DNA of 64,000 bases from a bacterium (lineage in GTDB: Bacteria; UBA8248): contig OY843592.1 in assembly GCA_963692865.2 (NCBI GenBank), positions 1,888,001 to 1,952,000 on the forward strand, in the 5' to 3' direction. Made by a program: the position numbers and the translations under genes. Shown here piece after piece: positions 1 through 64,000 of the stretch (position 1 is its first letter; each line of letters begins with the position of its first letter). The notes beneath the pieces are model-generated. The model was not told the origin of the DNA and searched no databases. It saw nothing but the letters and a program-made list of their open reading frames with translations.

Positions 1-913
<913 letters not shown>

Positions 914-993
914 TTATTGCAGAGGCGTCTCCTGGTGGCAAATTCGCGCGTTTACGTCACGGTGTGCGGAATATGAATTCCGTCCATTCCGCG

Positions 994-2247
994 TTACGTC
1001 GCGGCCACTTGCGGGACGCGAACCTCTTTTTCGTTGATGAAAGAGACGAGCACGGCCGCCTGGAAACAAAGGTAGGCCGCCAGCGCGAACGCGAGGTTGT
1101 AGCTTCCGGTGACGTCATAGATGTATCCGCTCAGCCAGGCGCTCAGGCCCGAGCCGAGCTGGTGGCTGAACGTGATGAGACCGAAGAGGATCGCCACGTT
1201 CCTGGAGCCGAAGAAATCCCCCGTCAGCGCCGAGGTGAGCGGTACGGTCGCAATCCAGGAGAGGCCGATGATCATCGGCGTGGCCCAGACGGTGAAATCG
1301 TTCTTGACGAAAATGAACAGGATGAAACCCAGCCCCCGGAAGGCGTAGATCAGGCTCAAGGGGAATTTACGGCCGATTTTGTCCGACAGGGGACCGACGG
1401 CCAGAACGCCCACGGTGTTCAGCCCGCCGCCCAGGGCGAACGACGTGGCCGCGACGGCTGCGGAAAATCCGACGTCGGTCGCGAACGGCACCCAGTGGAC
1501 GGAGACGACCGTTACGGTGAAGCCGCAGGTGAAAAAGCTCGTGAGCAGGAGAACGAACGGCATCTTGGGAAGGCACTGCACCCAGTGCACGTCGTAGGGG
1601 ACGACCATCTTGACGCCGTTGCCGGACGTGGACGCGCTCGGGGGGACGTCCCTGGAGGAGGGAGCGTTTTTGACGAGGAAGATCGATATGGGCATCAGGG
1701 TGAACACGAAAATGACGCCGATGACGAACGAGGTCATCCTCCAGTCCAGAAAGCCGATCATATAAGCGAAGACGGGAAGCAGTATGAGCTGGCCCATGCT
1801 CGAGCCCGCGCTGATGATGGACATGCCCAGGCCCCGCCTGTCCGGGAACCAGTTGGACACCAGGGGTGTGAAGGCAGTCACGCTGTTGCCGATTCCCCCC
1901 ATCCCCAGCAGGATGCCGAAGAACAGGTACACCCCCCACAGGGATTCGACCTGGTAGATTCCCAGCATGGCGATGGTCGTGAGCGCCGAGCCCCAGATGA
2001 TGACCGTTTTCGGGTCCCAGCGGCGCATCATCAGCCCGCCCAGCGGCTGGGACGCGCCGTAGAGAATCAGGCAAAGTGAGAAGGGGAGCGACAACGAGGC
2101 GCGGCTGATGTTGAAGTCCGCAATCATGGGTTTCAGGAAAAGACCGAATGAATTTCTGGTCGCAAGGCCGAGGAACATCATGAAGAAGCAGCCGGCCAGG
2201 ATGTACCAGCCGTAATATATCTTTTGGGGAGTGGAGTCTTGGTTCAC
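994..2247 (-). CDS. MFS transporter
   Basis: YYGWYI start, about 12 hydrophobic segments, WFPDRRGLGMSI and GPLSDKIGRK motifs. GTG start inferred. Confidence 0.88.
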   Translation of the reverse strand: MNQDSTPQKIYYGWYILAGCFFMMFLGLATRNSFGLFLKPMIADFNISRASLSLPFSLCLILYGASQPLGGLMMRRWDPKTVIIWGSALTTIAMLGIYQVESLWGVYLFFGILLGMGGIGNSVTAFTPLVSNWFPDRRGLGMSIISAGSSMGQLILLPVFAYMIGFLDWRMTSFVIGVIFVFTLMPISIFLVKNAPSSRDVPPSASTSGNGVKMVVPYDVHWVQCLPKMPFVLLLTSFFTCGFTVTVVSVHWVPFATDVGFSAAVAATSFALGGGLNTVGVLAVGPLSDKIGRKFPLSLIYAFRGLGFILFIFVKNDFTVWATPMIIGLSWIATVPLTSALTGDFFGSRNVAILFGLITFSHQLGSGLSAWLSGYIYDVTGSYNLAFALAAYLCFQAAVLVSFINEKEVRVPQVAAT

Positions 2248-2371
2248 AGGCGCCTCGATAACCGCAGGGTGTGGGTGGTTTGCATTTGCGCGAGAGTTTA
2301 TAACATTCAAGGATGAAAGACACGCGCAACAGCGCATTTTCACACGGGCCTCCATGCTTTGCGGAATGCGC

Positions 2372-3742
2372 ATGGATGCCGGCGAAAAGCGAGGAGGTTT
2401 CCCATTGGAAGCGCCGAAATTCGTGGTTCCCCATCCCGGCCCTGAAACTCGCAAGGAACTTGAACGTCTCAGGAAGGCGGAAAGCCGCGCCGCCCTCAGC
2501 TTCGGGATGAGTCCGGAGACCGTCGTGGTCGAGCGCGCGCAAGGGGCGGTGATCGAGGATGTTGACGGCAATTTCTTCCTGGATTTCGTCGCCGGCTTCG
2601 GATCGCTCAACGCGGGGCACTGCCACCCCAGGGTCGTCTCGGCGTTGCGAAAACAGGCCGGAGAGGTGCACCAGGCCATGTCGCTGGGCTCCAGGGTGCG
2701 GAACGAGCTTTTCGATAAGGTTCTCTCCCTCCATTCCGGCGCGGCGCCCAAGAGTATGATTCTCGGCTCCTCGGGCAGCGAAGCGGCCGAGATCGCCCTC
2801 AAGATGGCCCGCCGGGCGACGGGGCGCGACGAGATTGTCGCCTTTACGGGCGCGTTCCACGGCAGAACTTTGGGGGCCGTGGCCCTGATGGGCAGAAAGA
2901 ACCAGAGGGAGGGGCTGGGGACGCTCGTTCCGGGAATTCACCACGTCCCGTATCCCTATCCCTACCGGAACCCCTTCGGCGACGGGCCGCAGACGTGCGC
3001 CGAGGGAACGATTCGCTACATCAACGAGTTTCTCGATAATCCGGTGAGCGGCTGGGGCGAGGTGGCGGCCGTCATCATCGAGCCGGTGCAGGGCAACGGC
3101 GGCATGATTCCGGCGCCGGTCGGATTCTTGAAGGCGCTTCGCGAGGTGTGCGACCGTCACGGGGTGCTGCTCATCATCGACGAGGTGATGAGCGGGTTTT
3201 GCCGCACGGGCCGGATGTTCGCCTACCAGTACGAGGATGTCGAACCCGACCTGGTCGTGATGGGAAAATCGATCTCGGGCGGGCTTCCTCTCGCCGCCTG
3301 CGTCGCGAAAAAAGAGATAGCCGACGCCTCGAACCCCGGCACCGAGAGCAGCACCTATGCGGGAAACGTGATGGCGTGCGCCGCGGGCCTCGCCTCCATC
3401 GAGGTGTACGAGGAGGAGAACCTCGCCGGGCGCTCCCTGGAGATGGGCGCCTATTTCCTGAGGAGGCTGGAGGAACTCTCGGAGCGCCATTCCATCGTCG
3501 GCGAGGTGCGCGGGCGCGGGCTGATGGTGGCGGTCGAGCTGGTTTCCGACCGGACGACGCGCGAGCCGATGAGCGTCGCGAAAAAAGCAAGCGACATGGC
3601 CTTGAAGAAAGGGTTGCTCATCTATCCGGGAGGACACCACGCGAACGTGCTGGCGTTTTTGCCGCCCCTGATCATCGACGAGGCCCAGGTCGATACGGCG
3701 GTCGGGATCGTCGATGAGGTGCTGCTCGAACTGGGTTCCTGA
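2372..3742 (+). CDS. Class III aminotransferase (GabT-like)
   Basis: DVDGNFFLDF, GAFHGRT, IIEPVQGNGG, LLIIDEVMSGFCRTG, MGKSISGG (PLP lysine). Start inferred. Confidence 0.9.
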   Translation: MDAGEKRGGFPLEAPKFVVPHPGPETRKELERLRKAESRAALSFGMSPETVVVERAQGAVIEDVDGNFFLDFVAGFGSLNAGHCHPRVVSALRKQAGEVHQAMSLGSRVRNELFDKVLSLHSGAAPKSMILGSSGSEAAEIALKMARRATGRDEIVAFTGAFHGRTLGAVALMGRKNQREGLGTLVPGIHHVPYPYPYRNPFGDGPQTCAEGTIRYINEFLDNPVSGWGEVAAVIIEPVQGNGGMIPAPVGFLKALREVCDRHGVLLIIDEVMSGFCRTGRMFAYQYEDVEPDLVVMGKSISGGLPLAACVAKKEIADASNPGTESSTYAGNVMACAAGLASIEVYEEENLAGRSLEMGAYFLRRLEELSERHSIVGEVRGRGLMVAVELVSDRTTREPMSVAKKASDMALKKGLLIYPGGHHANVLAFLPPLIIDEAQVDTAVGIVDEVLLELGS

Positions 3743-3823
3743 CGGCCCGCCGTAGCGGGTGATGCCGACGCTCGCATTTGTGGTAATATGCGCTGGACGA
3801 CCCCGCCGCTTTTGAGGGACGAG

Positions 3824-5152
3824 ATGCGCAGGAGATTCCGAAGAAAGGTCCATCTGGCGTTTTTGGGCTTCCTGGTGGCGCTCGGCGCGCTGCTGAGCCT
3901 CTACCACGCCGCCGCCTCGCAGAAGACGCCTCCCGTCCTGGTGCTGGACGTGGCGGACGCCATTTCGCCCGGCACGTCGGAATACATCGCGTTCGGCATA
4001 GAGGAGGCCGCCAGAAGGAAGGCGCAGCTTCTCGTCATCCGTCTCGACACCCCCGGCGGTCTGGTGACCAGCACGCGCGACATCGTGCAGGCGATTTTCG
4101 GCGCGGGCGTGCCCGTGGCGGTGTACGTCGCTCCGGGAGGGGCGCGGGCCGCATCCGCGGGCACGTTCATCACCATGTCGGCCCACATCGCCGCCATGGC
4201 GCCGGGCACCAACATCGGCGCGGCTTCTCCCGTATCGGGCGGGGGAAAGCAGATTCAGGGCGATATGCGCAAGAAGGCGATGAACGACGTGGCCGCTTTC
4301 GCGCGGGCGGTGGCTTCGCGCACCGGGCGCAACACCGAGTGGGCGGAGAGCGCGGTCCGCGAGGCGATATCTGTGGACGAGGCCGAAGCCCTGAAGCAAA
4401 AGGTCATCGACCTCGTGGCGGCGGACGTGCGGTCGCTTCTCCTGGCGGTCGACGGCAGGAAGATAAAACTCGCGAGCGGCGACGCCGTCACCCTCTCGAC
4501 GAAGGGCGCCCCGCAAATCGTTCTGGAGCGAAGCCTGCGCCAGAAGGTGCTCACCCTTCTGAGCGATCCCAACATCGCCTACATCCTGATGCTCCTGGGG
4601 ATGTACGGGCTGTTTTTCGAACTCTCGAATCCCGGCTCCATACTGCCCGGCGTGGTGGGGGCCATCAGCCTCCTTCTGGCGCTCTATGCTCTGAAAGTCC
4701 TGCCGGTGAACTACGTGGGGCTTCTCCTGATGGGGCTTGCCGTCATCATGTTTCTGCTTGAGATCAAGGTGGTCAGCTACGGGGGTCTGACCATCGGCGG
4801 AATCATCGCCATGACCATCGGTTCGGTCATGCTCATCGATTCTCCGGACCCCTACCTGCAGATCAGCCTGAAGGTGATCCTGCCCGCGGTCGCCGGAACG
4901 GCCATGTTCTTCGTCTGGCTCGTGGGCATGGGTTTTCGCGCCCAGCGGGTGCGGCCGGTTTCGGGTTCGGAGGGGATGCTCGACCAGTCCGGCGTCGTGA
5001 GCGCATTATCGGGGGAAGGGTCGCCGGCCCAGGTCCGGGTGCACGGCGAGATATGGCTGGCCGACTCCGGGGAACCCCTGGAAGTCGGCGACAAGGTCCG
5101 CGTGGTCTCGGTGGAGGGTCTCAGGCTCCACGTCGAGAAGGAGGGTGGATAA
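3824..5152 (+). CDS. NfeD-family membrane serine protease (ClpP-class)
   Basis: LDTPGG, GARAASAG, AMAPGTNIGAASPV, TM bundle, C-terminal OB-like VHGEIW; paired with an SPFH gene. Confidence 0.92.
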   Translation: MRRRFRRKVHLAFLGFLVALGALLSLYHAAASQKTPPVLVLDVADAISPGTSEYIAFGIEEAARRKAQLLVIRLDTPGGLVTSTRDIVQAIFGAGVPVAVYVAPGGARAASAGTFITMSAHIAAMAPGTNIGAASPVSGGGKQIQGDMRKKAMNDVAAFARAVASRTGRNTEWAESAVREAISVDEAEALKQKVIDLVAADVRSLLLAVDGRKIKLASGDAVTLSTKGAPQIVLERSLRQKVLTLLSDPNIAYILMLLGMYGLFFELSNPGSILPGVVGAISLLLALYALKVLPVNYVGLLLMGLAVIMFLLEIKVVSYGGLTIGGIIAMTIGSVMLIDSPDPYLQISLKVILPAVAGTAMFFVWLVGMGFRAQRVRPVSGSEGMLDQSGVVSALSGEGSPAQVRVHGEIWLADSGEPLEVGDKVRVVSVEGLRLHVEKEGG

Positions 5153-5944
5153 ATGAATCTGAGTTTGATCATCGCCGTCGTCATCGTCCTGCTGTTTCTG
5201 GCGAGCGCCATCCGCGTGCTGAACGAATACGAGCGCGGCGTCATCTTCCGGCTGGGGCGTTTCCATTCCACGAAGGGGCCGGGCCTCATCATCGTGCTGC
5301 CGGTGATCGACCGCATGACCCGCGTGGGTCTCAGGCTGGTGACGATGGACGTGCCGCCGCAGGATATCGTCACGAAAGACAACGTGTCGGTGAAGGTGAA
5401 CGCCGTGGTCTACTTCCGCGTGCTGACCCCTGAGCGCGCCGTCATCGAGGTGGAGGATTTCCTCTACGCCACGGGCCAGTTGAGCCAGACGACGCTCCGG
5501 AGCGTGCTGGGCCAGATGGAACTCGACGATCTGCTCTCAGAGCGCGAGAAGATCAACTCCCAGCTCCAGGAACTCCTCGACCACGCCACCGACCCCTGGG
5601 GCATCAAGGTCACCAACGTGGAGCTCAAGCACGTGGACCTTCCCGGCGAGATGCAGCGCGCCATCGCCCGCCAGGCCGAGGCCGAGCGCGAGCGCCGCGC
5701 CAAGGTCATCCACGCGGAGGGCGAATACCAGGCGAGCGAGCGGCTGGCCGAGGCCGCCGCCACCATCGCCACGGCGCCGGGCGCGCTCCAACTCCGCTTC
5801 TTGCAGACCCTCTCCGAAGTCGCCACCGAGAACAACTCCACCATCGTCTTCCCCCTGCCGCTCGACCTGCTCAAGCCCTTCGTGGACAAGGCGCCGGACG
5901 GGGGCGGCGCGCCCAAAGGCGAGATAGAAGCCGGCGGCGCGTAG
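5153..5944 (+). CDS. SPFH/stomatin-like (slipin) protein
   Basis: [42 protein letters not shown]. Confidence 0.95.
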
Positions 5945-6080
5945 CGCGCAGATGCGGGCTGTTGCGGGGAAATGCGCGTAATCCCCAAAATTTTTTTTGC
6001 CGCCGTATCTGAATGCGGGACGCTAAGATTTATATAGTAACCCTTTTGATTACAGTCAGTTGCAAGAGATAAAATTTTCA

Positions 6081-6122
6081 GGAATTTATCCAAAAACCCC
6101 GTGAATTTATACGAATTTATAC
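6081..6122. repeat. AT-rich dispersed repeat, copy 1 (copy 2 at 63397-63438)
   Basis: 36/42 identity by manual alignment; internal GAATTTAT units. Confidence 0.8.
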
Positions 6123-6225
6123 AAAATATCATTATTTTCATTTTCGCGCCGACATCGAATCCATCCGCGCCGCTCCTCTCCCGGCGAGAATTGAACCAGA
6201 ATAAGAAGAGCAGGCATACGCTTTT

Positions 6226-6835
6226 GTAGGGGCAGCTCGCGAGCTGCCCGTGTCCTTTTGGAGATGGATGGGTCGTTCCGGCAGTGTATGCAACAATCGC
6301 CGTCACCAGTCTTGCCCAAATACCCGATTCCATGAGAAAGCCCCCTCACCCGTCAGTCCAATACCGACCCATGCGGGAGAAACCGTTTTCCCGCGCCGCG
6401 CGCACAATATCGCAGTCCGGGATTTCAGGAGGAAGAGGAATTGCGAGGAAATGCGGATTTGTTGGGTTTTGTAGGGGCGGCTCGCGAGCCGCCCGCGCCT
6501 TTTTGAGGTTTTCCCGTATCGAGGGGCTTTTTCAACAGCCCCCTCAAGGGGGGAGTGATTTGGAATTCTCCTCGGTCGGGCGTCGGCGTAGCAGGACGAC
6601 CCCGGAGAGGGGTTGTCCCGCATATCATGCGGCCCGGCCTTTTCGCCTTCACAATACGGGTCGCATGATATGTCGGACATATATGTCTGACATACGGGTA
6701 AAACGTGGTTGATGCGAGAGGGACAGGTTTTTCAACAACCCCGATGAATGAGCGTTTGCGACCGAAGAGGGGGGAGTTTGCCGGTTTGTAAGGGCATGAA
6801 GCCTTCGTAGGGGCGGCTCGTGAGCCGCCCGTAAT
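6226..6835. repeat. Palindromic repeat cluster 1: three GTAG-REPs (6226, 6471, 6807), IS-like ends (6527, 6727), CCCTCAAGGGGGGAGTGA arm, composite element 6620-6691
   Basis: GTAGGGGCGGCTCGCGAGCCGCCC-type hairpins and TTTTTCAACAGCC read directly. Confidence 0.88.
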
Positions 6836-6870
6836 CTCACAGGTCGCGACTCATGGAAACATCACAATGC

Positions 6871-7599
6871 TCACGAAACCTTATCGAGCGAACGGCGGAG
6901 GGTGGCGATCAACTCCCGGCGAAAACCCTCGTCGTCATCCCTCGACCAAGGAACGGTGGTGCAGTGGTTCGTGTCGAAGTGGGACCCTTCTCTTTCGAAC
7001 TTCTTCTTCTCGCAGATGTAGATGACGGGCTTGCCGAGGCCCTCCGCGTAGCCAGCTTCCCAATACGCTCCGTTGTTGTCGTGCGTGAGGTCGACGATGA
7101 CGAATCTCGCGTCCCTTATCTGGACGCGCATAATGTTGTCGATGACGCCCGCCCGGGGAACGTCGCGCATATCTAAAAGGTCGAATCCCGTCCCCTCCTT
7201 CACCACCGGTTTCAGGACACTCTCGACGAAGGCGTCGAGTTCAGCGTCGCCGAACTGCATGGCGAGAAAGCCATGGTTTCCATCGAAGCCCCCGTATTTT
7301 TCTGCCTCGTACTGCTCCCATCCGTCGAAAGTCAGATTAACATCTAAAAAAGCTTTTTGACTTCCAAGAGTAGGTAATTCATGTGAGATCTTGATGAGGC
7401 CGCGTTCACAGAATTCCTCAATGAGTGATGCAGCAAACTTTTCACTAGGAGAACCGATAGTTTTTTGGACACCGGCACCAGAAATCTGCCGAATTGGCAC
7501 ACCCGATTTAGAAACTTCATCCCCAATGAATCGAATGAGATTCATTGCCTGCGTTGCAGGGCTAGTGAATTCTTTCGTGGTTTTAGCACCATCGCTCAT
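6871..7599 (-). CDS. Nucleoside 2-deoxyribosyltransferase-like protein with N-terminal putative wHTH region
   Basis: GFLAMQF...FVIVDLTHDNNGAYWEAGYAEGLGKPVIYIC...HFD matches the NDT/Rcl-like signature. Confidence 0.75.
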   Translation of the reverse strand: MSDGAKTTKEFTSPATQAMNLIRFIGDEVSKSGVPIRQISGAGVQKTIGSPSEKFAASLIEEFCERGLIKISHELPTLGSQKAFLDVNLTFDGWEQYEAEKYGGFDGNHGFLAMQFGDAELDAFVESVLKPVVKEGTGFDLLDMRDVPRAGVIDNIMRVQIRDARFVIVDLTHDNNGAYWEAGYAEGLGKPVIYICEKKKFEREGSHFDTNHCTTVPWSRDDDEGFRRELIATLRRSLDKVS

Positions 7600-7676
7600 C
7601 TTGTTTTCCTCATTTCAGATTCGGTTGACTATTGCTTGCCATTCCTAAATTTCATCTTCAACAGTCCCTCTCCCTT

Positions 7677-8402
7677 TCACCCTTCCCGCATCTTCACGAA
7701 AGCAATCGCGTGCGCGCTCAACGAAGCGGCGAAATTCCTGAAACCGATTTCCGGGTCAGGCTCGGAATAGCGGCCGCTCAGTCCCTCGTCTCTGTCCGAT
7801 AGGAGCAGACAGGCGGCGTCATACAACCTCTCCCGAAGCAGCCGTTCACAGAACACCTCATAGCGTCTGGCGTAAGATGCCTCTTTCAGTTCCTCGAATA
7901 CCTCAAAGTGGGGTTCCGATACCCGAACGGGATATCGTGAGCGATGCGCATCCTCCAAAAGCATGAGCCAGCCCATCCAAGGCTTTTGGGAGGGTTTGAA
8001 CGCCCCCTCACGATACGCGGCCAAGATATCAGTCGCGCTTCCCAGCGCCTCTTCGACCCGATTGTTGAAATTGTTTCCGAATGAAGGGCCGACGTGAGAT
8101 TTGAATTCGATGCTAGCGAGAAGCTGCCCGTCCACAACGACTACCAGGTCCCACTCTTTCGTGGGCCGGAAATAGCCGGGCAATGTAGTTTGCCGTGTGT
8201 GTATCGTATGCTTCGGGAGGCCCGCATCCTCCAGGATAGATGCGAGAAGGCGAATGAACCCGTCGAGTTGCGCGCCGCCGGTTACGGCGCTTCTGCCGCC
8301 TGTATCCTTGACGCCGGTCGTTGAACCTTGGCTCTCGCCTTGCCTCAACCGCGTCCGCCAGAAGTGCGCAACGGCGTCTGCGACTTTTTTCGAATAATCC
8401 AT
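7677..8402 (-). CDS. Type II restriction endonuclease, XhoI/PaeR7I family
   Basis: RSAVTGGAQLDGF, LPGYFRPTKEWDLVV, IEFKSHVGPSFGNNFNNRVEEALGSATD. Confidence 0.9.
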   Translation of the reverse strand: MDYSKKVADAVAHFWRTRLRQGESQGSTTGVKDTGGRSAVTGGAQLDGFIRLLASILEDAGLPKHTIHTRQTTLPGYFRPTKEWDLVVVVDGQLLASIEFKSHVGPSFGNNFNNRVEEALGSATDILAAYREGAFKPSQKPWMGWLMLLEDAHRSRYPVRVSEPHFEVFEELKEASYARRYEVFCERLLRERLYDAACLLLSDRDEGLSGRYSEPDPEIGFRNFAASLSAHAIAFVKMREG

Positions 8403-8406
8403 TCTA

Positions 8407-9387
8407 TTATTGCTTCTGTAGTGATTCGGTGCCGATTTCAGCGCGGGACAACAGTGAATCTGTCGATTTCCGGATTCTTTTTTCGGCGAGAGTGAAGTAG
8501 TGCGGGTCGATTTCCACACCGATAGAATTTCTTCCCCACTTGGCGGCGGCAACCGTGGTCGTGCCCGTCCCCATGAACGGGTCCAGCACAACGTCGCCCG
8601 CGAAGCTGAACATTCTCACGAGGCGCTCAGCGACCTCCTCCGGGAAGGGGGCGGGATGATTTCGAGTGGATGCGCCCGTGACACCGGACCATATACAGCG
8701 AAACCACTCTTTGTGATTTTGGTCCGAAATGACGGAAAGAACACGGTTCACAACGGATGGCTTGCGGTATCCGCCAGGTTTGCGCTCCATCAGAATGAAC
8801 TCGATGTCGTTCTTGATAACTGCGTTCGGCTCATAAGGCTTGCCGAGAAACCCGCCGCCGTTTCCCGACGCCTCGAACGCGGCGTTCGCTATCTTGTACC
8901 AAATGATCGACGCGAGGTTGTCATAGCCTATACTGCGACAACGCTCTTGTATGGACGCATGAAGGGGAACGACCGTATGCCTTCCTTTGTTCCTTCGCCT
9001 GGAGAGGCAGACGTCTCCCACCACGCAAACTAGCCTTCCTCCGGGTACGAGGACGCGATAGCAATGCTTCCAGACCTTATCGAGTTCGTTCAAGAAGTTC
9101 TCATATTCTTCGATGTCGCCAAGTTGATCTTCATGGTCCCTATATTTTTTCAGCGTCCAATACGGCGGAGAAGTGACGACGAGATGGACTGTCTCATCGG
9201 GTATGAACGACAAATCACGGGAATCTCCCTCAAATAGCCGGTGCTTCGTGGGCAACTGCCGGAGCGCGTTCTCAATCTGCATCAGTAGCTGATGATCCTT
9301 GGCGATGCGAGGAATGTCCGTCTGCGGATTTTCCAGATCGCAAACGGCGTCGGGGAGAAAATCTGAATAATCCTGGTTCGCGCTCAT
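8407..9387 (-). CDS. Site-specific DNA methyltransferase, beta class (SPPY; likely N4-C)
   Basis: VVTSPPYW precedes HPAPFP and VLDPFMGTGTT. Confidence 0.92.
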   Translation of the reverse strand: MSANQDYSDFLPDAVCDLENPQTDIPRIAKDHQLLMQIENALRQLPTKHRLFEGDSRDLSFIPDETVHLVVTSPPYWTLKKYRDHEDQLGDIEEYENFLNELDKVWKHCYRVLVPGGRLVCVVGDVCLSRRRNKGRHTVVPLHASIQERCRSIGYDNLASIIWYKIANAAFEASGNGGGFLGKPYEPNAVIKNDIEFILMERKPGGYRKPSVVNRVLSVISDQNHKEWFRCIWSGVTGASTRNHPAPFPEEVAERLVRMFSFAGDVVLDPFMGTGTTTVAAAKWGRNSIGVEIDPHYFTLAEKRIRKSTDSLLSRAEIGTESLQKQ

Positions 9388-9390
9388 AGG

Positions 9391-10380
9391 TTATGCTCTC
9401 GCCACCGCATAGGACAAATCTCGTGTCGCGCATGCTGGGCCGAGCGCCTTCGCTGGATGAAAGTTCAGCCATAGCGATTCCTGCCTTTGCCCCTTCGATG
9501 AATTGCACGTCTTGGCCGGCGCGTCGATTCTCACCCAATCGGCGAACAGCCTGTCGTAAAGCGCCGTCCTGTATCCCGATACGACGGCCCTGCCGCGAAT
9601 GGAATGCAGCAAACGGGCAAGTTCCGCGTGTTCCTCATCGGTCATCTCGTATCCGTAGGCGTTCGAGTCGTTGCGGCTTTCGTGAACGTAGGGGGGGTCG
9701 AGGTAAAACAGCGTGTCGTCCGTGTCGTAGCGTTCGATAAGCTCCAATGCGGGGACGTTCTCAATCTGCACCCGCAGAAGCCTTTGAACTATCTCGGGCA
9801 GCCCGTCGACCGCTCCCAGCCAGCGCGAAACCGCTCCGGCCATGCCCGCGCGGGAGGTGAGCACGCAATGGGCCCAGCGGCCCTCGCTGCTCGTCTGGGC
9901 CAGGCCGGTGCGTGTTTGTCTCGCCCTCACGTAGAACCTTCTCGCCCGTTCCAGGCTCGGCAGGCCGGGTTCCGGGCGGCACGCCTTGACGAGCTCTTCC
10001 CGTGAGAAAGGCGTGAGGCTGATCGCCCGGATCAACTCGTCCCCATGATCCCTCAGTATCTCGAAGAAATTGACAAGTTCGGAATCGAGGTCGTTGTACG
10101 TCTCCACCAGGGAAGGTTTGCGGTTGATGAGAATCGCCGCCGAGCCGCCGAACACGTCGCAAAAATGCGCGGCGTCCTGTGGCAGGTGCGGCAGAATGAA
10201 GTCGAGATGCGAGAATTTCCCACCGTACCAGCCGAAGGCGATCATCTTCTTCCGCCTCCGGCTCGCGTTCTTGACTATCCGCCTGCTGTTGATCGACCTC
10301 TGCATCTCGTGTCCTCTCGACCCGTTCGCTTCCGTCGATTCATTGGCGGACTCGATAGACGTTGTTTCGTCGCGTTTCAT
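9391..10380 (-). CDS. DNA adenine methyltransferase, Dam/D12 class (true start may be ~10305)
   Basis: WYGGKFS, DVFGGSAA, YNDLD, FYLDPPY. Confidence 0.92.
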   Translation of the reverse strand: MKRDETTSIESANESTEANGSRGHEMQRSINSRRIVKNASRRRKKMIAFGWYGGKFSHLDFILPHLPQDAAHFCDVFGGSAAILINRKPSLVETYNDLDSELVNFFEILRDHGDELIRAISLTPFSREELVKACRPEPGLPSLERARRFYVRARQTRTGLAQTSSEGRWAHCVLTSRAGMAGAVSRWLGAVDGLPEIVQRLLRVQIENVPALELIERYDTDDTLFYLDPPYVHESRNDSNAYGYEMTDEEHAELARLLHSIRGRAVVSGYRTALYDRLFADWVRIDAPAKTCNSSKGQRQESLWLNFHPAKALGPACATRDLSYAVARA

Positions 10381-10576
10381 TACGCTTCGGGGTCTCGTTC
10401 GGGCGTGGAATGATTCTGTATACCCATTCTAATGGGAGTTCGTCTTTCCGTCAAGAGCTTTCGTCAAATTATCGCCTGTTCAATCTTGTTACGCAAACAA
10501 CCTCACCCCCAGATACGCCTCCTTCCTTCTCAGGTCCTTCTCGTCGTGGCCGGCGAAGATGAGGTCGGGGCTGTTG

Positions 10577-10636
10577 GCCGGACACGGAGGTCCGCCCCTA
10601 CAAACCCCGGCAATCCCTCTCCTGGGCTGTTGAAAG
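10577..10636. repeat. Repeat cluster 2: reverse GTAG-REP plus GGGCTGTTGAAA end
   Basis: GCCGGACACGGAGGTCCGCCCCTAC followed by GCAATCCCTCTCCTGGGCTGTTGAAAG. Confidence 0.75.
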
Positions 10637-10749
10637 ACTTCTCAAAGGGGAGGTGCCGGCTCGGCCCGTATGATGTCTCCACGTCGCTCCGCTTAAGTGA
10701 AGCGGCTGCGGAGATTCCGATTGTTCCAACGGCTCCGCCGGTATGAAAC

Positions 10750-11241
10750 CTACCTGTCTATAGGGTCGCGGGGGTCGAATTCGTCGCCCCAAACGCCCCG
10801 GCGGTAGCGCCTGGCGAGGTTTTCGGCCTCTATCAACTCCTCCCGGTAGCGCACGTTGGGGTGCTTCACGAGGGCGCGGCCCAGCCCACGGAGCACCATG
10901 AGGACGTTCACGTGGCCGCCTTCTTCGAGGAAGACGTAATACAGCGTCTGCCCGGAGGCGTCCACGGGTTTCTCGTCGATTTCGAGACTCACCGTCCTGT
11001 TCTCGATGAGGCGCTTGAGGTACGCGCGGGACTGGGCGGCGCCCGGCGCGCCCGGCGCGGGCGCGGCCACGCCGATGAGAGCGGAGCGCAGGCCGCCGCC
11101 GAGCTGGAAGCTCGCCCCGTCGTAGACCCTGGTGACGCGCGCTTTGAGGCGTCTTCGGGGCTCGGCGCCATTGGCGGTGATGGGCGCGCAAGCGAGCGAC
11201 ATCAGCGCAAGCGCGCAGAGCAAAGAAAGCGGTTTTTTCAT
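10750..11241 (-). CDS. Secreted thermonuclease (SNase)-fold protein with degenerate active site
   Basis: Signal peptide; VTRVYDG, LIGVAAP, VNVLMVLRGLG, AENLARRYRRGVWG. Confidence 0.75.
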   Translation of the reverse strand: MKKPLSLLCALALMSLACAPITANGAEPRRRLKARVTRVYDGASFQLGGGLRSALIGVAAPAPGAPGAAQSRAYLKRLIENRTVSLEIDEKPVDASGQTLYYVFLEEGGHVNVLMVLRGLGRALVKHPNVRYREELIEAENLARRYRRGVWGDEFDPRDPIDR

Positions 11242-11397
11242 CCTCGCCTCATACGGTCTTGATGGGAATGGCCCTGAAAATCTTTCACGTTCCGGTGGAA
11301 AGCAGGCCCCCTCCGGCGTTTGTTTATACCACAGGGCGCGACCGATGCGCTTTTAGGGAGGGGACTCATGTGTTGGGGGAGGGGGAATAGAGCCGTT

Positions 11398-11619
11398 GTA
11401 GGGGCGGACCTGTGTGTCCGCCCCATTTGTGATTTTCCACTCGCGGCGCATGACGGAATCCAGGCGGACGAGAAACGCATCGGTTCTGGATTCCGGCATA
11501 CGCCGGAATGACGATGCCGTGAATTTCGGGAGGAGAGGAGGTTCCGTTGCGTGGGCGAACCTGCCCATCATGTGTATTGGCGTCGCACCGACAGGGCGGA
11601 CACATAGGTCCGCCCCTAC
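11398..11619. repeat. REPIN-like inverted GTAG-REP pair enclosing a CTGGATTCCGGC..GCCGGAATGAC hairpin
   Basis: GTAGGGGCGGACCTGTGTGTCCGCCC ... GGGCGGACACATAGGTCCGCCCCTAC. Confidence 0.85.
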
Positions 11620-11748
11620 GGGAGATTCGGCTCCTCTATATGGTTGCTTTTGGGGCGACCTTGCATGTCAAGCGGGGCGCGGGGACAATGAGAACGATGA
11701 GAAAATCGCCGCTGCGCTTGAAGATACCAGCAAGGAAGCAGGCCGACA

Positions 11749-12279
11749 TTGGCGGATACGGACGAGAAGCGGATATTCATCATCGCGGGGCCGAACGGCG
11801 CGGGCAAGACGACGTTCGCCACGGAATTTCTGCCGAACGAGGCGGACTGTCCGCTTTTCATCAACGCGGACATCATCGCGGCGGAGCTGAATCCTTCCGA
11901 GCCTCATCTGGTCGCCTTTCAGGCCGGCAGGCGGATGTTGGAGCAAATCCGCGAGCACGCGCTCAAAGGAGAGAGTTTCGCCTTCGAGACGACTTTGAGC
12001 GGCCTCGTCTATGCGCGCCGTATCCCCCGGTGGCGGGAGCAGGGCTACCGGGTCAAGCTGTTCTTCCTGCGGTTGCCGACGCCCGAGATGGCTATCGGGC
12101 GCGTCGCGCAGCGCGTTCTGGAGGGAGGCCACGACGTGCCCGAGGCGGTGCTCCGAAGACGGTTCGACGCCGGCCGGCGCAACTTCGAGGGAATTTATCG
12201 GGATTTGGTCGACGGCTGGATTTTGTACGATAATTCGGGTGTTGAGCCGAAACGGCTGGCGGAGGAGTCGAGAGAATGA
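11749..12279 (+). CDS. Zeta-toxin-like P-loop ATPase/kinase
   Basis: IIAGPNGAGKTTF, FINADIIA, FAFETTLSG, RVAQRVLEGGHDVPE. Confidence 0.88.
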   Translation: MADTDEKRIFIIAGPNGAGKTTFATEFLPNEADCPLFINADIIAAELNPSEPHLVAFQAGRRMLEQIREHALKGESFAFETTLSGLVYARRIPRWREQGYRVKLFFLRLPTPEMAIGRVAQRVLEGGHDVPEAVLRRRFDAGRRNFEGIYRDLVDGWILYDNSGVEPKRLAEESRE

Positions 12280-12491
12280 ATTCACCAGGCAGAAACCCGG
12301 AGCAAAAACCCCGTGATCCCGACTTCGTCGGCGCCGATGCGGCGATGCGCCGGGCGGCCTTGCGGGCGCGAAAGCTGGCGGAGAAAACGGACGCGATGAT
12401 TGCAGCGGGCAAGGGCGCGGTCTCGGGCGAGATTCATGGAACGAACACCGGGCGCGACCCGCGCGAGCGCGGCTCCCGCAAGGCGACATAA
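12276..12491 (+). CDS. Small helical protein overlapping the zeta-like gene (putative antitoxin-like partner)
   Basis: ATGA overlap; AAMRRAALRARKLA motif typical of such partners. Confidence 0.6.
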   Translation: MNSPGRNPEQKPRDPDFVGADAAMRRAALRARKLAEKTDAMIAAGKGAVSGEIHGTNTGRDPRERGSRKAT

Positions 12492-12495
12492 GACA

Positions 12496-12997
12496 GGGTT
12501 GTTGAAAAAGCCTCGATTCCGTGATTCGGCGTATGGGGCCAGCCAAGTAGAGAGCAGAACCACTCCCCCCTTGTGAGGGGGCTGTTGAAAAAATCCCCAA
12601 AAGGAGCGCACCGAATTTCACTCCCCCCTTGAGGGTCGGGCTTCCCGAGGGGAAAGCCCGACCCTCAAGGGGGGAGTGAAATTCAAAAGCATGCGCGCAA
12701 CTCAAAATTGCTTCCCGGATCTTTTTCAACAACCTCGTATGCGGCCCCTACACGCGCCCTCGAATACCGACCGTGCCCGCCCGTCCATCAATTCACCCCG
12801 ACATCGGATAGGCACGGGGGCCTGTCCCTACGGGTTCGTTTCGAGTTCGGGGTTCCGTAGGGGAGGACCCGTGTGTCCTCCCGCCTCGCACGTCGTTCTG
12901 ATCGTGAGCCTGATGTAGGTCGGACATATATGTCCGACATATATGCGGCCCATCACGGGCGGCGAAAAAGGCCGGGTCGCATGTATGCGACCCCTAC
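12496..12997. repeat. Repeat cluster 4: IS-like end, MITE, several GTAG-REPs
   Basis: GGGTTGTTGAAAAAG (12496), GTAGGGGAGGACCCGTGTGTCCTCCC (12857), GTAGGTCGGACATATATGTCCGAC (12915), GGGTCGCATGTATGCGACCCCTAC. Confidence 0.88.
12579..12734. mobile_element. MITE-like element with GGCTGTTGAAAAA/TTTTTCAACAACC termini and a perfect internal 31-bp inverted repeat
   Basis: Terminal inverted repeats read directly; arms 12613-12643 and 12654-12684 are exact reverse complements. Confidence 0.75.
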
Positions 12998-13082
12998 ACT
13001 CCCTCTCCTCAGGAAGGCTTTTCTTCCACCCCCTCGTCGCATTCGTCATCCATGACACATTTACAGAATCACCCAGGCGATT

Positions 13083-13110
13083 TTGAATTGGAATGGGCAG
13101 GTGTTAAGAT
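13083..13110 (+). promoter_or_regulatory. Candidate sigma70 promoter of the ABC operon
   Basis: TTGAAT-16 nt-TAAGAT with TG extended -10. Confidence 0.35.
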
Positions 13111-13272
13111 GTTTCCATCCAAGCTACCAGATGGAAATCGTTGGTTGTCGTGGAAAGTTGTGACGCGCCTTTGGAACACCCACTGATTCCGGCGCACTCA
13201 ACTCACGGAGCGCCCGGAATCCTCAATAGGTTCGCTGCCAGGCGCAGACGGATCGGGAGAGGAGGTAAACCC

Positions 13273-14556
13273 ATGCGACGGTTCCTCATGACTCATTTTT
13301 TGGTCGGTTTGGTAACAGCGCTTCTCATGAGCCCCGCTTTCGCCCAGCAGAGGATCACCTGGTGGGAACACAGCAACCCGCCGCACAACAACTACTCGAA
13401 GGATCTGGTGGCGGAGTGGAACAAGAAGAACCCCAAGACTCCCGTGCAGTATGATTTTTTCGCGATGACCCCGTATTTCCAGAAGCTCACGGCGGCGCTT
13501 TCCACGCGCTCGGCGGCCGACATGTTCACGCTCATCGACTTCCTGCTGCCCGGCTTCACCGCCAAGAAAGTCCTCGCGCCCATTCGTCCCGAGTGGCTGG
13601 GCTACAAGGACCTCGAGGACATGAAGAAGGCCTACATACCGGGGGCGCTGGACGGCTACATCCATGAAGGGAAGCTCTACGCCATTCCGCCCATCGCTTC
13701 GGGCTTCAGCCTCTTCATCAACCGGAAGCACTTCAAGGAGGCGGGGCTTGACCCGGACAAGGATTACCCGCGCACATGGGAAGACGTGGGCCGCATCGGG
13801 AAAAAACTGGTGAAGATGAGGGGCAGCAGGATGGTGCGCGAGGGCTTCGATTTCGCCATGCACTCCTCCACCTGGACGATGTGGTACTTCAACACGACGA
13901 TCCGGCAATACGGGGGAGAAGTCCTCGACGCCTCAGGGAAGAAGTGCACGGCCAACAGCGAGGCGGGCGTGAAGGCCATGAACGTCCGCGCCCGGATTGC
14001 GCACCACTACAAGGCTTCGGACCCCACCGTCAGTTTCGGCACCAACGCCCTTCCGGCGGACGATATCCCCAAGGGGCGCGTCTCCATGTTCATCACCCAC
14101 GCGGGGAGCGTGGCGCAATTCGGCCCCAAGATGATGAAGGACCTGAAAGTGGTGCCCTTCCCGCAGGTGGACCCCAAGAATCCCGTGACGCCGATTTACG
14201 GCTTCGCCATGGCGGTGAATCCCCATATTTCCGAGGCGAAACAGAAGATAGTGCACGCTGTGCTGAAACACGTCGTCAACGACTCGAAAACCTGGTACGA
14301 GAGGACCTCCTATCCCCATCCCGACAAGAACTTCCTGAACCTTCCCGGGATGGAGGAGGCGCGCACGAAAAACTACCTGGGCGTGTTCGTAAAGGACATC
14401 TCGAACGGGCGCTTTCTGCAGCGCTCCGACAAGATCCTCGAGCTCAACCAGGCCATTCACCGGGCGATGGAGCGCGTGGTCCTGAAGAAGGAAGACTCCA
14501 GGAAGTCGCTCGACCAGGCGTGTAAGGAGATCGACGCGGCGCTGGCCAAGAAGTAG
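13273..14556 (+). CDS. Carbohydrate ABC transporter substrate-binding protein
   Basis: GGAGG RBS, signal peptide, GKLYAIP, LFINRKHFKEAGLDP, PRTWED. Confidence 0.9.
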   Translation: MRRFLMTHFLVGLVTALLMSPAFAQQRITWWEHSNPPHNNYSKDLVAEWNKKNPKTPVQYDFFAMTPYFQKLTAALSTRSAADMFTLIDFLLPGFTAKKVLAPIRPEWLGYKDLEDMKKAYIPGALDGYIHEGKLYAIPPIASGFSLFINRKHFKEAGLDPDKDYPRTWEDVGRIGKKLVKMRGSRMVREGFDFAMHSSTWTMWYFNTTIRQYGGEVLDASGKKCTANSEAGVKAMNVRARIAHHYKASDPTVSFGTNALPADDIPKGRVSMFITHAGSVAQFGPKMMKDLKVVPFPQVDPKNPVTPIYGFAMAVNPHISEAKQKIVHAVLKHVVNDSKTWYERTSYPHPDKNFLNLPGMEEARTKNYLGVFVKDISNGRFLQRSDKILELNQAIHRAMERVVLKKEDSRKSLDQACKEIDAALAKK

Positions 14557-14568
14557 GCTGGAGAACCG

Positions 14569-15531
14569 ATGGGCCGCGAGATCGGAGCCGGTCGGGCTTC
14601 ACCTGCGATGATCCGGAGTTCCGCATCCCTGCTGCGGCGGTGGGGGGCCGGCGGGGGGAAACGCTCCCTCCACAGCCACCTCCGCTGGGCGGGGTTCTTC
14701 TTCGTTCTCCCTGCGCTCATCCATCTCGTGATCTTCAAGTTCTACCCCATGCTCCAGGCCTTGCGGCTGAGCTTCTACCGCTACGACCTCATGAGCCCGC
14801 CGGTGTTCACCGGGCTTGAGAACTATAAGCTCCTCTGGGAAAACCCGCTCTTTCATCAGTCTTTCTGGGTTTCGGTCAAGTACATGTTCGGGGTCTCCAT
14901 CCCGGAGTGGTTCTTCGCGCTGGGTCTGGCCCTCCTCCTGAACCGGCGGATGCCGGGGCGGGCGGTCATCCGTCTGGCGTACTTCTTCCCCATCGCGATG
15001 TCGCAGATCGTCGTGGCCATGGTGTGGAAGTTCATGTACCACCCCTTCGGCTTGGTGAACACGATTCTGGAGACCTTCGGCGTCGGCCGCATCAACTGGC
15101 TCTCGATGGAGGAGTCGGCGCTGCCCGCCCTCATCGCCATCGGCATCTGGCGGGGCATCCCGCTGTTCGGCGTGATCTATCTGGCGGGCTTACAGGCCAT
15201 CCCCAAGGAATACCACGAGGCGGCCATCATCGACGGCGCGGGCGTGTTCCAGCGCTTTTTTTACGTGACGATCCCCCTGCTTCTTCCCACGATAATGTTC
15301 GTGATGGTGTTGTCTCTCCTCTCGGCCGTGAAGGTGTTCCTGAATCCGCTGGTCATGACCGAAGGCGGCCCCAACGGGACGACCCGGGTGCTCCCGTACT
15401 TCATCTACGAAACGGGATTCGCCTTCTTCCGGATGGGGGAGGCCGCCGCGGCTTCGATGGTGCTCTTCGTCTTTCTGTTCGGCCTGACACTCATCCAGCT
15501 GCGGCTCCTGCGCCGGGGAGGTGTGGAATGA
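14569..15531 (+). CDS. Carbohydrate ABC transporter permease
   Basis: FTGLENY; YLAGLQAIPKEYHEAAIIDGA (EAA loop). Confidence 0.93.
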   Translation: MGREIGAGRASPAMIRSSASLLRRWGAGGGKRSLHSHLRWAGFFFVLPALIHLVIFKFYPMLQALRLSFYRYDLMSPPVFTGLENYKLLWENPLFHQSFWVSVKYMFGVSIPEWFFALGLALLLNRRMPGRAVIRLAYFFPIAMSQIVVAMVWKFMYHPFGLVNTILETFGVGRINWLSMEESALPALIAIGIWRGIPLFGVIYLAGLQAIPKEYHEAAIIDGAGVFQRFFYVTIPLLLPTIMFVMVLSLLSAVKVFLNPLVMTEGGPNGTTRVLPYFIYETGFAFFRMGEAAAASMVLFVFLFGLTLIQLRLLRRGGVE

Positions 15532-16361
15532 GCCGAAAGACGATGCTCCGCTTGGGAGGCGCCCTCATCAGCCTGCTCACGGTTGCCGGAGTCGTGGTGA
15601 TGCTCCTGCCCTACTTCTGGATGGTCTCCTCCTCCATCAAGACGGGGATTGAGGTCTTCGATCTCCCCATCAAATGGATACCGGACGAGATCCAGTGGGT
15701 GAACTACCCCAACGCCCTGTCCAAGGGGGCTTTCGGGGTCTATTTTTACAACAGCTTCGTCGTGGCTTTCGCGGTCATGGCGGGAAACCTCGTCTTCTGC
15801 ACCCTGGCGGGCTACGGCCTGGCCAAGTTCCGCTTCCGCCACCGGGAGCTGTGCTTCCGCCTGATTCTGAGCACGCTGATGCTGCCGCTGGAGATCGTTC
15901 TGGTGCCCACTTTCCTCGTGGTGCGGGAACTGGGCCTCGTCAACACATACGGCGGGCTGATCGCCCCGCTGGCGGTGGACGCTTTCGGCGTTTTTCTCAT
16001 GCGCCAGTCCATCAGGGACATTCCCGATTCCCTCATCGAGGCGGCGCGGATGGACGGATGCAGCGAGTTCGGCATCTTCTGGCGCATCATTCTTCCCAAC
16101 TGCAAGCCCGCGCTGGGCGCGCTGGCGCTGCTCGCCTTCCGCGACAACTGGGACCAGTTCCTGTGGCCGTTCATCGTGGCGACGACCGACGATTTGAAGA
16201 CCTTCCCGCTCGGCCTCGCCCAGATGGAGGGCATCGATTCGGCCGCCTACCATGAAATCATGGCGCTCGCGGTCTTGGGGATGATCCCGGCGGCATTCAT
16301 ATTCCTGTTCTTCCAGCGCGCCTTCGTCCGCGGCATCACGCTCACGGGGCTCAAGGAGTGA
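15528..16361 (+). CDS. Carbohydrate ABC transporter permease
   Basis: LAGYGLAKFRF, IPDSLIEAARMDGC; ATGA overlap with the previous permease. Confidence 0.93.
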   Translation: MSRKTMLRLGGALISLLTVAGVVVMLLPYFWMVSSSIKTGIEVFDLPIKWIPDEIQWVNYPNALSKGAFGVYFYNSFVVAFAVMAGNLVFCTLAGYGLAKFRFRHRELCFRLILSTLMLPLEIVLVPTFLVVRELGLVNTYGGLIAPLAVDAFGVFLMRQSIRDIPDSLIEAARMDGCSEFGIFWRIILPNCKPALGALALLAFRDNWDQFLWPFIVATTDDLKTFPLGLAQMEGIDSAAYHEIMALAVLGMIPAAFIFLFFQRAFVRGITLTGLKE

Positions 16362-16478
16362 GGAGCATGAAAGCGTCTTCGATAAACCCGTTTTCGGCCG
16401 TCAAGCACGTGAAGACTCGCTTTCCGGCCCCATGGAGGGTTGTTGTAAACCCCCTTATGGTTCGGACGGGATTCTATT

Positions 16479-16705
16479 GTAGTTGGCGGCCCCTCCTCGG
16501 GGCCGCCCCACACATATATGCGGCCCTCCCAGCCCGGCACGCGGGTCGCATGTATGCGACCCCTACACCCCGAATGCGGGATGATGGAACATGGCGACCT
16601 CATCGGGCGGACGCATGGGAGCGCTCCTGCAATCTCTCACCCATCGGTAAGGGATGGATTCCAGGCGAGAAGGGACTTTTTCAACGGCCCCCATGGAGGG
16701 GGGAA
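16479..16705. repeat. Repeat cluster 5 inside the ABC operon
   Basis: CATATATGCGGCCC..GGGTCGCATGTATGCGACCCCTAC as at 12974; CTTTTTCAACGGCCCC end. Confidence 0.82.
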
Positions 16706-16754
16706 GGCTCCGCGCATGCGCCCGCCGTGCTTCTCGCAGAGAGGAGAAACTGAG

Positions 16755-17834
16755 ATGGGGGAGGTGCTGCTCGAGGATCTCACCAAGGATTTCGGCGAGG
16801 TGGTCGCGGTCAAGGAGGTGAACCTCACGATCCACGACGGGGAGTTCGTGGTGTTGCTGGGTCCCTCGGGATGCGGCAAGACCACAACGCTTCGGATGAT
16901 CGCCGGCCTGGAGGAGATAACGAGCGGGCGCATCCTCCTCGACGGCCGCGTGCTGAACGACGTGCACCCGCGCGACCGCGACATCGCCATGGTGTTCCAG
17001 AACTACGCGCTCTACCCCCACATGAGCGTCTACAAGAACATGGCCTTCGGCCTCAAGATGCGCAAGGTCGCCAAGGACGAGATCGACCGCAGGGTCAGGA
17101 GCGCCGCCGGCATCCTGGGGATTGAATCGCTACTCGGGCGCTACCCGGGCAAACTCTCCGGCGGCCAGCGCCAGCGGGTCGCGCTGGGGCGCGCCATCGT
17201 GCGCGACCCGCGCGTCTTCCTCTTCGACGAGCCGCTCTCGAACCTCGACGCCAAGCTGCGGGTCCAGACCCGGGTGGAACTCCTCAAGCTCCACCAGCAC
17301 CTCGCCGCCACCTCGGTCTACGTCACGCACGATCAGGTCGAGGCCATGACCATGGGGGACAGAATCGTGGTCATGCACGAAGGGGTCATCCAGCAGGTCG
17401 GCCCCCCGATGGAGGTCTACCAGAACCCGGCGAACCAGTTCGTGGCGGGCTTCATCGGGAGCCCCTCGATGAATTTCCTCTCCGCCGCGGTGCGCGCCGA
17501 GGGAGGGCGGATATTCCTCGAAGGCGCCGGCTTCCGGGTTCCCCTGCCGGCGGAGCGCGCGAGCGGGCTTGAGGGGCGCGAGGGCGGGGAGGTCGTATTC
17601 GGCATTCGGCCGGAAGACATGCGCTTGGACGCCGAGGGCGGGATCGAGGGGGCGGTCGAGATCATCGAGCCGGTGGGGTCGGACATCTTTCTCGACCTGA
17701 GCGTGGGCGGCGCCTCCCTCACCGCGCGGGTGGAGTCCAGCGTCAGGATGAGCCAGGGCGAGCGCGTCCGCCTCCGCCCCGACCCGGAGCGCGTCCACGC
17801 TTTCGACCCCGCGACGGGCGCGACGTTGATCTGA
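16755..17834 (+). CDS. ABC ATP-binding protein, UgpC/MalK family
   Basis: GPSGCGKTT, VFQNYALYPHM, LSGGQRQR, DEPLSNLDAKLR. Confidence 0.95.
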   Translation: MGEVLLEDLTKDFGEVVAVKEVNLTIHDGEFVVLLGPSGCGKTTTLRMIAGLEEITSGRILLDGRVLNDVHPRDRDIAMVFQNYALYPHMSVYKNMAFGLKMRKVAKDEIDRRVRSAAGILGIESLLGRYPGKLSGGQRQRVALGRAIVRDPRVFLFDEPLSNLDAKLRVQTRVELLKLHQHLAATSVYVTHDQVEAMTMGDRIVVMHEGVIQQVGPPMEVYQNPANQFVAGFIGSPSMNFLSAAVRAEGGRIFLEGAGFRVPLPAERASGLEGREGGEVVFGIRPEDMRLDAEGGIEGAVEIIEPVGSDIFLDLSVGGASLTARVESSVRMSQGERVRLRPDPERVHAFDPATGATLI

Positions 17835-18054
17835 TGCGTTGCGTGAGGCTACTATCCGTTCTGGTGTATGGGTGTCCTGAATCTGGCGGATTCCCTGCCT
17901 TTCGCGCTTTCATTGCCGCCATCGATGAACTTCGCACCGGAGACCCCGCTCGCCGGTTGAGGGAAACAGCGCAGTCGGCGCCGGTTTGCGCCGGGGCCGG
18001 ACGATAAATATGAGTGGTTATGTACAGGCCGAGCCGCCGCAACGGAGACAAACC

Positions 18055-18666
18055 ATGAAATGGACCATGCTGATGCTTGCCGCGCCGCTTTTGCTCTGCG
18101 CTCACGCCGCAAGCGCGCAGAAACTCGAAAAGGCGATCTTCGCCGGCGGCTGCTTCTGGTGCGTCGAGTCTGATTTCGACAAGGTGCCGGGCGTGGTCTC
18201 GACGACTTCGGGCTATACGGGCGGGAAGACCAAAAACCCGACCTACAAGGAAGTCACGTATGGCGACACGGGACACTACGAGGCGGTCGAGATTACCTAC
18301 GATCCAAAGAAGGTCGGCTACGAGGCGCTGCTCACCGCCTTCTGGCACTCGGTCGACCCGACCGACGACGGCGGCCAGTTCTGCGACCGGGGCGATTCCT
18401 ACCGCACCGCCGTCTTCGCCTTGAACGATGAGCAGCGCAAGGCGGCGGAGGCCTCCAAGGAGGCGGCGCAAAAGACTCTCGGCAAACCCATCGTCACCCC
18501 GATACTCGACGCCGCCGCGTTCTACCCCGCCGAGTATTATCACCAGGACTATTACAAGAATAACTCGTTCCGCTACCGCTACTACCGCTTCTCGTGCGGA
18601 CGGGACAGAAAGATCAAGAGAATCTGGGGCAAACACGCCTTCAAGGGCATCCCCAAGAAAAACTGA
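18055..18666 (+). CDS. msrA: Peptide-methionine (S)-S-oxide reductase with signal peptide
   Basis: FAGGCFWCVE, GHYEAV, AEYYHQDYY. Confidence 0.95.
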   Translation: MKWTMLMLAAPLLLCAHAASAQKLEKAIFAGGCFWCVESDFDKVPGVVSTTSGYTGGKTKNPTYKEVTYGDTGHYEAVEITYDPKKVGYEALLTAFWHSVDPTDDGGQFCDRGDSYRTAVFALNDEQRKAAEASKEAAQKTLGKPIVTPILDAAAFYPAEYYHQDYYKNNSFRYRYYRFSCGRDRKIKRIWGKHAFKGIPKKN

Positions 18667-18860
18667 AACCGCGCCGTCCCGACCTATGACATGGACTCAA
18701 CGGGATGAGCAGTGGTGACTCTCCTGGCATTCGGACCGGATCGCCCTTTGTCCATACGGGGTTTTTGCAGAAGTCCTGCCTATAATTGGGCGTAAGGATA
18801 TTCTTTCTCCCGAGACGGGGAGGGAGAAGATGGCGCTCCACCCTTGTAGAGTACTCAACA

Positions 18861-19238
18861 ACCACTCCCCCCTTGAGGGGGAGTCGGTGAGGTGAGGGAG
18901 CTTTTTCCCCGAAACCGAACCGGTGGGGGGTGCTTTCATGTAGAACCGTCCCCCCACCGATTCAGCCTTCGCAAAAAGCGTTCGGCTTCATCGTCGGGCT
19001 TTCCTCTCGGGAAGCCCAACCCTCAAGGGGGGAGTGAACTTCAAAGGCGCGCGCGATGGTTTCCGCAGGGGCAACCCCCCGTGGCCGCCCGTATCGGATA
19101 TGTCCATCCACGTGGTTGCGCTTGGCAGGGAGGGGCGCAGAGGCCTCGGACAGGCACAGGGGCCTGTCCCTACGGATCCCCCCTTCCGGGTCGGTTCGAA
19201 ACGGCGAATCATGAAATCAGGACTTTTTAACAGCCCCC
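18861..19238. repeat. Repeat cluster 6: ~180-bp CACTCCCCCCTTGAGGGG element, GTAG-REP, IS-like end
   Basis: Inverted counterpart of 20167-20420. Confidence 0.88.
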
Positions 19239-19355
19239 ATACGGGTTGAGTCATGTCCTTACCGTAGACTTCATGAAGCCGGGCGATTGCCGGGGAAACG
19301 GGAGCCGGGCGCTCCCGTCCCGGCGGGCTCGTCGATTCGCCGTGCGGGAGACGCG

Positions 19356-20042
19356 CTAGGCGGCCTGGTTGCGCTCCAGCATGTCGAGCACGTCGTCTGT
19401 TTTCGTAATCCAGCCGAATTTCGACTCGAAGTTGTAGAGGGTGGCCTCGCGCGTGAAGTCGGGGCCGGTGTGATCCATCGCGTCCTCGATGAGGATGGGC
19501 CAGAACTCGCGGAAATACGCCTCGCGCGCCGTGCTCTCCACGCAGACGTTCGTGGCCACGCCGGTGAAGAGAATGTGCCGGATGTCCAGGCCGTTTAACT
19601 GGTTTTCCAGCGTCGTGCCCGCGAAGCCGCTGTAGCGGGCCTTCTTCACCACCAGATCGTCCGGCTCGGGCTTGAGCTCGTCGATGATTTCCCACCCCCA
19701 CGTCCCTTCGATGATGAGTTTATCGCGGTCCTCCGGGCGCTCCTCGATCATCTTGAACGCCATGTGCTTGCGCACGTTGGGCGACTGGGGGCCGCCTGCG
19801 TCGCTCAAGTCGGGTTTGTAGCCGAACTGGAGATAGAGCACCTTCACGCCCGCCGCGCGCGCCGCAGCGAGCAGGCGCCGGTTGGCCGCGATGACGGGGT
19901 TCGTGCGGGCCTCGTCGATGCCCGCGCCCAGGTCGAGCATTCCGCCCTTCTTCGCGTAGGCGTTCTGCATGTCGACCACAATGAAAGCGGTTCGCCCTAA
20001 GTCGATTTCCACCTCCTGCGGCCGCGCCTTGAGGATTGCCAT
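19356..20042 (-). CDS. rutB: Isochorismatase-family hydrolase, RutB-like
   Basis: ARPQEVEID...VVDMQNAYAKKGG, DAGGPQSPN, KARYSGF, GVATNVCVEST. Confidence 0.8.
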   Translation of the reverse strand: MAILKARPQEVEIDLGRTAFIVVDMQNAYAKKGGMLDLGAGIDEARTNPVIAANRRLLAAARAAGVKVLYLQFGYKPDLSDAGGPQSPNVRKHMAFKMIEERPEDRDKLIIEGTWGWEIIDELKPEPDDLVVKKARYSGFAGTTLENQLNGLDIRHILFTGVATNVCVESTAREAYFREFWPILIEDAMDHTGPDFTREATLYNFESKFGWITKTDDVLDMLERNQAA

Positions 20043-20150
20043 GCGTCTTCTCCATGGATATCAGGACAAAATTTTCTCCAGTGCTTCTTTATAGCACAGG
20101 GGGCGATGCGATGCGCTTTCGGGGATGAATTCCGAGCGAGGAGGGAGGAA

Positions 20151-20594
20151 TTTCACTCCCCTTGAAGGGGGTTGTTGAAAAAGTCCTGATTTCGTGGTTC
20201 GGCGTTTGGAATCAAGAGATGAGAGAGAGGAACCACTCCCCCCTTGAGGGGGTCGGGCTTCCCGAGGGGAAAGCCCGACAGAAGCCGAGCGGTTTTTGCG
20301 AAGGCTGATGCGGTGGGGGGTGAATTGTGTTTTATTGTGCAATTTCAATTATACCCCCCACCGGTTCGCTTGCGGGCATGCGCCCTTAGCTCACCGACTC
20401 CCCCTCAAGGGGGTGAGTGGATTTGAATTTCTCCTTGGTGGATAGAGAGCTCCGTAAGGGTCATTCACTGGGTTATTTAACCGCCCCATGCATGCGTTCC
20501 TTTTTTGATTGTTGGATTCACCGGAATGACGAAGTGGGGAATTTAGAGAGGAGAGAAGGCTCCTTTGTTAGGGCGGTTCGCGAACCGCCCCTAC
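20151..20594. repeat. Repeat cluster 7: IS-like end, ~190-bp element, GGATTCACCGGAATGAC remnant, reverse GTAG-REP
   Basis: Read directly; GGGCGGTTCGCGAACCGCCCCTAC near 20571. Confidence 0.88.
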
Positions 20595-20760
20595 GAAAAA
20601 TCCAACTCAAAGACGGCTGCGCGGGTTGTAGTTTCTCCACTAGCTCCGCCCTTATGAAAGCCTTTCATTGCGGCTCACGCCCCTTGCCCCTAAAATAGAA
20701 TCTTGCGTTCACATCGCGGCGGGTTTTATTTTTCTCCGCACAGGGCGGGTACGACGAATC

Positions 20761-21741
20761 ATGGCTGACATAGCGACGCTGAAAGAGGGCGAGCGGTTCG
20801 ATTCTTTCTTCAAAATCCGGGAATGCGAAGCGCGCCAGAGCCGCGCGGGCCGGGAGTATCTCGATCTGACCCTGGAAGACGCCACCGGCGAAGTCCCCGC
20901 CAAGGTCTGGGAGCCCGCGACGCAGGTGCAGGGAGCGATCGAGGCGGGCGATTTCATCAAGGTGCGCGCCGCCGCCGAGAACTACCAGGGCCGCCTGCAG
21001 CTCCGGGTGGAGCGCGTCCGAAGGGTGAACGAGCAGGACTACGAGAGCGGCTTCCGGCCCGAGGACTGCGTGCAGCGCACGCCCTATGACATCGACGTCA
21101 TGTGGGAGGAGGCGAAGCGCATCGCGGGCGGCTGCCACCCGCTCGTGGCCGCTTATCTCACGGCGATACTGAACGCCTACGAGGAGAAATTCCGCGAGTG
21201 GCCCGCCGCCCAGCGCATTCACCATCCCTACCTCGGCGGCCTTTTGGAGCACACCCTGTCGGTAACGAAGACGTGCCTTTATCTCGCGGATAAATACGAC
21301 GTCTCGAAGGACCTCCTCGTCGCGGGCGCGCTCCTGCACGACATCGGAAAACTCGAGGAACTCTCCACCGAGGGCGCGACGCACTACACCGCCGCCGGCC
21401 GCCTCCTCGGCCACATCGTGCTGGGGCGAGACATCGCGCGCGAGTGGGCGGGGCGCGAGGGCGTATTCCAGGAGGGAGAGGCGCTGCCCGGGGATTTTTT
21501 GCTGCATCTCGAACACCTCATCCTCTCGCATCAGGGCCAGCCCGAGTGGGGCACGGTGAAGGTGCCCATGTCGGCTGAGGCGCTCCTGCTCCACTACGCG
21601 GACGACATCGACGCGAAGTTCCATATCCTGAAGCGCGCCGTGGCCGAGGACAAGGGGGATGAGGATTTCACGGCCAGAAACCAGATCATGGCGCGCGCCT
21701 TCTACAAGGGCGGCCCGCCGCTCCCGCCGGAGAATGCATAG
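20761..21741 (+). CDS. OB-fold + HD-domain protein, YhaM/Cbf1-like 3'-5' exoribonuclease
   Basis: YLDLTLEDATG, HHPYLGGLLEH, LLHDIGK, ILSHQG, HYADDIDAK. Confidence 0.9.
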   Translation: MADIATLKEGERFDSFFKIRECEARQSRAGREYLDLTLEDATGEVPAKVWEPATQVQGAIEAGDFIKVRAAAENYQGRLQLRVERVRRVNEQDYESGFRPEDCVQRTPYDIDVMWEEAKRIAGGCHPLVAAYLTAILNAYEEKFREWPAAQRIHHPYLGGLLEHTLSVTKTCLYLADKYDVSKDLLVAGALLHDIGKLEELSTEGATHYTAAGRLLGHIVLGRDIAREWAGREGVFQEGEALPGDFLLHLEHLILSHQGQPEWGTVKVPMSAEALLLHYADDIDAKFHILKRAVAEDKGDEDFTARNQIMARAFYKGGPPLPPENA

Positions 21742-21819
21742 GGTGGCAGAACGTGAGGCGAATCTCGTCTCCTGCAAGTATCAAACAGCGATCCGAGACG
21801 CAGCCGGAGAATCCATGAA

Positions 21820-22713
21820 ATGTCCGACCATGTGAAACAGATTGTGAACGAGAAGACGGGGCGCATCGTCATGCTGGCGGTGGACCACGGCTACTTCCAG
21901 GGGCCGACTTCGGGCCTCGAAGAACCGGGGAAGACGGTCGAACCCCTTCTGCCCTGGTGCGACGCGGTGAGTCCCACGAAGGGCGTATTCCTGCGCTGCA
22001 TGCCGCCGGATAGCGAGACGCCTGTGATTCTCCGGGCTTCGGGCGGGAACGCCATCGTCTATTCCGACCCCGTGGAACTGGAGCGCGAACTGAACATCCG
22101 GGGAGCGGGCATAGAGGATGAGGCGGCGCGCGAGGCGCTGCGTGAGCGAATCGCCGATGAAATCGTGAACCGCGAGCTCTCGAACGAGTCCATCACCGTC
22201 TCGGCGGCGGAGGCGGCGCGCCTGGGCGTGGCGGGCGTTTCGGTTTCGGTCTACGTCGGCGCGCGCTACCAGAAGGAATCCATCCTGAATCTGGCGCGCA
22301 TGAGCGACGAGGGCCGCCGGGAGGGCCTGATCGTCTTGGGCATCACGGCGGTGGGCAAGGAGATGACGCGCGACGCGCGCTATCTGGGTCTTGCGACGCG
22401 CATCGCGGCCGAACACGGGGCGGACGTGGTGAAGACGTACTACTGCGAGAGTTTCGAGCGGGTGGTGCGCGGCTGTTTCGCGCCCATCGTCATCGCGGGC
22501 GGCAGGAAGGTTCCCGAGCGCGAGGCGCTCGCGTTCTGCCGAAGGGCGGTGGACGAGGGCGCGGTGGGCGTGGACATGGGGCGGAACATCTTCCAGAGCG
22601 CGCATCCGGTCGCCATGATCCGGGCGGTGCGCGCCGTCGTGCATGAAAACCTGAGCCCCGAAGCAGCCTATGAGATGTTCGAGGATTTGAGCGCGGCCTC
22701 CCCCTTGAATTGA
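21820..22713 (+). CDS. lsrF: LsrF-like class I aldolase/thiolase
   Basis: MLAVDHGYFQGPTSGLE, RDARYLGLATRIAAEHGADVVKTYYC, PIVIAGG, GVDMGRNIFQS. Confidence 0.8.
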   Translation: MSDHVKQIVNEKTGRIVMLAVDHGYFQGPTSGLEEPGKTVEPLLPWCDAVSPTKGVFLRCMPPDSETPVILRASGGNAIVYSDPVELERELNIRGAGIEDEAAREALRERIADEIVNRELSNESITVSAAEAARLGVAGVSVSVYVGARYQKESILNLARMSDEGRREGLIVLGITAVGKEMTRDARYLGLATRIAAEHGADVVKTYYCESFERVVRGCFAPIVIAGGRKVPEREALAFCRRAVDEGAVGVDMGRNIFQSAHPVAMIRAVRAVVHENLSPEAAYEMFEDLSAASPLN

Positions 22714-22737
22714 AGTCAGTCGATAAACGCAGGAAGT

Positions 22738-23772
22738 ATGAAGATGGCGGAAACCATGCGAGCGGCGGTGTATTACCGGAACGACGACGTGCGTGTCGAG
22801 GAGATGGAAAAGCCCCGCGCCGGAGCGGGCGAGCTTCTCATCCAGACGCGCGCGAGCGGCATCTGCGGAAGCGACGTAATGGAGTGGTACCGGCTTAAGG
22901 GCGCGCCGCGCGTGCTGGGCCATGAGGTGACGGGCGTCGTCGCGGAAGCCGGCGAGGGGGTGGAGGACTTCCGCGTGGGCGAGCGCGTCTTCGCCACCCA
23001 TCACGTTCCGTGCAACCGCTGCGCGCTCTGCCTGCGCGGAGACCACACTGCCTGCGCCACGCTCAAGCGCACGAATTTCGATCCGGGCGGTTTCGCCGAG
23101 TTCATCCGTCTGCCCGCCGTCAACGTGGAGCGGGGGACGTTCCATCTCCCCGATGAGGTGTCCGACGATGCGGGCGTGTTCGTCGAGCCTTTGGGTTGCG
23201 TCCTGCGCGGCTGGCGGCGCTTCCGGATGACGCCAGGCCTGAGCGTCTTGGTAGTCGGAAGCGGCATGTCCGGCCTGCTGCACGTGCAGGCGGCGCGCCT
23301 CTTGGGAGCGGAAGCCGTTTTCGCGACGGACGTGCATCCTTGGCGTCTCGAAGCCGCCGGGCGGTTCGGCGCGCAGGCGCTGCCACAGTGTGAGGACATG
23401 GCCGAAGCCTTGCGCCAAGCGAACGATGGCCGCCTGGCGGACCGCGTGGTCTTGTGCGCGGGCGCGCCCGAGGCATTGGAAACGGCCCTCGCCTGCGTCG
23501 CGACCTGCGGCGTCCTGCAGCTTTTCGCCCCCACGCCGCCTGGCTACCGCCCCGAAATCGACCTGAACCGCATCTGGAGCGAGCAGATCGCCGTCACCAC
23601 CACATACGGCGCGGCCCCGCTCGATCTCGAAGAAGCGCTCGCGCTCATCCGCGCCGGACGCTTGGACGTCGAGGAGATGATCACACACAGGCTCCCGCTC
23701 ACGGACGCGCAGGAGGGCTTCCGCCTCGCCGCCGAAGCAGGGGAATCCCTGAAGGTGGTGCTCAGGCCTTGA
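22738..23772 (+). CDS. Zinc-dependent alcohol/polyol dehydrogenase
   Basis: GICGSD, GHEVTG, CNRCALC...C. Confidence 0.92.
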   Translation: MKMAETMRAAVYYRNDDVRVEEMEKPRAGAGELLIQTRASGICGSDVMEWYRLKGAPRVLGHEVTGVVAEAGEGVEDFRVGERVFATHHVPCNRCALCLRGDHTACATLKRTNFDPGGFAEFIRLPAVNVERGTFHLPDEVSDDAGVFVEPLGCVLRGWRRFRMTPGLSVLVVGSGMSGLLHVQAARLLGAEAVFATDVHPWRLEAAGRFGAQALPQCEDMAEALRQANDGRLADRVVLCAGAPEALETALACVATCGVLQLFAPTPPGYRPEIDLNRIWSEQIAVTTTYGAAPLDLEEALALIRAGRLDVEEMITHRLPLTDAQEGFRLAAEAGESLKVVLRP

Positions 23773-23804
23773 GTCTCATCCACACCTTGCAAAAGGACTA
23801 ATAC

Positions 23805-24425
23805 ATGGCGCTTTTTCTCGGATATGATCCAGGCGGTTTCAGTGGAGTTGGTAAAAACGGCGTTGTGGCGGTAGAAATCAGAAAAGATGGAACTTTCGTG
23901 TCGGAACCTGAAACTAAGACCTTTCGCTATGCTAGTGAAGTACGTGATTGGCTTTTCAGCCATTCCTCAGCCAAGGCACTTGGAGTCGATACGCTTCTGG
24001 CATGGTCTCTCAAAGGTCGTCGCAACTGCGATGTCGCGCTACGCGAGCAATATAAACAGCATGAGAAAACCGTTATTCACCAGAACTCTCTTGGTAGTTC
24101 GATGACAATTAACGGTATCCTCGTCGCTCAATTCGCCAGTAAAATCAGGCTTCCGCTCGTTGAGAGCCACCCCAAACTCCTTCGCAAGGCGAACCTATTG
24201 CGGAGCGATTCAGAGAGCGTGGATATCGTTGCTCACGATTGCGCATTGCTTAAAGCCCCAACTGATGATGAAGCCGATGCATTGATTGCTGCATGGTGCG
24301 CCTCTCGATGGTATTTTAAGCGCTGGAAGACTGACCTGTACAAGACGTTTTCGAGAGATTTGCGCTTCCCTGCTGGAAAGGCAAAGACATTTTATCCTTG
24401 GCCGGAATCGGTCCCTGATCCGTGA
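23805..24425 (+). CDS. DUF429-like predicted RNase H-fold nuclease
   Basis: LGYDPGG, LGVDTLLAW, GRRNCD, VESHP, DEADALIAA; lower GC than neighbours. Confidence 0.65.
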   Translation: MALFLGYDPGGFSGVGKNGVVAVEIRKDGTFVSEPETKTFRYASEVRDWLFSHSSAKALGVDTLLAWSLKGRRNCDVALREQYKQHEKTVIHQNSLGSSMTINGILVAQFASKIRLPLVESHPKLLRKANLLRSDSESVDIVAHDCALLKAPTDDEADALIAAWCASRWYFKRWKTDLYKTFSRDLRFPAGKAKTFYPWPESVPDP

Positions 24426-24560
24426 TAATCCTGGAATCGTCGAGGAAAGCCCGAATCTTGCGGGAGCGTGACAAAGAGCGTAGTGTTTTATCCAGGATTG
24501 CGGGCCATGGAACGCGAGGCCGTGGCGTCCGCAGTGTGAAAACCAGGGGCCCGAGAGGAA

Positions 24561-24824
24561 TTGGAAGTGACGACGTTTGAGATCGCGATGGTCGGGTTTT
24601 ACGTTTTGGAGTCGATTATCGGCCTCGCGCAATGCCTGATCATATGGATGGGGCTGAGACAAATGAGCCGATCCTTGGAATTGCGGGAAAGGGAGAGCGC
24701 GAGGCGGCACGAGGAGGTGATGAGAAATCACGAGGAGGTCATGAAAAATCATGCCGAGAACATGAAGAAACACGACGAGTCGATGACCGCGCTTAAGACG
24801 CTCATCGAGCGGACGGGAAAGTAA
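24561..24824 (+). CDS. Small membrane-anchored coiled-coil protein with His/Met heptads
   Basis: GAGAGG RBS, hydrophobic N-half, HEEVMRN repeats. Confidence 0.6.
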   Translation: MEVTTFEIAMVGFYVLESIIGLAQCLIIWMGLRQMSRSLELRERESARRHEEVMRNHEEVMKNHAENMKKHDESMTALKTLIERTGK

Positions 24825-24846
24825 CCCCGCTTACAGCCAACTATGC

Positions 24847-24878
24847 CGCCTCCATCCTCCGGGACGGGGGCGTTTTTT
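24847..24878 (+). terminator. Probable intrinsic terminator
   Basis: CGCCTCCATCC/GGGACGGGGGCG imperfect stem followed by TTTTTT, between convergent genes. Confidence 0.5.
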
Positions 24879-24892
24879 GGGCCGGGTTTCCG

Positions 24893-27379
24893 CTACTCAT
24901 CCACGGGGTGATAGGTCAGCTCGCTTCCTGGGGGAATATCCTCGTTGTCCCCGGTTGCTTCGTCTTCGTAGAGAGCATCCGGCGGGGCGTCTTCCGTGAA
25001 TTGCGCCTCATCGGCCTCGTCGTCTCGTGGAGCGGGGGCGGGTTTCGCGAGAAGCGGGGCGAGTTTCGCCTCGCGGCGGATTCTTTCCGGCAAACCGCTC
25101 CAGCGCCTCCTCACGCGCGCGTTCCCTATCGCCATGCCGAGCGCCTTCTTCGATCCGACGAAGACCGCCAGACGCTTCGCCCGCGTGAGGGCGGTGTAGA
25201 CGAGGTTTCTCTGCAGCATCGGGTAGTGCTGGGTGTGCAGCGGGATGACGACGGCGGGGTATTCGCTCCCCTGGCTCTTGTGGACGGTGATGGCGTAGGC
25301 GTGCATCACCTCGTCGAGCGCGCCGCGCGTGTATTCGACGAGGTTCGAATCGAAGGCCGCGCGAATGCTCCCCTCCTCGGTCGAGACGCTCTTGACGACG
25401 CCGATGTCGCCGTTGAAAACGTCTTTGTCGTAGTTGTTGCGCACCTGGATGAGTTTGTCGCCGGCGCGGAACGTGCGGCCTCCGCTCTGGAGGGCGGGGG
25501 CGTTTCCAGCAGGGTTGAGCGCCTCCTGCAGGCGCGTGTTCAGGCTCTGTACGCCGAGCACGCCGCGCTGCATGGGGGAGATGACCTGCAAGTCGGCGAT
25601 GGCGTCGACGCCGAACCGCTCGGGGATGCGCTCGCGGCAGAGTTCGACGATGAGGTCCGCGCAGCGCTCCGCCTCGTTCTCCTCGATGAAATAGTAATCG
25701 AGCGGCGCGTCTTCTTTCTCCCCCTTGCCGTTTCGGGGCATCTCGCCCCGGTTCACGCGGTGGGCGTTTTCGACGATCAGGCTCTCCTGCGCCTGGCGGA
25801 AGACCTCCGTGAGCCGCACCACGGGCAGGGATTCGGAAGTGATGGCGTCGCTCAGGACGTTGCCGGGCCCCACGGAGGGTAACTGGTCCACGTCGCCCAC
25901 CAGAACGAGCGTCGCCTGATCGGGCACGGCGCGCAGCAGGTGGGCCGTCAGGTGCACATCGAGCATCGAGGCCTCGTCGATGATCACGATGTCGCCGGTG
26001 AGCGGGTTTTCGGCGTCGCGCGTGAAGCCGCCCGAGTGCCAGCTGTATTCGAGCAATCTGTGGATGGTGGCCGCCTCGTGGCCGGTGACTTCCGATAAGC
26101 GCTTCGCCGCCCGCCCGGTCGGCGCGCCGAGGATGACCTGGAGTCCCAGTTTCGTATAGAGGTTGGTGACGGCGCTCACGATGGTCGTCTTGCCGGTGCC
26201 GGGGCCGCCCGTGACGATGAGCACCTTCTGCGTGAGCGCGCCCTCGATGGCCGCGCCCTGATCCTTGGTCGCCCTGCCGCCCTCGAGCGCGCGCCGGGCG
26301 AGATGGCCCAGGCGCTCTTTCGTCGTGGCGCCGGGCGCGCCCTGTCCTCGCATCGCGGCTTCGAGACGCGCCTCGTCGCGCGGCGTGCGGATGAGCGCCG
26401 CGAGACGGCGGGCGGCCTCGCATTCCGCGGCGTAGAGCGGACGCGCGTAGACGCGCTTGCCCTCGGCCGAAGCGAGGTTCTCGACCATGTTCGCCGACTC
26501 GATCACCACCGACCCGCCCCGGCCCAGGCTTCCCAGGACGGGGGCGAGGGCGCCCGGTTCGGTTTCCAGCATCTCGGCGGCGGTTTCGATCAGGTCGCCG
26601 TAGGGCAGGAAGCAGTGGCCCTCGCGCTCGGCGAGCTGGTCGAGCACGTAGACGGCCCCCGCCGCGAGGCGCTTGGGCGAGTCCGCGGGTATCCCCAGCC
26701 GCTGCGCGATGCGGTCCGCGCTCTTGAAGCCCACGCCGTGGATCTCCGCCGCCAGGCGGTAGGGGTCTTCGCGCAGGATGCGGATGGACGCCTCGCCGTA
26801 GGTTCTCAGGATTTTCTCCGAAAGATGCAGGGGCACGTCGTATTGCCGCAGGAACAGCATGATCTCCTTGACCTCGCTCTGGCTCTTCCAGCTCTCGACG
26901 ATGGCTTCGAGTTTCTTCGCGCCGAGGCCGGCGATTTCCGTGAGGCGCTCGGGTTGATTGTCGAGGATTTCGAGCGATTTCTCGCCGAAGCGCGCCACGA
27001 TGCGCTTGGCGAGAGCAGGGCCGATGTTCTTCACGATGCCCGACGCCAGGTACTTTTCGATTCCCTCGACCGTCGTGGGCGCCAGCGGGCGGGCGAGTTC
27101 GGCGTGGAACTGGCGGCCGAACCTGGGATGATCCTTCCAGGCGCCCTCGAAGCGCACGCGCTCGCCCTCGCGAATGGAGGAGAGGTAGCCCACCACGGCC
27201 ACGCGCGGGAAGTCCTCGTTGTCCGGCTGGACGAGCAGGACGGTGTAGCCGGTGTCCTCCGCGCGGAAGCGAATCCGCTCCACCGCGCCGGTCAACTCGG
27301 CGCCGTCTTGCGGGAAAAGGCCCGCCTGCGGGGGAGCGGTTCCTCTTCCGGGGCGAGGGGTTCTGGGTTTTCGCGTCAT
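24893..27379 (-). CDS. recD2: ATP-dependent RecD-like DNA helicase
   Basis: N-terminal OB/HhH region, TGGPGTGKTT, APTGRAAKRL, DEASM, AYAITVHKSQGSEY. Confidence 0.95.
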   Translation of the reverse strand: MTRKPRTPRPGRGTAPPQAGLFPQDGAELTGAVERIRFRAEDTGYTVLLVQPDNEDFPRVAVVGYLSSIREGERVRFEGAWKDHPRFGRQFHAELARPLAPTTVEGIEKYLASGIVKNIGPALAKRIVARFGEKSLEILDNQPERLTEIAGLGAKKLEAIVESWKSQSEVKEIMLFLRQYDVPLHLSEKILRTYGEASIRILREDPYRLAAEIHGVGFKSADRIAQRLGIPADSPKRLAAGAVYVLDQLAEREGHCFLPYGDLIETAAEMLETEPGALAPVLGSLGRGGSVVIESANMVENLASAEGKRVYARPLYAAECEAARRLAALIRTPRDEARLEAAMRGQGAPGATTKERLGHLARRALEGGRATKDQGAAIEGALTQKVLIVTGGPGTGKTTIVSAVTNLYTKLGLQVILGAPTGRAAKRLSEVTGHEAATIHRLLEYSWHSGGFTRDAENPLTGDIVIIDEASMLDVHLTAHLLRAVPDQATLVLVGDVDQLPSVGPGNVLSDAITSESLPVVRLTEVFRQAQESLIVENAHRVNRGEMPRNGKGEKEDAPLDYYFIEENEAERCADLIVELCRERIPERFGVDAIADLQVISPMQRGVLGVQSLNTRLQEALNPAGNAPALQSGGRTFRAGDKLIQVRNNYDKDVFNGDIGVVKSVSTEEGSIRAAFDSNLVEYTRGALDEVMHAYAITVHKSQGSEYPAVVIPLHTQHYPMLQRNLVYTALTRAKRLAVFVGSKKALGMAIGNARVRRRWSGLPERIRREAKLAPLLAKPAPAPRDDEADEAQFTEDAPPDALYEDEATGDNEDIPPGSELTYHPVDE

Positions 27380-27458
27380 CGGTCGTTCCTGGCGGCGTCC
27401 GGGCGGGCGGGGCGGTTGTCACCGGATGCGCGTGGCCGGGATTCGGGCGAGAGTCGGG

Positions 27459-28262
27459 TCAGTTCTCGCGCATTCCGGTATTTTTCGCTTCATTCCAGAG
27501 CGCTTCGAGCTCGTCGAGCGACACGTCTTCGGGCGAGAGTCCCCGCTCGCGCAGCGCCTTTTCCATATATTGGAAACGCGCGGTGAAGCGCCCGATGCAG
27601 GCGCGGGCCGCTCCTTCGGCGTTCACCCCGAGCTTCCGGGAGAGGTTCACGGCGGCGAAGAGGAAATCGCCCATCTCCTGCTCGATCGCCTCGCGGTCTC
27701 CTTGTCGCATCGCCGCCTTGAGTTCCGCCCACTCTTCTTCCACCTTCTCCGCCGCTCCGGCCGCGTCCGGCCAGTCGAAGCCCACGCGCGAGGCCTTTCC
27801 CTGAAGCCTCTGGGCGCGCTGGAGCGCGGGCATGGCGGCGGGCACGCCGTCGAGAATGGACGCCGCGCCGTTCTCATCCCCGGCGCGGGCCTTTCTCTTG
27901 CTGATCTCCCAGTTTCGGAGCACCTCGCCGCTGGTCTCGGCCAGGGCGTCCTCGAACACGTGGGGGTGGCGGTCTATCATCTTTTGCGCGAGGGCGCGGG
28001 CGGCCTCCTCGGCGTCGAAGAGGCCCTTCTCCTCGGCGAGGCGGCAGTGGAAGAGCACCTGGAGCAGGAGGTCGCCCAACTCTTCCTTGAGCATCGCCGG
28101 GTCGCCCGCCTCGATGGCCTCCATCACCTCGTAGGCCTCCTCGACGAGGTAGGGCTTGAGGCTCTGGTGGTCCTGTTCCTTGTCCCAGGGGCAGCCGTCG
28201 GGCGCTCTCAAGCGGGCCATCACCTCCACCGCGCGCTCGAAACCGCTTTTCTTCTCGCTCAA
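27459..28262 (-). CDS. mazG: Nucleoside triphosphate pyrophosphohydrolase
   Basis: LRAPDGCPWDKEQ, EELGDLLLQV, RHPHVF, GFDWP. Confidence 0.95.
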   Translation of the reverse strand: MSEKKSGFERAVEVMARLRAPDGCPWDKEQDHQSLKPYLVEEAYEVMEAIEAGDPAMLKEELGDLLLQVLFHCRLAEEKGLFDAEEAARALAQKMIDRHPHVFEDALAETSGEVLRNWEISKRKARAGDENGAASILDGVPAAMPALQRAQRLQGKASRVGFDWPDAAGAAEKVEEEWAELKAAMRQGDREAIEQEMGDFLFAAVNLSRKLGVNAEGAARACIGRFTARFQYMEKALRERGLSPEDVSLDELEALWNEAKNTGMREN

Positions 28263-28569
28263 GGCTCGGCCTCACGATTGGGGAATTCCGACGAGCGCAG
28301 TATACGCGCAACGCCCCCGGAGGGGCAACGAGCCTATGGGGCTGTAGCCGCATGATATGGGAGAATCACGAGTTTCCGAACGCAAGATGTCGTGACGGGG
28401 GAGGACGCGGGGGCGCGCCTGCGGAACAACGCATGATTTTCGTCTTTGCGCGTCGTCCCGGAATGGTCCCCCCTGGCCGGGGAAGGGAGGGTTCGCGACG
28501 TACGGAGGGGAAATTCATCCGTTCCGGGTTCCGGGCCGGAGTCGCCCGGAGGAGGGTACCGCCCCGTTG

Positions 28570-28847
28570 GGGGCCGTTGAAAAAGCCCTGTTCCGAGGTC
28601 GGGCGGACACACGGGTTCGCCCTGCGTTTCGTTCCGCAAAGGTTCGTTGTCAGACATTATATGTCTGACATATCATGCGACCCGTATTGGGAAGGCGAAA
28701 AGGCCGGGCCGCATGATATGCGGCCCCTACACCGACACCCGAATGAGGCGTGTAGCAGAGATAACCCCGAAGAGGGGTTGTCTGAACCCTCCGTGGTTGT
28801 CCTTTCTCAAACGAAGGCCTCGGACAGGCACGGAGGCCTGTCCCTAC
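28570..28847. repeat. Repeat cluster 8: IS-like end, inverted copy of element 6620-6691, GTAG-REPs
   Basis: GGGGCCGTTGAAAAAG; 28649-28721 is a near-exact reverse complement of 6620-6691; GGACAGGCACGGAGGCCTGTCCCTAC. Confidence 0.88.
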
Positions 28848-28872
28848 AAAACCCCGCAGGAACGGCATCCCC

Positions 28873-31800
28873 CTACCAGCGCAATGAGCCGCGCAGCGCC
28901 ACGCCGTGGACGGGGTCGTCGTTCTCGCGCTCGCGCACGTCGCCCTCGACGCTCATGCTGAGGCGTTCGCCCATCCTGAAACGACCGCCCAGGCGGTAGG
29001 CGCCGCCGCCGTCCTCGGACACCGAAAGGCCCGCGTAAGGCGTGAGCAGGCCGCCCCAGGCGTCGAGCCCGTAGCCCACCTCCGCGCGCACGCGGGGGTC
29101 GAGGTCCCCGACTTCCCCTTTCGCCAGGCGCGAGGCGTCCTCGATGCCCCACAGCCGCTCGGCGCCGCCCGCCGTCTCGCCCACCGAGGGCCGCACGGTG
29201 AGCGCAAGCCCACGGCCCGCCTTCCCCGGAGCGAAGCGGATCATGCCGCCCACGCCCCAGTCGGTCACGTCTTCCTCTTCATGCGCGAGGAGCCCGCGCG
29301 CCTTGAGCTCCAGCGTGAGGCCCGAGGCCGGGTTCGTGAAGCGCAGGCCGCCGCCCACCTCCACGCCGACCCCCTCGTCCGCGTCGCCTCCGTCATGGCG
29401 AAGGCCCGCCTCCACCGAAGGCGTGAACGCGCCGCCGTTCTTCATCGCCACCTCGCGCGAGGCTTCGAGCATCACCCGGAGCCGCGTCGTCTCCGCCGAT
29501 ATCGCCTCGACCCCGTCGGCCGCGTCCGCGTCCGTCTGCGCCACCAGGACGTCGGACTTCACCGCCAGGTCGAACCCGCCCGTCTTCGTTAATTCTCCCC
29601 GAAGCCCGAACGCCGCCATGCGCATCTCGATGTCGGTCTCGGCTTCGACCTTCTTGTCGACGTCTTTCTCCTCCACTTCCAGCGTCATCTCTCCCTGGCC
29701 CATTCCCAGGATGCCCCACATCGAGAGCCGCTCGTTCGCCCGGTAGCGCAGGTAGGGGTGCGCGCTCGTGAGCGTCGCCTCCATCTCGCCGCTGCCCCCG
29801 TTCTCGAAGCCGCCCTCGCCCGTGGCGTGCGAGAGCGCGAGGCCCATGAGGACGCTGTCCTTCTCGTAGTCCATCCCCAGCATGGCCGTCGTCACGTCGC
29901 CTTGGGTAGCGGCCTCTCCGCCCTCGAAGCTCGTCCGCGACCCGCGGCCCCAGATCGACCAGCGGCCGGCCGCCTCCCCGGCGTCCTTCGCCGAGGCCAG
30001 GTGGAACGAACCGCCCGAGAGGAGTTCGCTCACCGTCGTCTCGCGGTAGGTCTCCGGGGCGTCGCGCCCCGTCAGCCGGTTCTCGGCCCTCAAGCGCGCG
30101 AGGCCGCCGGAACCCCCGCCGTCCTGGGCGAAGGAGACGAAGCCCGCGCCTTTCTTCATCAGGAGACGCTCGGGATCCTCATCGAGGTTCACCGTCTGCC
30201 CGCCGAGCGTCATCTTCGCCCCGCTCGGAGCGGGCGCGTTCAGGCGGCCGGCGATCATCTCCACCGCCTGGCCCGCCGCAGCCCGGCCGAAGCGCGCCAG
30301 CCAGCCCCGCGCCGCCGCAAGGCTCTCCTTCGAAAGCGGGTCCCCGTAGATGCCCGCGCCCACGATCATGGAGTCGGTTATCGGTCCGACGCCGGGGATG
30401 TTGAATGTGAATTCAGTCTGGCGCGCATAGGTCACCTTCGGCACGTCGGCGCTGTCGCTGTCGTCGGCGGGGTTGTCGAAATAATACTGCACGAAGCCGC
30501 CGCCGGGTTTCTTCGCCGCCTCGATGATCTGCGGCAGGATGAGCTTGCCGGTGACGACGTCCCGCAGGGTGTCCGTGGGCTTCTGGTATTCGAACCTGTT
30601 CGGAAACCCCGCGTGAAGGTGCGTGTAGCCGTTCGGGTCCATCACGAACAGGTAGACGGAGCCGTGCTTCCAGGGCGGTAGCCTCATGACGCTCCTCGCG
30701 ATGCCGATGGCTTCGGTGGGTCTCTTCTCCAGGATTTCTTCGATGAAGTATTTTATCGCCCCGTTCACGAATTTCTTGAGCGTCCGGCGGTCCACCACCT
30801 CGTCGGCGCTGACCTCCGGGTCCGCAGGCGGCAGGGTTTCCTCCCCGAAGTCGGAATCCTGCAGGTCCAGGCCGGCGAGCATGATACCGGGGATGTCGGC
30901 GCCGTAACCCACGGCGTAGCCGCCGCCCTGTATGGGGCCGCCTTCCGGCCTCGGAAAGGCGCGGGTTCTGAACACCTCAGCCAGTTGGGCGGGCAGGGTG
31001 GACGGGTCGCTGACGTCGAATCCGACCGCGGCGAGGATCGCCCCGAAAACCTCGGGCTTGAGCGGCCTGCCCCCCATCGATATGTCGTCCGCGTCGAAGC
31101 TCAACCTGCCGTCGAGAAGAGAGACGGCGGAGAGGTGGATGGGGCCTGCCTTCCAGGGGCCCTCGTTCCGGGTGATGCACCCCGCGTAGCCTCCTTCCTC
31201 TTGCCCCGTGACGCTGTTGAAATAGTCTCTCCCCGCCAGGGCGAAGGCCTTCAGGTTCTCCGCGCTCCCCGCCGCCTGCGCGGCCGTAACGCTTGGAGTC
31301 TCCAGCGGGTTCTTCGGGACGCCCTGGCGCGGGCAGACGTCCTCGGACACGCCGCCCGGGTCTTCGTAGATCCCCGCGCCGAAGATGATCGGGTATTCGA
31401 GCGGGCTGCCGTCCTGCCTCTGCCCCCGAATGACGTGCTGGACCGCATAGGTCACCTTGGGGACCGTGGCGCTGTCCGTGTCGTCGTCCGGGTTGTCGAA
31501 ATAATACTTCACGAAGCCGCCGTCGGGGTTGGCGGTCGCCGCCTGGATGATCTGCGGCAGGATGAGCTTGCCGGTGACGGCGTCCCGCAGGGTATTCGTG
31601 GGGGCCTGGAGCTCGTACTTGTCCGGGAACGCCCCGTGGAAGAGCGTGTAGCCGGTGGGCTCCATGATGAAGAGGTAGACGGGGCCGTGCCGCCAGGGTC
31701 CGTTCAGGTCCCGGAGGACGCTCTTCGCCTTCACGAAGGCGCCGTGGCCTTCGGTCCTGTAGAGCTGGAGGACGTAGTCCTTCGCTCCGTTCACGAAGGT

Positions 31801-33393
31801 CTTGAGCGTCGCGCGGTCCACCACCTGGTCGGCCCGGATCGGCGGATCGCCGGGGTCGACGGTTTCCGGCGCGAGGTGTTGTGATTCCCTGATGTCGAGG
31901 CCGGCGACCAGGATGCCCGTGCCGCCTCCGACGGTGCGCTTGAAGCCGACGGCGTAGCCGCCGCCGGGCAGGGCGCCGCCGGCCGGCTTCCCGAAGGCGC
32001 CCGTCGTTCCCAGGGCGGCCGCGCCGGTCGCGGCGGCTATCGCCCTCCAGACGGCGGCCTTGAGCGGCCTGCCGCTCAAGGCCATATTGCCCGAGTGAAA
32101 GATCACCCTGCCGTCGAGGGAAATGGTGGCGGCGTAGGTGGCGCCGGACTTCCAGGGGCCCTCATGCCTGAAGAGGCACCTGCTGTACGTCAATTCCGGC
32201 CCCACGCGGACGCTCGCCAGATACTGTTTCCCCGCCAGGGCGAAATTCTTCAGGTTCTCCGCGCTCCCCGCCGCCTGGGCGGCCGTGACGTCCGGGGTCT
32301 CCAGCGTATTCACCGCCACGCCCGCCGGGCGCGGGCAGACGGCCTCGGACACCGCGCCCGGGTCCCTGTAGATCCCCGCGCCGATGATGAATGAATTTCC
32401 AGTAACTTCATTCCTGAGACTGCGGGCGAAGGTCACCTTCGGCACGTCGGCGCTGTCCGTGTCGTCGTCGGGGTTGTCGAAATAGTACTGCACGAAGCCG
32501 CCGCCGGGTTTCTTCGCCGCCTCGATGATCTGCGGCAGGATGAGCTTGCCGGTGACGACGTCCCGCAAGGTGTCCGTGGGGGTGGCGAGTTCGTATCGCC
32601 CCGGATCCCCCCCGTGAAAGAACGTGTAGCCGCTTTCATCCATCAGGAACAGGTAGATTTCGCCGTGCCTCCAATGCTCGGTCCTGAAGACGCTCCTCAG
32701 TTTTGAAAAGGTGTTGCTGGGGTCACGGAAGAAGTTTCCCATGAAAGTCCTCGCCCCGTTCACGAAGGCCTCGAGCGTCGCGCGGTCCACCACGTCCCTG
32801 GCCGTTACGGCCGGGATGGCGCCCGGGTCGAGGACTTCCTCCATCAGGCTGGATTCCTGGATATCGAGGCCGGCCACCACGATGTGCGGGAAGTTGGAAA
32901 GGCCGTCTATATAACCGACCGCATGCCCGCCTCCCGGCAAAGCGCCGCCGTCCGGATTGCTGAAACCCCTTTGAGTCAAACCGGCCGCGCCGGCGATCTG
33001 TCCCCAAAGGGCGGGGTTGAGCCGCCTGCCCCCGAGATTCGCATTGTTCGGGTGAAAGAGCAGTCTCCCGTCCGGAGTCAGGCCCGTGACGTAGATGGAG
33101 CCGGAATTCCAGTTCGGATGATTCTTGAAAAGACACAAAACGTATGAATTCGCAGGAAACGTCCTGGAACTCGCTATCAGGTCTTTCCCCGCCAGGGCGA
33201 AGGCCTTGAGGTTCGCGGCCGTGGGGTTCGCCGCCGCCTGGGCGGCCGTGACGCTCGGGGTCTCCAACGGATTCGGGTCGACGCCCGACGGGCGCGGGCA
33301 GGACGCCTGCGCGAAGGCGGCGGGCGCGCCGGACAGAACGCCGGCCAGCGCAAGGATGAGCGCGGTCAAAACCATTCGTCTCGGAAATTTCAT
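28873..33393 (-). CDS. Autotransporter-like outer-membrane protein with three tandem ~330-aa Cache-containing repeats
   Basis: Signal peptide; three CPR..ETP.VTAAQAA units, each ending in an sCache_2-like module (YLF.M...GYT..H..,GGFV.YYFDNP, PKVT, GAGIY); WLARFGR linker; amphipathic beta strands (GLRHDGGDA, EVGYG) ending in LRW. Confidence 0.82.
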   Translation of the reverse strand: MKFPRRMVLTALILALAGVLSGAPAAFAQASCPRPSGVDPNPLETPSVTAAQAAANPTAANLKAFALAGKDLIASSRTFPANSYVLCLFKNHPNWNSGSIYVTGLTPDGRLLFHPNNANLGGRRLNPALWGQIAGAAGLTQRGFSNPDGGALPGGGHAVGYIDGLSNFPHIVVAGLDIQESSLMEEVLDPGAIPAVTARDVVDRATLEAFVNGARTFMGNFFRDPSNTFSKLRSVFRTEHWRHGEIYLFLMDESGYTFFHGGDPGRYELATPTDTLRDVVTGKLILPQIIEAAKKPGGGFVQYYFDNPDDDTDSADVPKVTFARSLRNEVTGNSFIIGAGIYRDPGAVSEAVCPRPAGVAVNTLETPDVTAAQAAGSAENLKNFALAGKQYLASVRVGPELTYSRCLFRHEGPWKSGATYAATISLDGRVIFHSGNMALSGRPLKAAVWRAIAAATGAAALGTTGAFGKPAGGALPGGGYAVGFKRTVGGGTGILVAGLDIRESQHLAPETVDPGDPPIRADQVVDRATLKTFVNGAKDYVLQLYRTEGHGAFVKAKSVLRDLNGPWRHGPVYLFIMEPTGYTLFHGAFPDKYELQAPTNTLRDAVTGKLILPQIIQAATANPDGGFVKYYFDNPDDDTDSATVPKVTYAVQHVIRGQRQDGSPLEYPIIFGAGIYEDPGGVSEDVCPRQGVPKNPLETPSVTAAQAAGSAENLKAFALAGRDYFNSVTGQEEGGYAGCITRNEGPWKAGPIHLSAVSLLDGRLSFDADDISMGGRPLKPEVFGAILAAVGFDVSDPSTLPAQLAEVFRTRAFPRPEGGPIQGGGYAVGYGADIPGIMLAGLDLQDSDFGEETLPPADPEVSADEVVDRRTLKKFVNGAIKYFIEEILEKRPTEAIGIARSVMRLPPWKHGSVYLFVMDPNGYTHLHAGFPNRFEYQKPTDTLRDVVTGKLILPQIIEAAKKPGGGFVQYYFDNPADDSDSADVPKVTYARQTEFTFNIPGVGPITDSMIVGAGIYGDPLSKESLAAARGWLARFGRAAAGQAVEMIAGRLNAPAPSGAKMTLGGQTVNLDEDPERLLMKKGAGFVSFAQDGGGSGGLARLRAENRLTGRDAPETYRETTVSELLSGGSFHLASAKDAGEAAGRWSIWGRGSRTSFEGGEAATQGDVTTAMLGMDYEKDSVLMGLALSHATGEGGFENGGSGEMEATLTSAHPYLRYRANERLSMWGILGMGQGEMTLEVEEKDVDKKVEAETDIEMRMAAFGLRGELTKTGGFDLAVKSDVLVAQTDADAADGVEAISAETTRLRVMLEASREVAMKNGGAFTPSVEAGLRHDGGDADEGVGVEVGGGLRFTNPASGLTLELKARGLLAHEEEDVTDWGVGGMIRFAPGKAGRGLALTVRPSVGETAGGAERLWGIEDASRLAKGEVGDLDPRVRAEVGYGLDAWGGLLTPYAGLSVSEDGGGAYRLGGRFRMGERLSMSVEGDVRERENDDPVHGVALRGSLRW

Positions 33394-33694
33394 CGTGGGG
33401 CCTCCTGAGCCGAGCCCGCTTCATCGGGGCGGGAGCGGGACACGCTGTTTTCTTTCCAGAAGCGGAAAAGCGAGCGCGATAGTATGTCAACAAATTCGAA
33501 TGCGTTCAGATTACGCCAGAGAGCGCGTGGAGGCAAGTTTTTTCGGAAGTGGGCCGCGAGGGTGGTGCGAGCGCAAATAATCCCATGATATGGCATGATC
33601 GGACGATCAAAAGCGCAATATGTTGTGGTTGCGCTTGACATGTTCTTCGGGATGGGAGAAAGTGCGCTTTCAGGCCCATACACGAGGACCCCCC

Positions 33695-35590
33695 ATGACG
33701 AAAGAGACCCGCATACGCATACTGCCCGAGTCGCTCGCGAACCGGATCGCCGCGGGCGAGGTGGTGCAGCGCCCCGCCTCCGCCTTGAAGGAACTGGTGG
33801 AGAACAGCATCGACGCGGGCGCCTCCCGCGTGGAAATCGACCTGGAATCCGGCGGCGCCGCGCGCGTGCAGGTCGTCGACGACGGCCACGGCATGAGCGA
33901 GGACGACGCGCTGTTGTGTCTCGAGCGCCACGCGACGAGCAAGATAGCCACGGATTGGGACCTGGACCGCATCTCCACCCTGGGCTTCAGGGGCGAGGCG
34001 CTGCCGAGCATCGCCGCCGTTTCGAAGATGACCATCACCACGAGGAGGCCGGGAGACGCCTTGGGGACCGAGGTGCGCGTGGAGGGCGGCAAACTGCAGC
34101 GCGTCACCGAGATGGGCGCGGCGCCCGGCGCAAGGGTCGAGGTGCGCTCGTTGTTCTACAACGTGCCCGCGAGGCGCAAATTCCTGAAACGAAAAGAGAC
34201 CGAGCTCGTCCGCTGCCTGGAAGTGGCGAACCAGGCGGCCATGGCGAACCCGAACGTTTCGTTCGTCCTGCGCCACGGGCGGAGGACGCTGCTCGACCTG
34301 GACGGCTCCGGAGGGCTCCTGGCCCGAGCCGCCCAACTCGTGGGCGAGGCGGCGGCCTCTCATCTACTCAAGATTCCCCGCGCCGCGGCGGAGAACATAA
34401 CGTTCGGCGGCTGGGCGGGCGCGCCGGGGCTCAACCGCTCCACGCGCGACGCGCAGTATCTCTTCGTGAACGGACGCCCCATCCGGGACCGTCTTTTCGT
34501 CCACGCGGCGTATGCGGCCTACCGCAGCTTCCTGCCGGTGAAGCGTCACCCCGTCTTCATCCTCTTTCTGGACATGCCGCCCGAGGACGTGGACGTGAAC
34601 GTCCACCCCGCCAAGCAGGAGGTGCGCTTCCGCTTCGCGTCGGGCGTCTACGACCTCGTGCGCGAGAGCGTCGCCGCCGTGCTGGGCGCGCGGCCCGAGC
34701 GGGCGCGGCGCGATTTTGCCCACCAGGGCGCAGGCCGCGCGGCGGGGAACGCTACGCATTCGGAGGCGGCCGGTCCCGCCGGGGAGGAATCTTCCATCCC
34801 GCCGTCGACGCCCGCTTTGCTGGGCGGCGGGGGATATTTTGGAGACCGCTCCGCCGCCGGGGGGTACGGCGTCTCGGAGGCGGAGCCCGCGGCCGGCGTC
34901 GAAGGGTCGGCCTCCGCTCCGCCCCCGCCTGCGAGTTCCCCGCCCGAATCCCAGGCGCCCTCGCCGATTGAGCGTATGCTCGAACCCCCCCATCCGTCCG
35001 ATCCGGTCGTTCTCTCCGAATGCCGCTACCTCGGCCAGTGGGAGGAATGCTTTTTGCTGTTCGCCTCCCCGCAGGGGCTGGTGCTCGTCGATCAGCACGC
35101 CGCGCATGAGCGCGTGCTCTACAACCGCTTCCGCGACCAGTTCCGGGAGGGCCGCGTGGACAGCCAGGCGTGCCTGGTGCCCGAGGAGATACGGCTCCGC
35201 CCCGAGGAGGCGCTCGGCATCGAGGCGCACCACGAGGATCTGCTGCGCTCGGGCTTCGAACTCGAGTGCGCGGCTCCCGGGGAATACCGGATTCGCGCCG
35301 TGCCCGCGCTCCTCGCGGACAGGGATCCCGCAGGCGCGGTGCGTCAGGTCGCGGAGGGTCTGGCGGATATGGAGCAGCCCGTGAGCTTCGCGGATCTCAT
35401 CGACGGCATCATCGCGAGGATGAGTTGCAAGGGCGCGGTGAAGGCGGCGCAGGCCATGCGCCCCGAGCAGGCGGCCGCTCTCGTCGAGGAGCTCGAAAAG
35501 ACGCCGGGCAGGTGGACGTGCCCGCACGGGCGGCCCGTTATGCTCGTGATGGGCGCAGACCCCGTGAAGAGGCGCTTTCTCAGGAGTTGA
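33695..35590 (+). CDS. mutL: DNA mismatch repair protein MutL
   Basis: IAAGEVVQRPAS, HATSKI, GFRGEALPSI, DQHAAHER, CPHGRP. Confidence 0.97.
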   Translation: MTKETRIRILPESLANRIAAGEVVQRPASALKELVENSIDAGASRVEIDLESGGAARVQVVDDGHGMSEDDALLCLERHATSKIATDWDLDRISTLGFRGEALPSIAAVSKMTITTRRPGDALGTEVRVEGGKLQRVTEMGAAPGARVEVRSLFYNVPARRKFLKRKETELVRCLEVANQAAMANPNVSFVLRHGRRTLLDLDGSGGLLARAAQLVGEAAASHLLKIPRAAAENITFGGWAGAPGLNRSTRDAQYLFVNGRPIRDRLFVHAAYAAYRSFLPVKRHPVFILFLDMPPEDVDVNVHPAKQEVRFRFASGVYDLVRESVAAVLGARPERARRDFAHQGAGRAAGNATHSEAAGPAGEESSIPPSTPALLGGGGYFGDRSAAGGYGVSEAEPAAGVEGSASAPPPPASSPPESQAPSPIERMLEPPHPSDPVVLSECRYLGQWEECFLLFASPQGLVLVDQHAAHERVLYNRFRDQFREGRVDSQACLVPEEIRLRPEEALGIEAHHEDLLRSGFELECAAPGEYRIRAVPALLADRDPAGAVRQVAEGLADMEQPVSFADLIDGIIARMSCKGAVKAAQAMRPEQAAALVEELEKTPGRWTCPHGRPVMLVMGADPVKRRFLRS

Positions 35591-35708
35591 GCCGATTTTT
35601 CGCGCAAGGAGCCGGTAACGCTCTTGACACCCGCGCCCGCGCGCAACACAATGGCGAGGCAAGAAAAAGGGGGTCATCGAGGGAATCTTTGATGCCGCAT
35701 CCTTTTGA

Positions 35709-37388
<1,680 letters not shown>

Positions 37389-37626
37389 TTGACGGAGCGT
37401 CGTCCGGGCCGATGCCCGGCGGCGCCGGAGAGGGCATGCGCCTGCGGACGAGCGCCTGCCCCGCGTGGAAAGTCGCCCGGTGCCCGTGAGAACGGACGCG
37501 CCGGATCGTCGGGGGATCATGGGGGTTCCGATTCGTCCGGCGCCGGGGTTGTCGGCCGATTGCCCGCCTTGAGAGCGGGCCTTAAAGTGGAGGGGGGAGG
37601 GGCGGTTCGTTCCGCTTTGTCCTGAA

Positions 37627-39162
37627 ATGAAGATGCGCGATCAGATACTCATCCTCGATTTCGGCTCCCAGTACACGCAGCTCATCGCCCGGCGCGTGCG
37701 GGAGTTGAACGTGTACTGCGAGATTCACCCGTGCACCCGCGACTGGCGCGAGGTGACGGGTCCGCACACCAGGGGCGTCATCCTGTCGGGCGGGCCGAGC
37801 AGCGTGTACGAGAACGGCTCCCCCTCGGTCGACCCCGCGCTGTTCGAGAGCGACCTCCCGGTTCTGGGCATCTGCTACGGCATGCAGCTCATGACCCACC
37901 TCCTCGGCGGGAAGGTCGGCCCCTACGCCAAGAGGGAGTTCGGACGCGCCGAGGTGGTGGTCGAGGAGCCCGTCGGCATCTTTCTCGGTTCGGGCGGCGC
38001 GGAGACCGTCTGGATGAGCCACGGCGACACGATAGAGGCGCCGCCGCCCGGCTACAGGCCGCTCGCGCGCTCGGAGGGCTCCCCGGTGGCGGCGATGATG
38101 TCCGACGACGGGCGGCGCTACGGCATACAGTTTCACCCCGAAGTGGCCCACACCCCGAGAGGCAAGGAGATTCTGTACAACTTCGTGCGCAGGGTTTGCG
38201 GATGCGCGGGCGACTGGACGATGCGCTCCTTCATCGAGGAGGCGGTCGAGCGCATCAGGCGCCAGGTGGGGGACAGGCGCGTGGTGTGCGGCCTCTCGGG
38301 CGGTGTGGATTCCTCCGTCACGGCGATGCTCGTCAAGGAAGCGATAGGCGAGCGGCTCACCTGCATCTTCGTGGACAACGGCCTGCTCCGCAAGAACGAG
38401 GCCGCACAGGTGGTGGAGACCTTCGGCGGGAGGCTCGACCTCGTGCACGCGGACGCGAGCCGGGATTTTTTGAACGCGCTGCGCGGCGTCACGCACCCCG
38501 AGGCCAAGAGGAAGAGGATCGGCGAGATGTTCATCCGGGTGTTCGAGCGCGAGGCGAGGAAGCTGGGCGACGTGAAGTTCCTGGCCCAGGGAACGCTCTA
38601 CCCCGACGTCATCGAGAGCGTCTCGTTCAAGGGGCCTTCGGCGACCATCAAGAGCCACCACAACGTGGGCGGGCTGCCCAAATGGATGCGGTTCGCGCTC
38701 ATCGAACCCCTGCGCGAGTTGTTCAAGGACGAGGTGCGCGAGGCGGGCGAGGCGTTGGGACTGCCCCGCGAGATGCTCTGGCGCCACCCGTTCCCCGGGC
38801 CGGGCCTCGCCGTGCGCGTCCTGGGCGAGGTGACGGAGAAGCGCGTGCAGACCCTCCAGGAGGCGGACGCCATCTTCATCGAAACGCTCCACAAGCACGA
38901 TTGCTACTACAAGGTCTGGCAGGCGTTCGCCGTGCTGCTGCCCGTGAACACCGTGGGCGTGATGGGCGACGCGAGGACGTATGAGAACGCCCTCGCGCTC
39001 CGGGCCGTCACCAGCCAGGACGGGATGACGGCGGACTGGGCCAGGCTGCCCCCCGATTTGCTGGCCGAGGCCTCATCGCGCATCATCAACGAGGTGCGCG
39101 GGGTGAACCGCGTGGTCTACGACGTCTCCTCCAAGCCGCCGGGCACGATTGAGTGGGAGTGA
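37627..39162 (+). CDS. guaA: GMP synthase (glutamine-hydrolysing)
   Basis: [41 protein letters not shown]. Confidence 0.98.
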
Positions 39163-39198
39163 TTAAAACCCTTATAAATCAATAGTTTGGAGAACGGA

Positions 39199-39948
39199 CT
39201 ATTTTTTCTTCTTTTCCACCAGCCTGATTTTGTCGATATCCAGAATGGAGATTCTCTCGCCGGCCGCCCCTTCATCGCCGGGCCGGTAAATCCCGAACTT
39301 GAAATGCGGCTCTCCGCATGACTCCACATCAAAAGTTGATTCGTCCATAATTTTTTCGTCATCAAGATACAGGTTGTATTTCGAGTTTGAAAAATTAAAC
39401 TCCAGCTTTACGTCAATCCATTTCCCGATAACCTCATTGATGCTCACCTTCCTTTTCAAGCGCTTATGCCGATGTCTGGCCGTCAAGCGCCCATTCGAAA
39501 ATTTGAACATCATGGGAGGGCCGACTCTGCAACCTTGTACGCCTTGGTGCATTTGAAAAAAGTCTTCTCTTTCGAAGGCAAATCCTTTTACGAATCTGGC
39601 CCTGAAGGTCAGCGTATAGCCTGCATCTTTTTTCAAAGTACTCGCCTGTTTTATCTCCGCGCGCTCCCAATACGGCGCGCCGTGCCTGGCGATGCCGTCG
39701 GAACTGCATCCTCCTACCTGCTTGTTTTTGAGCGTAAAGCGCAGGAACGTCTCTTTTCCTTCCGTCGCCCATCGTACGGAATTAGAATCCGGGAGGGCGC
39801 AATTTTCGTAAAACTCGATGTTCCAGTCGCTGTCCTGGTAGGTTGTCCTGCTACCTGTGTCGAAATACCCTGCGGGTGAAATCATGTCCGATGAAGTTTT
39901 ACATCCCGCCAAAAAGACGATAATAATCAGAAGAAGAAAGTTGCGCAT
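39199..39948 (-). CDS. Lipoprotein with polysaccharide-lyase-like (beta-jelly-roll) domain
   Basis: LAGC lipobox; ERAEI, FFQMHQ, GKWIDV, FKFGIYR motifs; low GC. Confidence 0.65.
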   Translation of the reverse strand: MRNFLLLIIIVFLAGCKTSSDMISPAGYFDTGSRTTYQDSDWNIEFYENCALPDSNSVRWATEGKETFLRFTLKNKQVGGCSSDGIARHGAPYWERAEIKQASTLKKDAGYTLTFRARFVKGFAFEREDFFQMHQGVQGCRVGPPMMFKFSNGRLTARHRHKRLKRKVSINEVIGKWIDVKLEFNFSNSKYNLYLDDEKIMDESTFDVESCGEPHFKFGIYRPGDEGAAGERISILDIDKIRLVEKKKK

Positions 39949-40142
39949 TTTCCCCCCGGATTTCATTGAGTATTTGGAATGGGGCGCTTGCCTGAAATTT
40001 AGATGTCTTGGATAACAAAAGCAAATAAATGGGGCAGCGCAAGGTTTCATGCTTTTGAATCAGGTAATTGCAATGGGTCTGTCCGTTTTTCCAGCGTAAA
40101 GCTCGCCGCCGCGTCTGAAATTTTCTTCGGGAGCCGCCAGAA

Positions 40143-40691
40143 ATGTATCGCAAGTTGAATACCTCGCTCGCAGTGATTCCGCTCTTTTTGCTTGGCTTGC
40201 TTCTCGCAGGAGCGGGCGCCCATGCCCATGAGGCGAATTATCCCCACCTGCACGTCGCCCAGAGCGGCCACGGGGAGAAAGGGCACGGGCATCATACGAA
40301 AAGGCCCGCCGGGGTGAAGAAGGGCCACGGAGGGATGAAGCATTCCGTCAAAGTGGTTCCCGCCGATTACAAGAACCCGCCGAGCGTGAAGATACGCCTG
40401 GAAAGAGATGCGCACACTAAAGCCGCGCTCAATCTGTTCCTCGAACTCAGGAATTTCCGTTTCGCGCCCGAGGAGGTCAACAGGACTTCCAAAATCAACG
40501 AGGGCCACGCGCACCTGTACCTGAACGGGGAGAAGCTGACGAGACTCTATGCGGCTTCCTATTTCATGGACAAGCTGCCGAAGGGGAATCTGGAGATAAG
40601 GGTTACGCTGAACACGAACACCCATGAAGACCTGACCTACAAGGGAAAGCCCGTTCAGGCCGTCGTGGTGATCGAGGATTTCAACAACTAG
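40143..40691 (+). CDS. Exported His-rich putative metal-binding protein
   Basis: Signal peptide, His-rich N-terminus, EGHAHLYLNG and NTHED. Confidence 0.65.
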   Translation: MYRKLNTSLAVIPLFLLGLLLAGAGAHAHEANYPHLHVAQSGHGEKGHGHHTKRPAGVKKGHGGMKHSVKVVPADYKNPPSVKIRLERDAHTKAALNLFLELRNFRFAPEEVNRTSKINEGHAHLYLNGEKLTRLYAASYFMDKLPKGNLEIRVTLNTNTHEDLTYKGKPVQAVVVIEDFNN

Positions 40692-40709
40692 GGGCGGAGA
40701 GACGAAACT

Positions 40710-41075
40710 TTGCTGATATGGACGCATTTCATTCTGGCGGTGCTGGCGATAGGCCTCGGCGCCGTCAATCTCGCGTCGGCGAAGGGAACGCCCAGGCACC
40801 GCGTCATCGGCTGGTGCTGGATGGTCGTGATGACCTACGTCACGGTCTCGTCGTTCTGGATACGTGAACTCAACGACGGCGCGTTCAGCTGGATTCATAT
40901 TCTCACGGTCTGGACGATTTTCTGCATGGTGATGGCCGTGGTCTCGATACGGCGGGGAAACGTGCGGCGGCACGCGGCGTTCATGACGGGCACGATGATA
41001 GGCGCCCTCATCGCGGGCGGGTTCGCCATGATGCCCGGCAGGTTCATCAGCGGGCTTTTCGGATACGGCGGGTGA
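40710..41075 (+). CDS. DUF2306-like membrane protein
   Basis: KGTPRHRVIG, FSWIHIL, RRHAAFM, PGRF. Confidence 0.8.
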   Translation: MLIWTHFILAVLAIGLGAVNLASAKGTPRHRVIGWCWMVVMTYVTVSSFWIRELNDGAFSWIHILTVWTIFCMVMAVVSIRRGNVRRHAAFMTGTMIGALIAGGFAMMPGRFISGLFGYGG

Positions 41076-41233
41076 CCCGCCGGAAGCGCGAATGCGCCCG
41101 GTGAAGCAAGGAAGATGACGGCGGCGGGCCCCAAGCGGTAAACTGAAAGCGTCGCGCCGGCTACAGGGGCTGCACGAAAAGCCGTATTCTAAAAGAGTAC
41201 GCCAGTATCAAATACCGCCCTCGGGGAATCGAC

Positions 41234-44200
41234 ATGCCGTCTCCATTCGTTCATCTGCATCTACACTCCCAGTACAGCCTGCTCGACGGCACCACGCGAA
41301 TCGGCGATCTGGTGCAGCGCGCCGCCGAACTCGGCCAGCCGGCCGTGGCCCTCACCGACCACGGGAACATGTTCGGCGCGGTGAAGTTCTACGAGGCGGC
41401 GCGGAGGGCGGGCGTCAAGCCCATCATCGGCTGCGAGGTGTATGTCGCCCCCGGCAGCCGGCTCGACAAGGGCGCGACGAACGGCGGGGGACGCGCCTAC
41501 CACATGCTGCTGCTCGCCCAGAACCAGACGGGCTACAACAACCTGTGCGAGCTGGTCACGCGGGGCTTTACCGAGGGCATGTACTATTTCCCGAGAATCG
41601 ACCGCGAGCTTCTCGCCGGTCACGCCGAGGGCCTCATCTGCACGTCCGCCTGCCTGCGCGGGGAGGTGAACGACCATCTCCTGCACGGCCGCGAGGAGGC
41701 GGCGCGCGAGGCGGCCGGGTTCTACAAGGACCTCTTTCCGGGGCGCTACTACCTCGAACTCCAGGATCACGGCATGGAGGAGGACAAGCGGGTCATCCCG
41801 AGGGTCATCGCCCTCTCGAAGGAGATGGGCCTGCCCCTCGTCGCCACCAACGACGTGCATTATCTCGACAAGGGGGACCACGGCGCCCAGGAGGTGCTCA
41901 TCTGCATCCAGACGGGCAAGACGCTCAACGACCCCAACCGCATGAAGATCAAGAGCGAGGAGTTTTATCTCAAAAGCGCCGAGGAGATGGAGGCGCTCTT
42001 CGGCGAGGTCCCCGAAGCCCTCGCCAACACGCTCGCCATCGCCGAGCGATGCGATTTCGAGTTCACCTTCGGCGCGGCCCATTACCCGGATTTCGAGACC
42101 CCGGACGGCGCCGACAAGAAAGAATACCTGAGGCGCACCGCCGAGGAAGGGCTGGCGCGCAGGCTCTCGCAGTTCGGAATCGAGGGCGCCGAGGCGGAGC
42201 GCTACCGCGAGCGGCTCGATATGGAGCTCGAAGTCATCAACAGCCAGAACTACGAGGGTTACTTCCTCATCGTGTCCGATTTCATCCGCTACGCCAAGGA
42301 GCAGGGCATTCCCGTGGGCCCGGGCCGGGGCTCGGCGGCGGGCAGCCTGGCCGCCTACGCGCTGGGCATCACGGGCATCGACCCGCTCAGGTACTCCCTT
42401 CTCTTCGAGCGCTTCCTGAACCCCGAGCGCATCAGCCCGCCCGACGTGGACATCGACTTCTGCATGGACCGGCGCGACGAGGTCATCCGCTACGTGCAGG
42501 AGAAGTACGGACGCGAGAACGTGTGCCAGATCATCACCTTCGGGAGCATGCTGGCGAAGGGCGTCCTGCGGGACGTGGGCCGCGTGATGGACATGCCCTA
42601 CGGCGAGGTGGACCGCATCGCCAAGCTGGTGCCCAACGAACTCAAGATCACCCTCGACGACGCGATGAAGAAAGAACCGCGCCTGCGCGACACCGTGGCG
42701 CGCGACCCGAAGGTGGGCGAGTTGATGGGCACGGCCCGGAAACTCGAGGGCAACATCCGCCACGCGGGAACGCACGCGGCCGGCGTGGTCATCGCGCCGT
42801 CGAAGCTCACCGACTTCGTGCCGCTCTACAAGGCGTCGGGCGGGGAGATGATGACCCAGTTCGACATGAAGGACATCGAGGAGATCGGCCTCCTCAAGAT
42901 GGATTTCCTGGGTCTCAAGACGCTCACGGTGCTCGAGCGCGCCGTGAACCTCGTGCGCGACGGCGGCGGAGAGCTCGATTTGGAAACACTGACCCTGGAC
43001 GATGCGGCGACCTACCGCCTGCTCGCCGAGGGCAAGACGACCGGCATTTTCCAGCTCGAAAGCCGGGGCATTCGCGAGTATCTGAGGAAGCTCGTCCCCA
43101 CGACGTTCGAGGACCTGATCGCGATGGTGGCGCTCTACCGGCCCGGCCCGCTGGAGAGCGGCATGGTGGATGCCTTCATCAACAGAAAGCACGGGCGCGA
43201 GGAGATCGATTATTTCTTCGATGAACTCCAGACCATCCTCGAGGGCACCTACGGCGTCATGGTGTATCAGGAGCAGGTCATGCAGATATCGAACGCGCTC
43301 GCGGGCTTCTCCCTGGCGCGCGCGGACGTGCTGCGCAAGGCGATGGGCAAGAAGAGCCAGAAGCTCATGGCCGAGCAGCAGGCCGACTTCGTCGACGGGG
43401 CCGCCGCGCGCGGCCACGACAGGAGAAAGGTACAGTCCCTGTGGGATCAGATCGACAAGTTCGCGGGCTACGGCTTCAACAAGAGCCACAGCGCGGCCTA
43501 CGCCCTCATCGCCTACCGCACCGCCTACATGAAGACGCACCATCCGCGCGAGTTCATGTCGGCGCTTCTCACGTGCGACCGGGAGAACGCGGATAAGGTC
43601 ATCAAGGACATCGCCGAGTGCCGGAGCATGCAGATCGCCGTGCTCCCGCCGGACGTGAACGCCAGCCAGAAGGATTTCACGGTCGAGCGGGAGGCCATCC
43701 GCTTCGGTCTGGCCGCCGTGAAGAACGTGGGCGAGGGGCTGGTGGACGCCGTGCTGGCCGGCCGGAACGAGGAGGGTCCGTTCAGGGACCTGGGTGATTT
43801 CTGCAGGCGCGTGGAGCATCGGCATCTCAACCGGCGGGCGCTGGAGAGCCTCATCAAGGCGGCCGCCTTCGACTCTCTGGGCGTGGGACGCGCGCAGGCG
43901 ACGGCTTCTTTGGACATCGTGCTCGAAGCCGCTGTTCGCGAACAGAAAAGCGCCGCCGTGGGGCAGGGCTCCCTCTTCGGCGGGGACGAGGCCGCGAGGA
44001 ACGCGCTTCACCTGCCCGAGGTGGCCGAGTGGGAGGACGGGATGCGTCTGGCCAGCGAGCGCGAGGTGCTGGGCTTTTACGTTTCAGGACACCCGCTGGA
44101 TGATCACAAGGAAATCGTCGAGCGCTTCGCCAACATCGACACGCTGCGCCTCGCCGACGTCACGAGCGCGCGCAAACTCATGATGGCCGGCCTCATCCGC

Positions 44201-44665
44201 TCCTCCAGGCTGCGCACCACGCGCTCGGGTCGGCGGATGGCGAACTTCGTCCTGGAGGATCAGGTCGGCACGGCGGAGATGACGCTGTTTCCCGACGTGT
44301 TCGAGGAATGCCATGAAATCCTCGAGAGCGAGGAGCCCGTTCTCGTCGAAGGCGTGGCCGAGGTGTCCGACGACGGGGTGCAGGTGGTGGTGCGCGCCAT
44401 CGAGCCTTTGTCCGGCGTGGAGGTGAAACGCGCGAGCAGGGTGCTGGTCGATCTGGAGCCCGGGTGCCGCACGCCGAACCGCCTGCAATCCATCCGCGAC
44501 GTGCTGGCCCGGCATCCGGGCAACTGCGCCGTGCTCTTCACGCTCAGGTTCCCCGAACAGGAGGTGCGCATCGAGGCGGGCGGGGAATTCGTGGTGGCGC
44601 CGACGGCGGAACTGACCGGGGAACTGGGTGATCTGGTGGGCGCGGGAGCCGTTCGTTTTGAGTAA
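41234..44665 (+). CDS. dnaE: DNA polymerase III alpha subunit
   Basis: HLHLHSQYSLLDG, GPGRGSAAGS, PDVDIDF, KMDFLGL, YGFNKSH. Confidence 0.98.
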   Translation: MPSPFVHLHLHSQYSLLDGTTRIGDLVQRAAELGQPAVALTDHGNMFGAVKFYEAARRAGVKPIIGCEVYVAPGSRLDKGATNGGGRAYHMLLLAQNQTGYNNLCELVTRGFTEGMYYFPRIDRELLAGHAEGLICTSACLRGEVNDHLLHGREEAAREAAGFYKDLFPGRYYLELQDHGMEEDKRVIPRVIALSKEMGLPLVATNDVHYLDKGDHGAQEVLICIQTGKTLNDPNRMKIKSEEFYLKSAEEMEALFGEVPEALANTLAIAERCDFEFTFGAAHYPDFETPDGADKKEYLRRTAEEGLARRLSQFGIEGAEAERYRERLDMELEVINSQNYEGYFLIVSDFIRYAKEQGIPVGPGRGSAAGSLAAYALGITGIDPLRYSLLFERFLNPERISPPDVDIDFCMDRRDEVIRYVQEKYGRENVCQIITFGSMLAKGVLRDVGRVMDMPYGEVDRIAKLVPNELKITLDDAMKKEPRLRDTVARDPKVGELMGTARKLEGNIRHAGTHAAGVVIAPSKLTDFVPLYKASGGEMMTQFDMKDIEEIGLLKMDFLGLKTLTVLERAVNLVRDGGGELDLETLTLDDAATYRLLAEGKTTGIFQLESRGIREYLRKLVPTTFEDLIAMVALYRPGPLESGMVDAFINRKHGREEIDYFFDELQTILEGTYGVMVYQEQVMQISNALAGFSLARADVLRKAMGKKSQKLMAEQQADFVDGAAARGHDRRKVQSLWDQIDKFAGYGFNKSHSAAYALIAYRTAYMKTHHPREFMSALLTCDRENADKVIKDIAECRSMQIAVLPPDVNASQKDFTVEREAIRFGLAAVKNVGEGLVDAVLAGRNEEGPFRDLGDFCRRVEHRHLNRRALESLIKAAAFDSLGVGRAQATASLDIVLEAAVREQKSAAVGQGSLFGGDEAARNALHLPEVAEWEDGMRLASEREVLGFYVSGHPLDDHKEIVERFANIDTLRLADVTSARKLMMAGLIRSSRLRTTRSGRRMANFVLEDQVGTAEMTLFPDVFEECHEILESEEPVLVEGVAEVSDDGVQVVVRAIEPLSGVEVKRASRVLVDLEPGCRTPNRLQSIRDVLARHPGNCAVLFTLRFPEQEVRIEAGGEFVVAPTAELTGELGDLVGAGAVRFE

Positions 44666-45359
44666 ACCATCCATCAGGGCCGCCTTCCTGGGGCGGGTGG
44701 CGTTCGGCGAGGCCTGGGACCTGCAAAAGCGCCTGTGGACGGAGCGCGCCGAGGGCGGCCTGAAGCAGGACGTTTTTCTCTTTCTGGAGCACGACCCGGT
44801 CATGACGCTGGGCAGGGGGGGGAGCGAGGCGAACGTGCTTCTGAGGCGCTCGCCCGTCGATGGCGCTGAGGTTCCCCTCGTGCGGATCAACCGGGGCGGG
44901 GAGGTGACCTTTCACGGTCCGGGCCAGTTGATGCTCTACGCCATATGCGACCTCCGCGAGCGGGAGCGCGACGTGCACCTTCACTGCAGGCGGCTGGAGG
45001 AGGTCTTTCGGCGCTATCTGGAGAAGAGGGGGTTTCGCGCCGAGAGAAAGCCGGGAAATCCGGGCCTCTGGGTGGGCGGTGAGAAAATTCTCGCCCTGGG
45101 CGTGGGCGCGAGGCGCTGGGTGACGATGCACGGGGTTTCGTTCAACGCATCGCCCGATCTTCGATATTTCGAGATGATGCACCCCTGCGGCGAGGTGGGC
45201 GGACGCACGACTTCCCTCGAAAAGCTCCTGGGGGATTCACCGCCGCTGCCGGAACTCGCACAGGATTTGATGCCCATCTGCGCGGACGTGTTCGATGCGC
45301 GCGTCGTGATGGAAGCCGACCCGGCGCGGGTCGCAGGAGCTCTCCCCGGTGTTTCATGA
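44658..45359 (+). CDS. lipB: Lipoyl(octanoyl) transferase
   Basis: LEHDPVMTLG, RGGEVTFHGPGQL, HGVSFN, PCG. Confidence 0.92.
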   Translation: MSKPSIRAAFLGRVAFGEAWDLQKRLWTERAEGGLKQDVFLFLEHDPVMTLGRGGSEANVLLRRSPVDGAEVPLVRINRGGEVTFHGPGQLMLYAICDLRERERDVHLHCRRLEEVFRRYLEKRGFRAERKPGNPGLWVGGEKILALGVGARRWVTMHGVSFNASPDLRYFEMMHPCGEVGGRTTSLEKLLGDSPPLPELAQDLMPICADVFDARVVMEADPARVAGALPGVS

Positions 45360-46173
45360 ACTGAAAAATTCAACAAGCGGGAAGTGGGCCTTCGCGGTGA
45401 GTCTGGCGGGCGTCTTGGCGCTGCTCGCCGCGGCGCAGGCTTCCGCGGCCATGAGTTTCGCCGAATGGGGCTTTACGGCCAGGGCTTGGGAACTCCTGAA
45501 GAAGGGGGGGTACACGATGATCCCCCTGGGGCTGTGCTCGGTCGTCGCGCTCATGGTGACGCTCGAACGCCTCGTTTCTCTCCGGCGAAAGAAAGTCCTG
45601 CCTGACGCCTTGGTGAGTGCTTCCGAGAGATATTGGAGGAGCGGTGATTTCGAGGCGGCCGCCGGTATCTGCGAGCGGTTCGACTCGCCGCTCGCCCGCG
45701 TTTTGCAGGCGGGTCTGGCGAGGCGGAGGCTGGGGCTTGGCGAGATGGAGCGCGCCATGGTCGGCGCGGGCCGGCACGAATCGAGCGTCTTGTCGCGCAA
45801 CCTGCGCGGTTTGGGCGTCATCGCGAACCTGGCGCCGATGCTGGGCCTGTTCGGCACCGTCGTGGGGATGATTCGCGCCTTCGACGTCATCAGCCGCGCC
45901 GGGACGGGGAACCCGAACCTCGTGGCCGAGGGGATATCCGAAGCGCTTCTGACGACGGCGGCGGGCCTTTTGATAGGCATTCCCGCCCTCGCGGCGTATC
46001 ATTTTTTCCGTTCGCGCAGCGGCCGCCTCCTGTTCGAGATGGAATCGGTGGCTCTGGCTCTGCTGCAGAACCTTGCGGCGCAATCCGGTGAACCCGGCGA
46101 AAACACCGATGATGCGCTCCACGACGAGGCGCATGGCTTGGAGAGCCTGAGTCCGCGGCGCGAGGATATGTGA
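45349..46173 (+). CDS. MotA/TolQ/ExbB proton channel protein
   Basis: APMLGLFGTVVGMI, GISEALLTTAAGL. Confidence 0.92.
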   Translation: MFHELKNSTSGKWAFAVSLAGVLALLAAAQASAAMSFAEWGFTARAWELLKKGGYTMIPLGLCSVVALMVTLERLVSLRRKKVLPDALVSASERYWRSGDFEAAAGICERFDSPLARVLQAGLARRRLGLGEMERAMVGAGRHESSVLSRNLRGLGVIANLAPMLGLFGTVVGMIRAFDVISRAGTGNPNLVAEGISEALLTTAAGLLIGIPALAAYHFFRSRSGRLLFEMESVALALLQNLAAQSGEPGENTDDALHDEAHGLESLSPRREDM

Positions 46174-46575
46174 ATGCGCTTTCAGGGCGATTCGGAAGAG
46201 GATTACAGCCTCCAGCTCACCTCGCTCATAGACGTCGTCTTCTTGCTCCTCATTTTTTTCATGGTTTCGACATCTTTCGTGGATTTCACCCGCAGGCTCG
46301 ACATCGAACTGCCCGAGGCGAAGTCGAGCGCCGAAATTGTGGAGAAAAAATCGTTTCTCATCGAAGTCGGCGCGGAGAAGCGAATCTCCCTGAACGGAAA
46401 GACGGTGCCGCTCGATGATTTGGAAAGCGAGTTGAAGGCGGGGGTCGAGAGCGGGAAGTTCAAACCCACCCTCACGATCAAGGCGGACAAGCGCCTCGAC
46501 TACGGCTACGTGATCAAGGTGATGGGTCTCATCTCCCAAGCGGGCGTTCGGGACATCTCGCTGGCCACGAAATAG
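46174..46575 (+). CDS. ExbD/TolR family protein
   Basis: LTSLIDVVFLLLIFFMV, IKADK. Confidence 0.92.
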   Translation: MRFQGDSEEDYSLQLTSLIDVVFLLLIFFMVSTSFVDFTRRLDIELPEAKSSAEIVEKKSFLIEVGAEKRISLNGKTVPLDDLESELKAGVESGKFKPTLTIKADKRLDYGYVIKVMGLISQAGVRDISLATK

Positions 46576-46680
46576 CGCTGAAACGGGTTTCAAGCGGTCA
46601 AGCGGGGCGTGAAACATCCGGCCTGTTTTTCATGTTGGAGAAAAAGCGTGAACTCAAGGCGGGCCGATTCCACGGTTTCC

Positions 46681-47310
46681 ATGCCGCGCAAGGCCGAAAC
46701 CACGACGCGCGTTTTTCTGCTCAGGCACGGCGCGGCCGAGGGCTCGAAAGAGGGGTTTTTCTACGGCAGCACCGATGCGCCGCTCCTCGCCGAGGGCGAG
46801 GCGCAGGTTCGTGAAGCGGCGGCGCGCGTCCGGGGCTGGCTCATGGAGAGCGAAACCGCCCTTTACGCCAGCTCGCTCACCCGCTCCGTGAAGACGGCGG
46901 AAATTCTGTCCGACATGATGGGGTTGGGACTAAAACCCATCATCGTTCCCGATATTTCAGAACTTCACCTGGGCGATTGGGAGGGTGAAACGCACGCCAC
47001 TCTCGAGGAAAAAGACCCCGAGCGCCTGGACGCGCATTACGAGAATTTCGTGCACTCCAAACCGCCAGGCGGCGGGGAATCCGTGGCCGAACTCGCCGCG
47101 CGCGTCTTGCCCGCGTATCAAGGCATCTGCGAGAGGGAGAAGAACAAGAACGTCATCGTCTGCGCCCATGCGGCGGTGAACCGGGTGATTCTGTGCGACG
47201 CGCTGGGCGCCCCGCTAGAGAGCTTTTTCCGGCTGGAGCAGGATTTTGCGGCTTTGAACGTAATCGACCTGGACGAAGACACGCCCCTCGTCCGCGCGAT
47301 GAACATTTGA
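46681..47310 (+). CDS. Histidine phosphatase family protein (CobC/GpmB-like)
   Basis: LLRHG, SSLTRS, ELHLGDWEG, GGES, CAHAAVNR. Confidence 0.88.
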   Translation: MPRKAETTTRVFLLRHGAAEGSKEGFFYGSTDAPLLAEGEAQVREAAARVRGWLMESETALYASSLTRSVKTAEILSDMMGLGLKPIIVPDISELHLGDWEGETHATLEEKDPERLDAHYENFVHSKPPGGGESVAELAARVLPAYQGICEREKNKNVIVCAHAAVNRVILCDALGAPLESFFRLEQDFAALNVIDLDEDTPLVRAMNI

Positions 47311-47374
47311 CGCGCCGCACGCCTTGGGTGCAGGCATTGCATGGCACAACCCCAACGACGCTTACCGCGAAAAA

Positions 47375-47800
47375 TCACTCGGGATTTTCTTTTCCCGCCG
47401 CTTCGGCCATGGCCGATAGGATGTCCGTCTGAGAGAAATCATTGCCCTTGAACAAGAGCGGGGCATCCAGATACTTGGCCAAGGCGTAGGAAAAGCAGTC
47501 GCCATAGTTCAGGGCGCCGCCGTGGCCTGTTCCCTTCCCGAAGCGCCTGTAAGCGTCGAAGGCAATATCGGCGATTCGAGGCGATACTTCCATGACGGTC
47601 GTGCCGCTCTTCTGGAAATAAGCGTCCAACGCCAAGATTGCGCTGTCATCGAAACGGGCGAACAAAATCATGCGGGTTTCAAGCAGATTGGCGGCGCTGA
47701 TGCAGGTGACCGCAGCTTTTTCAATCAGTTCATTGAAGGCGCGTCTTTCGGGTTCATCGCCCATAATGGCGATGAGCGCAGATGTGTCGATGACAATCAC
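47375..47800 (-). CDS. vapC: Type II toxin VapC (PIN domain)
   Basis: VIDTSAL, FGKGTGH, LNYGDCFSYALAK, LLFKGNDFSQTD. Confidence 0.93.
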   Translation of the reverse strand: MIVIDTSALIAIMGDEPERRAFNELIEKAAVTCISAANLLETRMILFARFDDSAILALDAYFQKSGTTVMEVSPRIADIAFDAYRRFGKGTGHGGALNYGDCFSYALAKYLDAPLLFKGNDFSQTDILSAMAEAAGKENPE

Positions 47801-48054
47801 GCGGGCAAGCCGCTTTCGTCATACCCGATAATATCATCACCGCTTCGCTCATCTCGCCTCGGGAGCTTGGCGCAATAGAGGGCGATGCGGTCCAGTTCAT
47901 CGGCAAGCGGAGTCCCGCCCTGCATTTTCTCCACTTGGGCCAGCTTCTCCTGTATGGCGCGCTTTACAGCCTTGGCCATGGATTCCCCTGTGAGACTCGC
48001 GAGCCTTTTCGCCAGCGCGTGGGTGTCGTCGTCTTTGATATTGAGTGGCATCAT
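47797..48054 (-). CDS. vapB: Type II antitoxin VapB
   Basis: LNIKD..HALAKRLA..TGES, GYDESGLP; overlaps vapC. Confidence 0.9.
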   Translation of the reverse strand: MMPLNIKDDDTHALAKRLASLTGESMAKAVKRAIQEKLAQVEKMQGGTPLADELDRIALYCAKLPRRDERSGDDIIGYDESGLPA

Positions 48055-48160
48055 TTATTCCTCCATCAGATAATTATAGGAGGAATGGAGGAAAAGTCAA
48101 TCCTGCTTCAAAATTCATATGAAAGCCCAAATCATCTCACCGCAGGAAGCTCCCGAATCC

Positions 48161-49129
48161 TTACTTCCCCCTGAAGGCCTTGATGATCGCGGCGCCATCC
48201 TCGCCTGCGGCCCTGATCCATTCGGCGGACATGGTTTCGCCGATTCTGGCGAGATCGGCGGCGAGGCGCTTCCCCGGCCGCTGCACGCTCATGCCGTTGG
48301 CGGCGAGTTGTTCGAGATAAAAGCCGGTCAACTCGCGCGCCCGCGCGGTTCCCGCCGCTTCGGCCGGCAGCGCCGCCGAGCGCAGGCAGTTTCGGGCATG
48401 GGCGTCGAGCGCCTCGAAGGCGCGCTTGTTCGCGAACACGTAGTTGCGCGGCAACCAGGCGCGCAGATCGTAGAAATGGCTCACGTGTCTCCAGAGTTTG
48501 AGCTCATAGGCGGCAGCGCTCGAGGAGGCGAAGGCCTCCACCGCGCCGCTCGCAAGCGCCGGTTTGAGCTCGGCGAATTCGATGTGGACTGAAGGCATTC
48601 CGACGAGCTGCGCCAACCGCGCCGTGGCGGCGTTGTAGGCGCGGAACTTGATTCCCCGCATGTCGGCGACGCCGCCTATCGCGCGTTTGAAATACATCCC
48701 CTGCGGCGGCCAGGGGACGGAGTAGAGCAGCACGAGGTTCTGCGCGGCGAGAATCTTCGCCAGCCGGCTTCTGGCCGACCGCCAGAGTCTATCGGACGCC
48801 TCGAAGGACGTGGCCAGCAGCGGCACGGAATCGAACCCGAAGACGGCGTTTTCGGTCTCGTGCGCGCTCAGCAGCCGCTCGCCGATGGGCGCCTTCCCGC
48901 TTTGTACGGCGCGCTTGATCTCCCCGCCCTTGATGAGAGAACCGCCCCCATGCACCACGATGTCGAGCTTCCCCCCGGTGCATACGCCCACCGCCTCGGC
49001 GAAGAGTTTTGCGTTTTGCGTTTGATAGCTGGCGTCTCCATACGCCGTCGGCATGTTCCATTTCTCCGCCGCATGGGCCGCGCCCGCCCAAAGGAGCAGG
49101 CCCGCGGCCAGTCCCGTCAGCCATTTCAT
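48161..49129 (-). CDS. TRAP transporter substrate-binding protein (DctP family), orphan
   Basis: Signal peptide, WNMPTAY, LYSVPWPPQG, GIKFRAYN. Confidence 0.88.
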   Translation of the reverse strand: MKWLTGLAAGLLLWAGAAHAAEKWNMPTAYGDASYQTQNAKLFAEAVGVCTGGKLDIVVHGGGSLIKGGEIKRAVQSGKAPIGERLLSAHETENAVFGFDSVPLLATSFEASDRLWRSARSRLAKILAAQNLVLLYSVPWPPQGMYFKRAIGGVADMRGIKFRAYNAATARLAQLVGMPSVHIEFAELKPALASGAVEAFASSSAAAYELKLWRHVSHFYDLRAWLPRNYVFANKRAFEALDAHARNCLRSAALPAEAAGTARARELTGFYLEQLAANGMSVQRPGKRLAADLARIGETMSAEWIRAAGEDGAAIIKAFRGK

Positions 49130-49258
49130 GCTCGAATCCCCCGTGGTGTGGATACAGTGATAATCGTCGTTTTTATCGAGATGTGCGCTCATATTTTTCG
49201 TTATTCTATACTACAATCCTTATCCGAGGACCCTCATATCTTCCCTTTGGAGGGTCCC

Positions 49259-50557
49259 GTGCAACTCATCGAGAAAATCAGAAAAAAACAGGCAATCGTA
49301 TGCGTGATGGGTTTGGGGCACGTCGGACTCCCGCTCACGCTCGAATTCGTGCGCGCGGGCTACCGGGTCGCCGGTCTGGACACGGACCCCCGCCGCGTTC
49401 GCGGCCTGCGAGTGGCGAAGAGCCACATTCTGGATGTCTCCTCTCAAAATCTGGCTGACGCGTTGGGGACGAACCGGCTGGCGTTCACCTGCGATCATCG
49501 AGCGCTTGCGGAGGCCGACGCGATCAGCATTTGCGTCCCCACGCCGTTGGACAAGGCCGGCGACCCGGATTTGTCATTCGTTCAATCCGCGTTCGAGAGC
49601 ATCCGGCGGCACGGGCGGCGAGGGCAACTCTACGTGCTCGAGAGCACCACCTATCCGGGAACGACCGAGGAAATCGTTCTGCCCTTCTTGTCGGAAAAGG
49701 GCTGGGAGGCAGGCAAGGATTTCTACCTCGCTTTCTCGCCCGGGCGCGTCGATCCCGGAAACGAGCGCTACGCCACGAGGCGCATACCAAAAATCGTGGG
49801 CGGCATGACGCGGGAGTGCGCCGATTTCGCCTGCGCCTTGTATGAGTGCGCCGTCGAGCAAGTCGTGCGGGTCGCCTCGCCCAGGGTCGCGGAGATGGCG
49901 AAAATGCTCGAAAACACCTTTCGCAGCGTCAACATCGCCCTGGTGAACGAGGTGGCGAAGATATGCCGTGTCCTCGACCTGGACGTCTGGGAGGTGATCG
50001 AGGCGGCGAAGACGAAGCCTTTCGGCTTCATGCCTTTCTACCCCGGGCCGGGCCTGGGAGGGCATTGCCTTCCCGTGGACCCCGTTTACCTGTCATGGAA
50101 GGCGCGCCAGGCGGGATTCGAGGCGAAGTTCATCGAACTGGCGGATGAGGTGAACAAATCGATGCCTCATTTCGTCGTGGAACTCACGGCCAGGGCTCTG
50201 AGCGAGACGGGCAAGACGATCAAAGGCGCGAGGATTCTGCTGGCGGGGGTGACGTATAAGGCGGACGTGTCCGATATCCGGGATAGTCCCGCGCTGGACG
50301 TCTGGCTCGGTCTGGAGCGTTTGGGAGCGGGCGTCTTTTATTCAGACCCCAATGTGCCGGACATCGACGCTCCTCCGATAAGAGCGCATTCGCGGCCCGT
50401 CAGCGCCGATTCGCTGCGTGAATACGATTGCGTGGTCGTGCTCGCGAACCACAAATCGCTGGACAGAGAGAGCATCCACGCCCATGCGAACTGCATCGTG
50501 GATACGCGCAACGCCTTCGCGGATTTCGGGCCTAACGAGCGTTTGTTCAAACTTTAG
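49259..50557 (+). CDS. Nucleotide-sugar dehydrogenase (WecC/TviB-like)
   Basis: GLGHVGLP, ICVPTP, LESTTYPGTT, KMLENTFRSVNIA, PGPGLGGHC. Confidence 0.93.
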   Translation: MQLIEKIRKKQAIVCVMGLGHVGLPLTLEFVRAGYRVAGLDTDPRRVRGLRVAKSHILDVSSQNLADALGTNRLAFTCDHRALAEADAISICVPTPLDKAGDPDLSFVQSAFESIRRHGRRGQLYVLESTTYPGTTEEIVLPFLSEKGWEAGKDFYLAFSPGRVDPGNERYATRRIPKIVGGMTRECADFACALYECAVEQVVRVASPRVAEMAKMLENTFRSVNIALVNEVAKICRVLDLDVWEVIEAAKTKPFGFMPFYPGPGLGGHCLPVDPVYLSWKARQAGFEAKFIELADEVNKSMPHFVVELTARALSETGKTIKGARILLAGVTYKADVSDIRDSPALDVWLGLERLGAGVFYSDPNVPDIDAPPIRAHSRPVSADSLREYDCVVVLANHKSLDRESIHAHANCIVDTRNAFADFGPNERLFKL

Positions 50558-50758
50558 GGCGCTCTCTTTGTGGCGAGGAATTTGCGTTGATGCGGTGTGT
50601 CGCCTTAAGAATATAAAAAACAATGAGGTGTGTGGTTTTCTGTCTTCCGCGAAAATTCCACCCGAGGTGGTTGACATCGTCCGTCCATCTGGGGTTTATA
50701 TACACCTTCGTCTTCTCCAGAGAAGATTCTTTGTAGGCCGAACGAGAGAAAAGAACCG

Positions 50759-51208
50759 ATGAGAATGTACAGCAAGACAGTCAGCCTCACGAAAGAGCAG
50801 GCCAACGCCCGGCGCGGCTGGGTGCTGGTGGATGCGAAGGATCAGACCTTGGGGCGTCTTTGCACGCGCGTGGCGACGCTCCTGCGCGGAAAGCACAAAC
50901 CCGACTGGACGCCGCACGTCGACAACGGCGAATACGTCGTCGTCATCAATGCGGAGCGCATCGTGCTCACGGGCCGCAAACTTTCGGATAAAAAGTATTA
51001 CCGCCACTCCGGCTACCCGGGGCATCTCAAGGAAGTGAACGCGGGGCGCATGCTGGAAACGCATCCCGAGCGCGTGATAGAGCACGCCGTGCGGGGCATG
51101 TTGCCCAAGAACAAGCTGGGGCGTTCCTTATTGCAAAAGCTCAAGGTATATGCGGGCGACAAACATCCGCATGAAGCGCAACAACCCGAAGCGATTCGGC
51201 TGGACTGA
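50759..51208 (+). CDS. rplM: 50S ribosomal protein L13
   Basis: LGRL...LRGKHKP, TPHVDNG, RGMLPKN, HPHEAQ. Confidence 0.98.
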
Positions 51209-51233
51209 ACTCCGAGAGGTTTTTGAAATCGAC

Positions 51234-51629
51234 ATGGCCACGATACCGAAACACTACGCCACGGGAAAACGCAAGACGGCCGTCGCGCGCGTCTGGATAG
51301 AGCCGGGCGACGGCAGGATTCTGGTGAACAACACGCCGGCGGACGAATATTTTCTCCGCGACACTTCGCTCATGGTGATAAAGCAGCCCTTCGAGTTGAC
51401 CGAGACCTGGGGCAGCTACGACGTGCGCGCCACCGTGAAGGGCGGGGGGCTCACCGGTCAGGCGGGCGCCGTTCGCCACGGCATTTCAAAGGCCTTGTTG
51501 AGCGTGGATCCCGCATTTCGGACGATCCTCAAGAAAGCGGGCCTCATCACGCGCGATTCCCGTGTGAAAGAGCGTAAAAAATATGGTTTGAAAGGCGCGC
51601 GCAAGAGCTTCCAGTTCTCCAAGCGCTAA
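51234..51629 (+). CDS. rpsI: 30S ribosomal protein S9
   Basis: [26 protein letters not shown]. Confidence 0.98.
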
Positions 51630-51649
51630 CCACTGCGGTGGTCGATTCG

Positions 51650-51677
51650 GGGGCTGGCTTTGCCGGCCCCTTTTTTT
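51650..51677 (+). terminator. Rho-independent terminator after rpsI
   Basis: GGGGCTGGC-TTT-GCCGGCCCC followed by T7. Confidence 0.85.
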
Positions 51678-51758
51678 GTGCGAAAAAACGGATTGTGGCG
51701 AATGTCCGCTCCGATGAGGGTGTGATGCGAATCGCCGAGGATTCTGGAGGATAAGGAG

Positions 51759-52796
51759 ATGCCGAAAATCGCCGTGGTGGGCGCCACGGGATACACGGGT
51801 TTTGAGTTGTTGAGGCTCCTCGGGTCCCACGGGGGTGTGGAAGTGATGGCCCTTACTTCCGAGACCTATGCCGGCAAGAAGGTGGACGAGGTGTTTCCGG
51901 CCTTGGCTTCCGTTCACGGCGGCGAGCTCGTGAAGTTCGAACCCGCCGTTTGCGAGGGAGCCGACGCCGTATTCTGCTGCCTGCCGCACAGGGTGGCGAT
52001 GAACACGGTGCCTACCTTGCTGGATGCCGGTCACCGCGTGGTGGATTTTTCGGCCGACTACCGCCTGCGGGATTTTGGCGTATATGAGGCCTGGTACAAG
52101 ACGGAGCACACCTCGCCGGAAAGAATAGCGGACGCGGTCTACGGGGTGCCCGAGCTATACCGCGAGGAGATAAAAAAAGCGCGCCTCGTCGCGAACCCGG
52201 GTTGCTACCCCACGGGGGCGATTCTGGCTCTGGCCCCGCTTTTAAGGGCCGGGCTGATCAAGCCGGACTCCATCATCGTGGATGCGAAATCGGGCGTTTC
52301 AGGTGCTGGCAGAAAGGCGGACTTGAGCATTCAGTTCAGCGAGGTGAACGAGGGCTTCAAGGCCTATGGCGTGGGGACACATCGCCATACGCCCGAAATC
52401 GAGCAGGAGCTTTCAGTCGCCTTGGGCGAGGCCGTGCGGGTTTCCTTTACCCCGCATCTGGCGCCCATGACCCGGGGCATTCTCTCGACCATCTACGCCG
52501 AGGGGGAGGGCGCCGCCGACGCCTCGGCGGTTCGGGCGGCGTTGCGCGACGCTTATGCGGATGAGCCTTTCATCCGCCTGATGCCGGAGGGGGCGTTTCC
52601 CAACGTGACGCAGGTGGCCGGCTCGAACTACGTGGACATCGGTCTGACGCACGATGCCCGGACCTCGCGCTTCATCATCGTCGCGGCGATAGACAATCTG
52701 GTGAAAGGCGCGTCGGGAGCGGCGGTGCAGAACATGAACCTGATGCTGGGGCTTCCCGAGACGCAAGGTCTCCTCCACCCGGGGTTTTGGATGTAA
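51759..52796 (+). CDS. argC: N-acetyl-gamma-glutamyl-phosphate reductase
   Basis: GATGYTG, ANPGCYPT, SGVSGAG, DNLVKGASG. Confidence 0.97.
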   Translation: MPKIAVVGATGYTGFELLRLLGSHGGVEVMALTSETYAGKKVDEVFPALASVHGGELVKFEPAVCEGADAVFCCLPHRVAMNTVPTLLDAGHRVVDFSADYRLRDFGVYEAWYKTEHTSPERIADAVYGVPELYREEIKKARLVANPGCYPTGAILALAPLLRAGLIKPDSIIVDAKSGVSGAGRKADLSIQFSEVNEGFKAYGVGTHRHTPEIEQELSVALGEAVRVSFTPHLAPMTRGILSTIYAEGEGAADASAVRAALRDAYADEPFIRLMPEGAFPNVTQVAGSNYVDIGLTHDARTSRFIIVAAIDNLVKGASGAAVQNMNLMLGLPETQGLLHPGFWM

Positions 52797-52819
52797 GCGA
52801 AAAAGAAGGGGTTTTGGAC

Positions 52820-54034
52820 GTGAACGACCAAGAATTCATACAGGCGATTGAGGGTGGTGTTTGCGCGGCAGAGGGTGTCCGCGCCGCTTCGGTGACGGCG
52901 GGCATCAAGCCCTCGGGCAAGCCGGATATGGTGCTGCTCGCCTTTGACCCCCCGGCCGCGGCTGCGGGCGTATACACCCGGAACAAGATGTGCGCCGCTC
53001 CCGTCACCCTGTGCAGGGAGCGGGTCGGCAAATCACCCTTGCGGGCGTTCCTCGTCAACAGCGGAAACGCGAACGCCTGTACGGGCGAGCGGGGCTATCA
53101 GGACGCCGTGCGCCTTTGCGGCGAAGTCGCGGATGCGCTCGATTGCCCGGAAGCGCAGGTCGCCATGTCTTCCACCGGGCTCATCGGCGCTCCGCTCCCG
53201 ATGGATATCATGGAGGCCCAAATCGCCAATCTGGTATCCGGTCTTTCCTCGGAGGGCGGCCACGAGGCTGCTGTGGGCATCATGACGACCGACACGCGGC
53301 CCAAGGAGTACGCCGTTCAGGTGAAAGAACCAGAGGGCGTTTACCGCATCGGCGGCATCACCAAGGGAGCCGGCATGATCGCCCCCGACATGGCGACCAT
53401 GCTCGCATACGTCGCCACCGACGCCTTGGTTGCGCAAGCCGATCTTCAGGCTATTCTGCGGGCCGTGGTGCGGAAAACGTTCAACTGCGTGACGATTGAC
53501 GGCGACACGTCGACGAACGACACGGTGATTCTCGCCGCCACGGGCGCTTCCGGCGTGGCCCTCGAATCGGCGGAAGCCCTGGAGCGGTTCGAGTCGGGGC
53601 TTTACCGGGTTTGCAAGGAACTGGCCCTGTCCATCGTTCGCGATGGGGAGGGGGTGAACAAGGTGGTGGAGGTGAAGATTACCGGCGCGGCCAGCGAGGA
53701 GCAGGCGCACCTGGCCGCGAAGTCGGTTTCCGAGAGCCTGCTGGTGAAGACGGCCATTCATGGTGAGATGCCCAACTGGGGCCGGATGTTCGCGGCGGCC
53801 GGTTACAGCGGCGCGGACGTGGCGCCCGAGAAGATGTCGCTCAAAATCGAGGGGGTGCAGGTGATGCGCGACGGCGCGCCCGTCCCGGGCTGGTCCGAAG
53901 CCCTGGCGCCCTTGCTCAAACGGCCCGAGTACGGCCTCGAACTGGGTCTGGGAGCCGGTGATGCGGAGGCCGTATTCTGGACGACGGATTTGAGCGCGGA
54001 ATACGTGCGGTTCAACGCCGATTACAAGACGTGA
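52820..54034 (+). CDS. argJ: Glutamate/ornithine N-acetyltransferase
   Basis: NSGNANACTG, IMTTDT, KGAGMIAPDMATML, DTSTND. Confidence 0.97.
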   Translation: MNDQEFIQAIEGGVCAAEGVRAASVTAGIKPSGKPDMVLLAFDPPAAAAGVYTRNKMCAAPVTLCRERVGKSPLRAFLVNSGNANACTGERGYQDAVRLCGEVADALDCPEAQVAMSSTGLIGAPLPMDIMEAQIANLVSGLSSEGGHEAAVGIMTTDTRPKEYAVQVKEPEGVYRIGGITKGAGMIAPDMATMLAYVATDALVAQADLQAILRAVVRKTFNCVTIDGDTSTNDTVILAATGASGVALESAEALERFESGLYRVCKELALSIVRDGEGVNKVVEVKITGAASEEQAHLAAKSVSESLLVKTAIHGEMPNWGRMFAAAGYSGADVAPEKMSLKIEGVQVMRDGAPVPGWSEALAPLLKRPEYGLELGLGAGDAEAVFWTTDLSAEYVRFNADYKT

Positions 54035-54230
54035 AGGCTTTTGATTCGGCGACTTGAATCGTCCGGGTTCTTGTGAGACATTCCATGCGCCGAGCGGTGG
54101 CGGACGCTGCGGCGGCGGAGCCGATCGGCGAATTAACCGAATAAAATCAAATGTTTGAAAATTCGGCCTCATCCGCCATGAGGCCGGCAGGGCCCCCCTC
54201 GATGAAAGGCGGGGCAATAGGAGTGTACCC

Positions 54231-55028
54231 GTGAACCCGATTACATTGAGAGAACTGCTGGAAGCCGGCGCCCACTTCGGGCACCAGACCATCCGATGGA
54301 ACCCCAAGATGCGCCCTTATATTTTCGGCGCGCGGAACGGGATTTACATCATCGACCTCCAAAAAACCCTCAAGTTGTTCAACGCGGCCCGCGAAGTGAT
54401 TCGCGACATCGCTGCGAAGGGCGGCAAGGTGCTTTTCGTAGGCACGAAACAACAGGCCCAGGAGATCGTGATGGAAGAGGCCCGCAACGTGGAGATGCCC
54501 TTCGTCACCCAGCGCTGGCTCGGCGGGACGCTGACGAACTTCTCGACCATCAAGAATTCCATTGCGCGCCTCCTCGATCTGGAATCAATGAAGAATGACG
54601 GCACCTTCGAGCTTCTGGCGAAAAAAGAGGCCGTCAGGCGCGAGAAGGACATGGCGCGGCTCGAGAAGTTCCTGGGCGGCATCAAGCATATGGACAAGCT
54701 GCCGCAGGCCATGTTCGTCATCGATACGGGTCATGAGTACAACGCCATTCGAGAGGCGAGGAAACTGGGTATTCCCGTCATCGCGGTGGTGGACACGAAT
54801 TCCGACCCCGACGGGGTGGATCACGTCTTGCCGGGCAATGACGACGCCTTGCGTTCGATTCGCTTTTTCGTGTCGCGGGTAGCGGAGGCCATCGCCGAGG
54901 GCGTCACCCTGCGCAAAGAGACGGGCGCCGAGGACGTCGAAGCCGTCGTCGCGTCGGGCGACACGGTGGCGGCGGAGATGATGGCGGCGGCCGCGGCAAG
55001 CGAAGCGGGAACGAAGGCGAAAGGGTGA
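54231..55028 (+). CDS. rpsB: 30S ribosomal protein S2
   Basis: [27 protein letters not shown]. Confidence 0.98.
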
Positions 55029-55077
55029 TCGTTACTTTTTTATCGACAGCCGGATTTTATGGGGAGAGGTTCAGGGC

Positions 55078-55947
55078 ATGGAAGTTACCGCTCAGATGGT
55101 CAAGGAGTTAAGAACCCGCACCGGTGCGGGCATCATGGATTGCAAGGAAGCCCTCAAGGAGAATGAGGGAGATTTTGAAGAGGCGGTGCGCTATTTGCGG
55201 GAAAAAGGGCTTTCCAGCGCCGCCAAGAAGGCGGGACGGGCGGCGAGCGAGGGTCAGATATACGCTTCTCTTGGAGAAGACGGTCGCATGGGCGCCATCG
55301 TCGAGGTGAATTGCGAGACCGATTTCGTGGCCCGCACGGAGGATTTTCAGGCGCTTCTCGAAACCGTCGCCGGCCACGTGAAGGGCAATGGAGGGGATGG
55401 CCTCGCCGAGGCGCTCAAAGAGGTGACCACGGAGTCCATCGCCAAACTGGGCGAGAACATCGTCCTCGCCCGCGGGGAGCGTCTCGCCTTGGGAGACGAT
55501 GGCTCGGGCAAGGTGGTTTCCTATATTCACCCGGGCGGGCGGATCGGCGTCTTGCTTGAGGTGGGCTGTGAAACGTGCCAGAAGGCGGGTGATGCCGCAT
55601 TTGCCGAAACCGCGCGCGATCTGGCGATGCACATCGCGGCGAGCAGCCCACAGTTCCTCTCCGAGGATCAGGTGCCGGAGGTGGTTCTCCAGAGCGAGCG
55701 CGAGATTCTTCTGGCCCAGCAAAAGGATTCCGGAAAGCCCGAGAACATTCTGGAGAAAATCGTCGAGGGGCGCATCAAGAAATACAAGAAAGAAATTTGC
55801 CTGCTCGATCAGCCGTTCGTCAAGGACCCCGACAAGACCGTTCAGGTCTATCTGAAAGACAGAAGCGCGGAATTGGGCGAGGAAATCCGGGTTTCTTCCT
55901 GGACTCGTTTTCAACTCGGTGAGCTTTCCGCGTCGGAGGAAGGGTAA
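55078..55947 (+). CDS. tsf: Elongation factor Ts
   Basis: [24 protein letters not shown]. Confidence 0.98.
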
Positions 55948-56009
55948 GCACCTCCGCCGCATCATTCGCACCGCCCGTTGTCATAGGCTTGAAATTTCTG
56001 GGGATGTCC

Positions 56010-56738
56010 ATGCACGGCGACCTGCGATTCAAGAGAATCCTGCTCAAACTCTCAGGCGAAGCCCTGGGGGGAGAACTCAAGTACGGGATCGACCACAACG
56101 TTGTTGACGACATAGCGCAGGAAATCAAAGAGATCCGCCAGATGGGAGTCGAAGTCACCATCGTGGTGGGCGGCGGGAACATTTTCCGGGGCGCCGCCGC
56201 CGCCGAGGCGGGAATGGAGCGCACCAACGCCGACTACATGGGCATGCTCGGCACGGTCATCAATGCGCTGGCCCTTCAACACGCGCTCGAAAAGGCGGAC
56301 CTCGCCACGCGCGTACAGAGCGCCATCCACATGGCGGAGTTGTGCGAACCCTACATCAGAAGGCGCGCGATACGCCACATGGAAAAGGGCCGGGTCGTCA
56401 TTTTCGCCGGCGGCACCGGGAATCCCTACTTCACGACGGACACCACAGCAAGCCTCAGGGCCATCGAGGTGGGCGCGGAGTGTATTCTCAAGGCCACGAA
56501 CGTGGACGGCGTCTTCTCCGCCGATCCGAATCGGGACGATACGGCCGAGTTCATCAATCAGTTGACGTATATCGAGGTGCTGAATCGCCAACTCGCCGTC
56601 ATGGACACCACCGCCGTCAGCTTGTGCATGGACAACAATTTGCCCATTATTGTCTTTAACCTGCTCAAGCCCGGCAACATCCGCCGCGTGGTGGAGGGCG
56701 AGCAGGTGGGGACTTTGGTGAAAGCAGCCGAGGCCTGA
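56010..56738 (+). CDS. pyrH: UMP kinase
   Basis: [25 protein letters not shown]. Confidence 0.98.
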
Positions 56739-56836
56739 TGCAGCGCGTGTCGCGCCTGCCCGGATTCGGGACGCGCGGGGTTATCGCGAGGGTAGTGAAA
56801 TGACGATTTTGAACTTCCAACCGGGAGAGATGGTCG

Positions 56837-57391
56837 ATGGATGAGGTTCTTGCCGCGTTAAGGAAAAGAATGCAGGCCACGGTGGAATCATACAAGGCCG
56901 AAATAGCCCGCGTGCGAACCGGGCGCGCTTCCACGAATCTCATCAGTGGCGTGCTGGTTGACTACTATGGAACCTCCACGCCGCTGAATCAACTCGCCAC
57001 GCTGAACGTACCCGAGCCCCAACTCATCATCGTTCAGCCTTTCGACATCAACTCGTTGGGCGACATCGAAAAGGCGATTCAATCGGCCGAATTGGGCCTG
57101 AACCCCTCGAACGACGGCAAGATCATCCGCGTGCCGGTGCCGGCGCTCACCGAGGAACGCCGCAGGGAGATGGTGAAACTGCTCAAGAAAATGACCGAGG
57201 AGCACAAGGTCGCGCTTCGCAACATTCGACGCGACGGCAACGATGACATGAAAAACCTCGAGAAGAGCAAAGAGATTACCGAAGATGACCTCAGGAAAGG
57301 ACAGGGAGATGTCCAGAAGCTGACGGATCAGTTCGTCTCCGATTTGGATGACTTGCTTTCAGCCAAAGAGAAAGAGATTCTGGAGGTCTAG
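56837..57391 (+). CDS. frr: Ribosome recycling factor
   Basis: VRTGRA, LTEERR, RNIRRD. Confidence 0.98.
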   Translation: MDEVLAALRKRMQATVESYKAEIARVRTGRASTNLISGVLVDYYGTSTPLNQLATLNVPEPQLIIVQPFDINSLGDIEKAIQSAELGLNPSNDGKIIRVPVPALTEERRREMVKLLKKMTEEHKVALRNIRRDGNDDMKNLEKSKEITEDDLRKGQGDVQKLTDQFVSDLDDLLSAKEKEILEV

Positions 57392-57409
57392 TTTTTCACC
57401 GGAGCGCGT

Positions 57410-58168
57410 ATGGAATCTCGCATCGACCTACGCATCGATCTTGAACGGCTCCCCCGCCATATCGGCATTATTATGGATGGCAACGGCCGTTGGGCCCAGA
57501 AGCGGTTTCTTCCCAGGGTCGCCGGCCACCGCGAGGGCGTGAAGTCGGTCGACAAGGTGGTGGCGCATGCGCGCCGCATCGGCGTCAAGGCCCTCACGCT
57601 GTACAGCTTTTCCCTGGAGAACTGGAACAGACCCAAAGACGAAGTGGACGCGCTCATGGACATTCTGGCGGATTATCTCGAGCGCGAACTTCAGAGGATG
57701 CTCAGAGAAGGCATCCGTTTCAATATGATTGGGCACGAAGAGGACTTGCCCTTGTTTGCGCGTGAGATCGTTCAGCGCGTGAAGGAGCAAACGGCAGGTC
57801 AGGACGGAATGGTCTTGACCCTGGCGCTGAGTTACGGAGCGCGGCGCGAAATCACCGACGCGGCGAGGGCCATATCCAGGGAAGTTCAAAAGGGAATTCT
57901 TCAACCCGAGGAAATCGATGAAAGTGACATTGAGCGTCACCTATATACGGCGGATTTGCCAAAGCTTGATCTCCTGATTCGAACCAGCGGCGAACTGAGG
58001 CTCTCGAACTATCTGCTCTGGCAAGCGGCGTATGCGGAGTTGTATTTCACCGATATCAAATGGCCGGAATTCGGAGAACGCGAACTCGAAGACGCCATTC
58101 TTGCTTATCAGTCCCGGGTGCGGAAATTCGGTCTCACCGAGGAGCAGTTCACGACTCGGGGAAACTAG
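57410..58168 (+). CDS. uppS: Undecaprenyl diphosphate synthase
   Basis: IIMDGNGRWA, FSLENWNRP, IRTSGELRLSN. Confidence 0.97.
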   Translation: MESRIDLRIDLERLPRHIGIIMDGNGRWAQKRFLPRVAGHREGVKSVDKVVAHARRIGVKALTLYSFSLENWNRPKDEVDALMDILADYLERELQRMLREGIRFNMIGHEEDLPLFAREIVQRVKEQTAGQDGMVLTLALSYGARREITDAARAISREVQKGILQPEEIDESDIERHLYTADLPKLDLLIRTSGELRLSNYLLWQAAYAELYFTDIKWPEFGERELEDAILAYQSRVRKFGLTEEQFTTRGN

Positions 58169-58171
58169 GTC

Positions 58172-58963
58172 TTGACCCGCCTCCTCAGCGCCCTGGTGCT
58201 TGCGGCGCCCATTCTCGGCGTTTTGTTTTTCACCTCCTCAGTCGTATTTCTCTGTGTGGTGTTTATACTCGTTTTTCGCGCGGGGTGGGAATTTCAAACC
58301 CTGATCAACCTTTGCGGCTGGCGCGTGAGAGCATGGGAAGGAGCTCTGGATGCCTGTGCATTTGTGCTCGCCCTTTGGGTGGGCGGCGTTTTGCCGGCAT
58401 TGGTCCTGGCTATCATTCTGCTTCGTGTCTTCCTCAAGGCGTTTTCGAGAGAGACTTTCCGGGAGAGCCTTTCCTTGACGAGCGTATCGCTTCTCGGTGT
58501 GATTTGGGTGGGCGGCGCCGGTGGCTTGATCGCGCTCATCAGAACTTTCCCGGGTGGTATGGAGGCCACTTTCTTTTTGTTGGTCGTTGTCTGGGCGAAC
58601 GATATCGCGGCGATGTTCACCGGCAAGACGCTGGGAGAAAGAAAATTGGCGCCTAAAATCAGCCCCGGAAAAACGGTGGAAGGGGCAATCGGAGGAATCA
58701 TCGCTGGTATCCTCGTGGGCGTCCTCACGACGTTCTACGTGGATGTTCCCGGAATTGACCCGTGGCTCGCGATTCCTGTTTCGGTATGTATCGGGCTATT
58801 CGCGCTGATGGGGGATTTGGGTGAATCGATCTTAAAGCGAGCGGCCGGGGAGAAAGACGCGTCCGACATCATCCCGGGCCACGGGGGGCTGCTCGATAGA
58901 ATTGATGGTTTGCTCGTGGCGGGTCCTGCGTTTTACTGTTACTTGTACTGGGTACGGTTCTAA
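58172..58963 (+). CDS. cdsA: Phosphatidate cytidylyltransferase
   Basis: ISPGKTVEG, GDLGESILKR, PGHGGLLDRID. Confidence 0.96.
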   Translation: MTRLLSALVLAAPILGVLFFTSSVVFLCVVFILVFRAGWEFQTLINLCGWRVRAWEGALDACAFVLALWVGGVLPALVLAIILLRVFLKAFSRETFRESLSLTSVSLLGVIWVGGAGGLIALIRTFPGGMEATFFLLVVVWANDIAAMFTGKTLGERKLAPKISPGKTVEGAIGGIIAGILVGVLTTFYVDVPGIDPWLAIPVSVCIGLFALMGDLGESILKRAAGEKDASDIIPGHGGLLDRIDGLLVAGPAFYCYLYWVRF

Positions 58964-58992
58964 GTCGCCGCGAATCGGGAGTGAGCCGGAAA

Positions 58993-60162
58993 ATGGAGCC
59001 GCGAAAAATCGCCATATTGGGCTCTACGGGCAGCATCGGAGTAAATGCCCTCGATGTCGTGGCGCAATTTCCCGAAAAAATTGATGTGGTGGCGCTTGCC
59101 GCCGGAAAAAATTGGAAGCGGCTCGTGGAGCAGGCGAGGCGGTTTCGGCCTGATATTGTATCCGTCGCCGAAGAGGCGGACGCGGCGCGTATTCAGGATG
59201 CGCTCCATCCCGAGACCAGGGTGCTTTCGGGTGAGGAAGGTTTGCGGGAGGTAGCAGCGGGTGCGGGTGCGAGCCTGGTGGTCTCCGCGTTGGTTGGCGC
59301 GGCGGGACTCCCGCCGACGCTGGCCGCCATCGATGCAGGCGCCTGGATCGCGCTTGCAAACAAAGAAGTACTCGTCATGGCGGGAGAGTTGGTCACGTCG
59401 CGCGTTTCGGAACGGGAAGTCGAACTGCTCCCCGTAGACAGCGAGCATGCGGGCGTGGCGCAAGCGCTGGCCGACAGGCCGCAGTCCCAGGTGGAGCGGA
59501 TTGTGCTGACGGCGTCGGGCGGCCCTTTTCGGAACCATTCGATTGAGGCGATGAAGAATGTGTCCTTGGAAGAGGCGTTGAACCACCCGAACTGGAAGAT
59601 GGGGCCGAAGATTACGATTGATTCCGCGTCCATGATGAACAAGGGCCTTGAAATCATCGAGGCCAGGTGGCTGTTCGGTTTCAGACCCGAGCAAGTGGAC
59701 GTGCTGGTTCACCCGCAGAGCATCGTGCACGCCATGGTGGAGTTCGTGGACGGAAGCTACGTAGCGCAAATGAGCATGCCCGACATGCGGATTCCCATCG
59801 CGCAGGCCATTTTCTCTCCGGAGAGGTTGCCCATCGAAGCGCCTAGGCTCGATTTAGCGCAGGTCGGCTCCCTTACATTTGAAGCGCCGGATCCGAATCG
59901 TTTTCCATGTCTCGTTCATGCGAAAGATGCGCTTCGCGAAGGAGGGACGGCGCCCGCCGTCCTCAACGCGGCGAACGAGGTGGCCGTCGCCTCGTTTTTG
60001 TCGGGCGCGTCGCAATTTATGGATATTCCCGGTGTGGTGGGGGCTACGTTGGAAGCGCACGAGAAGATGGAGGCGACCGAACTGGAGACGATCCTGGAGG
60101 CGGACCGCTGGGCGAGAGAGTACGCCTCCGCCCGACTGAACGGAACCGCCGCAAGCCGCTGA
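58993..60162 (+). CDS. dxr: 1-deoxy-D-xylulose-5-phosphate reductoisomerase
   Basis: LGSTGSIG, LANKE, PVDSEH, HPNWKMGPKITIDSA. Confidence 0.97.
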   Translation: MEPRKIAILGSTGSIGVNALDVVAQFPEKIDVVALAAGKNWKRLVEQARRFRPDIVSVAEEADAARIQDALHPETRVLSGEEGLREVAAGAGASLVVSALVGAAGLPPTLAAIDAGAWIALANKEVLVMAGELVTSRVSEREVELLPVDSEHAGVAQALADRPQSQVERIVLTASGGPFRNHSIEAMKNVSLEEALNHPNWKMGPKITIDSASMMNKGLEIIEARWLFGFRPEQVDVLVHPQSIVHAMVEFVDGSYVAQMSMPDMRIPIAQAIFSPERLPIEAPRLDLAQVGSLTFEAPDPNRFPCLVHAKDALREGGTAPAVLNAANEVAVASFLSGASQFMDIPGVVGATLEAHEKMEATELETILEADRWAREYASARLNGTAASR

Positions 60163-60166
60163 GTCA

Positions 60167-60637
60167 ATGAGCCACCGAGACGAGTGCGAGGCCTTGCCCC
60201 GGCTTGTCGCTACGTTGGGCGGCCTTGGGCTGGTTCCTCTGGCCCCCGGTACGGTCGCTTCTTTCATCGCCGTTCCGGCGTATTTTCTGCTCTATCAGAT
60301 CAACGCCTATGTTCCCCTCTTGATTTTGATTTTCCTGATACCCATCGCCATATGGGGCTCCGGCAAGTATGAAGCGAGCACGAATCGACGAGATCCACCG
60401 GAAATCGTCGTGGATGAATGGGTGGGCCAGTTCATCTGCTTCATCGGGGTCGAGCCGAGCCCAAGCGCTTTGGCGGCGGGCTTTTTCCTTTTTCGTATTT
60501 TTGACATTATCAAGTTGCCGCCGGTTCGTCGTCTGGAAAGGCTCTCTGGCGGCGTGGGCGTCGTGGCGGACGACATCGCCGCGGGAATCATCGGCTGGGC
60601 AATCTTGTTCGTTCTGTCGCAATGGGGAGTCGTCTGA
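60167..60637 (+). CDS. pgpA: Phosphatidylglycerophosphatase A
   Basis: APGT, DPPEIVVDE, FRIFDIIK, DDIAAG. Confidence 0.92.
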   Translation: MSHRDECEALPRLVATLGGLGLVPLAPGTVASFIAVPAYFLLYQINAYVPLLILIFLIPIAIWGSGKYEASTNRRDPPEIVVDEWVGQFICFIGVEPSPSALAAGFFLFRIFDIIKLPPVRRLERLSGGVGVVADDIAAGIIGWAILFVLSQWGVV

Positions 60638-60657
60638 CTTCGGGGGAGCAAAGAGGA

Positions 60658-61149
60658 ATGGCGGAGTCCGTAGAAGAGTGGCTTGGGGCGTATCTAAGTG
60701 ATAAGGGCTGGCGCATCGCCACGGCGGAGAGCTGCACGGGCGGCCTCATCGCCAGCCGCATCACGGATGTTTCCGGCAGTTCCGCTTATTTCGAGCAGGG
60801 CTTCGTCACCTACAGCAACGAGGCGAAAATGGCGCTTCTGGGCGTTTCAAAAGATATCGTGGCGACCGAGGGCGGACCGGGAGCGGTGAGCGAAGCCTGC
60901 GCGCGCGCGATGGCGCAGGGCGTTCGCGCAGCGGCGGGGAGCGAAGTCGGACTCTCCGTCACGGGCATCGCCGGTCCCACGGGTGGCAGCGCCGGGAAGC
61001 CGGTGGGCACGGTGTACATGTCCGTCGCCACGCCTTCGGGCGCCATCTGCCGGCATCACCTGTTCGAGGGTTCCCGTCTGGAGGTCAAGGCCCAGGCGGC
61101 GCAAGCCGCGCTCGATATGGCGCGTGATGCCCTGGAGGCGTCGGACTGA
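60658..61149 (+). CDS. CinA C-terminal domain protein (NMN deamidase PncC-like)
   Basis: TAESCTGG, GSSAYF, TGIAGPTGG, KPVGTV. Confidence 0.92.
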   Translation: MAESVEEWLGAYLSDKGWRIATAESCTGGLIASRITDVSGSSAYFEQGFVTYSNEAKMALLGVSKDIVATEGGPGAVSEACARAMAQGVRAAAGSEVGLSVTGIAGPTGGSAGKPVGTVYMSVATPSGAICRHHLFEGSRLEVKAQAAQAALDMARDALEASD

Positions 61150-61239
61150 CGATACGGATACGCGAGAGTGCGCATTCCCTCATGAACGGGCATTCTCATG
61201 CTTCGGGAGATGTCGTCGGCCCTGCGAAGGAGATTCTCC

Positions 61240-61815
61240 ATGCGCGCGTTTTTGGCGATTCCATTCAGCCCGGATGAGCACAAAATGCTGGAATCGCTTC
61301 AAGAATCGCTCGCCACCATGCCGGCTCTTGATGATTTCCGCTGGGCGAGGCCCGAGAACATTCACATCACCCTGCGATTTCTGGGTGATATTGAAGAGGA
61401 ACAGTCCGAAGCCGCCGCAGAGGCGCTGCGCCGAGCGGGCGAGGGCGCGCCCGCTTTCGATATTTCCATAGATCGCTTCGGCGTCTTTCCGCATCTCAAG
61501 CGCCCCAACGTGCTCTGGGCGGGTCCCTCGGAAACGCCGGAACCTCTGGCGGAATTCGAGGCGAATCTTTCTCGTCATCTTTCCGAAGCGGGGTTTTCCT
61601 GCAGAGAGGGCGCTTTCCGCCCGCATTTAACAATTGCGAGGCGCCGGCCCCGCGACCGTCCACTGGCAGGACTCGAAGGAGAGCTTGAAGTCGCCGAGCA
61701 GCGATGGCTGAAGCCCCCTCTCGTCTGCCGCGCGCGCGAGGCGGTTTTGTTCAGAAGCGAGCTCAATCCCTCGGGGGCCATACACACCGCGCTGGAAAGA
61801 GTGACGCTTGTCTAG
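61240..61815 (+). CDS. thpR: RNA 2',3'-cyclic phosphodiesterase
   Basis: Two HxT motifs (HITLRFLG, PHLTIAR). Confidence 0.92.
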   Translation: MRAFLAIPFSPDEHKMLESLQESLATMPALDDFRWARPENIHITLRFLGDIEEEQSEAAAEALRRAGEGAPAFDISIDRFGVFPHLKRPNVLWAGPSETPEPLAEFEANLSRHLSEAGFSCREGAFRPHLTIARRRPRDRPLAGLEGELEVAEQRWLKPPLVCRAREAVLFRSELNPSGAIHTALERVTLV

Positions 61816-62012
61816 GCAACGCCAGGATCATCGATTTCGCAGTGTCCGGTACGGCGCGGAGATTTGGGTGCTGAAAATTCGCTCGCCTGTGTGAAGTCTT
61901 CCACTGTGGAGTGGAAGGGGGACCTCAACGATGCAAAAAGTCTGCTGCGCGAACGTCTTTTGCTCATAAATTAGCCTGTTTCGCTCTGTTTTCTTGAGAA
62001 AATGAACTTTCT

Positions 62013-62075
62013 TGAATATGTTTTCGCTTTTTATACTTGATTCTGAACATATTTTCGCGTATGTTTAGCGAAAAT
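62013..62075 (+). promoter_or_regulatory. Candidate recA promoter with overlapping repeated operator (putative LexA-type site)
   Basis: TTGATT(62037)-17 nt-TATGTT(62060); direct repeat TGAAYATRTTTTCGC at 62013 and 62044. Confidence 0.5.
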
Positions 62076-62254
62076 TAACCGCCGCTGCCGTTGGGGATTA
62101 TGGATAGACAAGAGGATGGGGTTTTCTCAACGGAGGCCCTTTTGTGAGTGACGGCGTTTGCCGTATTGCGGAAAACGGGTCGATACCCTACATTCAACCT
62201 ATGTCCGCCATCGCCCGAACCGGTGCGCATTCCTCCATCCAAGGGAGTTTTCCG

Positions 62255-63349
62255 ATGAACCTCAAGAACGGGTCACCCTCCGAGAAATCCGAGAACCCGC
62301 AAGGGCGTGAGCGCCGCGAGAAGGCGCTGGACATGGCTTTCAACCAGATCAACCGCCAATTCGGCAAAGGCTCCATCATGCGCCTGGGCGAAGGGCCGGG
62401 CGTGGAGGCGATTCCGGCCATTTCTACGGGTTCGGTATCGCTCGACGCCGCCTTGGGCTGCGGCGGCGTGCCGCGCGGGCGCATCGTGGAGATTTTCGGG
62501 CCCGAGTCCTCGGGCAAGACGACCATCGCGCTGCAAATTATCGCGCAGGTACAGCGGGGCGGCGGAATGGCCGCCTTCGTGGACGCGGAGCACGCGCTGG
62601 ATCCGCTTTACGCCAAGGCGCTCGGGGTGCAGACGGACAACCTCATCGTCTCCCAGCCCGACACGGGCGAGCAGGCCCTGGAGATCGCCGAGATTCTGAC
62701 GAGCAGCGGCTCGCTCGACGTGGTCGTCATCGACTCCGTGGCCGCTCTGGTGCCCAAGGCGGAACTCGAAGGAGACATGGGGGATCACCACGTCGGCCTC
62801 CAGGCGCGGCTCATGAGCCAGGCGCTCCGCAAGCTCACGGGCGTGGTGCACCGCAGCAATACGTGCTTTATCTTCATCAACCAGATTCGCATGAAGATCG
62901 GCGTGATGTTCGGCAACCCGGAAACGACTTCGGGCGGAAACGCGCTCAAATTCTACTCCTCCGTGCGCCTGGACATCCGGCGAATCGCCTCCATCAAGGA
63001 AGGCGAGAACAACGTGGGAAACAGGACGCGGGTGCGCGTGGTGAAGAACAAGCTCGCGCCTCCGTTCCGCACGGCGGAGTTCGACATCATGTTCGGGCGC
63101 GGCGTCTCCAGAGAAGGCGACGTGCTCGATTTGGCGGTCGAGAAAGGCATCGTCGCCAAGACGGGGGCGTGGTATTCCTACGGCGAGGAGCGCATCGGCC
63201 AGGGGCGCGAGAACGTCAAGCGTTTCTTGAGCGAGAACGCGGATCTGTTTGCGGAAATCGACGCCCAGGTGCGCGCCGCCGTCGGAATCGGCGCGCCGAA
63301 AGCGGCGCCGAAGACCGAAGAGGCGCCCCGGGCGGCGGCGCCGAAATAG
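62255..63349 (+). CDS. recA: Recombinase A
   Basis: [37 protein letters not shown]. Confidence 0.99.
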
Positions 63350-63396
63350 GGCCTGAAACGGCGTAACCTAATAAGTATCAAATATATAAGCTTTCG

Positions 63397-63453
63397 GAAA
63401 TTTATCGAAAAACGTCGTGAATTTATACGATTTTATCCATATTTTCAGGAATT
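63397..63453. repeat. AT-rich dispersed repeat, copy 2
   Basis: Matches 6081-6122; ATTTTCAGGAATT also shared (6074 vs 63441). Confidence 0.8.
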
Positions 63454-63799
63454 CGAAGCCGGGTATTTCCGCTCTGCGCCGGGGATGTCCCATCGTTTCG
63501 ACATCCTCGTTTCCGTCGTCCTGTCACCGCGCCGCATGAGTCCACGAGAACGCCTCCTCGCGGCGGATTCTGCCGCGTCCCGGGAGCGGACCGATAACGG
63601 CAAATGCGGGCAAATGCGCGCCGCTCCGGGGCGGGGGAGAAAGAGAGGGCGTTTGGAAGTGGGAGAGTGCGCGTCCGATCGGCAAGCGCCTTGGCTCTTT
63701 TTTTGCTTCCGCGAAAGCGTAATCCCTCATTTTCCTCGGGACGTTCATCCTCCGGCAGGGATAACCATTCCCCATTTGTTCGGGGCAATCTCTCTCCTT

Positions 63800-63993
63800 G
63801 GGCTGTTGAAAAACCCCTCTCTGCCTCATCCTGAGTAGCGGCGAAGCCGCGTATCGAAGGATGCCCTCTCGCTCCGGCGCAAGGCGTTCGACTCCCCTCG
63901 CCCTTCGATATGCCGCCTTCGGCGGCTACTCAGGGTGAGGAAAGAGGCGTTGGCGGTTCGCAGGGGTCGCAGACGGGGGTTTTGCAACAGCCC
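63800..63993. mobile_element. 194-bp MITE-like element with GGGCTGTTG(A/C)AAAACCCC termini enclosing an inverted CCTCATCCTGAGTAGC..TCGAAGG pair
   Basis: Terminal inverted repeats and inner arms (63824-63860, 63902-63940) read directly. Confidence 0.8.
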
Positions 63994-64000
63994 CTCGTCA

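Follow-up and report, generated by a model that had tools for sequence, protein, structure and literature searches.

The DNA window analysed here (64,000 nucleotides of bacterial contig OY843592.1) carries a gene for a protein of 1506 amino acids, P0001, in which a Sec signal peptide is followed by three units of about 330 amino acids, a linker helix, an autotransporter barrel and a final tryptophan. Each unit contains a member of the sCache_2 family (PF17200) by fold and sequence that is not a sensor by architecture, since P0001 has no indicated transmembrane helix and no output domain, and output domains are likewise absent from the relatives listed. The six Cache-type modules are most likely displayed on the cell surface, and we give an even chance to the reading that P0001 is a classical (type Va) autotransporter whose passenger binds a carboxylate-bearing group at the cell surface, multivalently and with no part in signalling, and is used for attachment or recognition in a sponge host. 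As there is neither a transmembrane helix nor an output domain, binding itself would have to be the function.

Among extracellular sensor domains the Cache family is described as the largest, and all of its sub-families except one are said to work in signal-transduction proteins (PMC4822843). Here, a Cache fold that retains its ligand-contact residues is detached from signalling and arrayed on surface-export modules across many phyla, and the bacteria bearing such arrays appear to have one common habitat, the sponge holobiont. The uncharacterised family to which P0001 belongs is found chiefly in genome bins from bacteria associated with sponges. The preliminary description of the gene had regarded the architecture as lacking functional characterisation and, indeed, our literature search found no paper on the combination of Cache and autotransporter domains; the family itself is already present in databases under the generic names 'autotransporter domain-containing protein' or 'hypothetical protein'.

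Architecture of P0001

The features of the gene, all on the minus strand, are as follows.

28873..33393, minus strand: autotransporter gene (protein P0001), a single open frame of 1506 codons plus stop with an ATG start; Pfam Cache (three times) and Autotransporter
33310..33393, minus strand: Sec-type signal peptide, aa 1-28, from reading of the sequence, with predicted cleavage between AFA and QA
32338..33309, minus strand: unit 1, aa 29-352, with module A (Cys32/Cys87) and then sCache_2-like module B (Tyr247, His260, Tyr303, Lys319); from repeat comparison, a Pfam stretch at 231-344 and the phmmer alignment to 4K08
32437..32502, minus strand: pocket strand and acidic loop of unit 1, GGFVQYYFDNPDDDTDSADVPK, aa 298-319; D, P, D, D and K invariant in the alignment (68/68)
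31336..32337, minus strand: unit 2, aa 353-686, with module A (Cys353/Cys406) and then module B (Tyr573, His586, Tyr630, Lys646); from AlphaFold model ma6ada15113b8 (pLDDT 91.8) and fold matches
31456..31521, minus strand: pocket strand and acidic loop of unit 2, aa 625-646, from the alignment
30331..31335, minus strand: unit 3, aa 687 to about 1021, with module A (Cys687/Cys739) and then module B (Tyr914, His927, Tyr970, Lys986); from residues 1-335 of AlphaFold model m75f80e726857, pLDDT about 90
30436..30501, minus strand: pocket strand and acidic loop of unit 3 (DNPADDSDS variant), aa 965-986, from the alignment
30241..30330, minus strand: linker alpha-helix, aa 1022-1051, modelled within the barrel pore (DSSP helix, model residues 336-365)
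29971..30234, minus strand: stretch of about 88 aa between pore helix and strand 1, aa 1054-1141, of low confidence (pLDDT <50, model residues 368-455)
29227..29964, minus strand: 12-stranded autotransporter beta-barrel, aa 1144-1389 (12 DSSP strands, model residues 458-701; PF03797 8e-11)
28876..29226, minus strand: C-terminal extension of 117 aa, aa 1390-1506, with six more predicted strands (DSSP; pLDDT 35-76), ending LRGSLRW

The signal peptide (MKFPRR...) has the basic n-region, hydrophobic core and cleavage site found in type Va autotransporters, and residues 1-28 are the only place in P0001 where the 19-residue Kyte-Doolittle mean exceeds 1.6. In the rest of the protein this mean peaks at 1.26, so that a transmembrane helix is not indicated. 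Cys32 was considered as a lipoprotein cysteine and rejected, because units 2 and 3 begin with the same CPRP motif and the family consensus lacks a conserved lipobox. In Pfam searches P0001 matched dCache_2 (2.6e-24) and sCache_2 (5.8e-19), each in three stretches, and Autotransporter PF03797 at aa 1147-1345 (1.8e-9), and gave no match to kinase, MCP, HAMP or GGDEF domains. NCBIfam returned weak matches only, with no signalling output among them, and the ESM Atlas annotation reads 'Cache domain' and nothing further. The preliminary description, made from the sequence, had proposed the signal peptide, the three units at these places, the make-up of each unit from a divergent Cache-like module with two cysteines and a conserved sCache_2-like module, and the absence of transmembrane helices and of kinase or MCP output; all of this was borne out, the Cache folds and the outer-membrane barrel alike being upheld by Pfam, AlphaFold and fold searches.

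Cache modules and their predicted ligand pocket

Units 1 to 3 share 55-57% pairwise identity over 302-316 aligned columns, far above chance. A single-unit AlphaFold model reached a pLDDT of 91.8 and a pTM of 0.89, and AlphaFold models together with fold searches show every unit to consist of two tandem Cache modules, which makes six in P0001. In the model, module B has the long N-terminal helix and PAS-like sheet of the Cache fold. Structure comparison aligned it with 4EXO (Z 14.4, rmsd 2.5, 132 residues aligned), with 4K08 (Z 14.4, rmsd 2.6, 133/144 aligned) and with TlpB (Z 12.6), and for unit 3 the sCache_2 matches were 2QHK (Z 15.7) and 4K08 (Z 14.7). A Foldseek search with the unit model gave four matches at E<=0.001 (E 7e-6 to 2e-4), every one an sCache_2 chemoreceptor domain, and the sCache_2 profile scores 69 bits against a cut-off of 25 bits in its three stretches. 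At the level of sequence, a profile search of PDB entries with the family alignment gave four chance-level matches (E 0.5-0.72) and no Cache or autotransporter entry, and the sole match of a single-sequence search was 4K08 (E 0.17).

Module A is a diverged copy of module B with an invariant Cys pair: the two profiles match with a probability of 96.2% (E 2.4e-9), and the best fold matches of module A are the Cache parts of 5ERE (Z 9.2) and DvhD (Z 7.5), while a Pfam search with module A of units 1-3 returned no family up to E 10. The six cysteines of P0001 come as two per unit, spaced 52-55 residues apart, and both are present in 68/68 aligned sequences; presumably they form a disulfide. dCache_2 (PF08269) is reported to be a duplicated sCache_2 (PMC4822843), and a tandem of two sCache_2-derived modules also makes up each unit here. 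However, dCache_2, which scores 86 bits and thus above its cut-off, covers only profile positions 80-184 of 298, and solved double-Cache domains align with only part of the unit, namely module B at model residues of about 170-334; module A on its own has no Pfam family.

The sCache_2 chemoreceptor sensors PscD-SD (5G4Y/5G4Z), Adeh_3718 (4K08), the Vibrio parahaemolyticus MCP (2QHK/4EXO) and TlpB (3UB6) have the same fold as module B (Z 14.4-15.7, 20-25% identity) and share with it a Tyr/His/Tyr/Lys carboxylate set. In PscD, Tyr90, His103, Tyr143 and Lys156 are reported to bind the ligand carboxylate (PMC5062169), and the equivalent positions are Y in 68/68, H in 67/68, Y in 68/68 and K in 68/68 aligned sequences, whose members share 39-76% overall identity. 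The Y/F/K register was taken from the 4K08 alignment, and the Tyr/His register from the 13-residue spacing, which equals that of PscD. His, Tyr and Lys are retained in all three units of P0001, as had been claimed initially. The acidic loop DNPDDDTDS, described at the same time, reads so in units 1 and 2 and as the variant DNPADDSDS in unit 3.

This loop has the form D-x-P-x-D-x-x-D and adjoins the carboxylate set, with D281, P283, D285 and D288 each conserved in 68/68 sequences. It lies in the strand 3-4 loop, which is three residues longer here than in the sCache_2 chemoreceptor sensors and carries the invariant Asp cluster. A further difference concerns the two Trp residues between which PscD holds its ligand. 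Phe, Tyr or small residues stand in their place: F in 26, Y in 24, A in 7, G in 7 and V in 2 of 68 sequences at the first position, and F in 58, W in 5 and Y in 5 at the second. Because of this replacement the pocket is not that of a C2/C3 carboxylate sensor. The predicted ligand class depends on the four conserved residues. Also, in contrast to the chemoreceptor sensors, the units here have no flanking transmembrane helices and no signalling output, and they form tandem arrays on a module for secretion and anchoring.

Translocator and export

The C-terminus is predicted from its model to fold as a type Va translocator. The PF03797 matches (1.8e-9 for P0001 and 8e-11 for the barrel) exceed the 26-bit cut-off, and the modelled barrel has the 12 strands typical of this class. 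It superimposes on NalP (1UYN) with Z 29.6 and rmsd 2.2 over 262 aligned residues (VIA), on EspP, Hbp, AIDA-I and EstA with Z 27-29, and on BrkA (3QQ2), aligned to model residues 457..703, with Z 25.7 and rmsd 2.1 (Foldseek E 1.2e-9, TM 0.82-0.86). The alignments of NalP, EspP, Hbp and AIDA-I begin at model residues 328-337 and thus take in the linker helix, which sits in the pore of the model as in other type Va autotransporters and is joined to strand 1 by the low-confidence 88-residue stretch.

A C-terminal barrel ending in Trp had been proposed from the sequence. The autotransporter barrel and the final Trp are both found, whereas the barrel does not appear to be a plain terminal one: modelled strand 12 ends ...MIRF and the terminal Trp lies 117 residues further on. 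This Trp is therefore probably not the end of the canonical barrel, since in the model the conserved extension comes after strand 12. The 117-aa extension occurs in 1898 representative proteins and extends to the C-terminus in 144/150 of those listed. It gave no Pfam family up to E 10, and none of ten extension-bearing proteins checked for names was named (0/10). A possible origin as an internal duplication of barrel strands was not supported (hhalign probability 1.7%).

P0001 has in common with type Va autotransporters the signal peptide, N-terminal passenger, pore helix and 12-stranded barrel, and differs from them by the insert of about 88 low-confidence residues before strand 1 and by the 117-aa extension past strand 12. 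EstA (3KVN) and AaaA (9OQA) carry globular, non-beta-helical passengers, and the passenger of P0001 is likewise globular and alpha/beta, as in EstA; in EstA-type autotransporters it is an enzyme, whereas P0001 is predicted to carry an array of repeated binding modules.

Other export modules are also found on homologous units. A T9SS C-terminal sorting domain was present in 8/120 and 11/120 rows of two listings and was confirmed by our own scan (TIGR04183, 5.5e-10 and 7.8e-8), and P0148 (360 aa) consists of a signal peptide and one unit and nothing else. Units on T9SS sorting domains, together with a free secreted unit, support an extracellular role, and four further genes of the same genome place fn3 arrays on the same translocator. 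No signalling output domain occurs among the precomputed Pfam domains of the relatives listed.

Family distribution and possible roles

The host and habitat distribution had been singled out for checking. At least nine phyla are represented among the relatives, most of which lie in bins labelled as sponge-derived; their bin titles include Nitrospinota, Nitrospirales, Binatia, Gemmatimonadota (Ca. Palauibacter), Alpha- and Gammaproteobacteria, Ca. Poriferihabitaceae and Ca. Porisulfidus. The evidence for sponge association comes from the titles of records, the label of one run and published papers. The run labelled 'sponge metagenome' yielded 161 contigs at 90% identity or more that cover all 30/30 gene bins. 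Contigs from two metatranscriptome libraries cover 15/30 and 19/30 gene bins at 90-99% identity; such contigs may include DNA, and they derive from a 90-99% identical relative, not from the exact gene. Gene parts left uncovered by the RNA-library contigs, and further runs with small word shares, were given no weight. In the tree, 13 label changes are needed against a minimum of 8, which is compatible with some transfer across phyla, and we claim neither donor nor direction. The label pattern could instead stem from submitters' labels (Binatia, Deltaproteobacteria, Thermodesulfobacteriota), from binning errors, as exemplified by a 2.6-kb 'Dehalococcoidia' contig, or from paralogy. Gene context yields no functional hint because no neighbour is conserved: in a clustering of the ORFs from 79 loci (L011-L089), the most frequent family other than the gene's own reached only 10/79.

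From the architecture, folds, residue conservation and family distribution computed here we infer surface exposure, ligand class and biological role as follows. By homology, the Sec signal peptide would bring P0001 to the periplasm and the 12-stranded barrel, its pore holding the linker helix, would insert in the outer membrane. This would leave the N-terminal passenger exposed on the cell surface, as its architecture and the T9SS-linked homologues suggest, in the form of three beads that are each, in silico, a tandem of two Cache modules. The acidic loop, inserted over the sCache_2 pocket, probably holds a cation. The ligand may be a small metabolite, either zwitterionic or acidic, or else an acidic group carried by a matrix polymer. 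P0001 could in this way help cells to attach or to be recognised within the sponge host, the main setting of the family. The preliminary description had offered a metabolite sponge, a ligand-gated adhesin or a host-interaction factor as candidate roles. Attachment and recognition in sponge symbionts have been approached via enrichment of 'eukaryote-like' domains, with fn3 and cadherin proteins described as enriched (PMC8163846), and Cache domains are reported as enriched in sponge Thaumarchaeota (PMC7848895). Bead-array adhesins, such as the intimin/invasin Ig arrays and fn3 or cadherin proteins, likewise have a variable number of beads on an outer-membrane barrel; their beads are Ig-like or fn3, whereas those of P0001 are Cache modules with a conserved pocket.

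Several other explanations have to be weighed against such a surface binder. An assembly artefact or a decaying, functionless gene is exceedingly improbable: repeats can be mis-assembled and contamination of the source bin is estimated at 6.69%, but the frame is intact throughout its 1506 codons, the same genome holds two paralogues 86-90% identical to the gene, full-length relatives occur in many genomes, and the sequence is found at 99% identity or more in independent runs. Large disulfide loops hinder type Va secretion, and the passenger might stay behind as a periplasmic array on an outer-membrane tether and bind its ligand there, for example if disulfide-bonded globular units could not traverse the barrel. 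The invariant Cys pair of each unit and the atypical translocator would fit such retention, as would the usual location of Cache domains, which are described as normally periplasmic (PMC4822843). We nevertheless consider it very unlikely, given that homologous units bear T9SS sorting domains, which direct cargo over the outer membrane, that the model places the linker helix within the pore, like that of NalP and EspP, and that EstA and AaaA, which export globular non-beta-helical passengers, rank among the best structural matches. If the array does reach the surface, the Cache fold could be a rigid bead without a specific ligand, forming a stalk or protective coat that masks the cell or spaces it from the host. 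The acidic loop and the Cys pair would stabilise the fold in Ca-rich seawater, the invariant Asp cluster being compatible with a structural Ca2+ site. Four other genes of the same genome bear fn3 bead arrays on the same translocator, and unit number varies, with 1, 2, 3 and 4 units in 69, 15, 15 and 3 of the 102 barrel-bearing relatives that have at least one unit and with insertions or deletions of whole units in metagenome and RNA-library contigs. What makes a purely structural bead improbable is the retention of the four ligand-contact residues in 67-68/68 sequences at 39-76% overall identity, which would not be expected of it.

The same conserved pocket residues could serve the capture of solutes outside the cell, with units, tethered or cleaved, trapping a scarce metabolite and passing it to an uptake system as a haemophore-like 'metabolite sponge'. 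The secreted one-unit homologue P0148 would suit this, and capacity would rise with multivalency. However, small carboxylates cross porins freely and trapping such porin-permeable compounds at the surface brings little obvious gain, no conserved transporter or TonB-dependent receptor lies nearby among the clustered loci, and an informal reading of the linker recognised no passenger cleavage motif, so that we regard solute capture as unlikely. A distinctly improbable elaboration of the binder is that the unit works like a lectin, as a cation-dependent recognition module that gene transfer has carried among sponge symbionts of many phyla; mounted on whichever export system is available (type Va autotransporter, T9SS or plain secretion), it would dock its cell to host matrix or mark it as 'self'. 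The pocket, inherited from sensors for carboxylates the size of acetate or pyruvate, would take up an acidic group of the sponge extracellular matrix, with a cation in the invariant Asp loop completing the site, and the 117-aa extension could enlarge or modify the export channel for globular, disulfide-bonded beads. A possible epitope would be a pyruvylated or uronic-acid glycan of the sponge aggregation factor.

If binding were confirmed, P0001 and its relatives would represent a new functional class of Cache domains, surface binders as opposed to sensors, and a concrete, expressible candidate for host attachment or recognition by uncultured sponge symbionts. As the unit is predicted with high confidence to fold as a soluble protein of 330 aa, ligand screens should be practical. 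Regarding regulatory elements, an Rfam search over the entire window returned nothing at gathering score, and scans of positions 28100-33800 gave five terminator-like sites, against 4.4 expected, and two promoter-like sites, both away from the 5' side of the gene.

Gene layout, Cache units and predicted pocket

The open reading frame encodes a type Va autotransporter that is real and intact, belongs to an uncharacterised family and has a tandem Cache passenger and no output domain; both constituents, autotransporter and Cache, are of already known kinds. Its features are as follows.

28873..33393, minus strand: autotransporter ORF, a single long open frame of 1506 codons with ATG start
aa 1-28, minus strand: Sec-type signal peptide with basic n-region, hydrophobic core and AFA/QA
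aa 29-352, minus strand: unit 1 (repeat comparison)
aa 353-686, minus strand: unit 2 (repeat comparison)
aa 687-~1021, minus strand: unit 3 (repeat comparison)
aa 1022-1051 (model residues 336-365), minus strand: linker helix at pore-helix position (predicted structure)
aa 1144-1387 (model residues 458-701), minus strand: canonical 12-stranded barrel (predicted structure)
aa 1390-1506 (28876-29226), minus strand: C-terminal extension of 117 aa

As the preliminary description had claimed, the protein starts with a signal peptide and carries three units of about 330 aa, found at the same coordinates and 55-57% identical in pairwise comparisons (302-316 columns), with two cysteines per unit that account for all six in the protein. 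The absence of transmembrane helices also holds, because the mean Kyte-Doolittle hydropathy (19-residue window) exceeded 1.6 only within aa 1-28 and reached a maximum of 1.26 elsewhere. Pfam reported dCache_2 (2.6e-24) and sCache_2 (5.8e-19), each in three stretches, and the autotransporter beta-domain PF03797 (1.8e-9, aa 1147-1345), but none of the kinase or MCP output domains already thought missing, and no HAMP or cyclase domain, in the 1506-aa protein; NCBIfam gave weak matches only.

Each unit had been described as a divergent Cache-like module (here module A) followed by an sCache_2-like module (module B), and both assignments are borne out. When unit 2 was modelled alone (pLDDT 91.8, pTM 0.89), module B (residues ~172-333) superposed on the sCache_2 sensor domains 4EXO/2QHK and 4K08 with Z 14.4 and an rmsd of 2.5-2.6 over 132-133 residues (23% identity) and on TlpB with Z 12.6, and Foldseek at E<=0.001 returned only four matches, 4EXO, 2QHK, 5G4Y and 4K08. 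For module A, none of the three copies matched a Pfam family. Its profile aligned with that of module B (hhalign probability 96.2%, E 2.4e-9, 58 columns), and its fold resembles 5ERE (Z 9.2) and DvhD (Z 7.5) in their Cache parts, so that each unit is, by prediction, a tandem of two sCache_2-derived modules. Passages of PMC4822843 propose the same origin for dCache_2, whereas solved double-Cache domains superpose on module B only.

In the parts of PMC5062169 that describe PscD-SD, an sCache_2 sensor domain, Tyr90, His103, Tyr143 and Lys156 hydrogen-bond the ligand carboxylate, Trp92 and Trp145 sandwich the ligand, and the authors name Tyr90, His103 and Lys156 as the critical set. Conservation of the corresponding positions was counted over 68 aligned sequences, the three units of this protein and 65 relatives.

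Predicted pocket positions (unit 2 numbering), PscD equivalents and residues in the 68 sequences
Tyr221, PscD Tyr90: Y 68/68
His234, PscD His103: H 67/68
Tyr278, PscD Tyr143: Y 68/68
Lys294, PscD Lys156: K 68/68
Position 223, PscD Trp92: F 26, Y 24, A 7, G 7, V 2
Position 280, PscD Trp145: F 58, W 5, Y 5

A phmmer alignment to 4K08 fixes the register of Tyr278, the Phe and Lys294, and for Tyr221 and His234 the register was deduced from a 13-residue spacing equal to that of PscD. Retention of His, Tyr and Lys, noticed before in the three units, thus extends across the aligned relatives, and so does the acidic loop, where Asp281, Pro283, Asp285 and Asp288 are each present in 68/68 sequences, as are both module A cysteines. 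This loop, which links the last Tyr to the Lys, is shorter by three residues in PscD. Because the predicted carboxylate site adjoins an invariant acidic loop, these data suggest that the putative ligand combines a carboxylate with a positive group, or that a bound cation completes the site.

The translocator and its C-terminal extension

The model of unit 3 and the C-terminal part (aa 687-1506) was built on 65 aligned one-unit relatives and reached a mean pLDDT of 76.2. The top Foldseek matches were the autotransporter beta-domains of BrkA (E 1.2e-9, TM 0.82-0.86), Hbp, EstA, EspP, NalP, AaaA and AIDA-I. VIA-align gave Z 29.6 and an rmsd of 2.2 over 262 of 279 residues for NalP and Z 27-29 for Hbp, AIDA-I, EspP and EstA. 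The ranges aligned to known translocators run from model residues 328-337 to 703-705 and, since they start at 328-337, the helix at aa 1022-1051 is predicted to take the place of the pore helix, with the twelve modelled strands forming a canonical barrel. In the model, 240-270 residues superpose on 12-stranded barrels with an rmsd of 2.1-2.7, which argues that these first twelve predicted strands close on themselves. Compared to textbook autotransporters there are two departures, namely a stretch of ~88 residues with pLDDT below 50 between the helix and strand 1, and an extension of 117 residues beyond strand 12 (aa 1390-1506) with six more predicted strands (pLDDT 35-76) that ends in LRGSLRW. 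The C-terminal beta-barrel expected from the preliminary description is therefore present, as the NalP superposition and the PF03797 match indicate, with the terminal Trp lying 117 residues past strand 12.

The extension matched no Pfam family, and profile comparison gave no support for an origin by duplication of barrel strands (hhalign probability 1.7%). It matched 1898 representative proteins at E<=0.001 and 399 at E<=1e-10; among the matches listed, which range from 68 aa (fragments) to 4863 aa, the match runs to the C-terminus in 144/150. In 113 of the 148 new extension carriers, the barrel profile matched and the Cache unit was absent. This makes the extension a general variant of the translocator rather than a peculiarity of Cache passengers.

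Carriers of the unit and putative function

A search with the full protein yielded 131 relatives among 8000 candidates scored, for which the only source names are 'autotransporter domain-containing protein' and 'hypothetical protein'. Our own profiles detected the barrel in 103 of the 120 relatives listed. Copies of module B number one in 69, two in 15, three in 15 and four in 3 of the 102 barrel-bearing relatives that have any unit. One-unit searches revealed other carriers. A T9SS C-terminal sorting domain is present on 8/120 and 11/120 unit-bearing proteins in two listings; two such proteins bear the source name 'T9SS type A sorting domain-containing protein', and TIGR04183 was found at 5.5e-10 and 7.8e-8 in our own scan. 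A 360-aa relative (P0148) consists of a signal peptide and one unit and nothing more, and another (P0136) joins the unit to a C-terminal domain of ~200 aa without family assignment. Two proteins of 412-418 aa (P0185, P0159) have one unit, no barrel and a short conserved tail, ...ATWGQIKSRF; they matched no NCBIfam family, and Pfam gave only a weak dCache_2 match, so that no family is assigned to the tail, which could be a sorting or docking signal unrecognised so far. No signalling output domain occurs among the relatives listed in the full-protein or one-unit searches. The unit is found on barrel, T9SS and free secreted carriers and is therefore a portable extracellular module, which is the strongest argument for a passenger acting outside the cell. 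The most likely putative function, set in a sponge-associated life style, is multivalent and non-signalling cell-surface binding.

A literature search on Cache domain and autotransporter found nothing on such an architecture, and 'passenger domain' did not co-occur with 'Cache' among the matches listed; the earlier view that such a use of the fold would be undescribed stands for the literature searched. According to portions of PMC4822843, Cache domains serve signal-transduction proteins, SMP_2 excepted. Work on sponge-symbiont autotransporters includes an inverse autotransporter. Sections of PMC7848895 report an enrichment of Cache Pfams in Thaumarchaeota associated with sponges and propose recognition at the surface by the host, a precedent for the recognition idea but not for the autotransporter described here.

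Distribution, habitat and unit number

Within the phylum, the unit is present in 13/51 genomes, the source genome included. All 13 belong to one genus, in which 12/22 other members are positive, and 14 other genera (28 genomes) gave none; this patchy presence within one genus indicates an accessory gene. No neighbour gene is conserved across the compared loci, and Rfam gave no match over the whole window. The flanking ORFs, 24893-28262 (-) and 33620-37388 (+), look like ordinary housekeeping genes from their translations (RecD-like helicase, MazG-like pyrophosphohydrolase, MutL-like, IMP-dehydrogenase-like), and nothing in them suggests an operon with the autotransporter.

A scan of species representatives gave at least 482 confirmed relatives among at least 516 pattern matches, and 79 loci were kept. 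From their 81 family ORFs, 71 of >=780 aa ending in W or F entered the tree and 10 were dropped. Submitters labelled them Pseudomonadota (38), Gemmatimonadota (6), Nitrospirota (5), Binatota (4), Nitrospinota (4), Thermodesulfobacteriota (3), Myxococcota (2), Chloroflexota (1) and Cyanobacteriota (1), and 7 are unlabelled. One family member lies in a Prochlorococcaceae cyanobacterium bin (L037) and another on a 2649-bp contig labelled Dehalococcoidia (L080). Dehalococcoidia are commonly considered to have no outer membrane, and the latter placement probably reflects a binning error.

A quick maximum-likelihood tree places the protein in a supported clade with four Nitrospinota-labelled and five unlabelled rows (SH-aLRT 99). 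Label changes numbered 13, against a minimum of 8 and a shuffled mean of 25.4, which fits mostly vertical clusters with some exchange between lineages; labelling and binning noise could also generate this pattern.

The relatives of the kept loci are all metagenome bins, including Ca. Poriferihabitaceae and Ca. Porisulfidus, which appear in abstracts of sponge genome notes (PMC12859430, PMC12988363), and species of Ca. Palauibacter, whose sister species irciniicola and rhopaloidicola are named in part of PMC10469786. We infer that the bin prefixes RHO, COS and IRC match sponge genera mentioned in passages of PMC8163846. In a 'sponge metagenome' run, 161 contigs (30 at >=99%, 65 at 95-99% and 66 at 90-95%) together covered every one of the gene's 30 bins. 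Two metatranscriptome libraries of one study covered 15 and 19 of the 30 bins; their 14 and 9 contigs, for the most part 90-99% identical, hint weakly at transcription of a close relative, DNA carry-over being another possible source of these contigs. Contigs of both libraries contain the junction 32337/33306 of a form that lacks exactly unit 1, and in the sponge-metagenome run there are junctions from forms that have an additional unit; thus the unit number changes by whole units, between strains or paralogues.

The source genome (G000; 4.15 Mb, 8 contigs) encodes two further Cache autotransporters and four genes that share the translocator.

C1:1177472-1183159, plus strand: four-unit paralogue L094, 86-90% identical to the window gene
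C4:1-5605, plus strand: four-unit paralogue L095, 86-90% identical; frame runs off the contig start
C1:3058922-3065590, minus strand: shared-translocator gene L090
C1:772246-778467, minus strand: shared-translocator gene L091
C1:3219709-3223959, minus strand: shared-translocator gene L092
C1:235762-240351, plus strand: shared-translocator gene L093

The proteins of L090-L093 are 44-77% identical to the window protein over aa ~970/1025-1506, and their passengers consist of 11 or 9 fn3 domains or of fn3, Calx-beta and PPC; Pfam did not report PF03797 in them at E<=0.01. The longest frame of L093 opens, ahead of a likely signal peptide, with seven tandem PNSELRT heptapeptides (L093:263-~450, plus strand; 21-bp DNA repeat). 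These may represent a non-coding repeat upstream of the gene and might vary in copy number.
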